Source: an uncultured Clostridia bacterium
Lineage (GTDB): Bacteria; Bacillota; Clostridia; TANB77; CAG-508
Direction of reading: 5' to 3'
NCBI GenBank assembly: GCA_934153805.1
Contig: CAKPFO010000001.1
Coordinates: 31,080-95,079, forward strand
Length of the DNA: 64,000 nt
This document shows positions 1 through 64,000 of the stretch, piece by piece. The notes beneath the pieces are model-generated. The model saw only the letters and a program-made list of their open reading frames with translations, was not told the origin of the DNA and did not search any database. A program made the translations under genes and the position numbers. The number at the start of each line of letters is the position of its first letter. Position 1 is the first letter of the stretch.

Positions 1-920
1 TTTCCATCAAATATACCATTAAAACTATTATATTCTGTATCACTAATGTATTTTCCTATCGGCTCCCAACTTACTTCTTTTCCACCTACATTTGCTCCAC
101 ACACTGTACTTAAATCTATGTCTGCTCCTAGTTTTACCGTTTTTCCTTCGTAGGTTAATCCACTATTTACTTTATCTCTAAAGCTTGCTAATTGTTCTGC
201 GTTCATTATTGTTTCTTCTGATTTTTCTATTATCTTTTTCGTGTATCTATGTCCATTTGTTGTGGTTAGTATTACTTTGTATGTTTTATCAAATTCTATT
301 GTCATGTCTTTTCCTACTGTAGTTAGTCCATCTGGTTCTAAGGTTAGTGTTGTTCCGTCAGGGTTTTGTATTTCTAATTTTGATATTTCTGCCTCTCCTG
401 TTGCCTTTAGTAATACACTTGCTTCATACTTTCCATCACTATTTTTTCCTAAATATTCTTTTACTTGTGCCTCTATACTTACTTTTCCTTCTAAGTCTAC
501 ATCTACTATTGATATAAATTCTACCTTTTTACTTTCATCTACTTTAAATTGGTATCTATTATATACTACATATATTTCCTTTGGCGAGCCTATATCTACT
601 TCTCCTGCTACTAATCCTACCTCTTCTAAGGCTACATAGTATGTTACACTACTATCTTCTGCCAGATAATCTATTATATCTTGCAAACTTGCAACTCCGC
701 CTTTTTCTATTATGCATTCATCTATTTTTAATTCTATATATTCTTTGGCTGATGCTATCTCATATTTTTCTCTTGCTTCTTTTGTTCTGTTTAGTAGACC
801 ATTCTGTCCTAATGTTAAGTTAATTGCTACGCCTGCTAGAATTATTAACACAATTATTGTAATTACCAACGCTATTAAAGTTATACCACTTTGTCCGTTA
901 TTTTGTAACTTTTTCATCAT
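1..920 (-). CDS. GLUG-motif / beta-helix repeat surface protein with a prepilin-like N-terminal leader. Partial: the 3' end runs off the window
   Basis: Manual reverse translation from ATG at 920 (GGAGG RBS 7 nt upstream) gives MMKKLQNNGQSGITLIALVITIIVLIILAGVAINLTLGQNGLL, then ...AEQLASFRDKVNSGLTYEGKTVKLGADIDLS...WEPIG...FNGIFDGN, typical of the start of GLUG / right-handed beta-helix proteins. The frame is open to position 1. It is not in the ORF track because it lacks an in-window stop. Confidence 0.6.
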   Translation of the reverse strand, partial: MMKKLQNNGQSGITLIALVITIIVLIILAGVAINLTLGQNGLLNRTKEAREKYEIASAKEYIELKIDECIIEKGGVASLQDIIDYLAEDSSVTYYVALEEVGLVAGEVDIGSPKEIYVVYNRYQFKVDESKKVEFISIVDVDLEGKVSIEAQVKEYLGKNSDGKYEASVLLKATGEAEISKLEIQNPDGTTLTLEPDGLTTVGKDMTIEFDKTYKVILTTTNGHRYTKKIIEKSEETIMNAEQLASFRDKVNSGLTYEGKTVKLGADIDLSTVCGANVGGKEVSWEPIGKYISDTEYNSFNGIFDG

Positions 921-1137
921 TTATCTTCCTCCATTTTTTTATTTTATATACTTTTACAGTATGACCTTTAAAATTTAACTGTGTAAATTCATTTCCTTCT
1001 TTAAATTTACACTTTATTCGAAATTTCACAAAATTCATCCTATATTTTCATTTTCTAAATTTTAACAACCTTATTATCTCTGCTCTTCCCCCTAACATAA
1101 AATTTGTAAAGCACAAAAAAAGATAGAAAAAAATCCA

Positions 1138-1260
1138 CTAAATTTGCATACCACAAAAAAGCAGATTTTTCCTATCTCTACTATCATCTATCTTTAATTC
1201 AATTAAGCTATCTGTGTGTGCGTATATGTGTACAGCCACAACGGTTTTAGCTTTCGTCAT
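1138..1260 (-). CDS. candidate small ORF (40 aa, MTKAKTVVAVHIYAHTDSLIELKIDDSRDRKNLLFCGMQI)
   Basis: ATG preceded by AAAGGAGAAAC on the minus strand in a locally GC-richer stretch. Below the track size cutoff. No recognizable family. Confidence 0.2.
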   Translation of the reverse strand: MTKAKTVVAVHIYAHTDSLIELKIDDSRDRKNLLFCGMQI

Positions 1261-1387
1261 TTTAAAGTTTCTCCTTTGTTTTTTTCAATTATAATACCAT
1301 AGTTGAATTTTAAAGTCAATTCTTAAAGTACAATTTTTATGCTTTGCCTACTCTATATTTGGAAATTTTTTATCTTTCTATTCTTCC

Positions 1388-1416
1388 TTGCAATTTGATT
1401 TATTATGATATATAAT
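1388..1416 (+). promoter_or_regulatory. sigma-A-type promoter TTGCAA-N17-TATAAT upstream of the acyl-CoA ligase gene
   Basis: TTGCAA at 1388-1393, 17-nt spacer, TATAAT at 1411-1416. AAAAGGGG RBS, then TTG start at 1445. Confidence 0.45.
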
Positions 1417-1444
1417 AAGCACATAAATTTTAGAAAAGGGGTCT

Positions 1445-3184
1445 TTGAGCTTGGAAGATAAAAAGAGAAAACTTTACAAAGGTAGAGAACTTAAGGATTT
1501 TAGAGAATTAGTTTCTAGATACGAAAATGAATATTCAGACAAAATTGCTTTTACTTATAAGGAAAATCCTAAATCAAAAGAGCATATAAATATAACTTAT
1601 TCTAAGTTTGTAAAAGATATAAAAGCATTAGGAACATCTCTTATACATTTAGGTCTTTCTCAAAAAAGAGTTGCTATTATCAGTTCTAACCGCTATGAAT
1701 GGTGTGTTAGCTACTTAGCTGTAACTACTTCTAATATGGTTGTAGTTCCTTTAGATAAAGCTTTACCTAGCAATGAAATTGTAAATTTGATAAAAAGAAG
1801 CGATGTAGAAGCTATAATTTTTGACCAAGTATATTTAGATACTATACTTGATTTAAAAAAATCTGATTCTACGAACTTAAAGTATCTAATTTGTATGGAT
1901 AATATAGAAAATACAGATGTAGAATTATATACAAAACTATTAAGTAACGGTATCTCTCTTATAGATACTGGAGATGACAAATACGAAAATGTAAAAATAG
2001 ATGCTAATAAGATGTCTATTATGCTGTTTACCTCTGGAACAACATCAATTTCTAAAGCAGTATCTTTGTCTCAAAATAATATATGTAGTGATATTTATGC
2101 ACTTTCTCAAATGACTGATATAAGAAAAGAAGATATATTTTTATCATTCTTGCCTTTACATCATACATTTGAATCTACTTGTACCTTTTTATATGGTACA
2201 TCTTGTGGAATTACTGTTGCATTTTGTGACGGATTAAGATATGTTGCTAGCAATTTAAAAGAATTTAATATTACTGGTTTTGTGTCAGTTCCTTTAGTTT
2301 TAGAGGTTATGTACAAAAAATTATTAAAAGGTATAGAAGAACAAGGAAAAACATCTTTAGTTAATTGTATGTTCAAAATTTCTAATTTTCTATTAAAATG
2401 TGGTATAGATATTAGAAGAAAAATTTTTAAACCTATTTTAGCTAATTTTGCTCCTAATTTAAGAGTTTTAATAGCAGGTGGAGCTCCTATGAATAAAAAT
2501 GCAATTGAATGCTTTGTTGGATTAGGAATTAATTTATTACAAGGTTATGGTTTAACAGAAACCTCTCCTGTTTTAGCCGGTGAAAATGATAAATATAAAC
2601 GAGCTGGCTCTGTAGGTTTTCCTCTACCTGGCATTACAGTTGAAATAGATAATCCAAATGAACATGGTATAGGAGAAATTAAAGCTAAAGGTCCAACTAT
2701 TATGGAAGGCTACTATGGCAATGAAGAAGCTACTAAAGAAGTCCTTAAAGATGGTTGGTTTTACACTGGTGATTTAGGCTATATAGATAGTGATGGATAT
2801 TTATTTGTTACTGGCAGAAAAAAAGATGTTATTGTTCTTAAAAACGGAAAAAATATCTATCCAGAAGAGCTTGAAATATTAATTAACAAATTGCCTTATG
2901 TTGCTGAAAGTTTAGTATTTGGTAAACCAGATACTAAAAAAGATGATTTGATTTTATGTGCTAAAATTGTTTATAACAAAGATGTTATGAAAGAAATGTT
3001 TAAAGATACTTCAGTAAGCGAATATCACGATATTATCTGGAAAGATATAAAAGCCGAGGTAAATAAATCTATGCCAGCATATAAATCTATAAAGGAAATT
3101 ATTATTACAGATGAACCTTTAATAAAAACTACTACTCAAAAAGTTAAACGTTTTGAAGAAATTAAAAAATTATTAGGTGAATAA
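1445..3184 (+). CDS. long-chain fatty-acid--CoA ligase (AMP-binding, ANL superfamily)
   Basis: AMP-binding motif LFTSGTTSISKAV, YGLTETS, and the GWFYTGDLGYIDSDGYLFVTGRKKDVI hinge region. TTG start. Confidence 0.85.
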   Translation: MSLEDKKRKLYKGRELKDFRELVSRYENEYSDKIAFTYKENPKSKEHINITYSKFVKDIKALGTSLIHLGLSQKRVAIISSNRYEWCVSYLAVTTSNMVVVPLDKALPSNEIVNLIKRSDVEAIIFDQVYLDTILDLKKSDSTNLKYLICMDNIENTDVELYTKLLSNGISLIDTGDDKYENVKIDANKMSIMLFTSGTTSISKAVSLSQNNICSDIYALSQMTDIRKEDIFLSFLPLHHTFESTCTFLYGTSCGITVAFCDGLRYVASNLKEFNITGFVSVPLVLEVMYKKLLKGIEEQGKTSLVNCMFKISNFLLKCGIDIRRKIFKPILANFAPNLRVLIAGGAPMNKNAIECFVGLGINLLQGYGLTETSPVLAGENDKYKRAGSVGFPLPGITVEIDNPNEHGIGEIKAKGPTIMEGYYGNEEATKEVLKDGWFYTGDLGYIDSDGYLFVTGRKKDVIVLKNGKNIYPEELEILINKLPYVAESLVFGKPDTKKDDLILCAKIVYNKDVMKEMFKDTSVSEYHDIIWKDIKAEVNKSMPAYKSIKEIIITDEPLIKTTTQKVKRFEEIKKLLGE

Positions 3185-3189
3185 ACTAT

Positions 3190-3228
3190 AAATGACCAAG
3201 AAATTTAAATCTTGGTCATTTGTTTTTA
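3190..3228. terminator. bidirectional intrinsic terminator shared by the convergent acyl-CoA ligase and RNase G genes
   Basis: ATGACCAAGA-aatttaaa-TCTTGGTCAT perfect hairpin, A-run before and T-run after. Confidence 0.6.
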
Positions 3229-3232
3229 TCTT

Positions 3233-4432
3233 TTATTCATTACTAAACATGTGCTTTCTTGTTAATTCTAATAAATTTAACTTTGTAAATTCTATTACCT
3301 GTGTTTTAGAACGGTCATTTTTTAGTTCTTCTTTTAATGTTTCTAAAACCTCTTGTCTGCTCTTGCCTTCTTTCATATCTATATAATCAATTATTATAAT
3401 TCCTCCAATGTCTCTTAATCTAAGTTGCTTTGCTATTTCTTTGCTAGCTTCCTTATTTACCTTTAAAACAGTTTCTTCTAAATTTTGTTTTCCTGTAAAT
3501 TTTCCAGAATTAACATCAATAGCAGTTAGTGCCTCTGTTTTATCTATTGTTATAAATCCTCCACATTTTAGCCAAACTTTTCTAGCCTTTGCTTTTTCAA
3601 TTTGGTCGTCAGTATCATACATATCTAGCAAATTATCTGTATTTTTTAATTCTACTTTTACGTTACTATCTCTATCTATTTGCTCTATACATTTTTTTAC
3701 TTCTTCATAGATATTTTGGTCATTAACCCATATTTTTTCTATTCCATTATCTATGGTGTCTAATAATATTTTTTCTAGTATTGAACTACTTTTGTATAAT
3801 TCTTGTGGTTTTCTACTCTTTATTGCTTTTTTACTCTTTTCTTGTATTTGATTCCATTTTTGTATTGTGTTTTTTATATCTAATGAAAGTTCTTCTTTAC
3901 TTTTACCTTGAGCTGCTGTTCTTACAATTATTCCTACATTGTCTTCTACTGCTTCTTTTACTATCTTTAATAGTCTTTCTCTTTCTTTTTCGTCTTCTAT
4001 CTTTTTTGATATAGTTATAAATTTATCTTTTGGCATAACTACTACAAATCTTCCTGGTATATGTATATCAGTGCTTATTTTGGCTCCTTTTAAACTTGTA
4101 CTATCTTTTTTTACTTGAACTAAAATAGGTTTATCCCTCTGTATATATTTTTTTATATTATATTTTTCTAAGTCTTCATTTTTGTTTCCAGTAATTTTGC
4201 TTACTTTAGGTAAGATATCTTTTATATGTATAAATGTATTTTTTTCTTTTCCTATGTCTACAAAAGCTGCTTGCATTCCTGGTAATATATCTTTTACTAT
4301 TCCTAAATATATATTTCCTTCTAGTCTTCTAGTAGTATCTTTTTCTTCATATACTTCTTCAAGTTTTCCATTGCTTAATAATGCTATTACTTTTTTATCT
4401 TCCTGCTTTTCTATTAGTATCTCTTGCATCAA
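3233..4432 (-). CDS. rng: RNase G/E family ribonuclease (S1 domain)
   Basis: GNIYLGIVKDILPGMQAAFVDIGKEKNTFIH S1 motif. The catalytic-domain arrangement is typical of Rne/Rng. Confidence 0.8.
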   Translation of the reverse strand: MMQEILIEKQEDKKVIALLSNGKLEEVYEEKDTTRRLEGNIYLGIVKDILPGMQAAFVDIGKEKNTFIHIKDILPKVSKITGNKNEDLEKYNIKKYIQRDKPILVQVKKDSTSLKGAKISTDIHIPGRFVVVMPKDKFITISKKIEDEKERERLLKIVKEAVEDNVGIIVRTAAQGKSKEELSLDIKNTIQKWNQIQEKSKKAIKSRKPQELYKSSSILEKILLDTIDNGIEKIWVNDQNIYEEVKKCIEQIDRDSNVKVELKNTDNLLDMYDTDDQIEKAKARKVWLKCGGFITIDKTEALTAIDVNSGKFTGKQNLEETVLKVNKEASKEIAKQLRLRDIGGIIIIDYIDMKEGKSRQEVLETLKEELKNDRSKTQVIEFTKLNLLELTRKHMFSNE

Positions 4433-4463
4433 ACTTTCCTTTCTTCTTAACTATGCTTTAGAA

Positions 4464-5018
4464 TTAGTTAAATTTATTCATCGCTCTATCTAATCCATTT
4501 TTCAATATTTCTACAACTGCCTGCTTAGCTTTTAAAACTCCCTCTTCTAATGGTTCTTGTCCCTCTTTTGGAATCTTTCCTATTACATAATTTATCATAT
4601 CATTATTCTCTGGCTTTCCTATTCCAACTCTTATACGTGCAAAACCTTCTGAATTTAATTCAGCTACTACTGATTTCATTCCATTGTGAGAGCCACTACT
4701 ACCTTTTTTTCTTATTCGTATTAAGCCAGGTGCTATATCTATATCATCATAAATTACAAATACATTTTGTAATGGAATTTTATAAAAATTTACTACTTGT
4801 ATAATTGATTTTCCACTTAAATTCATGTATGTTTGTGGTTTTAGTAAAATTACTTTTTCTCCTTCAATACTACCGGTTCCTAATAGAGCATCAAACTTAT
4901 TTTTATTTACCTCTATTTTGTACTCTTCTGCTAATTTGTTTATAACATTAAATCCCATATTGTGTCTTGTGTTTGAATACTCTTCTTCTGGATTTCCAAG
5001 TCCTACTATTAAATACAT
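4464..5018 (-). CDS. pth: peptidyl-tRNA hydrolase
   Basis: MYLIVGLGNPEEEYSNTRHNMGF N-terminus, 184 aa. Confidence 0.9.
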   Translation of the reverse strand: MYLIVGLGNPEEEYSNTRHNMGFNVINKLAEEYKIEVNKNKFDALLGTGSIEGEKVILLKPQTYMNLSGKSIIQVVNFYKIPLQNVFVIYDDIDIAPGLIRIRKKGSSGSHNGMKSVVAELNSEGFARIRVGIGKPENNDMINYVIGKIPKEGQEPLEEGVLKAKQAVVEILKNGLDRAMNKFN

Positions 5019-5131
5019 CTTAACCTCCTTTTGAAATCAAATATTTCTAGCTATTCTTTGGTTTTTTATCTATGATACTTAGTTTTCAATTTTTAGTTCT
5101 TACTTTTCATCTTTCAAATTTCAACTAATAT

Positions 5132-5998
5132 TTATATAAGTTTTTTTAATTCTTCCTCTGAAAACTCATATTTTTTATTACAAAAATTGCATACTAGTTC
5201 TGCTTTCTTATCTTCTACAATTATTTTTTCTAGTTCTTCTTTTCCTATAGATACAAGTGCATTTTCCATCTTTTCTTTGCTACATGTACATTCATATTTT
5301 GGAACTATACCATCTTCTACAGTTTGTATATTTTCGTCACCTGTTATGTCTTTTGCAATTTCTTCTAAGCTCATGTTTTCATCTAACATTTGGCTTACAC
5401 TTTTTGCTTCTTTTATTCTATTTTCTAGTATAAACAAGTCATCTTCTGTAGCATCTGGCATTGCTGTTACTATGTATCCCCCTGCGCTTCTTACTCCATT
5501 TTTATCTACTAATACCCCTAATGCTACTGCAGTATTTTTTTGCTCTGATATATAAAAATAATTTGCAAAGTCTTCTGCTATCTCTCCTGAAACGATTTTA
5601 CTCATTCCTACATATGGTTCTTTTAGTCCTATATCCTTTATTACATATACATATCCTTCATTTCCAACTGCTGCACCAACATTTAATTTACCATCTTTTC
5701 TTAAAGGAAGTTCTATTCCAGGATTTGCTACATATCCTCTTGTTCTTACTTTACTATCTGAAACAGCTACTATTGTTCCTATTGGTCCGTTTCCTTTTAT
5801 TTGTAGTGTAACTGTATCTTTTTCACCTTTTAGTCCTGAAGCAATAATGCTTGCCATTGTTAATGTTCTTCCTAGTGCAGCTGTTGCAAGTGGACTTAAA
5901 TCATGCACTTTTCTTGCCTCTTCTACTAACTCTGTAGTAGATACACATACTATATTTATTCTTCCGTTATATGCTAAAAATCTTTTTATATTATCCAT
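5132..5998 (-). CDS. hslO: Hsp33 redox-regulated chaperone
   Basis: Hsp33 fold with C-terminal CTCS...CNFC zinc centre. Confidence 0.9.
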   Translation of the reverse strand: MDNIKRFLAYNGRINIVCVSTTELVEEARKVHDLSPLATAALGRTLTMASIIASGLKGEKDTVTLQIKGNGPIGTIVAVSDSKVRTRGYVANPGIELPLRKDGKLNVGAAVGNEGYVYVIKDIGLKEPYVGMSKIVSGEIAEDFANYFYISEQKNTAVALGVLVDKNGVRSAGGYIVTAMPDATEDDLFILENRIKEAKSVSQMLDENMSLEEIAKDITGDENIQTVEDGIVPKYECTCSKEKMENALVSIGKEELEKIIVEDKKAELVCNFCNKKYEFSEEELKKLI

Positions 5999-6071
5999 TA
6001 TTTATTTCATTCCTTTCATAAATTACGAATATTATACCATATTTTTCCACTCTAATCAATAACACAGCTTT

Positions 6072-6117
6072 GTAAAAATACGAGAACTTAGCTAAACTAA
6101 CGTTCTCGTATTTTTAC
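6072..6117. terminator. bidirectional intrinsic terminator
   Basis: GTAAAAATACGAGAAC-loop-GTTCTCGTATTTTTAC perfect 16-bp stem. Confidence 0.55.
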
Positions 6118-6887
6118 TTTTTAATATATTCTATAACCTCTATATCACTATTTTTGCTTCTTTCTACCATGCAATTGTATACTCTATCTCGTAAGTCTTG
6201 TTGTTGCTCTTTTAATGTTAATTCTTTATTAGCTAAAAAAGGACCATCTATATATGTTTCTATTTTTACTTTATCCTTGTTTTTGCCATAACTTTTGTAT
6301 GTATTTGTCATACAAAAAACTGGCTTTTGCAATTTTACAGGATACTTAAATGATACTGCTTTAAAAGGTCTTATTTTTGTGTAATATGGCCATATATGTG
6401 CCTCCGGATAAATTGTTATAGAAAAGTTTGCATTTACCTTCTTTTCTATTGCCTCTAAAAAATTTTTCATTGCATCTTTATTGCTTGGAACAGGAAGTGC
6501 TCCTAACATTTCTATTAATGTTTCAGAACCTTTCATAGAAACATTTTCAGGATTTACTATAAAATAATTTCTTTTTGGATATATTGGTATACTTGGTATA
6601 AATGTATCTGCAAAAATCTGTGTATGATTTACATACACAAAATATCCACTATCTTTATACTCTTTTAATTTTTCTTTGCCTATATATTTTATTCTAAATT
6701 TTATTTTTGAATACAATATTTTTATAGGCATACTTAGTACATTTTGTACTAAGTATGAGCATATATTCCATAATGGATTTTTGTGTATATATTTATAATT
6801 TCCATCTATCACTCTTGGAGTTATTTTAGCTCCTGAAAACTCGTCATTTAACTCGTCTGTATAATAAATTACTCTTTTATTCTTCAT
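6114..6887 (-). CDS. LPLAT/PlsC-like acyltransferase domain protein
   Basis: VNHTQIFAD (HX5D variant of the HX4D block) and IYPEAHIWP (block III, FPEGTR-like). Paralogous to the C-terminal half of the upstream GT8 fusion. Confidence 0.5.
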   Translation of the reverse strand: MKNKRVIYYTDELNDEFSGAKITPRVIDGNYKYIHKNPLWNICSYLVQNVLSMPIKILYSKIKFRIKYIGKEKLKEYKDSGYFVYVNHTQIFADTFIPSIPIYPKRNYFIVNPENVSMKGSETLIEMLGALPVPSNKDAMKNFLEAIEKKVNANFSITIYPEAHIWPYYTKIRPFKAVSFKYPVKLQKPVFCMTNTYKSYGKNKDKVKIETYIDGPFLANKELTLKEQQQDLRDRVYNCMVERSKNSDIEVIEYIKK

Positions 6888-8709
6888 TTACTGTACTTAA
6901 TTCCTTCTTTTCTGTAGTATATTCTAATGGTATTTTATAAAAATCCTCATATACATTTTTCCATATTTCAAAATTTTTATTTTTCATATATTCAATATTT
7001 TCCTTTGCAGACAGATTTGGTATTGGATATATTGGTTCTTCTATATTTATTGTATATTCTTGTACTGGGAAACCATCTTCTCCTATAACATCACTATCTT
7101 CCATTGTTATAAATATTGGAATTATTGGAACATTATTTCTTGTTGCTAATTTATACGCTCCATTTTTTAATGGCTTTGGTTTTCTATAATTCCACCATAA
7201 ACTTTGTTCTGGATAAATTAATATAAAGTCTCCTTTTTGAAGTATAACATCTACTGCTTTTACAAACTCTACCATTGTTCTTGCATTTGAGCTTAATGGA
7301 AGTGTGTTACAATTTCTAAAGAAAAATCCATATAGGCCTGGGAAATTAGTATAATTTCCTTCTCTTATTACTTTATATAATTTTTTACTTTTAGCTTGTT
7401 TAGAATTTCTAAATATTTCTTCTATTGAAAAACTATCAAATGGATTAAAGTGATTACATGTTATCATTGCTCCTGTTGATACTTTTTCTAGGTTTTCAAT
7501 TCCTTTTACCTCTTTTATTATTAACTTATTATTCTTTATTAAATTATCTAAAAATTTTGTGCCTATTTTATTAGCTACTCTAGTCTTTATTTTACTGTAA
7601 CTCTTTTTATTTAGATAATCTACATTTTCTGGGTCTAGTGTTATTGTAGGAGGGTCATCTTCAACGTCTAAATCAAAGTTTCCTTCCTTTTCTAACTTTT
7701 TTATTTTTTCTAAAATTTCCAATCTGTATTTATATTTTTTCTCTGTTTCATCATCTATGTTAGAAAGGTCCACATCCCTTTTATACATTCTGTCATCACC
7801 TACACAATCACATTCTTTTTGTGCAAGTTCTCTTAAGTTTTGATCTGTCTCTCTATCTCTAAATCTTTCTTCTTCTGTATAATTTTCTTTTATTTGTTTT
7901 ATTAATTCGTAACATTCTGTTTTTTGAGCATATTCCCAGAAAATTTCTTTGTATAATACATCTTCAAAATGCCATGGCTTACATGCAAAGTTATAATGTA
8001 TTAATTTTATATCTTCTATTGGTATTTCTCCTGTTTGTATAGGCATTCTATCCCACTGCTTACCTATTATTTTTACTCTTCCTTTGCACAATCTGTTTAA
8101 ATAGTCTTGATCTTGTGCTACAGAAAATTTAACTGTTCCTAGCAAATATAAGAATTTTGCTTGAAAGTCAAATTTTCTAAGTTCGTCCAAGTTCATTAAT
8201 AGGACACCTGCATTAAAGTATCTTCTATAATCGGCAACACCTACTACCATTTCTGCATAATCTTGGAATACCTTATTTGTTTGTATAATATCATCTGGTG
8301 CAGCAGCAACTAAATTTGTTTCTATATCTGTATGATACAAATCTGCTACATCTCCTAATATGACAATATCACTATCAAAATATAATGCTTTATCATATTG
8401 AGGATATAAATTAGGTATAAATAATCTAAAATATGTTGTTTTAGTATAATAATCTCTTGTATATAATTTATCTTTTACTTTTTCTATATAGTAATTTAAA
8501 TCAACAAATTCTATATCAATATTATCTCTTTCATATTTTTGAATTATAGCTTTATTTTCTTCACTCACATTTGTGTGTAAAATTTTAATTAAATAATAAT
8601 AATTTTCGCTTGAGTTATCTACTAGTGATTGAAGCGCTACTGCCAAAAAAGGTGTATAATGGTCATCTATAGCAAAAAACACTGGTATTCTTTCTTGTTT
8701 ACTACTCAT
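6877..8709 (-). CDS. bifunctional glycosyltransferase family 8 (N-terminal) / LPLAT acyltransferase (C-terminal) fusion
   Basis: N-terminal GT8 features (DxD in YFDSDIVILGDV, HYNFACKPW). C-terminal CNHFNPFD (HX4D) and ILIYPEQSLWW blocks. Confidence 0.6.
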   Translation of the reverse strand: MSSKQERIPVFFAIDDHYTPFLAVALQSLVDNSSENYYYLIKILHTNVSEENKAIIQKYERDNIDIEFVDLNYYIEKVKDKLYTRDYYTKTTYFRLFIPNLYPQYDKALYFDSDIVILGDVADLYHTDIETNLVAAAPDDIIQTNKVFQDYAEMVVGVADYRRYFNAGVLLMNLDELRKFDFQAKFLYLLGTVKFSVAQDQDYLNRLCKGRVKIIGKQWDRMPIQTGEIPIEDIKLIHYNFACKPWHFEDVLYKEIFWEYAQKTECYELIKQIKENYTEEERFRDRETDQNLRELAQKECDCVGDDRMYKRDVDLSNIDDETEKKYKYRLEILEKIKKLEKEGNFDLDVEDDPPTITLDPENVDYLNKKSYSKIKTRVANKIGTKFLDNLIKNNKLIIKEVKGIENLEKVSTGAMITCNHFNPFDSFSIEEIFRNSKQAKSKKLYKVIREGNYTNFPGLYGFFFRNCNTLPLSSNARTMVEFVKAVDVILQKGDFILIYPEQSLWWNYRKPKPLKNGAYKLATRNNVPIIPIFITMEDSDVIGEDGFPVQEYTINIEEPIYPIPNLSAKENIEYMKNKNFEIWKNVYEDFYKIPLEYTTEKKELSTVNEE

Positions 8710-9553
8710 CTTTAATTTCCCCCTTATTTTCTATCTTCTCATATTCTTTTTTTAAGTTCATATATTCTTCTAAGTCTTTATCAAATGCATGACATTTTAA
8801 ATGTTTGTGAATTTTCTCTACCTGCCATTGCTTATAATTTTCAGTATGCGGATATGGAAAAATCATTAATCTTTTGCAAAAATGACAAATTACTGTATCC
8901 TTTTTATTAAATTTTGCCTGTTCATTGTAGATTCTTGGAAGCAATAATTTTTTCGTTGTAGACCAAAAAATTGCATCTTGGTCCGCAAATAACATCTTTT
9001 TATTTTTTATTAAATTTCTTGCTTTTTCTAATAATTTTGTCTCTTTTATTTTCTCCATGTTTAATAATAACATGCCTGCATTTATATAGTCTGCTCTTAT
9101 CAACCAGCTTCCATATTTTTCTCTTACAGCTGCATATTCATAATTTGAAACATCAATATTATACAACTTTTTTATATCATCTGCAACCATCATATCAATG
9201 TCTAAATATAATAATTTGCTTGGCATGTTTTCTACCTCGTCTGCAAGTAATCTTAGTAATGTGTAAGGTGTACAATATGCTGTTTCATTAGCACATTTAT
9301 AAAACTCTTTTTCATATAACTCAGTAACATCTATTTTTGTTACTTCGTTTTCTTGTTTTTTAGACTTTACTACTTTATTTAAGAAATCAATTTGTTTATC
9401 TGTTATACATGTAAATTGAGGATTGATTCTTTCCAAATTCATAGTAAAAATGTAACAATGTATTGTTTCTCTTGTGTTATTTGTAATTGATATTAATTGT
9501 GAAAGTGCTCCATCAAATACTTTTTTATTTCCACATAACAGTAAATTTACCAT
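8702..9553 (-). CDS. glycosyltransferase family 8 (LPS glycosyltransferase / GspA-like)
   Basis: LYLDIDMMVADDI DxD region. Paralogous to the N-terminal part of 6877..8709. Confidence 0.6.
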   Translation of the reverse strand: MVNLLLCGNKKVFDGALSQLISITNNTRETIHCYIFTMNLERINPQFTCITDKQIDFLNKVVKSKKQENEVTKIDVTELYEKEFYKCANETAYCTPYTLLRLLADEVENMPSKLLYLDIDMMVADDIKKLYNIDVSNYEYAAVREKYGSWLIRADYINAGMLLLNMEKIKETKLLEKARNLIKNKKMLFADQDAIFWSTTKKLLLPRIYNEQAKFNKKDTVICHFCKRLMIFPYPHTENYKQWQVEKIHKHLKCHAFDKDLEEYMNLKKEYEKIENKGEIKDE

Positions 9554-9861
9554 TTTTTCCCCTTTTTATTTTCATTTTATTTTTGCATATCTGCTTTTAC
9601 ATTACTTATTATATTATAAATTTCACAATTATTCAAACATTCTACAAAATTTGATAAAATTTTTGTTGTTCTATGTTCTAATTCACAGCGTATGTCGCGG
9701 CCTTCCTTTTAAAAATACTAGTGCGTTGACCCCTCTCATCGCACTCACTTTCGTTCGTTTGGTCGCTTACGCGGTCTTTTAAAACAATATATTGTCAAAC
9801 TTTTTATTAAACTTTATAAATCCGGGGATTGTAACATTAAATGCTTTTTATTTTTAATTGC

Positions 9862-9897
9862 AAAAAGCTTAGAATTTTGTAATTCTAAGCTTTTTTT
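9862..9897. terminator. bidirectional intrinsic terminator after the PBP gene
   Basis: AAAAAGCTTAGAATT-ttgt-AATTCTAAGCTTTTTTT perfect palindrome. Confidence 0.65.
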
Positions 9898-9903
9898 GTG
9901 ATT

Positions 9904-12105
9904 TTAATAATCCACATATACCTTGCTACCTTTATTCACCTTTATTCCTACTTTAGGTGTTTGTTCTTTTATAACTGTATTTTCTTTATCCATTCCTTCT
10001 TGTTCGTTATTTATTTGTAGTTCCAGACCTAAGTCCTTTAATATTTTTATTCCCTCACTTATAGTTTTTCCTTCTACATTTGATACCTCTACCTGTTCTG
10101 TTTCTTGAACATTTTCAGCATCTTTTTTTACCTCTAAATATGGCAATACCTCTCCAAATATTTGTGAACCTATTGGTGCTGCAACACCACCTCCTTGGTG
10201 TCCACCTTCTCCTGTTGGATTATATAATGTAATTAAAACAGCTACAGTTGGATTAGAAATTGGTGCCACTCCTATAAATGATGTAACATATTTTCCAGTA
10301 TTTACGCCGTCTTCTGATGTTCCTGTTTTTCCACCTATTCTATACCCTTGTACTTGTGAATTTCTTCCAGTTCCATCTGCTACAACACTTTCCATCATAC
10401 TTAACACATTTTTAGCAGTTTCCTCTGAAATTACTCTATCTTTTTTTACCACCTCTATATTTTTTCTTTCCCCTGTTTGACTGTTTATAATTGCCTTTAC
10501 TACCCTAGGTTTTACATATGTTCCGCCATTTGCTATTGCAGAAACCATACTTACCATTTGTATTGGCGTTACCTCAAATCTTTGCCCAAATGCAATTGTC
10601 CCAAGCTCTACTGGTCCTACTTTTTCTTCTTTTAAAAATATAGAACTTGCTTCTCCTGGTAAATCTATTCCTGTTCTTTTTAGAAATCCGAATTTTTCTA
10701 AATATTGATAATATTTATGAACTCCTAATTTTTGTCCTAGTCCTATAAAAACTGGATTACATGAATTCATTAAAGCTTTTCTTAAACTCTCCGAACCATG
10801 TGGTCTATAATATCTCCAACATTTCATTCTTACTCCAGCTACTTCTATTCCTCCTGTACAGCAAAATTCTCCTTCCTTATCTACTTCTGCTATTTTTTCT
10901 TCTAACGATGCTGATGCAGTTACTAACTTAAATGTAGACCCAGGTTCATATGTGTCTGATATTGCTTTGTTTCTCCACATTGCTTGTAAATTTTTTGTTT
11001 TATCACTTTGTGATAAGTTATCCCATGTTTGCTTTAGTTCTTCAGTATTTGGCGAGTATGGTTCATTTAAATTATAATTTGGATATCCTGCTATAGCTAA
11101 AATGTTTCCATTTTGTGGATTCATTATAATAATATTTCCTCCATCAGTACATTTGTTGTCTATGCATGCTTCTGTTAAATATTTTTCTGCAATTCCTTGT
11201 ATTGTCGCATCTATTGTAAGTATTAAATCATTTCCATCTATTGCTTCCTCATAATTTTCTGCAGCATTTTCTATATCTCCACCTACAGCATCTGTTATCT
11301 TTTTTATTTTTCCTTGACTTCCTTTTAGTTCGCTATCATATACACTTTCTATTCCATCTAGCCCTTGATTGTCGCTTCCACAAAATCCAATTATTTGTGA
11401 TGCTAAATTGTTAAAAGGATAATACCTTTTAGTGTCTTCATCTATGTTTATTCCTTTATCTATATTTTCCTGTTGCATCCACTTCCTTAGCTCATCTGCT
11501 TTTTCTTTTTCTACTTTTTTTACAATGGTTTCTATAGAACTTCTTTTACTTACTTTTTTTAATGTTTTTTCATAATCTAAATTAAATATATCAGAAAGTG
11601 CTTTTGCTACTTTTTCTCTATCTTCTTTTTGAATATTTACTGGATTTACAGTGACCGTTTCTACGTTCGAACTTACTGCTAGCACTGTTTTTTCTGTGGC
11701 ATCATATATTGTTCCTCTTTTTGGATTTATGCTTCTATCTAAAGTTTGCTGTACATATGCCATAGATTGCAATTCGCTACCCTGTGCAAATTGTATATAT
11801 CCTATTCTTACAGTTAATAGTATTAGTAATGTAATTATTACAATAAGTTCATATTTTTCTCTTTTTTTTCTTGATATATCCCCTACTGGTTCTACATTTC
11901 TAAATTGCTTTTTATTTAGCTTCTTAAAATTTATTGGCTTCTTCTTTTTTATCTTTTTTATTTCCTTTTGATTATCCTCTTTTAATATGTTTTTCTTTAT
12001 TCTATCTTTTAGCTTTTGTTTTTCTGTCCTTTTTATCTTGTTATTTTCTTTTTGTTTTTTTAATTCTATTATTTTTTTCTTTTTATTACTCATTTTTACT
12101 ACCAT
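9904..12105 (-). CDS. class B penicillin-binding protein (transpeptidase, one C-terminal PASTA domain), SpoVD/FtsI-like. About 85-aa lysine-rich N-terminal extension before the TM helix
   Basis: STFK, SCN and KTGT transpeptidase motifs. Single PASTA (VEGKTISEGIKILKDLGLELQI). dcw-cluster position after ftsL. Confidence 0.8.
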   Translation of the reverse strand: MVVKMSNKKKKIIELKKQKENNKIKRTEKQKLKDRIKKNILKEDNQKEIKKIKKKKPINFKKLNKKQFRNVEPVGDISRKKREKYELIVIITLLILLTVRIGYIQFAQGSELQSMAYVQQTLDRSINPKRGTIYDATEKTVLAVSSNVETVTVNPVNIQKEDREKVAKALSDIFNLDYEKTLKKVSKRSSIETIVKKVEKEKADELRKWMQQENIDKGINIDEDTKRYYPFNNLASQIIGFCGSDNQGLDGIESVYDSELKGSQGKIKKITDAVGGDIENAAENYEEAIDGNDLILTIDATIQGIAEKYLTEACIDNKCTDGGNIIIMNPQNGNILAIAGYPNYNLNEPYSPNTEELKQTWDNLSQSDKTKNLQAMWRNKAISDTYEPGSTFKLVTASASLEEKIAEVDKEGEFCCTGGIEVAGVRMKCWRYYRPHGSESLRKALMNSCNPVFIGLGQKLGVHKYYQYLEKFGFLKRTGIDLPGEASSIFLKEEKVGPVELGTIAFGQRFEVTPIQMVSMVSAIANGGTYVKPRVVKAIINSQTGERKNIEVVKKDRVISEETAKNVLSMMESVVADGTGRNSQVQGYRIGGKTGTSEDGVNTGKYVTSFIGVAPISNPTVAVLITLYNPTGEGGHQGGGVAAPIGSQIFGEVLPYLEVKKDAENVQETEQVEVSNVEGKTISEGIKILKDLGLELQINNEQEGMDKENTVIKEQTPKVGIKVNKGSKVYVDY

Positions 12106-12228
12106 TCCTTCCTTGAAACACTATTTTCTTATCTATTTCTAGGTATAAATATCTATTGGTATTTTTATGCCTTTTATTAATATTTATATTTTAAGAATAT
12201 GTAAAAATGTTAATTAAAAGAACTTTTA

Positions 12229-12274
12229 TTTTTTTGCACGTCAAAACACCCACGCTACATTGTAGCATGGGTGT
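12229..12274 (-). terminator. GC-rich intrinsic terminator of the surface-protein cassette
   Basis: ACACCCACGCTACA / TGTAGCATGGGTGT 14-bp stem (1 mismatch), followed on the minus strand by a T-run. Confidence 0.5.
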
Positions 12275-12291
12275 AAACACATTATTCAATT

Positions 12292-14451
12292 TTATTCATC
12301 GTCGCGTTTCTTTTTAGCAAAAGGTATAGCATTTAATAAAAGTGCAAAAAATCCTGCCATAGTTGCTGCACCTGCTGTTGCTGTCTTTGTCAAATTGTCA
12401 TCTCCTGTTTTTGGAGTTGTTATTTCCTGTTCAGGAGTAGCAGCTGGTGTTTCTGGCTGCTCACCTAATGGTACCGGCACTTCTGCAATTATTACAGTTT
12501 CAGGCTCTTTTACTGAAACATTTACGGTTTCTGTCGTTGAATTATCATTTGTCTCTGGTCCTGGTTCAGGATTTGGCTTTGGTTCCGGCTTTGGCTCTGG
12601 TATTGGTGTTACTGGCACCACTGTCACCTTTCCTTCTCCATTTACAATAACCTTGAAGTCCTGATTTATTTTTGTATAATCTACATCATACAAAATATTG
12701 GTTAACTGACTGGTTATTTCTGCCATGTACTCAGGTGGAATCTCTGTTTCTTCAATATATGTTCCAGAAACTTGATATTCCTCTTTGTACTCGCCTGTCT
12801 CCGGATCATCTACCTGATATTTTACAACATACTTTGTGCTTTTCTTTGTAACAGTTATTGTGTACACCTTTGTAACTGATGACTCAACTGTTACTTTGCC
12901 TTCACTATCCATGTTGAAGCTATCAAGTACAATATCATATCCGCCGAATTTTCTATCATCCTCCCACCAATGTTCTGCTTCTCCTGGCTTATCTGAACAA
13001 GTATTGTAATTGTTGTTCAAGTATCCTGTAGTTGAGAACGGCACCTCTTTTATAACTCCGTTATCAGAATATTGCAACGTACCCTGAATGAGAACAAAGG
13101 ATTTCTTTAAATTCATCCTTTTATCTTTTGACCGAATTTCCCAATAACCTTGCGGGTCCCGAGTAATATACGCTTCCATTGGAATCTGCTGCATTTTTCC
13201 ATCAATTTCAGCAAAAACATACACTTTCAGGTCTTTGTTGTCTTTAATGCTGCATTTTACCTGTGTCGCATTACCATTTTCATCATACACATTTATCTTG
13301 GCTGCAGTCTGCAAATCCAAATGCACATATGTGTAATCCTGATCTTTTGCATCCTCCTGCATCTTCTGCATCAGCTCTTTTTTCTGCTCTTCTGTCAATT
13401 CCTCAAAGTTAATTGAGGTCTTGTAATTTTTAAGAACATCTTCCATTTTTTCCTCAATGGTAACATTCTCATCAGCAGCTGCCTGCGCATATAATTCTTC
13501 TACTTTCTTTTTGAAATCCTCATACGAGGTTGCAGTGATTACAACACTTTCAATAACCGTATCTGTATCTGTGTCGATAATGTCAACTTTGTCTAAGAAT
13601 CCGCCTTCAACCTTGTTGTCCTCGATGTACTTATTGGCTTCTTCTTCACTGTCAAAGTGAATCACATTACCATCATCATCGGTTGCAGTAACTTCTTTTT
13701 TCTGATATACCCATCTTCCGTTTACAGGTGTGATAGTATAATCTGCCTTGTTAAAGCCCTTTGCATATTCTTCTGCTTCCTCACGAGTTTCAAACTCTTT
13801 GGTTTCAAACTCTTTGGTCTCTTCTACTGTAGTTCCAGTACCTTCGACCTTAGAAATCTCGGTTTTTGTTGTCACCTTTTCGGAATCATCAGAAACCTGA
13901 CTTTCTTCAAGCCTTTTTGCTTCTTCATCTGCCCATTCCTTTGCCTCTTCTTCTGACTTAAAACCGTCTTTTGATGAGGTTTGGCCTTCTGTGGTTTCAC
14001 CTTCGACTTCTGTGATGGTTCCATTTACCTTTTCTGCTGCTTTCTCTGCATCGCTTTTTGAATCATACTGATCTTTAGCCTTTTCTTCGGTAGACTTATC
14101 TACAATATCAACATTGTAATCATATTGTCCACCACCGGCTTCGATCTCTGACTTAATCTGCTCCTGCTCTTTCTTTTTTTCTTCCGCTTTCGAAATTGCA
14201 TCTGCCAAATCTTTAGCATCGACCTCTTCTGTGTACTCATATATTGTGGTTGTACTGCCATCTTCATTCTTGACTTCAGTAACCTTCATATTCGAGTTTT
14301 CACTGCTGATTTCGCTGCTAGTCTCTTCCTGTCCTTCACTAGCTACCTGAGCATTGCTTTCTTCAGCAAATGCTACCATTGGCATTGTACTAGTTACTAA
14401 AACAGATAATGTTGTTACAGTGATAAGTTGCCGAGCTATCTTATTTTTCAT
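12292..14451 (-). CDS. acidic cell-wall-anchored surface protein, probable sortase substrate (TPKTG sorting signal)
   Basis: Signal peptide. Glu/Asp/Lys-rich body. PEPKPEPKPNPEPGPE proline-rich spacer. C-terminal TPKTGD + hydrophobic segment + KKKRDDE tail. Start moved to the second ATG because the sequence between the ATGs forms AAAGGAGAGAG, a likely RBS. GC clearly higher than the flanks. Confidence 0.6.
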   Translation of the reverse strand: MKNKIARQLITVTTLSVLVTSTMPMVAFAEESNAQVASEGQEETSSEISSENSNMKVTEVKNEDGSTTTIYEYTEEVDAKDLADAISKAEEKKKEQEQIKSEIEAGGGQYDYNVDIVDKSTEEKAKDQYDSKSDAEKAAEKVNGTITEVEGETTEGQTSSKDGFKSEEEAKEWADEEAKRLEESQVSDDSEKVTTKTEISKVEGTGTTVEETKEFETKEFETREEAEEYAKGFNKADYTITPVNGRWVYQKKEVTATDDDGNVIHFDSEEEANKYIEDNKVEGGFLDKVDIIDTDTDTVIESVVITATSYEDFKKKVEELYAQAAADENVTIEEKMEDVLKNYKTSINFEELTEEQKKELMQKMQEDAKDQDYTYVHLDLQTAAKINVYDENGNATQVKCSIKDNKDLKVYVFAEIDGKMQQIPMEAYITRDPQGYWEIRSKDKRMNLKKSFVLIQGTLQYSDNGVIKEVPFSTTGYLNNNYNTCSDKPGEAEHWWEDDRKFGGYDIVLDSFNMDSEGKVTVESSVTKVYTITVTKKSTKYVVKYQVDDPETGEYKEEYQVSGTYIEETEIPPEYMAEITSQLTNILYDVDYTKINQDFKVIVNGEGKVTVVPVTPIPEPKPEPKPNPEPGPETNDNSTTETVNVSVKEPETVIIAEVPVPLGEQPETPAATPEQEITTPKTGDDNLTKTATAGAATMAGFFALLLNAIPFAKKKRDDE

Positions 14452-14530
14452 ACGCTCTCTCCTTTTCAATGTGCTTGGTTAAACACTTCTACTAGAAGTA
14501 TTTAGTTTATTATTTTTAGTTGCATGAAAT

Positions 14531-14559
14531 ATGTTAACATCTTTACCATTTTTTGTCAA
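14531..14559 (-). promoter_or_regulatory. own promoter of the surface-protein gene: TTGACA-N17-TAACAT on the minus strand
   Basis: Read from reverse complement of 14531-14559. Confidence 0.4.
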
Positions 14560-14607
14560 TAGCATTTTTAAAAAAATATATAATCCTTTTCAATTGCTAA
14601 TTCCACC

Positions 14608-14659
14608 CATAAAAAACTACTATATAAATGATTGTTTCATTTCTATATAGTAGTTTTTA
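14608..14659. terminator. bidirectional terminator immediately after ftsL-like gene
   Basis: AAAAACTACTATATA-N17-TATATAGTAGTTTTT perfect inverted repeat with flanking A/T runs. The right arm overlaps the ftsL stop. Confidence 0.5.
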
Positions 14660-15178
14660 TTTTATGCTCTCTGTTAGTCCTTTTATAATTTTTTGCCAAA
14701 TATTTAAGTTTTCGTCTATAACAACTTCTTCTGCTGCTGATTCTATATAATCTTTTTTTGGTAAATTTATATATATTTTTTGGCTATTATCTAATTTTTG
14801 CATTCCTAATTTTTCTTTTGCTTGTTGCTCTACATTGTTTAAATTTAAGCTGCTCTCTATATTTACTTTTAACTGCTCGTTTTCCTTTTGAACTGCAGCC
14901 ACATCTTCTTTTAATTTTTCCTTTTGATTAAATCTTTCTGTTATTAGTGAATTTCTATAGCTTATCGTAAATAATATAGCAAATCCAGCAGCTATATATA
15001 ATGCTACTTTTATTTTTGGTTTAAGCGCATGCTTCACACTTTTTTTATTGTTTGTAGTAGCTTTCTTTTTAGTTGTAGTTTTCTTATTTTTATATGGATT
15101 TTCTATTGGTCTATATTCTGGTTCTAATTTTCTTGGGCTCGTTTCATATTGATATCCATAGTATCTTTGATATGCCAT
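14657..15178 (-). CDS. ftsL: FtsL-like cell-division protein (bitopic, coiled coil)
   Basis: dcw position after rsmH. Cytoplasmic N-terminus, one TM (VALYIAAGFAILFTISY), periplasmic coiled coil. Weak sequence signal. Confidence 0.5.
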   Translation of the reverse strand: MAYQRYYGYQYETSPRKLEPEYRPIENPYKNKKTTTKKKATTNNKKSVKHALKPKIKVALYIAAGFAILFTISYRNSLITERFNQKEKLKEDVAAVQKENEQLKVNIESSLNLNNVEQQAKEKLGMQKLDNSQKIYINLPKKDYIESAAEEVVIDENLNIWQKIIKGLTESIK

Positions 15179-15197
15179 AGATTTTCACCTCTTTTCT

Positions 15198-16148
15198 TTA
15201 GCTAATTTTTTTCTCAAATATCCTCAATTTTGCACTTTTGGATCTAGAGTTTTTTTCCTGCTCTTCTTTAGTTGCTATTATTGGTTTTTTATTTATTATT
15301 TTTCCTTCAGATTTACATCCACATACACAATATGGTAAATCTTTAGGACATGTGCACTTTCCTTCTGCTTCTTGGAAAGCTTTTTTTACTGCTCTATCTT
15401 CTAATGAATGGAATGTTATAATACATAATCTTCCGCCATCTTTTAACATTTCTATCGATTGTTTTACTGTGTTATATAATGGTTTTATTTCATCATTTAC
15501 CTCTATCCTTATAGCTTGAAATGTCCTTTTGGCAGGATGTCCATCGTTTTGTTTTGACAATGGTATAGATTTTTTTATAATATCTACCAATTCAAATGTT
15601 GTTTCTATATTTTTATTTTTTCTTTGTTTTACTATGTTACTAGCTATATTTCTAGCAAATCTTTCTTCTCCGTATTCATATATTATATTAGCTAGTTCTT
15701 CTTCTGTATAATTATTAACTACATATTCCGCCGTAAGTTCTTGACTTTTGTCCATTCTCATGTCTAACCTAGCATCTCCTATATAGCTAAACCCTCTTGA
15801 CCTTTCGTCTAATTGATATGAAGATACTCCTAAGTCTAATAAAATACCGTCTACTGCGTATATTCCTATATTTTCTAGTAAATTTTTTATATCATCATGA
15901 TTTCCATGAACGTATTTTACATTAGAATAATCCTTTAATTTTTCTTCTGCTGCTTTTAGTGCTTCTTCATCTCTATCTATTCCTATCAGAATTCCCTCTT
16001 TTGTGGATAATCTTTTTATTATTTCTTTACTATGTCCTGCTCCTCCAAGAGTCCCATCTACATATATTCCATCTGGTTTTATATTTAGTCCTTCTATGCA
16101 TTCTTCTAGTAGAACTGGTTTATGTATAAATTCCATTTTAACACCCAA
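15198..16148 (-). CDS. rsmH: 16S rRNA (cytosine1402-N4)-methyltransferase
   Basis: [13 protein letters not shown] motif, full-length MraW. Confidence 0.9.
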
Positions 16149-16260
16149 CTTTTAAGTTTAACTTTTAAATAGCATAATCAGTTGGTATTTGAAATACCAA
16201 CTGTCATGCCTCTTTTTTCATTATTCTTTTGTTTCTTTTTTGGTTTTCATTAGTTAAACT

Positions 16261-16478
16261 TTTTCTTTTGTTAACTATTGTTCATTAATCATTCGTTATT
16301 TTTTTATTTATCTTTTGCATTTACTTTATCTTTTGAAATTAATTTATATCTTTGGTAGATTAAAATTAATCTTTTGTAACATTGATGGTCTAAATTAAGA
16401 CTTTATCTTTTGTATTTTTCATTTTAATCTTTTGTATCTATATTTTTATCTTTTGTACTTTTTCATCTTCTGTGTATT
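16261..16478. repeat. array of about 9 degenerate direct repeats (consensus ATCTTTTGTA) phased at about 19-20 bp in the 362-bp mraZ-rsmH spacer
   Basis: Copies start near 16264, 16310, 16328, 16348, 16368, 16404, 16428, 16447, 16466. Confidence 0.6.
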
Positions 16479-16510
16479 TATTTTCTAGGAATATTCCTGA
16501 AAAAACTTTT

Positions 16511-16936
16511 TTATATACCAAGCATTGTCATGTTCTGTGCAATTTCATCTGCCGATATATTTTCATCACATTTTGCCCAGGTATCCTTGTCCCAAATTTC
16601 TAGTCTAGTTCCTACTCCAATTATTACTGCTTCTTTTTCTAGATTTGCTGCTATTCTTAAATTGTTTGGAATTAAAAATCTTCCTTGCTTGTCTATCTCA
16701 CATTCTGTTGCTCCTGATAAGAAAAATCTTACAAAATTTCTTGCATTCTTATCAGAAAGTGGAAGTGCCTTTAACTTAGATTCAAAATTCAACCACTCAT
16801 TTTGTGAAAACGCAAATAAACATCCATCTAAACCTTTTGTTACGATGAACTTTTCTCCCATGTCCACTCTTAACTTTGCTGGCATTATTAATCTACCTTT
16901 TACATCTAGAGAATGCTCGTATTCACCAATTAGCAA
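16511..16936 (-). CDS. mraZ: transcriptional regulator MraZ
   Basis: [14 protein letters not shown] matches the MraZ N-terminus. Likely TTG start at 16936 with AGAGGTG RBS. The track's GTG at 16957 is less likely. Confidence 0.85.
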
Positions 16937-16963
16937 TTGTATTTCACCTCTTTTCACAATTTA

Positions 16964-16988
16964 CCACTTTGTACCACTTCGCTCCACT
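16964..16988 (-). promoter_or_regulatory. MraZ operator: three AAGTGG direct repeats with exact 10-bp period, just downstream of a TTGATT-N17-TAGAAT promoter
   Basis: Plus-strand CCACT at 16964, 16974, 16984. Resembles the known MraZ-box triplet architecture at Pmra. Confidence 0.55.
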
Positions 16989-17039
16989 TTTATTAAATTC
17001 TAATATAAGAATCTAAAAAAATCAAGTATTTTCGCAAAA

Positions 17040-17075
17040 AAAATAAAGAAAAGTAAAAATTTTACTTTTCTTTAT
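17040..17075 (-). terminator. terminator after sortase gene
   Basis: AGAAAAGTAAAA-tttt-TACTTTTCT hairpin plus a T-run on the minus strand. Confidence 0.45.
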
Positions 17076-17824
17076 TTTATCTCTCTTGCTTTTACTGCTA
17101 ATCTTTGTTGTCCATAGTTCTTACAAGTTATTAATGTTAGCTCTCTTTTACCACCTGTCAACTGGCTTGTACACTGCGTGTCTGTAGGTTCTACTACATA
17201 TCTATCATAAACTTCATACTGTACTGTTTGCCCTGTACTTACATTTGTAAGTTCTACTATATCACCATTTGCTATAGCTGGTAAATTCCCAAACATTTTT
17301 CCACTTTTATAATTATGTCCTACTATACAGTAATTTCCAACCTCATTTGGTTTAGGTCCCCAATATTTATTAAGTGATACTTTTAATAGTTCTTCTGACC
17401 ATTCAGAAATAACTGGATAATTAATTCCTAATCTTGGAATATTCAAAATTGCTTCTACACTGTATTCTATTCCACTATTGGTTGTATATTTAACTGTATC
17501 TTCTTGTGTTTGATTTGAATTTATAATTTGTTGATCATCATTTTCATTATCATCTATAGCTACTATTATTACTCCATCATATTCTTTTATTGTATTATCT
17601 TGTCCTACTGTAGCTTCTGCACTTTTTGATATGTTTATTCCTTCTAATATTTCTTTTGAAACTTCTTCACTTTTTGACCTATCATATTCGGCATATATGT
17701 AATAAGAAAATAATAGGCATACTAATAAAACAGATAAAAAAAATTGTATTTTATACATTTTCTTTTTTCTACGTAATTCTGGTGTTATATATAATTTTTG
17801 TGTTACTAGAATTTGATTCATCAT
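17072..17824 (-). CDS. sortase (class B-like)
   Basis: N-terminal TM. CIVGHNYKSG (His) and LTLITC (TLxTC catalytic Cys) motifs. True start possibly at MYKIQFF. Confidence 0.7.
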   Translation of the reverse strand: MMNQILVTQKLYITPELRRKKKMYKIQFFLSVLLVCLLFSYYIYAEYDRSKSEEVSKEILEGINISKSAEATVGQDNTIKEYDGVIIVAIDDNENDDQQIINSNQTQEDTVKYTTNSGIEYSVEAILNIPRLGINYPVISEWSEELLKVSLNKYWGPKPNEVGNYCIVGHNYKSGKMFGNLPAIANGDIVELTNVSTGQTVQYEVYDRYVVEPTDTQCTSQLTGGKRELTLITCKNYGQQRLAVKAREIK

Positions 17825-17931
17825 ATCCTCCTATTAATTTTTCCTAATTATATTATAACATATATTTTTACAAATTTACAATATATAGGCACTTTTTGTA
17901 ATATAAATTTAATATTTCTTTTGTTTACTTT

Positions 17932-18813
17932 CTACTGTAGCTCTTTTGCTATATTAGCAAAATCTTGCATTGTTAGGTTTTCTCCACGTACATTTTCAGG
18001 TAAACCTATTTTATTTAAAACTTGTCTAAATTTATCTTTGTCCATTAAATTGCCATTTGATATGCCATTTATTAATGTTTTTCTTCTTTGCATAAATGAT
18101 AATTTTATCAACTTAAAAAATAATTCCTTATCTTCTACTTCTATTGGTGGCTTATTTCTTAATGTTAATTTTATCACTTCAGATTCTACTTCTGGTTCAG
18201 GTATAAAACTTGTATTTGGAACAGTAACTACTTCTTGTGCCTCACAATAATAGTTTACTGAGTATGTTATTGCTCCTGAGTCTTTGCTTTTTCCCGGATT
18301 AGCTGTTAATCTTTTAGCAACCTCTTTTTGTACCATTACTGTAATCGTTTTTATATCTAATTTATCTTCTAATAACTTCATAATTATTGGTGTGGTTATA
18401 TAGTATGGTAAGTTTGCTACCACTTTTACGTTTTTTATGTTTTGTGTATTTTTTTCTCTTTCTATAATTTCATTTAAATTTACTTTTAATATATCTTCAT
18501 TAATAACCTCAAAATTATTATACAATTTAAATCTTTCATTCAATATTTGCAACATTCTTTTGTCTAACTCTACTGCAATTACTTTTTTTGCTTTATCTAG
18601 CATTTCTTTTGTTAATGTTCCTAGCCCCGGTCCTATTTCTATTATTAAATCTTCTTTATCAATTTCGGCAGAATTTACTATTTTTTCTACAACGTTATCA
18701 TCTATTAAAAAATTTTGTCCCAAGCTTTTGCTTGCTGCAATATTATACTTTTTTAATATAAACATTGTTTCTTTATATATATTTTCCATGTTTTTTCCTC
18801 GCATAATGAACAT
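17932..18813 (-). CDS. rsmA: 16S rRNA (adenine1518/1519-N6)-dimethyltransferase
   Basis: SLGQNFLIDDNVVEKIV, EIGPGLGTLT. Confidence 0.9.
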   Translation of the reverse strand: MFIMRGKNMENIYKETMFILKKYNIAASKSLGQNFLIDDNVVEKIVNSAEIDKEDLIIEIGPGLGTLTKEMLDKAKKVIAVELDKRMLQILNERFKLYNNFEVINEDILKVNLNEIIEREKNTQNIKNVKVVANLPYYITTPIIMKLLEDKLDIKTITVMVQKEVAKRLTANPGKSKDSGAITYSVNYYCEAQEVVTVPNTSFIPEPEVESEVIKLTLRNKPPIEVEDKELFFKLIKLSFMQRRKTLINGISNGNLMDKDKFRQVLNKIGLPENVRGENLTMQDFANIAKELQ

Positions 18814-19043
18814 ATAACATTATACGAACTCCTTTCTTTTTATATCAAAAGTCTAATTATTATTGTTTAATTTCTTATTATATTATTATATAACTTTTAT
18901 TGCCCTTTGTCTATTGATTTTTGCTTATGTTTAATATAAAATGTTACTAGATAATTTATTTTCAATACGTCGTCTAAAAAAATATTATAAAAGTATAGAC
19001 AATATCAAATAAAATTATCTAATTTTGCAAATGATTAATTTCT

Positions 19044-21311
19044 GTGAAAGGAACTGTAATAATTATGAATACAAATAGATTAAATGGAAGCAAAAATAGT
19101 GCTGGAAAAAACAAAAAATCTAGCATTAACTCTGTTTCCTCAAAAAAATTAATATATACAATGATTGGTGGTTTTATTTTACTATTACTTCTTATTATAC
19201 GACTATTTTTTATTGATTTCATTCAAGGTAGTTGGTTAAAAGAATCTGCTAGTAGGCAACAAACAACAAACAGGATTTTAAGTCCTAACAGGGGTATTAT
19301 ATATGATTCAACTGGAAAAGTGTTAGCTCAAAGTGCTGCTGTTGACACAATAACTATAAACCCTACAAAAATTAAAGGAAAAAATAATAAAGAAGTAGAT
19401 AAAGAAAAATTGGCTAAAGCTTTTTCTGATATTTTTGAATTAGATTATAATGAAGTTCTTGAAAAGGTAAACAGCACTAGCTCTGTTGAAACAATTATAA
19501 AAAAAGTTGAGCAAGATAAAGTTGATAAATTACAAAAATGGCTAACTGAAAATGAAGTTACTGCTGGTGTAAACATTGATGAAGATTATAAAAGATATTA
19601 TCCTTATAATAACTTAGCTTCTAATTTAATTGGTTTTTGTGACACTGATAATAATGGTCAATGGGGATTAGAAGCTACTTGGAATAGTGTTTTAAGTGGT
19701 ACTCCTGGTAAAATGGTTACCATAGAAGATGCCGTTTCTGACCTTATTCCTGATAAAAACGAAACTTATATTCCTGCTGAGAACGGAAGCAATATTACAC
19801 TTACCCTTGATGCAAACATTCAAACTATTGTTGAAAAATATTTAAAGCAAGCTTGCATAGAAAATGAAACAAAATATGGTGGTACAGCTATTGTTATGAA
19901 GCCATCGACAGGCGATATACTTGCAATGGCTACATACCCTGATTATGATTTAAACAATCCTCGTTCTGCACCTATTGGTTATGAATCTACTTGGGATACA
20001 CTTTCTGAATCTGAACAGTTAAATGCTTGGTATTCCGTATGGAGAAATAAAAATGTTTCGGACACTTATGAACCCGGCTCTACATTTAAAATTATAACAG
20101 CTTCTGTTGGTTTAGAAGAAAATATTGTAAAAACTGATACTCAAAATGACTTCTTATGTATTGGTCATGAAGTTGTAAACGGTTTAACAATTAATTGTTG
20201 GAAATACGTAACTACTCATGGTTATCAAACTTTAAGACAAGCTTTAATGAATTCTTGTAACCCTGCTTTAATGCAATTAGGTAAAAGAATTGGAGCTTCT
20301 ACATTATATAAATATTATGAAGCTTTTGGCTTATTTGATAAAACAGGTATTGCTACTTCTGGTGAAAGCAACAGTCAATTTTGGGATTTAGATGATGTTG
20401 GAAACATAGAGCTTGCAACAATGTCATTTGGTCAAAGATTTAGGATCACACCTATTCAGTTAGTAACTGCTGTATCTTCTATTGCAAATGATGGTGTGCT
20501 TATGCAACCTCGTATTGTAAAACAAATTGAAAACACAGACACTGGCGCTATTACAACTATTGACCCTGTATCTGTAAGACAAGTTCTATCTTCTAATACT
20601 TGTGATGAAATACTTGATATGTTAAAGTCAGTAGTAAGTGATGGAACTGGATATTTAGGAGCTGTAAAAGGCTACACTATTGCTGGTAAAACAGGTACAT
20701 CTGAACCAGACAAAACTCAATCAGACCCTATGTATGTTGCATCATTTATTGGAATTGCTCCTGCGGATAATCCAGAGCTTGTCATCTTAGTAGCATTATA
20801 CGGACCTGAAGGTGAAAACGGACATCAAGGTGGAACTATTGCAGCACCAGTAGTTTCTCAAATATTATCAGAAGTTTTACCTTATTTAGGAATCCCTACT
20901 GATGATTTGACAGCAACAACCTCTTCTAATATCACTCTTCCTGATGTTAGAAATAAAACAGTTGCAGAGGCTAGAAAAATATTAGAAAATTTAGGAATTA
21001 CAGCTGTTATATCTGGTGATGATTCTGCTATAGTAACAGACCAAGTTCCAAAGCCTGGTACATCTTTAGCTAGTGGCGCTACAGTTAACATCTATTCTTC
21101 TGGAAATGAAGCACGTGTTTCTGCAACAGTTCCTAATTTGAAAGATATGACTTTATCACAAGCCACAGCAGCTTTAAAAGCTAAAAAGTTAAATATACAC
21201 GCAACTGGCTCTGGCAAGGTTGTTTCTCAAGACCCTATGGCTGGAACCTCTGTTGAGGAAGGTACAGTTATTAATGTAACCCTTCAACAACATATTACAG
21301 AAGCGCATTAA
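19044..21311 (+). CDS. class B penicillin-binding protein with two C-terminal PASTA domains (PBP2B/FtsI-like)
   Basis: STFK, SCN, KTGT motifs. Two PASTA repeats at the C-terminus. Start may be the internal MNTNRL (19065). Confidence 0.8.
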   Translation: MKGTVIIMNTNRLNGSKNSAGKNKKSSINSVSSKKLIYTMIGGFILLLLLIIRLFFIDFIQGSWLKESASRQQTTNRILSPNRGIIYDSTGKVLAQSAAVDTITINPTKIKGKNNKEVDKEKLAKAFSDIFELDYNEVLEKVNSTSSVETIIKKVEQDKVDKLQKWLTENEVTAGVNIDEDYKRYYPYNNLASNLIGFCDTDNNGQWGLEATWNSVLSGTPGKMVTIEDAVSDLIPDKNETYIPAENGSNITLTLDANIQTIVEKYLKQACIENETKYGGTAIVMKPSTGDILAMATYPDYDLNNPRSAPIGYESTWDTLSESEQLNAWYSVWRNKNVSDTYEPGSTFKIITASVGLEENIVKTDTQNDFLCIGHEVVNGLTINCWKYVTTHGYQTLRQALMNSCNPALMQLGKRIGASTLYKYYEAFGLFDKTGIATSGESNSQFWDLDDVGNIELATMSFGQRFRITPIQLVTAVSSIANDGVLMQPRIVKQIENTDTGAITTIDPVSVRQVLSSNTCDEILDMLKSVVSDGTGYLGAVKGYTIAGKTGTSEPDKTQSDPMYVASFIGIAPADNPELVILVALYGPEGENGHQGGTIAAPVVSQILSEVLPYLGIPTDDLTATTSSNITLPDVRNKTVAEARKILENLGITAVISGDDSAIVTDQVPKPGTSLASGATVNIYSSGNEARVSATVPNLKDMTLSQATAALKAKKLNIHATGSGKVVSQDPMAGTSVEEGTVINVTLQQHITEAH

Positions 21312-21332
21312 ATTATATTTTATAAAAAAGTT

Positions 21333-21516
21333 CTACACATTTAATATGTATAGAACTTTTTGTTTTAACATTTTTATTTACAAACTAATAAAGGGGGTGT
21401 CCCTAATTGTACACATTTAATATGTATAGTGCTTTTTGTTTTGTCATTTTTATTTACAAACTAGTAAAGGGGTGTCCCTAATCGAAAAATTTTTTGAAAA
21501 AGGGGCGTCCCTAATT
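21333..21516. repeat. tandem about 76-bp direct repeat (2.3 copies), each with a CTACACATTTAATATGTATAG near-palindrome plus a GGGG(T/C)GTCCC core
   Basis: Units at about 21333-21409, 21410-21485, with a partial third. Confidence 0.6.
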
Positions 21517-21536
21517 GTATTTTTCTTCATTTTCTC

Positions 21537-21565
21537 TTGACAGATATTTCTTTAGATGCTATTAT
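21537..21565 (+). promoter_or_regulatory. strong promoter TTGACA-N17-TATTAT driving the tRNA
   Basis: TTGACA at 21537-21542, TATTAT at 21560-21565, 19 nt before the tRNA 5' end. Confidence 0.5.
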
Positions 21566-21584
21566 ATATTAGTAAATTTTATGT

Positions 21585-21659
21585 GGCCCCTTGGTCAAGC
21601 GGTTAAGACGCAGCCCTCTCAAGGCTGAATCATGGGTTCGATTCCCGTAGGGGTCACCA
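21585..21659 (+). tRNA. tRNA-Glu (anticodon CUC), CCA encoded
   Basis: Hand-folded cloverleaf. Acceptor GGCCCCT/AGGGGTC. Anticodon loop CTCTCAA with U33 and A37. T-loop TTCGATT. Near-identical backbone to Bacillus tRNA-Glu except C34. Confidence 0.85.
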
Positions 21660-21674
21660 ATTTTATTAATTCTT

Positions 21675-22478
21675 CTATACTGAAGCAAGAACTATTTTGG
21701 CACAGTTTATATAGCAAATTAATTTTTCCTTTAGATTTTTTCCATCAATATAGTCAATTGCATATTCCATTACTATATCTCCATTATACCCTGATTCTAT
21801 AAGTTGCTTTATTTTTTCTAAAACTTGTTTCGTGTGCTTTTCTGTTTTTTCTATTATTGGATAATGGTCTTCTAGTTCTCCTTTTGTATGTATATGCACA
21901 TTGTTCAATCTTTCGGCCAATATTTCATTTAGTTTATCCTTTTTTATCATATCGTCCATCATTTCATGTCCTATATCATAGGTAAATTTTATATCTTGAT
22001 TTTCGTTTAAAATGTCTATTAAATTTTCTTTCTTTAATCTTTTTATTTTTTCAAAATCATTCAAATTTTCAAGACTTAATTCTATATATTCATTATATTT
22101 ATTTTCTGCTATATACTCGGTTAGTTCTGTCACATAGCAATTTGTTACTTTTTTACTTTCTTCTAATGAGTCAGCATTTATAGGGTGAAATACAATATTT
22201 ACTTTTCTTCTTTGTATTTTTGATATTTCTACCGCAAAATCTAAATAGCTTTCATATTGTTCTACATTGCATAGACTTGGAGCATGCAAGTTAACTATAT
22301 ATCCATTGTCGCTAGCTATTTTAGTAAATTTCTTTAGATATTCTTCTTCATCTTTTGACTTTGTTACCGCTTCAAAACCTCGTATTAGATTTTGCTTGTC
22401 GTTTTTTACTACTATATCTATAAATTCTTTTGGTGATATTTCAAAGAATTTATAATTTATGCTCAATATTGTTTTCAT
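21675..22478 (-). CDS. xylose-isomerase-like TIM-barrel protein (sugar phosphate isomerase/epimerase family), putative
   Basis: FTYDIGHEMMD, NVHIHTKGE, VMEY metal-ligand-like pattern. Start moved to MKTILSI to avoid overlap with the SDR gene. Confidence 0.4.
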   Translation of the reverse strand: MKTILSINYKFFEISPKEFIDIVVKNDKQNLIRGFEAVTKSKDEEEYLKKFTKIASDNGYIVNLHAPSLCNVEQYESYLDFAVEISKIQRRKVNIVFHPINADSLEESKKVTNCYVTELTEYIAENKYNEYIELSLENLNDFEKIKRLKKENLIDILNENQDIKFTYDIGHEMMDDMIKKDKLNEILAERLNNVHIHTKGELEDHYPIIEKTEKHTKQVLEKIKQLIESGYNGDIVMEYAIDYIDGKNLKEKLICYINCAKIVLASV

Positions 22479-22512
22479 TCTTAATTTTCCTTTATCTACT
22501 TTAGTATTTCTA

Positions 22513-23283
22513 TTATTTTCTCTTTTTTTCTTGCATATGATAGCATACTTTTGCAACTAAGGTGTCTGGTGATATTTTGCTTAGCACTCTTGCTATTTTT
22601 ACAGTTGTTCCTGGTATTATAATAAACTTTCCACTTAAAGCTTTGTCTATGCCATATTTAGCAACTTCTTCGCTACTCAAACTTCTTAAATTAAATTTAA
22701 CATCTGCAACTTTATTAAAATTTGTGTTTACTGGTCCTGGACATAATACACTAATTGAAACTTTTGATTTTTCTTTTCTTAATTCCTCTCTTATAGCTTG
22801 AGAAAGTCTTACTATATAATTTTTAGTTGCATAATATGTTGCCATTAAAGGTCCTGGCATAAAGCCTGCTATTGATGCAACATTTAATATTCTTCCACTA
22901 TCATTTTGTATCATATCTTGCAAAAATAATTTTGTCAAAATATGAACAGCTTTTATATTAGTGTCTATCATTGCTAGTTCTTTTGTCAAGTCTGTATTTT
23001 CAAATTCTCCAAACAATCCAAATCCAGCATTATTAACAAGTACATCTATCCTTTCATATTTTTCTTTTACTTGTCTATATAATCTTTTGCATTCCTCTTC
23101 TTTAGATAAGTCTGCTACAATTATATCTATAACGTTATCATTTTTTGTATTAAGTTCATTTTTCAATTCTTGTAATTTTTCTTTGCCTCGTGCAGTTATT
23201 ATTAATTCATACCCCAAGCTATTTAAATATCTTGCCATATCTCTTCCTATTCCAGAAGATGCTCCGGTAACTAATGCTCTCAT
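22513..23283 (-). CDS. SDR family oxidoreductase
   Basis: TGASSGIGR, NNAG, YYATK motifs. Confidence 0.85.
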   Translation of the reverse strand: MRALVTGASSGIGRDMARYLNSLGYELIITARGKEKLQELKNELNTKNDNVIDIIVADLSKEEECKRLYRQVKEKYERIDVLVNNAGFGLFGEFENTDLTKELAMIDTNIKAVHILTKLFLQDMIQNDSGRILNVASIAGFMPGPLMATYYATKNYIVRLSQAIREELRKEKSKVSISVLCPGPVNTNFNKVADVKFNLRSLSSEEVAKYGIDKALSGKFIIIPGTTVKIARVLSKISPDTLVAKVCYHMQEKKRK

Positions 23284-23298
23284 ATTATATTCCTTCCA

Positions 23299-24489
23299 TT
23301 AAAAGCTTATTATTTCGTTATATATATCTATTGCGTATTTATCTGTCATTCCAGATATGTAATGAATAATTGCTTTTGCATAATCTTTCTTTTCTTTTAA
23401 ATCATACAACTTTTTATTTGTTTCTTGATTTTCTTCTTTGCAATATGTTTGTATCCATTTTATAAATGCATCTATCAATCTAGGGTATATTCTCCTCTTC
23501 TCCTCTAATTTTTTCAAAGTATTTTCTCCATCATACACTTTATATAGAGTATTAAATATTTCTCCTAGTACTAATTTAAAATATCTATTAGCCGCTTCTA
23601 CCTTTTCTGCTGTATATATATTGGCTATATAAAATTCATTTAATTTATCCAATAAATTTATTTTATCATCAGAAAATTTTAGTCCACCTTCTACGCTACT
23701 ATTTTCACATAAATCTGAGATAAGCATACTGATTATATTGCTGTTGTTCATATTTTTTCCAATATTTAAAATTTTAGTTAATTCTTCTACTTGATTTTTA
23801 CCCAATATTTTTACAGATAGAGAATCTTCTAAATCTCTTGCTATATATGATATTCTATCTGCAAGTTTTACTACACAACCTTCCCATGTATATGGCATAT
23901 ACTCGTTTGGTCTTGTGTACATCTGTAAATCTATAGCTTCATCTCTAGGAAACAACACTTTATCATTTACTTCTCCACAATGTGATATAATTCCATCTCT
24001 AACAGCATATGTCAAATTTAGATTTGTTTTGTGACCATCATGATTTTCCAATAATATTAAATTATCAACCGCATTTAATCCATTTTTTTCATGCCAAAAG
24101 CTTTCTCCTGCCTCTTTTTGCATAATTTCATTTAATATTTTTTCTCCTGAATGTCCAAAAGGACTATGACCTAAATCATGCGCTATTGATATTGCTTTTG
24201 TGAGCTCTGTATTTAACCCTAAATTATTTGCTATAGTATAGCTAATAGATTCTACATAGTTTACATGTTCTATCCTTGTACAAATGTGGTCACTTACTGG
24301 TGAAAAATATACTTGTGTTTTATGCTTTAGTCTTCTATATGCTGTCGAATACAAAATTCTTGTATAGTCTCTTTCAAATTCTGTTCTAATATCTCCTTTT
24401 TTCTTACTTAAAGGTCTTTTTCTTTTTATCATTTGCTCCCATTTAGGATTTTTTTCATTTGCTGCAACATTTTCAAACTTTTTTTCCAT
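23299..24489 (-). CDS. dGTPase-like HD-domain phosphohydrolase
   Basis: RTEFERDYTRILYSTAYRRLKHKTQVYF and HTRIEHVNYV HD region. Confidence 0.8.
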   Translation of the reverse strand: MEKKFENVAANEKNPKWEQMIKRKRPLSKKKGDIRTEFERDYTRILYSTAYRRLKHKTQVYFSPVSDHICTRIEHVNYVESISYTIANNLGLNTELTKAISIAHDLGHSPFGHSGEKILNEIMQKEAGESFWHEKNGLNAVDNLILLENHDGHKTNLNLTYAVRDGIISHCGEVNDKVLFPRDEAIDLQMYTRPNEYMPYTWEGCVVKLADRISYIARDLEDSLSVKILGKNQVEELTKILNIGKNMNNSNIISMLISDLCENSSVEGGLKFSDDKINLLDKLNEFYIANIYTAEKVEAANRYFKLVLGEIFNTLYKVYDGENTLKKLEEKRRIYPRLIDAFIKWIQTYCKEENQETNKKLYDLKEKKDYAKAIIHYISGMTDKYAIDIYNEIISF

Positions 24490-24553
24490 GCATTTTCATC
24501 CTCTCTTGCACTTGCTTTCTATTTTCTGCTCTACACTGCAAAAAGCCTTCTTC

Positions 24554-24811
24554 TTATTTCAAAATTTCTTCTAACGCTTTTGCTATTTGGTCTGGACATG
24601 ATGTTCCTTTTCCTGCACAGTCTATCCCTTTTAATCTCTTTATTACATCTTCTACTTTCATTCCTTCTACAAGCTTAGATATTCCTTGCAAATTTCCGTT
24701 GCATCCTCCTATTACTTTTAAGTTTTTTACAACTCCATCTTCTACTTCTAGTTCAATTTGTCTTGAACATACTCCATGTGGTGTATATGTATACTTCATT
24801 TTATTCTCCAT
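24554..24811 (-). CDS. TSCPD-domain protein
   Basis: GGCNGN...CAGKGTSCPDQIAKALEE signature. Confidence 0.6.
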   Translation of the reverse strand: MENKMKYTYTPHGVCSRQIELEVEDGVVKNLKVIGGCNGNLQGISKLVEGMKVEDVIKRLKGIDCAGKGTSCPDQIAKALEEILK

Positions 24812-24930
24812 TCCTTTCTTCTATTTCTTTTTTCACTTTATTTTACTATCTTATTGTACTATTTTTTTCTAATAATTTCAAGAGTCGAAAAGGGACGCCC
24901 CTTTTTCGAAAATTTTTACAAAAAGGGACA

Positions 24931-25010
24931 CCCCTTCTTTATTCCAGTGACATAAAGAAGGGCGAAGATTTTGACAAGTTTTAAAAGCTTTGTCAAAATC
25001 TTCGCCCAAT
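24931..25010. terminator. double hairpin terminator region (CCCCTTCTTTAT...ATAAAGAAGGG, then GGGCGAAGATTTTGACAAG...CTTTGTCAAAATCTTCGCCC 20-bp stem)
   Basis: Perfect inverted repeats followed by a T-run. Lies 3' of the GLUG pseudogene. Confidence 0.55.
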
Positions 25011-25018
25011 TTGCTTTT

Positions 25019-26648
25019 TTATTTATTACTATTCAATTGCCATTTTAATATTGGATAACCATTATTATATTTCCAATTACCTAATGAATCTTTCACATCA
25101 TTTGTCCATTCACTACCTAATGTAGAAGCTAAATTCATTAATTCTGCTGATGTTTTTTTGTTCTTTAAAATACTTTCATATTGTTTAGTTGTACCATTAT
25201 ATTGGTACGTTAAATATGTTGATGCTGTATCTAAATAATAACAATTGCTTATTTTGGCATTTGTTACATTATTCCATGATAATCCATGTGCTCCCAAAAT
25301 AGAACCTCTTAATTTTGTTAAATTAGTTGTATTTTCAGCTATATCTATTTCTTTTATACTTCCTATATTATAACAATTCTCAATAGTTCCATTAAGTGCA
25401 TGAGATATTATTCCCCCAGCGCAACTTGTAACAACATTTATTTTTCCTGTATTGTAGCAATTTATTACTTTTCCCGACCCATTATACATTGCTATTCCCC
25501 CTACATACATAAATCCTACACTTTGTTCGATTGTTACATTGCTATAACACTTATTAACAACTCCATATACATGTCTAACTATTCCACCTACGGCAAAGTC
25601 TTTTTTTGAAGATGATGTACTTAAAATTGTACCAGATGCAGAACATTCTTCTACTTTTCCATAGCAATCATTTACTAATCCCCCTATTCCTCTTGTTCCT
25701 TCAGTTTTATTATCATAATATATATTTCTTAAATTTACTTTTTTACAGTTTCTATTGAATCTAGAGTTCCTATAAATCCAAAGTTAGCTATTTTTTCTTC
25801 TTCAATATACACATTTTTAATAGAATAATAATCTCCATTTAACGTTCCTGCAAATTTATTTATTGGTACCCACTGATTATTTACGTTTCCTTGCAAGTCT
25901 ATGATTGCTATTTGTAGTATCGTTTCTCCACTAAATGTGTTTCCTTCATTTGCAATTGTTGCTAATTTCTTTAAATTTTCTGCTGTTCCTATTGTGTAGT
26001 TTTTTATCCCTTCTTGATTTGCTTCTTTTACTTTATTGGTTGTACTTGTTACTTTTAACTTTAATGTATAATCATTGTAAAATTCTAAATTTACTAAATT
26101 ACTTAATTTATCTAAACTTAATGTTTCTGTATATGTTTTGCTATTTATATTTTTATTATAAATTACTATATCTCCTAATTTTAGTTCTACCTTTTGAATG
26201 CTACTTTCTAGTGCTGTTGCTCCTATTTCTATTGTCGTTCCTTCTGTTATTTTATTATTACTTACTTGCACTGTGGCTGTTACATTTTCTTCCCATATTG
26301 CATACAATGTTGTATTTTCTTTTATCGTTATATTATCTCCATTATTATAGCTTGTTCCTGTTCCATCTTGATTTGTATTCCAACTTACAAAATTAAATCC
26401 TTCTTTTGTATATGTATTTTCTGGCAATTTATTTTGCTGTTGTTGCTCTTCCGTGTTTGCTCATCTAATATATCCAAGTTTAATTCTTCAAAATATGCAG
26501 CTTTTTTATACTCTTCTCTTGCTCTTGTCGCTTTAGTTATTAGTCCGTTTTCTCCTACTGTTAAATTAATTGTTACACCAACTAGTATTATTAATACAAT
26601 TATGGTTATTACTAATGATATTAATGTTATCCCTCTTTTACTTTTCAT
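25019..26648 (-). pseudogene. frameshifted paralog of the GLUG surface protein: prepilin-like leader (26385..26648), Listeria-Bacteroides (Flg_new) repeat segment (25735..26427), GLUG beta-helix segment (25019..25510)
   Basis: Three consecutive ORFs in different frames with collinear domain order. The N-terminus (MKSKRGITLISLVITIIVLIILVGVTINLTVGENGL) is about 75% identical to the leader of the gene at 1..920. Confidence 0.5.
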
Positions 26649-26742
26649 TTGTTTCCTCCGTTTAAAATTATTATGACATTTTTGTCATACTTTAATTTTT
26701 AATATTATGAAATAATTATTTTTATATATAAGGAAGTTTTTT

Positions 26743-26934
26743 ATGATTCGTGAAAATAGAATTAAAAATCATATAACTCAAGAAGAACTTGCTGAAAAAT
26801 TAGACATAAGTTGGCGACAATTACAGCGTTTAGAAAATAATGAAGAAAACACTACTGTTAAAACTTTAAAAAAAATCATAAAAGTTTTAAATATTCCTGA
26901 TGATGAAATTTTAAATTATATAAAAAGAAATTAA
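26743..26934 (+). CDS. XRE-family HTH transcriptional regulator (63 aa)
   Basis: ITQEELAEKLDISWRQLQRLENNE HTH_3 motif. AGGAAG RBS. Confidence 0.75.
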   Translation: MIRENRIKNHITQEELAEKLDISWRQLQRLENNEENTTVKTLKKIIKVLNIPDDEILNYIKRN

Positions 26935-26976
26935 TATCAATATTAAATGTTAAAATTATCTGTTTTGGAGGATTTT

Positions 26977-27225
26977 ATGCACAAAATTAATCAATATAAT
27001 GATAATCTTAATATAATTGGCTCACGAATTAAGGAAATACGAAAAGATCAAAAACTTTCTCAAGAATATTTATGTGCGAGAATGCAAACTTTAGGTTACA
27101 AAATTAGCCGCTCTGACATATCTAAAATTGAAAACAACAAAAAATTTATATCTGATTTTGAGGTCCTTGGTTTTGCAAAATGTTTAAAAACTTCTGTTAG
27201 TAATTTGTATAAAGGACTTGAATAA
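26977..27225 (+). CDS. XRE-family HTH transcriptional regulator (second, adjacent)
   Basis: IRKDQKLSQEYLCARMQTLGYKISRSDISKIENNKK. Start set at MHKINQ with GGAGG RBS. Confidence 0.7.
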   Translation: MHKINQYNDNLNIIGSRIKEIRKDQKLSQEYLCARMQTLGYKISRSDISKIENNKKFISDFEVLGFAKCLKTSVSNLYKGLE

Positions 27226-27326
27226 AATTAGAAATTTATTTTATAGTGCCAAGAACTCCGTCCTATTGTCAATAACTCTGTTTCAATTGACAAAAAGAAA
27301 GACCATCTTTTCCAAATTTTTTTCAT

Positions 27327-27486
27327 AAAAAGGACACCCCTTCAATCTTTTTAAGAAAGAAGGGGTGTCCCTTTTAATAAATTTTTTCGAAAAAGGGGCG
27401 TCCCTTTTAACTATTCAATCTTTTTAAGAAAGAAGGGGTGTCCCTTTTAATAAATTTTTTCGAAAAAGGGGCGTCCCTTTTAACTA
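27327..27486. repeat. bidirectional terminator built from GGGGYGTCCC-core hairpins, with a tandem about 72-bp duplication
   Basis: AGGACACCCCTTC-N15-GAAGGGGTGTCCCTTTT 13-bp stem. Unit ttcaatctttttaagaaagaaggggtgtcccttttaataaattttttcgaaaaaggggcgtcccttttaact occurs twice in tandem. Confidence 0.6.
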
Positions 27487-29279
27487 AATATTTTGTCAAA
27501 TTCGTCTCCGTCAATTTTTTCTTTTTCTAGAAGAACTCCGGCTACTGCATGTAATTTGTCTATATTTGCTCTTAATATTTCTTCTGCTGTCTTGTAACCT
27601 TTGTCTACTATTTTCTTTACTTCTTCATCTACTATTGCTGCTGTTTCTTCAGAATATTCTTTAGATTGAGCAAAGTCTCTTCCTAAGAATACTTCTTCTT
27701 GGCCTGAGCCTAGCATTATTGTTCCTAATCTATCACTCATACCATATTTTGTAACCATATTTCTTGCAATTTTTGTTGCTCTTTCTATATCGTTACTAGC
27801 TCCTGTTGAAACATCGTTTAATATTAGTTTTTCTGCTACTCTTCCTCCTAGTAGTGATACTATATTTTCTTCCATTTCTGTCTTAGACATAAAGTTTTTA
27901 TCTTCTGTTGGACGATACATTGTATATCCTCCTGCCATTCCTCTTGGAACTATAGATATTTGATGTACTGGGTCTTGTGTTGGTAAAAATCTACTTACTA
28001 CAGCATGACCTGCTTCATGATATGCAACTAATTTGTTTTCTTTTTCGCTTCTTACTCTTGTTCTCTTTTCTGGTCCCATTGTTACTTTTATCATTGCATC
28101 TTCAATTTCTTTCATTCCTATTTCTGGTATATTACGTCTTGCTGCTAATAATGCTGCTTCGTTTAATACGTTTTCTAGGTCTGCACCTGCAAATCCTGAT
28201 GTATTTTTAGCAATTACCTTTAAGTCTACATCTGGTGCTAATCTTTTCTTTCTGCTATGAACTTCTAGAATTTGCTCTCTTGCTTTTACATCTGGTGAGC
28301 CTACCATTATTTGTCTATCAAATCTTCCTGCTCTTAATAGAGCTTTATCTAATACATCTGGTCTGTTTGTTGCAGCTAAAACTATAACACCTTCGTTTTC
28401 TGCAAATCCATCCATTTCTACTAACAATTGATTTAATGTTTGTTCTCTTTCGTCATGTCCTCCACCAAGTCCAGCTCCTCTTTGACGTCCTACTGCGTCT
28501 ATCTCGTCTATGAATATTATACATGGAGCTTTTCTTTTTGCTTCTTCAAACAAATCTCTAACTCTTGATGCACCAACACCAACAAACATTTCAACAAAGT
28601 CTGAACCACTTATTATAAAGAATGGTACTCCTGCTTCTCCTGCAACAGCTTTTGCTAAAAGCGTTTTTCCTGTTCCTGGAGGTCCTACTAATAGCACTCC
28701 TTTTGGAATTCTTGCTCCCATTTCTGTAAATTTTCTTGGGTTCTTTAAGAATTCTACAATTTCTTCTAGTTCTTCTTTTTCTTCATCTACACCGGCTACA
28801 TCATTAAATGTAATTTTGGCTTTGTCTTGTGGATTAAGCATTCTTGCTTTGCTTTTTCCAAATGACATTGTTTTGTTTCCACCATTTTGATTTCCATTCA
28901 TTATAAATAACCAGAAAATTATAAATATAATTAATATTCCAAATGGTGTTAATAAGCTTAAACCTATCATTATAATAGATTCAGATTTTTCTGTTACTAC
29001 TATGCTTTCTGTTTTCATAGCATCGCTTAAGTTTTCCATTAAGTTGTCTATACTTGGTATATTTACAACCTTTGGTACATTCTCATTTTTTAATACTACT
29101 TCTGCTTTGCTTCCATCTGAAGAAATTTCTATTTCTTTTACCTCTCCAGCTTCTATTTTAGATATTAATTGTGAATAAGCAAGCTTATTGTTTTTAACAT
29201 CTAAAATTGTTGTAAGTAGCACTATGAATATTATTAAGATAATCATCCATATTGCTAATGTTTTTATACTATTTTTCAA
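27480..29279 (-). CDS. ftsH: ATP-dependent zinc metalloprotease FtsH
   Basis: Two N-terminal TMs, GPPGTGKT Walker A, HEAGHA zinc site. Confidence 0.95.
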
Positions 29280-29468
29280 AATGTTCTCCTCCTTTGTAAT
29301 CTGGAAATTAGAGGTTAGAAATCTTATATATACTCTAATCTGCCATATTCAAATTATTTTTCTATTCTTATATAACACATAAATCTATTTAATTCAAGTG
29401 TTTTTTATATGACTTTTTCTTTACAAAATTGTCTGTTTAAAAAAGCTCTTACGGAAAGTCGTTTAAAG

Positions 29469-30485
29469 CTATATTTGTTTTATAAAAAAAATTTTTCCTT
29501 TTTTTACTAGAACTTTTATATTTTTATTTGGGGTTAAAAATTTGTTTCCAATATTATTATTGCAAAGTTTTACTATATCTTCTATATGTACTTGCTCTAT
29601 GTTTTGAGCTGTTCCAAGCACTTTATTAATAGTATATAGTATTAATCTGTTTTTTATTACTAAATTTAAATTATTAAACTTTTTTAGGTCTAAAATTACA
29701 GTACTATTTTCTTCTAAGCCTCTATTCCCTAGCTGTTCTTTAATGCAAATGTTTTTATATTCTTTTATTACATTTTCTTCTATGTATTTATTTTCATTTG
29801 TAGCTATTTTAGATAATCTATTTATGCTTGTAATAATATTTGGATTAAATTCCTTTTGGATATATGGAATTAGCAAATTTCTTACCTTATTTCTAGTGTA
29901 AATATTTTCTTTGTTAGTTTTATCTAACTTAGCATCTAGTTTTTCTTTTTCACAATATTCTTCTATTTCTGTTCTAGTACATTCTATTAATGGTCTTATA
30001 AATTTATAATCTCTGATTGGCTCTATTCCTTTTAGTCCAGATGTTCCTGCACCTCTAATAATATTCATTAATACTGTTTCTGCATTATCATTTGCAGTAT
30101 GTGCTGTTGCAATTTTATTTGAATTTGTCTTTACTAATACTTCTTCAAAAAATGAATACCTTAAGTTTCTCCCAGCTTCTTCTGTTCCAACTTTTTGCTC
30201 TCCTGCCATCTTTTGAACATCTGCTTTCTTTACATAGCAATCTATATTATTCTTTTCGCAAAATTCTTGTACGTATTTTGTTTCTTCATCTGCTTCTTTT
30301 CTTATCATATGGTTTATGTGTGCAACTGTTATTCCAAAGTCTAGGTTTGTTTCTTTTCTTATATTTATAAGTACATTTAATAAAGTCATTGAATCTGGTC
30401 CTCCAGACACCCCAACAACTATATTATCTCCATTTTTAATTAAATCATACTTTGTAATTGTATGCCATACTTTTTGTTGTAGCAT
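29469..30485 (-). CDS. tilS: tRNA(Ile)-lysidine synthetase
   Basis: VGVSGGPDS PP-loop. Confidence 0.85.
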   Translation of the reverse strand: MLQQKVWHTITKYDLIKNGDNIVVGVSGGPDSMTLLNVLINIRKETNLDFGITVAHINHMIRKEADEETKYVQEFCEKNNIDCYVKKADVQKMAGEQKVGTEEAGRNLRYSFFEEVLVKTNSNKIATAHTANDNAETVLMNIIRGAGTSGLKGIEPIRDYKFIRPLIECTRTEIEEYCEKEKLDAKLDKTNKENIYTRNKVRNLLIPYIQKEFNPNIITSINRLSKIATNENKYIEENVIKEYKNICIKEQLGNRGLEENSTVILDLKKFNNLNLVIKNRLILYTINKVLGTAQNIEQVHIEDIVKLCNNNIGNKFLTPNKNIKVLVKKGKIFFIKQI

Positions 30486-30520
30486 CTTCTTCTCCTTTTA
30501 ACTACTATAATTATTATACA

Positions 30521-30562
30521 TTTGAGGTTAGAAATTTAAATTTATTCTAATTTCTAACCTCT
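30521..30562 (-). terminator. hairpin after dnaB (GAGGTTAGAAATT...AATTTCTAACCTC) overlapping a TGTATAAT extended -10 for tilS
   Basis: Perfect 13-bp stem. Downstream on the minus strand: AAATGTATAAT, then AAAAGGAGAAGAAGATG. Confidence 0.4.
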
Positions 30563-30567
30563 TTTTC

Positions 30568-31899
30568 TTATTCTCTATATCTTTCTATATTTGCAAATTT
30601 TGTATAATTTCCTAACCATAATAGCTCTACTGTTCCTGTTGAACCTGCACGGTGCTTTGCAAGTATTACCTCTGCTATATTTTTCTTTTCACTGTCTTCG
30701 TTATAATAGTCATCTCTGTATAAAAACATTACGATATCGGCATCTTGCTCTATAGCTCCAGATTCACGAAGGTCAGAAAGCATTGGTCTATGGTCTGGAC
30801 GTTGCTCTACAGCTCTTGATAGCTGTGATAAAGCAACTACTGGTACATTTATTTCCTTTGCTAATATTTTTAAAGAACGACTTATTTCTGATATTTCTTG
30901 TTCACGTGATGCTCCTCTTTTACCTGATCCTTGTATTAGTTGCAAGTAATCTATAACCACAAGTCCTATATTTTTTTCTAATTTTAACTTTCTACATTTA
31001 GCTCTTATTTCCATTATAGATATACCAGGAGTATCGTCTATAAATATGTTAGATTCAGAAAGTAAGCCTGAGGCATCTGCAAGTTTTGCCCAGTCTTCAT
31101 CATCTATTTTACCTGTTCTTACTTTATTACTATCTACCATTGCCTCACTACATAGAATTCTGTTTGCCATTTGTTCTTTAGACATCTCTAAGCTAAATAT
31201 TGCAACTGGTGTATTTCCTCTTGTTGCTGCATATGTTGCTATGTTTAATGCAAATGCAGATTTTCCCATGGCAGGTCTTGCAGCTACTAATATAAGCTCT
31301 GAACCATGAAGTCCTGCTGTTTTATAGTCTAGGTCCGCAAATCCAGTAGGAACACCTGTTATATGTTGTTTTTGATTATATAATTGTTCTAATTGTGTAA
31401 ATGTGTCTACTAATATATCTTTTATAGATGAATATCCTTTTTGATTTTTAGATTGTATTGTATCAAAAATTTTCTTTTCTGCTTGGTCCATTAAAAATTC
31501 TACATCTTGTGTTTCATCGTATCCAAGTTTTATAATATCATTTGCAGTTTTTATTAAATTACGAAGCAATGATTTTTCTTCTACAATTTTTATGTATTTA
31601 TCAACATTTGCTGTTGTAGGCACTTTGTCTGGAAGTTCAGCCAAATATTCTAGTCCACCAACAGCTTCTAGTTGTCCCATAGATGCTAGCTCTGACTTTA
31701 ATGTAATAATGTCTATAGGTTCAGCTCTATTATACAAATTCAAAATTGCACTATATATAATTTTATTATCTTCTCTATAAAAATCGTCCTCTTTTAGTAC
31801 TTCTAGAGCATTTATGATAGCATCTTTATCTGTAAGCATACTGCCTATAACCGCTTGTTCAGCCTCTGTGTCATGTGGTGGTACCTTTCCTAGTTCCAT
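30568..31899 (-). CDS. dnaB: replicative DNA helicase
   Basis: PHDTEAEQAVIGSML N-terminus, Walker A GKSAFALN, RecA-like core. Confidence 0.9.
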   Translation of the reverse strand: MELGKVPPHDTEAEQAVIGSMLTDKDAIINALEVLKEDDFYREDNKIIYSAILNLYNRAEPIDIITLKSELASMGQLEAVGGLEYLAELPDKVPTTANVDKYIKIVEEKSLLRNLIKTANDIIKLGYDETQDVEFLMDQAEKKIFDTIQSKNQKGYSSIKDILVDTFTQLEQLYNQKQHITGVPTGFADLDYKTAGLHGSELILVAARPAMGKSAFALNIATYAATRGNTPVAIFSLEMSKEQMANRILCSEAMVDSNKVRTGKIDDEDWAKLADASGLLSESNIFIDDTPGISIMEIRAKCRKLKLEKNIGLVVIDYLQLIQGSGKRGASREQEISEISRSLKILAKEINVPVVALSQLSRAVEQRPDHRPMLSDLRESGAIEQDADIVMFLYRDDYYNEDSEKKNIAEVILAKHRAGSTGTVELLWLGNYTKFANIERYRE

Positions 31900-31914
31900 T
31901 TTTTTACTTCCTTT

Positions 31915-32358
31915 CTAATCAACAACCTGTACTTTTAATTTTGCTGTTACTCCTTCATATAGTTTAATGTCTACATTTACTGTTCCTAATGTTTTTATTG
32001 TTTCTGTTAAAATTATCTTCTTTTTCTCGATTTCTATTCCATGTTGTGCTTTTAAGTTTTCTGCTATTTCTTTAGAGGTTACTCCGCCAAATATTTTTCC
32101 ATTTTCTCCTGCTTTTACTTTTATTTGTACAGTTAGCCCTTTTAATTTATCTGCTATTTTTATTGCTTCTTCTTTTTGTAAGTCTTTTCTATATTGATTT
32201 GAATCTTGTTTTGATTTTAAGTTTGTTAAATTTCCTGCATTTGCTTCAACAGCTAATTTTTTTGGAAATAAATAATTCCTTGCATATCCATCATTGGCAT
32301 TTATAACTTGGTCTTTTTTTCCGACCCCTTTTATATCTTGTAATAAAATAACTTTCAT
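31915..32358 (-). CDS. rplI: 50S ribosomal protein L9
   Basis: MKVILLQDIKGVGKKDQVINANDGYARNYLFP. Confidence 0.9.
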   Translation of the reverse strand: MKVILLQDIKGVGKKDQVINANDGYARNYLFPKKLAVEANAGNLTNLKSKQDSNQYRKDLQKEEAIKIADKLKGLTVQIKVKAGENGKIFGGVTSKEIAENLKAQHGIEIEKKKIILTETIKTLGTVNVDIKLYEGVTAKLKVQVVD

Positions 32359-32438
32359 CTTATTTACCTCCTTTTTATTCTACTATATTTTACTCTAAAA
32401 AGTCGTTATTTTCAAGGTGTTTTGGATAAAATCTTTAA

Positions 32439-32585
32439 GGACATTTGGGGACGGGTCACTTTTGTCCGATACATAAAATAGTTTTTTGTTGTAAATTCCT
32501 TTATATAAAAAAGAAACATATCATTTTTATCTACTGATATGTTTCTTTTATGTAAAGGACAAAAGTGACCCGTCCCCAAATGTCC
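32439..32585. repeat. 147-bp element bounded by perfect 29-bp inverted repeats (GGACATTTGGGGACGGGTCACTTTTGTCC), with a nested inner palindrome
   Basis: Left arm 32439-32467, right arm 32557-32585 (exact reverse complement). Inner AAGAAACATATCA...TGATATGTTTCTT. Abuts the gdpP stop codon. Confidence 0.65.
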
Positions 32586-32587
32586 GT

Positions 32588-34621
32588 TTAACTTAAAATT
32601 TCTTCAAAATACTCATTTATTTTGTTTATTAGTTCTTGTTTTACCTCTTGTAAGCTCATTCCCTCTACTTGTGCACCAGCTAGTGTTATATGACCGCCAC
32701 CACCAAGTTTTTCTAATATTACTTGCACATTTATATCACCTATTGAACGTCCACTTATGCAAACCTTGTCTCCCAAATTTCCTATTACAAAAGATGCTGT
32801 TATTTCATTTATAGTTAATAATTCGTCTGCTGCTTTAGCACAAATAACATTACTATTTGTATCATTTTCTTCATATGTTGAAATTCCTATAGTATTATTT
32901 ATTATTTCTGCTCTAGAAACAATATCTGATATTTTATGATATGTTTCTAAATCACTTTGAAACCATTTTTTTACTTTGATAATGTCTATTCCAAATTTTC
33001 TTAAAAATGCTGCTGCTTCGAATGTTCTTACACCTGTTTTAAATGTAAAGTTCTTTGTATCCATCATAATCCCTGCATATAAGCCTTCTGTTTCTAGTGT
33101 TGTTAATTCTATATTTTTTTCAGAATATTCTATAAGCTCTGTAACTAATTCTGATGCAGATGAAGCATACACCTCATGGAAAGTAAGAATTGCGTTTTCT
33201 ATAAAATCTGTACTTCTTCTATGATGGTCTATAATAACTATTTTGTTTGTTTTACTTAATAATTCTGGTACCTCTACATAGCTTGTTTTGTGAGTATCTA
33301 CAACAACAAGTAATGATTCAGTATTAATTAATTCTAGTGCTTTATCTTTTCTTATTATGCATTGTCTGTATTCTTCCTCTTGTTTTGCTGCTTCTATAAA
33401 ACTATCTAAGCTCGTTCCAAAAGTTTCGTTTACAACATATGCATCTTTTCCTATTGTTTTAGCTATACGGTAAACACCAAATCCAGCTCCCATAGCATCC
33501 ATATCACTATTAGAATGTCCCATTATAATTACATTAGACGCTTCTTGCATTAACTCTTCTAATGCATGTGATACTATTCTTGCTTTGACCTTAGTCCTTT
33601 TTTCCATTTCTTGGGTTCTTCCACCAAAGAATGTGTATTTCCCATTTTTTCTAATAATTGCTTGGTCTCCACCTCTACCTAAAGCTATGTCTATTGTTGC
33701 TTGAGATGTCTTATATTTTTCGTAATTTGAATTTCCTTCATTCGAAATTGCTATACTTAATGTTGTCTGTATTTTTCCTGGTATACTAATTTCTTTTATC
33801 TCATCCAATATGCTAAATTTTTCATCTTCTAGTTTTTTCAAATTTTCTTGTTCTAGTATAACAACAAAAGTATCTCTGTCTGATTTTACTATTAAGCCTT
33901 TATATTTGCTTGCCCAATCATATAGTTTTTTCTCTATTGTTGCTGTAATTATTGGTCTATCTTCTGCAGATATTCTTTGCATTATTTCTTCATAATTATC
34001 TATCATTATTGTTCCTATACATATTCTAGAATTGTTGTATTTTTCTAAAAGATGTATATTTTGAGTGTTATCAACAAAATATAGTGTTGCCATATATTCA
34101 TTTTCTTTTTTATTGTCTTTCCCCTTTGATTTTACATACTCTCCAAATATCTCATATATTTTATCTCCGATTACAACTTGTTTATTAATTAGCTCTTTTA
34201 GCTCTTGCTTGTTTTCTTCTCTACTATTTTGTATCTCTAGTTTTAACTCTTTTACTATATCATTTAAATATGTGTTTATATCTATATTAGCAAATTCTTG
34301 AATAAATTTTGAACTTTTCCATACTACATTTCCATTTGTTTCTATTACTATTAGTGGAAATGGAGAATTTATTAAAGTACTTTTTGCTGCATTGTCTACA
34401 GTTAAAGTTAAATCTCTTATATGTTCTGAAAGTTCTGTTTTTCTTTTATTATTTGTCCAATATGCATATATTACAATAAGCACAAATATTAATATTGCTG
34501 GCATTATAAAGTGAACCTCATAAAAGCACAATGCTATTAGCAATATTGCTATTATTACTAAATATATTTTAGTCTTTGATACTAGTTTATCAAACACTCT
34601 TATATTATTGTTTTTAGGCAT
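32588..34621 (-). CDS. gdpP: c-di-AMP phosphodiesterase GdpP (2 TM, PAS, degenerate GGDEF, DHH/DHHA1)
   Basis: DHH motif MGHSNSDMDAMGA, DHHA1 GGGH. Conserved gdpP-rplI-dnaB order. Confidence 0.85.
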   Translation of the reverse strand: MPKNNNIRVFDKLVSKTKIYLVIIAILLIALCFYEVHFIMPAILIFVLIVIYAYWTNNKRKTELSEHIRDLTLTVDNAAKSTLINSPFPLIVIETNGNVVWKSSKFIQEFANIDINTYLNDIVKELKLEIQNSREENKQELKELINKQVVIGDKIYEIFGEYVKSKGKDNKKENEYMATLYFVDNTQNIHLLEKYNNSRICIGTIMIDNYEEIMQRISAEDRPIITATIEKKLYDWASKYKGLIVKSDRDTFVVILEQENLKKLEDEKFSILDEIKEISIPGKIQTTLSIAISNEGNSNYEKYKTSQATIDIALGRGGDQAIIRKNGKYTFFGGRTQEMEKRTKVKARIVSHALEELMQEASNVIIMGHSNSDMDAMGAGFGVYRIAKTIGKDAYVVNETFGTSLDSFIEAAKQEEEYRQCIIRKDKALELINTESLLVVVDTHKTSYVEVPELLSKTNKIVIIDHHRRSTDFIENAILTFHEVYASSASELVTELIEYSEKNIELTTLETEGLYAGIMMDTKNFTFKTGVRTFEAAAFLRKFGIDIIKVKKWFQSDLETYHKISDIVSRAEIINNTIGISTYEENDTNSNVICAKAADELLTINEITASFVIGNLGDKVCISGRSIGDINVQVILEKLGGGGHITLAGAQVEGMSLQEVKQELINKINEYFEEILS

Positions 34622-34695
34622 AAATTTCTCCTTTTTATTTCTTTTATATCACATCTTATTTTACTCTTTTTTGCCTATTTTGTCAAATTTGAAAG

Positions 34696-35988
34696 CTAGT
34701 TTGAAATTTTTTTTATAATGTTATCACATTTTAAAGCCACATCATTTTCTATATTTTTTGTTAATTTTCTATCTTCCATTAAGATATTTCCATCTACAAT
34801 TGTTGTACATACATTGCTTCCTTTTACATTATAAACAATCTCTGAGATTATATTATTTACTGGTTTAGTAAGTACTGTATCTAAGTCTAGTATAATTATA
34901 TCTGCTCTTTTACCTATTTCTATACTGCCAACTTTATCTTCTAAACCTAAAGTTTTTGCTCCATTTATAGTTGCCATTTTTAAAACCTCATAGGCTGGCA
35001 AAAGCTTTGGATTTTCTGTAACACCTTTTTGTAATAATGCTGTATATTTCATTGCTTCAAATAGGTCTAAATTGCTTCCACTTCCTTGCCCATCCGTTCC
35101 TATAGAAACATTTATGCCATCTTCTATCATTTTGCTTATTTTTGCAATTCCACAACCTAATTTTAAATTACTTACTGGACAATGAGCTACGCTAATATCC
35201 ATACTTTTTAAATTTTCTATATCTTCATTTTCTAGTTTTACACAGTGTGCTAATATAGTTTTTACATTTTTAAATTCTTGTAATAATACTTGCATAGGCT
35301 CTTTATTATAATTATTTTTTATATCTTCTACTTCTTTTTGGTTTTCACAAAAATGCATATGAATGTGTAAATTGTTTTTCTTCGCAAATTCAATACACTT
35401 TTGCACATATTGTAAAGAAGATGTGTATAATCCATGTATTCCAACATTAAAAGTTAGCTTTGAATTTTTATTTTTGTATTTGTCTATTAGTCTTTGTAAT
35501 TCTTGTAATCTTTTTTCTCCTGCTTCTACTCCATCTATATCTTGCAGTGTTCTAGTAGTTTGCAAACGAATTCCTGTTTCTTCCATTGCTTTTATTATTT
35601 CATCAGTCATAAAATACATGTCATTTATTGTTGTACAACCTGTTTTTATCATCTCTATAAATGATAAATATGATGCATAATAAATATCTTGTTCTTGCAA
35701 TTTATCTTCCATTGGCCAAATTTTGTCATTTAACCATTCTTGAAGATTATACCCATCTAATGTTTCTCTAAATATACTCATAGGTATATGTGCATGTGTA
35801 TTTATTAGACCTGGCATTACAACCTTTTTCTTTGCATCTATTATTTTTATATTTTCATCTAGTTCTTTTAAGTTTTTACCGATATTTTTTATTTGTCCAT
35901 CTTCTACATATATATCTATTTGTTCTTCTACTTGTTTTCTTGTTTCATCCATTGATATTAGTGTTGCATTTTTTATTCCTAATTTCAT
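34696..35988 (-). CDS. amidohydrolase, MtaD-like 5-methylthioadenosine/S-adenosylhomocysteine deaminase family
   Basis: PGLINTHAHIPMS metal-binding motif, 430 aa. Confidence 0.7.
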   Translation of the reverse strand: MKLGIKNATLISMDETRKQVEEQIDIYVEDGQIKNIGKNLKELDENIKIIDAKKKVVMPGLINTHAHIPMSIFRETLDGYNLQEWLNDKIWPMEDKLQEQDIYYASYLSFIEMIKTGCTTINDMYFMTDEIIKAMEETGIRLQTTRTLQDIDGVEAGEKRLQELQRLIDKYKNKNSKLTFNVGIHGLYTSSLQYVQKCIEFAKKNNLHIHMHFCENQKEVEDIKNNYNKEPMQVLLQEFKNVKTILAHCVKLENEDIENLKSMDISVAHCPVSNLKLGCGIAKISKMIEDGINVSIGTDGQGSGSNLDLFEAMKYTALLQKGVTENPKLLPAYEVLKMATINGAKTLGLEDKVGSIEIGKRADIIILDLDTVLTKPVNNIISEIVYNVKGSNVCTTIVDGNILMEDRKLTKNIENDVALKCDNIIKKISN

Positions 35989-36310
35989 TCTAAATCACAT
36001 TCCTTTCATTTTTATTATTTTCTCTATTTCTACTTATATAATACATTACATCATATTAGTTTTCAATGTTTTTTTAGAATATAATTGATTTCATAGTTAT
36101 AATAAGATAAATATAAGATTAGAATGTAGTGACGAATGCGCATGGAAAAATTTTAGAAATTCTACGATATTTTATGGAAAGAGTTCATTTTTAATGGAAG
36201 GGTGCCATAAAATGAGGTAGAATTTCTTAAATTTTGTAATAAGCCGAGGAATGAAATGATAATCTTATATTTATTTTATTATAACTATGCTACTTTTTAA
36301 GTAAACAATT

Positions 36311-36350
36311 AAATGAGTTAGAAATATTTACTTTTCTAACTCATTTAATT
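36311..36350. terminator. bidirectional terminator (TTAAATGAGTTAGAAA-tatttac-TTTCTAACTCATTTAA)
   Basis: Perfect 16-bp stem. Marks the left end of the T4SS-like module. Confidence 0.5.
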
Positions 36351-36351
36351 T

Positions 36352-37596
36352 CTATTTTTCAAAAGATAATATAAAATCTGTATTTTCTTGTAATCTCATT
36401 ACAAAGTTCTTTTCTCTTTTTTCTGCTACTGAACTATATCCATCTTTATAAGGTACATTTATAACATAATTTTGACCTTGCTCTTGTATAGTTATCTTCC
36501 CTAGCACATTATATTCAAAAAATGTTTCCTTTGCATAATTTTCAAATTGTTCTAATGTTGCAAAATTTGAACTTTTAAATTGAGAATCTAACAAGTTATA
36601 TACACTCTCATATTCTTTATCATCAATTAGTTGATATACTCTTTTAATATTCTCTTCTACTTTCTCTGTTGGGCTTAATGCTAAATATTTGTTTAAATAT
36701 TCTTCATTTTCCTTATTATCTTCTTGTATTTCTATTGTATAATCTGTATATTTATATTCTTTAATTATATATGTTTTACCATATGTATCTACTATTGTAT
36801 ATTGCGTGCTATTGTCACTTGCCTTTACACTACTTTCTACTATTGCTGTGTCTGATAATTTTTCTTTATTATTTTCTATATATTTTTTATATTTATTTAT
36901 GTCATTACCAAATTTTTGCGATTTATAGCCTTTTTCTAATATTGTAAATGCTACTTCTGGTTTTGTTAATTCTAGTTGCAAATAACTATAGAAATACTTA
37001 CTCATTACTTGCTCATTTGATAAATCTTTATCTTCTATTTTATTATAGTCATTGCTTTTTATTTCTATACTTTGTAGATACTTTGTATCTACATTATTTT
37101 CTTTAGCATTTTTATATTCTGTTTCTGTAGATTTTCTTATATTATAAGATTTAGTAATATAATCAACATTTATTACAAAATATACATTCTTATCATCTAA
37201 TGTTGTTTCTGCAAAATATGTTGTATCATTTATTCTTTCTATTTTATAGATTTGTTCAATTTTAAGATAATATACCTCGTCAAACTTTTCCGTTTTTTCT
37301 TCTTTTTCTAATATTGCCGCTAATTTTTCTTCATTTGATTCATTACTATATTCTATATAATTTTCTATACATTTTTGAATTATAACATATCCTTTATACG
37401 ATGTTTCTTCACGAATGTCTAGTATATCTTCATTTGAAACTTCAGAATCAAGATTTCTTATTTCTTCATCTTTTAATTTTGGAAGTAATATGACTATTGA
37501 CAATGTTGTAATTATTATCAATATTATTAGTAGTATTATTAATATTTTCATTTTTTTCATTCTTAATACCGCTTCTTTCCAAGGATGTTTTTGCAT
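36352..37596 (-). CDS. membrane-anchored hypothetical protein (N-terminal TM, large extracytoplasmic domain). Possible TcpC/Orf13-like component
   Basis: Single N-terminal TM. No motifs. Position next to the hydrolase as in Tn916 orf13. Confidence 0.3.
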   Translation of the reverse strand: MQKHPWKEAVLRMKKMKILIILLIILIIITTLSIVILLPKLKDEEIRNLDSEVSNEDILDIREETSYKGYVIIQKCIENYIEYSNESNEEKLAAILEKEEKTEKFDEVYYLKIEQIYKIERINDTTYFAETTLDDKNVYFVINVDYITKSYNIRKSTETEYKNAKENNVDTKYLQSIEIKSNDYNKIEDKDLSNEQVMSKYFYSYLQLELTKPEVAFTILEKGYKSQKFGNDINKYKKYIENNKEKLSDTAIVESSVKASDNSTQYTIVDTYGKTYIIKEYKYTDYTIEIQEDNKENEEYLNKYLALSPTEKVEENIKRVYQLIDDKEYESVYNLLDSQFKSSNFATLEQFENYAKETFFEYNVLGKITIQEQGQNYVINVPYKDGYSSVAEKREKNFVMRLQENTDFILSFEK

Positions 37597-37679
37597 TCCT
37601 TTTTTATAAAATTTTTGAGATTATAAAGTTTTGGGCGATTGCTAATCGCCCTTATTATATTATTCTTTATACATATATA

Positions 37680-40600
37680 TTATTCTGGAATTAGCTCTAC
37701 TACACCAATTATACCTCTAAATGCTCCTGGGAAAATGTGCTCTGAAACATTTGAAGTTATATTTCCATTCCATACGCCTGTATGAACATGTCCTGCTAAA
37801 ACACTCTTAACTTTTGTATTGCTTGAATATATATAATCATTTAATAGAGTATTCATACTACTATTGTTTCCAATAATCCATTTGTAACTATTGTTTGCCC
37901 AATAGTAAACTTGATTATTATGCACACTTCTGCACCATTGTTCTAGTCCTGATGCATCTGTTTGAGAAGCAATTGGAACATGTGATGCTAATATTACAGA
38001 ACCTGTTGCACTTTTTATTAATGATTGTGCTTTTGTTGTATCCACACTTGCGTTAGCTGACCAGTTTAGTCCTACAATTCTTACTCCACCTAAATCTATA
38101 TATTTAGAATCTGAGTTTCCATCTAAACTACTATGTTTAGATAGTGCATATGAAACATCATGATTTGTTCTTCCTGTCCATGCATCATGGTCATCTGTAG
38201 AACCTCTTATATACATTTTCTTTATACTAGACTTCAACTTTTTATATCCGTCAGATAACACTTTATAGTTATTATCACTATAATAATCCATAAGGTCTCC
38301 TCCAAATATAACTGCATCAAAGTTGTTGTTATTTATATAGTCTATTATTTGTGGCCATAAATCTTCACTATGTACCGTTTTGTCATCAGTAACCATCATA
38401 TTATATCTACTAGCAATTTCACTTTCTGAACTAGTAACATCAGAACCCCTATTAGTATAATCTGCTACTATATGTGCATCACTTACCCATGCAATTTTTT
38501 TACTGCTACTTAAATTTGGTATTTTTATTGTTACCTTATCTTCAGCAAATGAATATGTTGGTACCTCTTTTTTATCTCCATCTGGATATGATGTTATAAG
38601 TACACTTCCATTTTTCATATTATTTGTAATTCTTGAAAGGCTTACCCAGCCATTTTTAGCTGAATTTACTGTACCTGGGTTAGATACATATACTTGGTTT
38701 ACTCCATCTTTATTTCTAAAGTCTAACAATACCATGTAATGTCCTGTGCTACTTGTCCATTCTCCTTTTACATTTACTATTATTGGTCTTCCTGATTGTA
38801 AATGTGTTATTATTTCTTTTTCTGTAAGAGGTCTGTATGGTCTTTCACTTTCTATTCCATGATTTTTTAATATTTCTTGTAGATTTTTTGTTACTCCACC
38901 AACTTCTACTCTAATAGTTTCTGGAGTAACATCTTGACCATAGCCTTTTAGAATAATTGCTATAGAAGTTATGCTACATCCGCTACTTTTCATTGTTCCA
39001 TCTGCAAATTTATGGTCTGACCATGAAGCACCTGAGTCTTGTTTATATGCTGGATATGTATGTCCATTAACTGTATATCCATCTACATTTTCTGTACCTT
39101 GTTCTTCTTGTTCAAATTGAATTCCTAGCAATTCATACATTTTCTTTACATATGATGTAACATTTCTTACCCATCCATCACCTTGTGTAGGATATTTTGT
39201 TGTATTTGGGCAATATGTATAACCTATATCTTTAATGGTTATCTTACCTTGAGCAAAATATATACTACCTTTTGCCATATTTCTCATTACTGTTTCTACA
39301 TTTTCTTGTGGAGTTGCGTATGTTTTTCCTAAATTCCAACTTAACCAGTTATTGTCGTTTTTTACATATGATGTATTAGCTGTACCTATATTGGTTTCTA
39401 TATGTCCAAATGCTAATACAAATATTGCATTTACTTTATATTGGTCTTGACATGATATTAATGTATCCACTAGACTTAATGCATTTTTTCTTTCATTTCC
39501 AGAAAATACAGCTGTTATTATTGCTATTAATTCATCTCTTGTTGGTGCTCGTAAAGCTCCTTCTTCATCTGTTTTTACTATTATATCATCTATATTTAAG
39601 TCCTTGTATTCTTCATCTGATATCGGTTCATCAAAATCTTTTAGTAAGTTTTCTATGTCTGGCTCATTTTCTGGAAGCGTCATTAAATATTGCATATGCT
39701 CGGCTAAACCAGTCATCTTATTTTTGTATTGGCTGTTAGTATCATCTTCTGCACTTGCGTTTTCATCACCTTCCATATCTTGTCCCATTAAACTATATAG
39801 CATATCTATTGAACTTTTTAAAAATGGGTATGGCTCTGCTTGCACATTGGTTCCTGGTAATGTATATGATACATTTTTTCCAGATTTATCAAAAACAGAT
39901 TTTTTTGCACATTCTATTGCTTTTCTTACATTATCATAACAATCATCTGCATTTTCACATTTTCCTGTAGAATTTCTTAATAGTCCTAAAAATTGTTTTG
40001 ACTTTTCTATTGGCTTTCCCAACATTACCGGTGGATTATATTTAGTTTCTGTTACAGTTGTTTCTACTGATGTTGTCTTAGCTACCATCATATCAATTCC
40101 ATACCAACGTTCTTGTGTATAAACAATTTCAGTTCCTCCATATGCACTTTCTTGTTCATGTCCACCATATGGAGTATAACCTGGAAGCTCTGTTGGTAAT
40201 GAGTATGTTGCTGTATATGGTCCTGATGTCGACGTAGTTACCTTTGTAGTTTTTGAATGCATATAATTTATATAGAAACTCCATGTATTAATAAATTGTT
40301 CATTTAAATGTGGTACCATTGTTGTTGTTATTATTTCAGTTTTTGTCTTTTCTGTTTTTTCTGAGGTTTTTGAAGCACTAGAAGTTGCACTACTAGTAAA
40401 ACTTTCATATGATTCAAGTTTTTTCTCTTCCAATATTGTTACATGTTCCTCTGTTGTATCATCTTGTACAGCAAGTATCATTTGCGTCTGTCTTGCTAAC
40501 ATTGCTACATGATATACAAATTCTGGATTTCTTGTAATTAAACACAAATTTATTAAAAATTCATATGGCATTGTATATGCACTTATTTTGGTTTTATAAT

Positions 40601-64000: not shown

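What the first reader, a model, noticed from the sequence alone, without database searches (positions are those of the whole stretch)
16261..16478. Phased array of ATCTTTTGTA direct repeats filling an unusually long mraZ-rsmH spacer
mraZ and rsmH are normally almost contiguous. Here they are 362 bp apart, and the gap carries about 9 copies of a 10-bp motif (consensus (T)ATCTTTTGTA, TACAAAAGAT on the coding strand) at about 19-20 bp centre-to-centre spacing, which is two helical turns. This is distinct from the canonical MraZ boxes, which are present separately upstream of mraZ. Such same-face periodic repeats suggest cooperative binding of a regulator or nucleoid protein controlling rsmH/ftsL entry into the operon, or an iteron-like or internal promoter-attenuator element.
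Basis: seen in the sequence. Interest (0 to 1): 0.6.

Follow-up and report, generated by a model that had tools for sequence, protein, structure and literature searches.

The report
Conserved RNA motif array after mraZ
The long gap between the cell-division genes mraZ and rsmH holds about ten copies of a short motif (UACAAAAGAU on the transcript) plus a hairpin, kept by selection in more than 80 related gut bacteria and also found behind the 6S RNA gene of Agathobacter rectalis, so it is most likely an undescribed RNA signal read by an unknown protein or RNase.

Summary
The 374-nt mraZ-rsmH spacer carries 8 exact CAAAAGA cores (10 copies with degenerate ones). It is the only such cluster in the 64-kb window.

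The helical-phasing idea does not hold. All 80 related species have a long spacer (178-527 nt) with 3-12 copies of the motif. Their commonest spacing is 15 nt, with a wide spread.

The 8-nt core evolves about four times more slowly than the bases between copies. All copies lie on the sense strand. They are predicted to be unpaired. A hairpin with compensatory changes usually follows them, and in a third to a half of species it looks like an intrinsic terminator. No sense-strand promoter lies in the spacer.

The same motif occurs as arrays in other places:
- the mraZ 5' leader of two distant Clostridia lineages;
- directly after the 6S RNA gene, before its terminator, in Agathobacter rectalis and another gut species.

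My best reading is a transcribed, single-stranded motif array plus hairpin. It would recruit an unidentified sequence-specific RNA-binding protein or endoribonuclease and so set how much transcript continues intact into rsmH-ftsL-pbp.

It is not the MraZ operator, not an Rfam family and not a coding repeat. The trans factor and the effect are inferred, not shown.

The parts
16997..17025 (-). Likely mra promoter (TTGATT-17 nt-TAGAAT) upstream of mraZ
   Evidence: Consensus scan, 9 of 12 matches. Its position just upstream of the MraZ boxes is as in other bacteria. Inferred, not tested.
16945..16989 (-). MraZ operator boxes: three AAGTGG copies at a 10-nt period (16964-16989) plus two degenerate copies (TTGTGA, AGGTGA)
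   Evidence: Sequence. TRF finds period 10, 2.9 copies, at 16962-16990. Equivalent GGTGG boxes with a 10-bp period occur in L374 and L377.
16511..16936 (-). mraZ (141 aa, TTG start, GAGGTG ribosome-binding site 8 nt upstream)
   Evidence: PF02381, E=7.5e-40. 87-96% identical to 80 relatives.
16481..16504 (-). Small AU-flanked hairpin (AGGAAU/AUUCCU) just after the mraZ stop. It is specific to the window's own clade, which shows different but still complementary arms (L001, L002, L004).
   Evidence: Inverted repeat I6; fold; sequences of L001-L004. Most other relatives carry a conserved box here instead (..AAAAGTTTATATAAA).
16225..16475 (-). Motif array, sense strand (U)ACAAAAGA(U). Copies in + strand coordinates: 16466-16475 (degenerate), 16448-57, 16427-36, 16405-14, 16369-78, 16348-57, 16328-37, 16310-19, and cores at 16264-71 and 16225-32.
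   Evidence: Conserved in 80 of 80 relatives. Core under purifying selection. Predicted unpaired.
16172..16210 (-). Conserved hairpin. Perfect 12-bp stem CAGUUGGUAUUU/AAAUACCAACUG (16179-16203), extended to about 18 bp by GCAUGA/UUAUGC, followed by UAUUU.
   Evidence: Inverted repeat I2; MFE fold. In the alignment of 45 species, 5 of 9 pairs have compensatory double changes, none of the 7 outer pairs is broken, and the G-U wobbles fit only the sense strand. A U-tract follows in 17-26 of 52 relatives, against 5-14% background.
16142..16146 (-). rsmH ribosome-binding site (GGGUG; GAGGUG in relatives), 5 nt upstream of the ATG
   Evidence: Sequence.
15198..16136 (-). rsmH (16S rRNA m4C1402 methyltransferase), the first gene downstream of the module. 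It is followed by an ftsL-like gene (14657-15178), a 725-aa ORF without a Pfam match, and a PBP gene (9904-12105).
   Evidence: PF01795, E=2e-123; PBP domains.

Best explanation
The array is an RNA-level cis element within the mraZ-rsmH co-transcript.

Proposed mechanism: transcription from the mra promoter runs through mraZ into an A-rich, unstructured stretch of about 250 nt. That stretch displays 8-10 copies of (U)ACAAAAGA(U) and ends in a conserved hairpin, about 30 nt before the rsmH ribosome-binding site. The repeated single-stranded motif is a multivalent landing pad for a sequence-specific trans-acting factor. This would be an RNA-binding protein or an endoribonuclease conserved in gut Clostridia. 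Together with the hairpin, its occupancy sets how much transcript continues, or stays intact and stable, into rsmH-ftsL-pbp. Downstream division genes are thereby uncoupled from mraZ.

Shown here: the array; its conservation and selection; its sense-strand restriction; its predicted accessibility; the covarying hairpin; terminator features in relatives; the absence of an internal promoter; and the recurrence of array plus hairpin in other transcribed contexts.

Inferred: that a factor binds; which factor it is (candidates are KH-domain proteins such as KhpA/KhpB or NusA, RNase Y, or Hfq); and the direction of the effect.
For: 1. Conservation. All 80 species-level relatives have a long spacer with 3-12 copies. 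ACAAAAGA occurs at 18.9 per kb in spacers, against 0.23 per kb (sense) and 0.03 per kb (antisense) in 448 kb of flanks.

2. Selection on the core, not the unit. In 17 independent species pairs, core sites differ at 3.4% against 12.8% for non-core array sites (Fisher p=6e-15). The core C and G differ at 0.5% against 28%. 40% of all C in array regions start CAAAAG.

3. RNA-like properties. Orientation is always sense. Spacing is variable, with a mode of 15 nt and no multiples of 10.5. Motif cores have unpaired probability 0.82 against 0.57 for the rest, and are higher in 81 of 81 species.

4. Hairpin. It shows compensatory changes and sense-only G-U pairs, and its loop length varies from 3 to 22 nt. 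That fits an RNA hairpin and not a dimer operator. U-tracts are enriched after it. The last motif copy sits 24-30 nt upstream of it in 33 of 52 species.

5. No sense-strand promoter in the spacer. In several relatives the hairpin's U-run ends 3-10 nt from the ribosome-binding site, so rsmH must be read through from upstream.

6. Recurrence. The same motif forms arrays in the transcribed mraZ leader, downstream of the promoter and MraZ boxes, in L363/L374 (MraZ 39% identical, 8 copies) and in L377/L380. It also lies between the 6S RNA gene and its terminator in Agathobacter rectalis and a second species: 13 contigs, same strand, with a downstream gene about 40 nt after the terminator.

7. Published RNase Y rules are compatible with AAAAG|AU followed by a hairpin: a GA dinucleotide in AU-rich, unstructured RNA with structure just downstream (doi 10.1101/2023.03.12.532304).
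Against: - No expression data. Transcription through the array is inferred from gene order and the lack of a promoter.
- No binding factor is identified. No known bacterial RNA-binding protein has this motif, and RNase Y has only a weak consensus, which does not explain an invariant 8-mer.
- The window's own hairpin lacks a good U-tract (AUUAUGCUAUUU), so termination here is doubtful.
- Six relatives (L020, L021, L024, L026, L050, L070) keep the array but lack the hairpin, so the two parts are separable.
- The same 9-mer at a 15-bp period serves as DNA iterons inside phage Rep_O genes. A duplex-DNA reader of this sequence therefore exists in nature.
- A-richness of the sense strand is general for intergenic regions of this genome, so composition alone says nothing.
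- The alignment step in the selection test may favour aligning repeated cores.
Confidence: 0.55

Rival explanations
1. Trans-acting sponge or 3'UTR-derived small RNA. Termination or processing at the hairpin releases an RNA made of the motif array plus hairpin. This RNA titrates a sequence-specific RNA-binding protein, as CsrB/RsmZ do for CsrA or CrcZ does for Hfq/Crc. The effect on rsmH would be secondary.
For: - Copy number varies from 3 to 14 and spacing is loose, as in sponge RNAs.
- The array is followed by a true terminator in many relatives, in A. rectalis after the highly expressed 6S gene, and in L322.
- The cores are unpaired.
Against: - Arrays in mraZ 5' leaders (L363, L377) have no terminator after them.
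- Several relatives have no hairpin.
- No independent promoter was found. The conserved box after the mraZ stop is not promoter-like.
- No sign of other targets of the supposed protein was seen in 64 kb plus 448 kb of flanks.
Confidence: 0.2
2. DNA-level operator or iteron-like array. A DNA-binding protein, such as a winged-helix protein, occupies the direct repeats on duplex DNA. It acts as a roadblock or as a nucleoid or regulatory complex within the mra operon.
For: - The identical core TACAAAAGA at a 15-bp period is used as in-gene origin iterons by many phage lambda-O-like replication proteins (PF04492).
- It also occurs in perfect 20-23-bp tandem iterons (L259, L283, L279).
- Spacing in the window averages about 20 bp.
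Against: - Spacing is not held at helical multiples.
- Outside the core the units differ from phage iterons (TAAAAA against CACTAT).
- No Rep_O-like gene was found in the window or loci.
- Every mraZ-linked and 6S-linked array lies in a transcribed stretch on the sense strand. The context of a few other prokaryotic arrays (L322, L350) was not resolved.
- In leaders the arrays lie downstream of the promoter, not upstream.
- The associated inverted repeat behaves as an RNA hairpin.
Confidence: 0.15
3. Neutral minisatellite, or the relic of a coding repeat. A 15-nt unit (TKDKx codons) expanded by slippage in a tolerant spacer and has no function.
For: - The 15-nt mode equals 5 codons.
- Stop-free TKDK-type frames of up to 76 aa exist in a few relatives.
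- Copy number changes quickly.
Against: - The core is 4-fold slower than the inter-core bases, and 50-fold slower for its C and G.
- Frames are broken in most species: median 44 aa, 32 aa in the window, and many spacings are not multiples of 3.
- The array is retained in all 80 relatives.
- The same motif arrays recur in unrelated non-coding contexts, the 6S trailer and mraZ leaders.
Confidence: 0.03

Closest known systems
mraW RNA motif (Rfam RF01746, Actinobacteria)
   Same: A conserved non-coding RNA element lying between mraZ and mraW/rsmH, observed as the 5' UTR of mraW in Corynebacterium glutamicum (PMC3890552).
   Different: It is a structured motif without a repeat array. cmscan finds no match here even at E<=10. 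It comes from a different phylum.
UpsM, the extended dcw 5' leader of Rhodobacter sphaeroides
   Same: A Rho-independent terminator inside the dcw operon transcript, with partial read-through, that yields a small RNA and controls division genes (PMC5089854).
   Different: It lies upstream of mraZ. It has no repeated short motif. It depends on RNase E and Hfq in an alphaproteobacterium.
Multi-motif protein-binding RNAs (CsrB/RsmZ with GGA; CrcZ with A-rich CA motifs) and repeat-reading attenuators (TRAP with (G/U)AG x11; HutP with UAG x6)
   Same: Many copies of a short single-stranded motif, with variable number and spacing, next to a terminator hairpin. Multivalent protein binding decides the RNA's fate. 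(Established knowledge.)
   Different: The motif here is an 8-9-mer with neither GGA nor a triplet periodicity. It is embedded in an operon spacer. The partner protein is unknown.
RNase Y operon-maturation sites (cggR-gapA, saePQRS)
   Same: An intercistronic position, with a G|A in AU-rich unstructured RNA and a hairpin just downstream. Cleavage uncouples a regulator gene from downstream genes (PMC5449607 listed).
   Different: RNase Y has only a weak consensus. Here an invariant 8-mer is repeated up to 14 times, and the U preference at -2/-3 is not met.
Origin iterons inside phage lambda-O-like replication genes (PF04492)
   Same: The same TACAAAAGA core as direct repeats at 15 bp.
   Different: In phages the repeats are coding (TKDTI), the whole 15-bp unit is conserved, there are 3-4 copies, and they lie next to their own Rep domain as a DNA-level origin. 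None of this applies here.
Type III toxin-antitoxin loci (ToxIN)
   Same: The architecture: repeat array, then terminator, then a downstream gene read by read-through. (Established knowledge.)
   Different: ToxI units are 34-36 nt and conserved over their full length, and the downstream gene is an endoRNase toxin. Here only 8 nt are conserved and the downstream gene is rsmH.

Membership tests
MraZ operator (MraZ-binding repeats) | Direct repeats of a GTGG/TGGGN-type box at a strict 10-11 bp period, at or just downstream of the mra promoter | tested here: not met
   The array core ACAAAAGA lacks GTGG. Its spacing is 15-36 nt, and it lies after the mraZ coding region. True boxes (AAGTGG x3, period 10) lie separately at 16964-16989.
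Replication-origin iterons | Whole-unit conserved direct repeats of 17-22 bp, next to or inside a rep/initiator gene on a mobile or replicating element | tested here: not met
   Only the 8-nt core is conserved. No Rep_O-like gene was found. The chromosomal position between mraZ and rsmH is fixed in 80 species.
Rfam families, including the mraW motif RF01746 | A score at or above the gathering threshold against the covariance model | tested here: not met
   There is no hit in the spacer at E<=10. The whole window yields only one tRNA.
Intrinsic (Rho-independent) terminator or attenuator | A stable G+C-containing hairpin immediately followed by a U-tract, on the transcribed strand | tested here: inconclusive
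   The hairpin is present and covarying. The window's tail is weak (AUUAUGCUAUUU) and the terminator scan gives no hit. Of 52 relatives, 17 have at least 5 U in 8 against 5% background, and several are textbook terminators.
CsrA-type sponge or leader | Multiple A(N)GGA motifs, often in hairpin loops | tested here: not met
   The core has AGA, not GGA. The copies lie in unstructured RNA.
RNase Y cleavage site | Cleavage between G and A in AU-rich, weakly structured RNA with structure downstream | not testable with these tools
   The sequence features are compatible. Cleavage itself needs end-mapping in rny+ and rny- cells.
Coding tandem repeat or small ORF | An open frame with a start codon and ribosome-binding site, a period that is a multiple of 3, and a conserved frame | tested here: not met
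   There is no ORF of 40 aa or more on the sense strand in the window spacer. Spacings are 17-22 nt in the window. Stop-free stretches have a median of 44 aa and are not conserved.
Type III TA antitoxin array | Tandem full-length units of 34-36 nt followed by a terminator and a toxN-like gene | tested here: not met
   TRF finds only short, imperfect periods of 17-22. The downstream gene is rsmH.

The most novel reading that the evidence does not exclude
(U)ACAAAAGA(U) arrays mark an undescribed post-transcriptional system of gut Clostridia. A conserved sequence-specific RNA-binding protein or nuclease would read multivalent arrays placed before cell-envelope and division genes (mraZ leader, mraZ-rsmH spacer, 6S-spoIID-like spacer). 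Through the 6S-linked array, transcription-machinery status and growth phase would be coupled to division and cell-wall gene expression. This would be a new RBP-and-array system comparable in kind to CsrA/CsrB.
Probability: 0.3. Interest if true: 0.85.

Novelty: new variant of a known kind. Interest (0 to 1): 0.66.

Why it matters

This element is strongly selected, absent from Rfam, and sits exactly where mraZ is separated from the essential downstream genes. The same motif array sits in mraZ leaders of other lineages and behind the 6S RNA gene of Agathobacter rectalis, which can be cultured. This suggests a shared trans factor and makes the question experimentally tractable through pull-down, end-mapping and reporters.

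If the factor is found, it would add a new sequence-specific RNA-protein pair to Firmicute RNA biology. Few global RNA-binding proteins in that group have defined motifs.

Tried and rejected
- A viral-contig scan with three CAAAAGA cores at a fixed 15-nt spacing was unspecific: 120 or more hits, largely 15-nt-period matches including giant-virus contigs (the composition was only analysed for the stricter pattern).
- A stricter pattern still gave phage Rep_O iterons and coding repeats. These were useful only as a DNA-level comparator.
- A literature search for the k-mer gave only primers and SSR papers.
- The search for homologous proteins with the window MraZ returned only hits of 87% identity or more, so it gave no view of distant relatives. 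Distant loci came from the metagenome pattern scan and from homologues of the L363 MraZ instead.
- A second conserved hairpin upstream of the main one was sought. The 80 nt upstream are essentially unstructured (MFE 0 to -5 kcal/mol in most species), so this was rejected.
- A sigma-54-like GG-N10-GC (TGGTAT-N5-TTGCA) spans the mraZ stop in relatives. It is present in only 30 of 81 (TGG in 10) and absent in the window, so it is probably coincidence.
- A sigma-70 promoter formed by the conserved box after the mraZ stop: the spacing does not fit.
- I compared the motif by eye, from my own knowledge, with the Hfq ARN register, CsrA GGA, the MazF/EndoA site UACAU, the NusB/E boxA, the DnaA box, WalR, PhoP, LytTR, SpoIIID and CodY sites, and the 16S 3' end and C1402 region. 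None matches the invariant positions.
- AT skew of the inter-motif bases as a test of RNA against DNA: uninformative, because all sense intergenic regions here are A-rich.
- A weak tblastn similarity of Rep_O to a gene upstream of mraZ in relatives turned out to be a generic XRE-type HTH protein, which is absent next to mraZ in the window.

Full report
**What is in the window.**
On the minus strand the order is as follows.
- A sigma-70-like promoter, TTGATT-17-TAGAAT, at 17025-16997.
- Three AAGTGG boxes at a 10-nt period plus two degenerate ones, 16989-16945.
- mraZ, 16936-16511 (PF02381).
- A 374-nt spacer.
- rsmH, 16136-15198 (PF01795).
- An ftsL-like gene, a 725-aa ORF without a Pfam match, and a PBP gene.

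The spacer reads, on the transcript strand:
- a small hairpin (AGGAAU/AUUCCU);
- an A-rich stretch with (U)ACAAAAGA(U) copies;
- a perfect 12-bp hairpin, CAGUUGGUAUUU/AAAUACCAACUG, extendable to about 18 bp;
- about 30 nt later, the ribosome-binding site and the ATG.

- ATCTTTTGTA with at most one mismatch occurs seven times between 16310 and 16457 (four exact). One more degenerate copy lies at 16466, and two further exact ACAAAAGA cores lie at 16264 and 16225.
- Spacings are 18, 20, 21, 36, 22, 21 and 18.
- The window as a whole has 45 matches against 22 +/- 4.6 in shuffles, and no other place in 64 kb has three cores within 120 nt.
- Of 14 long intergenic regions in the window, only this one has a 7- or 8-mer repeated 6-8 times.
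- Rfam finds nothing in the spacer.

**Conservation.**
A protein-guided scan of one genome per species returned 80 loci from uncultured gut Clostridia, including Clostridium sp. CAG:440 and CAG:343, with MraZ 87-96% identical.
- Every one has a long mraZ-rsmH spacer (178-527 nt) carrying 3-12 copies of ACAAAAGAT with at most one mismatch.
- ACAAAAGA occurs 469 times in 24.8 kb of spacers (18.9 per kb). In 448 kb of flanking sequence it occurs at 0.23 per kb on the sense strand and 0.03 per kb on the antisense strand, with no second cluster.
- 40% of all cytosines in the array parts start CAAAAG.
- In nine other Clostridia loci, mraZ and rsmH are contiguous, at -7 to +18 nt. The long spacer is therefore a trait of this lineage.

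**Selection.**
In 17 independent pairs of closely related species, positions inside an exact core in one species differ in the other at 3.4% (25 of 737). Other array positions differ at 12.8% (249 of 1952; Fisher p=6e-15). The core C and G differ at 0.5%, against 28% for other C and G. The bases between cores drift and copy number changes, but the 8-mer is held. This rules out a neutral minisatellite. One caveat is that the aligner may prefer to align repeated cores.

**Phasing.**
The window's spacing of about 20 nt is not conserved. Across relatives, 185 of about 560 intervals are exactly 15 nt, the next peak is 22 (38 intervals), and the rest spread from 12 to over 60. In other organisms the spacing is 18-26 nt. 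Same-face helical phasing is therefore not a property of the element.

**The hairpin.**
A search for exactly complementary arms recovers the hairpin in 52 of 81 spacers. The sequences show it, with slightly imperfect outer arms, in further relatives as well.
- In an alignment of 45 species, five of nine pairs show compensatory double changes (for example G-C to A-U and C-G to U-A). None of the seven outer pairs is ever broken. The 18 single-side changes are G-U wobbles, which pair only on the sense strand.
- Loop length ranges from 3 to 22 nt. That fits an RNA hairpin and not a fixed-spacing protein operator.
- A U-run follows far more often than expected: at least 5 U in 8 in 17 of 52, against 5% background. 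Several relatives have textbook A-tract/stem/U-tract terminators ending 3-10 nt from the rsmH ribosome-binding site.
- The window's own tail is weak (AUUAUGCUAUUU), and the terminator scan gives no hit.
- The last motif copy lies 24-30 nt upstream of the hairpin in 33 of 52 species.
- Six relatives keep the array but lack the hairpin.

**Accessibility and promoters.**
- The array is predicted to be single-stranded. In the window's MFE fold the first copies are unpaired.
- Over 81 spacers, core positions have a mean unpaired probability of 0.82 against 0.57 for the rest, and the core is higher in every species.
- The 80 nt upstream of the hairpin have almost no predicted structure.
- No sigma-70-like site lies on the sense strand of the spacer. 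Two on the opposite strand are at chance level.

**The same motif elsewhere.**
A pattern scan of metagenome contigs (three cores, 15-25 nt apart) gave 120 sampled hits.
- Eight were mraZ-rsmH loci. These included more distant members of this lineage (MraZ 65-81% identical).
- One of the eight was L363, a 47% G+C organism whose MraZ is only 39% identical. There, eight copies of TTACAAAAGA lie in the mraZ 5' leader, downstream of the promoter and of GGTGG boxes with a 10-bp period, while mraZ and rsmH are 17 nt apart.
- A further lineage, L377/L380, has 2-5 copies in the same leader position.
- Five other Clostridia and Erysipelotrichaceae loci have none.

Thirteen human-gut contigs carry 4-6 copies that begin exactly at the 3' end of a 6S RNA gene (RF00013, 62-71 bits). 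The copies are on the same strand and are followed by an intrinsic terminator.
- Twelve are Agathobacter rectalis, identified by the PheS cluster names. L277 is a second species with entirely different inter-motif sequence.
- In A. rectalis the order is promoter, 6S, array, terminator, then about 40 nt to the ribosome-binding site of a SpoIID-like gene. An rRNA methyltransferase gene follows. There is no room for a separate promoter.
- The stems of the hairpins after the arrays share AGCUG/CAGCU in three contexts: this lineage, A. rectalis and L277. I note this as unexplained.

**A DNA-level comparator.**
About 30 viral contigs and 17 metagenome contigs carry three copies of TACAAAAGA at 15 bp (or 15 + 14 bp) spacing inside genes for lambda-O-like replication proteins (PF04492). 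The copies encode TKDTITKDTI, in the classic position of origin iterons.
- Perfect 20-23-bp tandem iterons with the same core also exist.
- The 9-mer was imposed by my search pattern, so only the 15-bp period is an independent coincidence.
- The rest of the unit differs (CACTAT against TAAAAA).
- No Rep_O-like gene occurs in the window or loci.
- This keeps a duplex-DNA reading possible, but it does not fit the chromosomal arrays, for the reasons below.

**Interpretation.**
Several observations point to the transcript as the level at which the motif is read:
- sense-only orientation in three independent transcribed contexts;
- placement downstream of promoters in leaders;
- loose spacing;
- predicted accessibility;
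- association with a covarying RNA hairpin or terminator;
- absence of an internal promoter.

The most economical mechanism is a multivalent single-stranded landing pad for a sequence-specific factor. Together with the hairpin, that factor would control termination or read-through, or the processing and stability of the downstream message. Expression of rsmH-ftsL-pbp would thereby be uncoupled from mraZ.

Published RNase Y rules are compatible with AAAAG|AU followed by a hairpin. These rules are GA in AU-rich unstructured RNA with structure downstream. They describe a weak consensus and do not explain an invariant 8-mer. No motif is known for KhpA/KhpB. The identity of the factor and the sign of the effect are inference.

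Rivals are a trans-acting sponge or 3'UTR-derived RNA, a DNA-level operator, and a neutral or ex-coding repeat. The last of these is disfavoured.

**Comparison with known systems.**
- By position, the element resembles the actinobacterial mraW RNA motif and the Rhodobacter UpsM dcw leader.
- By logic, it resembles the CsrB, CrcZ, TRAP and HutP repeat-reading systems.
- By sequence context, it resembles RNase Y maturation sites.
- It meets the defining features of none of the families tested (see the membership table).

I therefore class it as a new variant of a known kind: a repeat-array RNA regulatory element with an unknown reader.

Noticed in passing
L263 3459-3775 (also L256, L258, L261, L268, L272, L276, L278, L280, L310, L352, L355; L277 6560-6882): In Agathobacter rectalis and a second gut species, the 6S RNA gene (RF00013) is followed directly by 4-6 copies of (U)ACAAAAGA(U). 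An intrinsic terminator comes next, with a SpoIID-like gene about 40 nt further on.
   Followed up: partly
L363 2740-2985; L374/L375 3700-4000; L377 2330-2500; L380 1380-1500: Two Clostridia lineages distant from the window (MraZ 39-47% identical) carry 2-8 copies of the same motif in the mraZ 5' leader. The copies lie downstream of the promoter and the GGTGG MraZ boxes, while mraZ and rsmH are contiguous.
   Followed up: partly
L085, L145, L203, L211, L233, L235, L248 and about 40 other viral and metagenome loci: Phage genes for lambda-O-like replication proteins (PF04492) contain three TACAAAAGAmACwAT units at 15 bp, encoding TKDTITKDTI. These are presumed in-gene origin iterons, and they share the 9-mer core and the period with the host array.
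   Followed up: partly
L006-L080, first 20 nt after the mraZ stop; absent in the window (16490-16510): Most relatives carry a strongly conserved non-coding box (C)TTGCAAAAGTTTATATAAA right after the mraZ stop codon; AGTTTATA is present in 77 of 81. It is not promoter-like, and its sigma-54-like GG-N10-GC reading holds in only 30 of 81. Its function is unknown. The window's clade has a small hairpin there instead.
   Followed up: partly
window 16179-16203; L263 3745-3770; L277 (terminator after the array): The hairpin stems that follow the arrays share AGCUG in the 5' arm and CAGCU in the 3' arm in three separate contexts. This hints that the hairpin sequence, not only its shape, belongs to the module.
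   Followed up: no
L031 2344-2742 (minus strand relative to mraZ), and the same position in L009, L014, L030, L038, L049, L061, L066, L068: Many relatives have a 132-aa XRE-type HTH gene transcribed divergently from mraZ. In the window a sortase gene (17072-17824) lies there instead.
   Followed up: no
window 9554-9903, 12106-12291, 14470-14656: The other gaps inside this dcw cluster are also long (350, 186 and 187 nt). A 725-aa acidic, repetitive ORF with no Pfam match and a hydrophobic C-terminus is inserted between the ftsL-like gene and the PBP gene.
   Followed up: no
window 27309-27393: A long, near-perfect AT-rich hairpin lies inside a 1052-nt intergenic region. It drew many sub-threshold microRNA-type Rfam hits. 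The same region has TTAAAAGGGAC three times.
   Followed up: no
L042, L041, L026, L020 spacers: In a few relatives the array is stop-free for 64-76 codons (TKDK-type repeats). In L042 this frame follows the mraZ stop codon directly. It is not conserved across species.
   Followed up: partly
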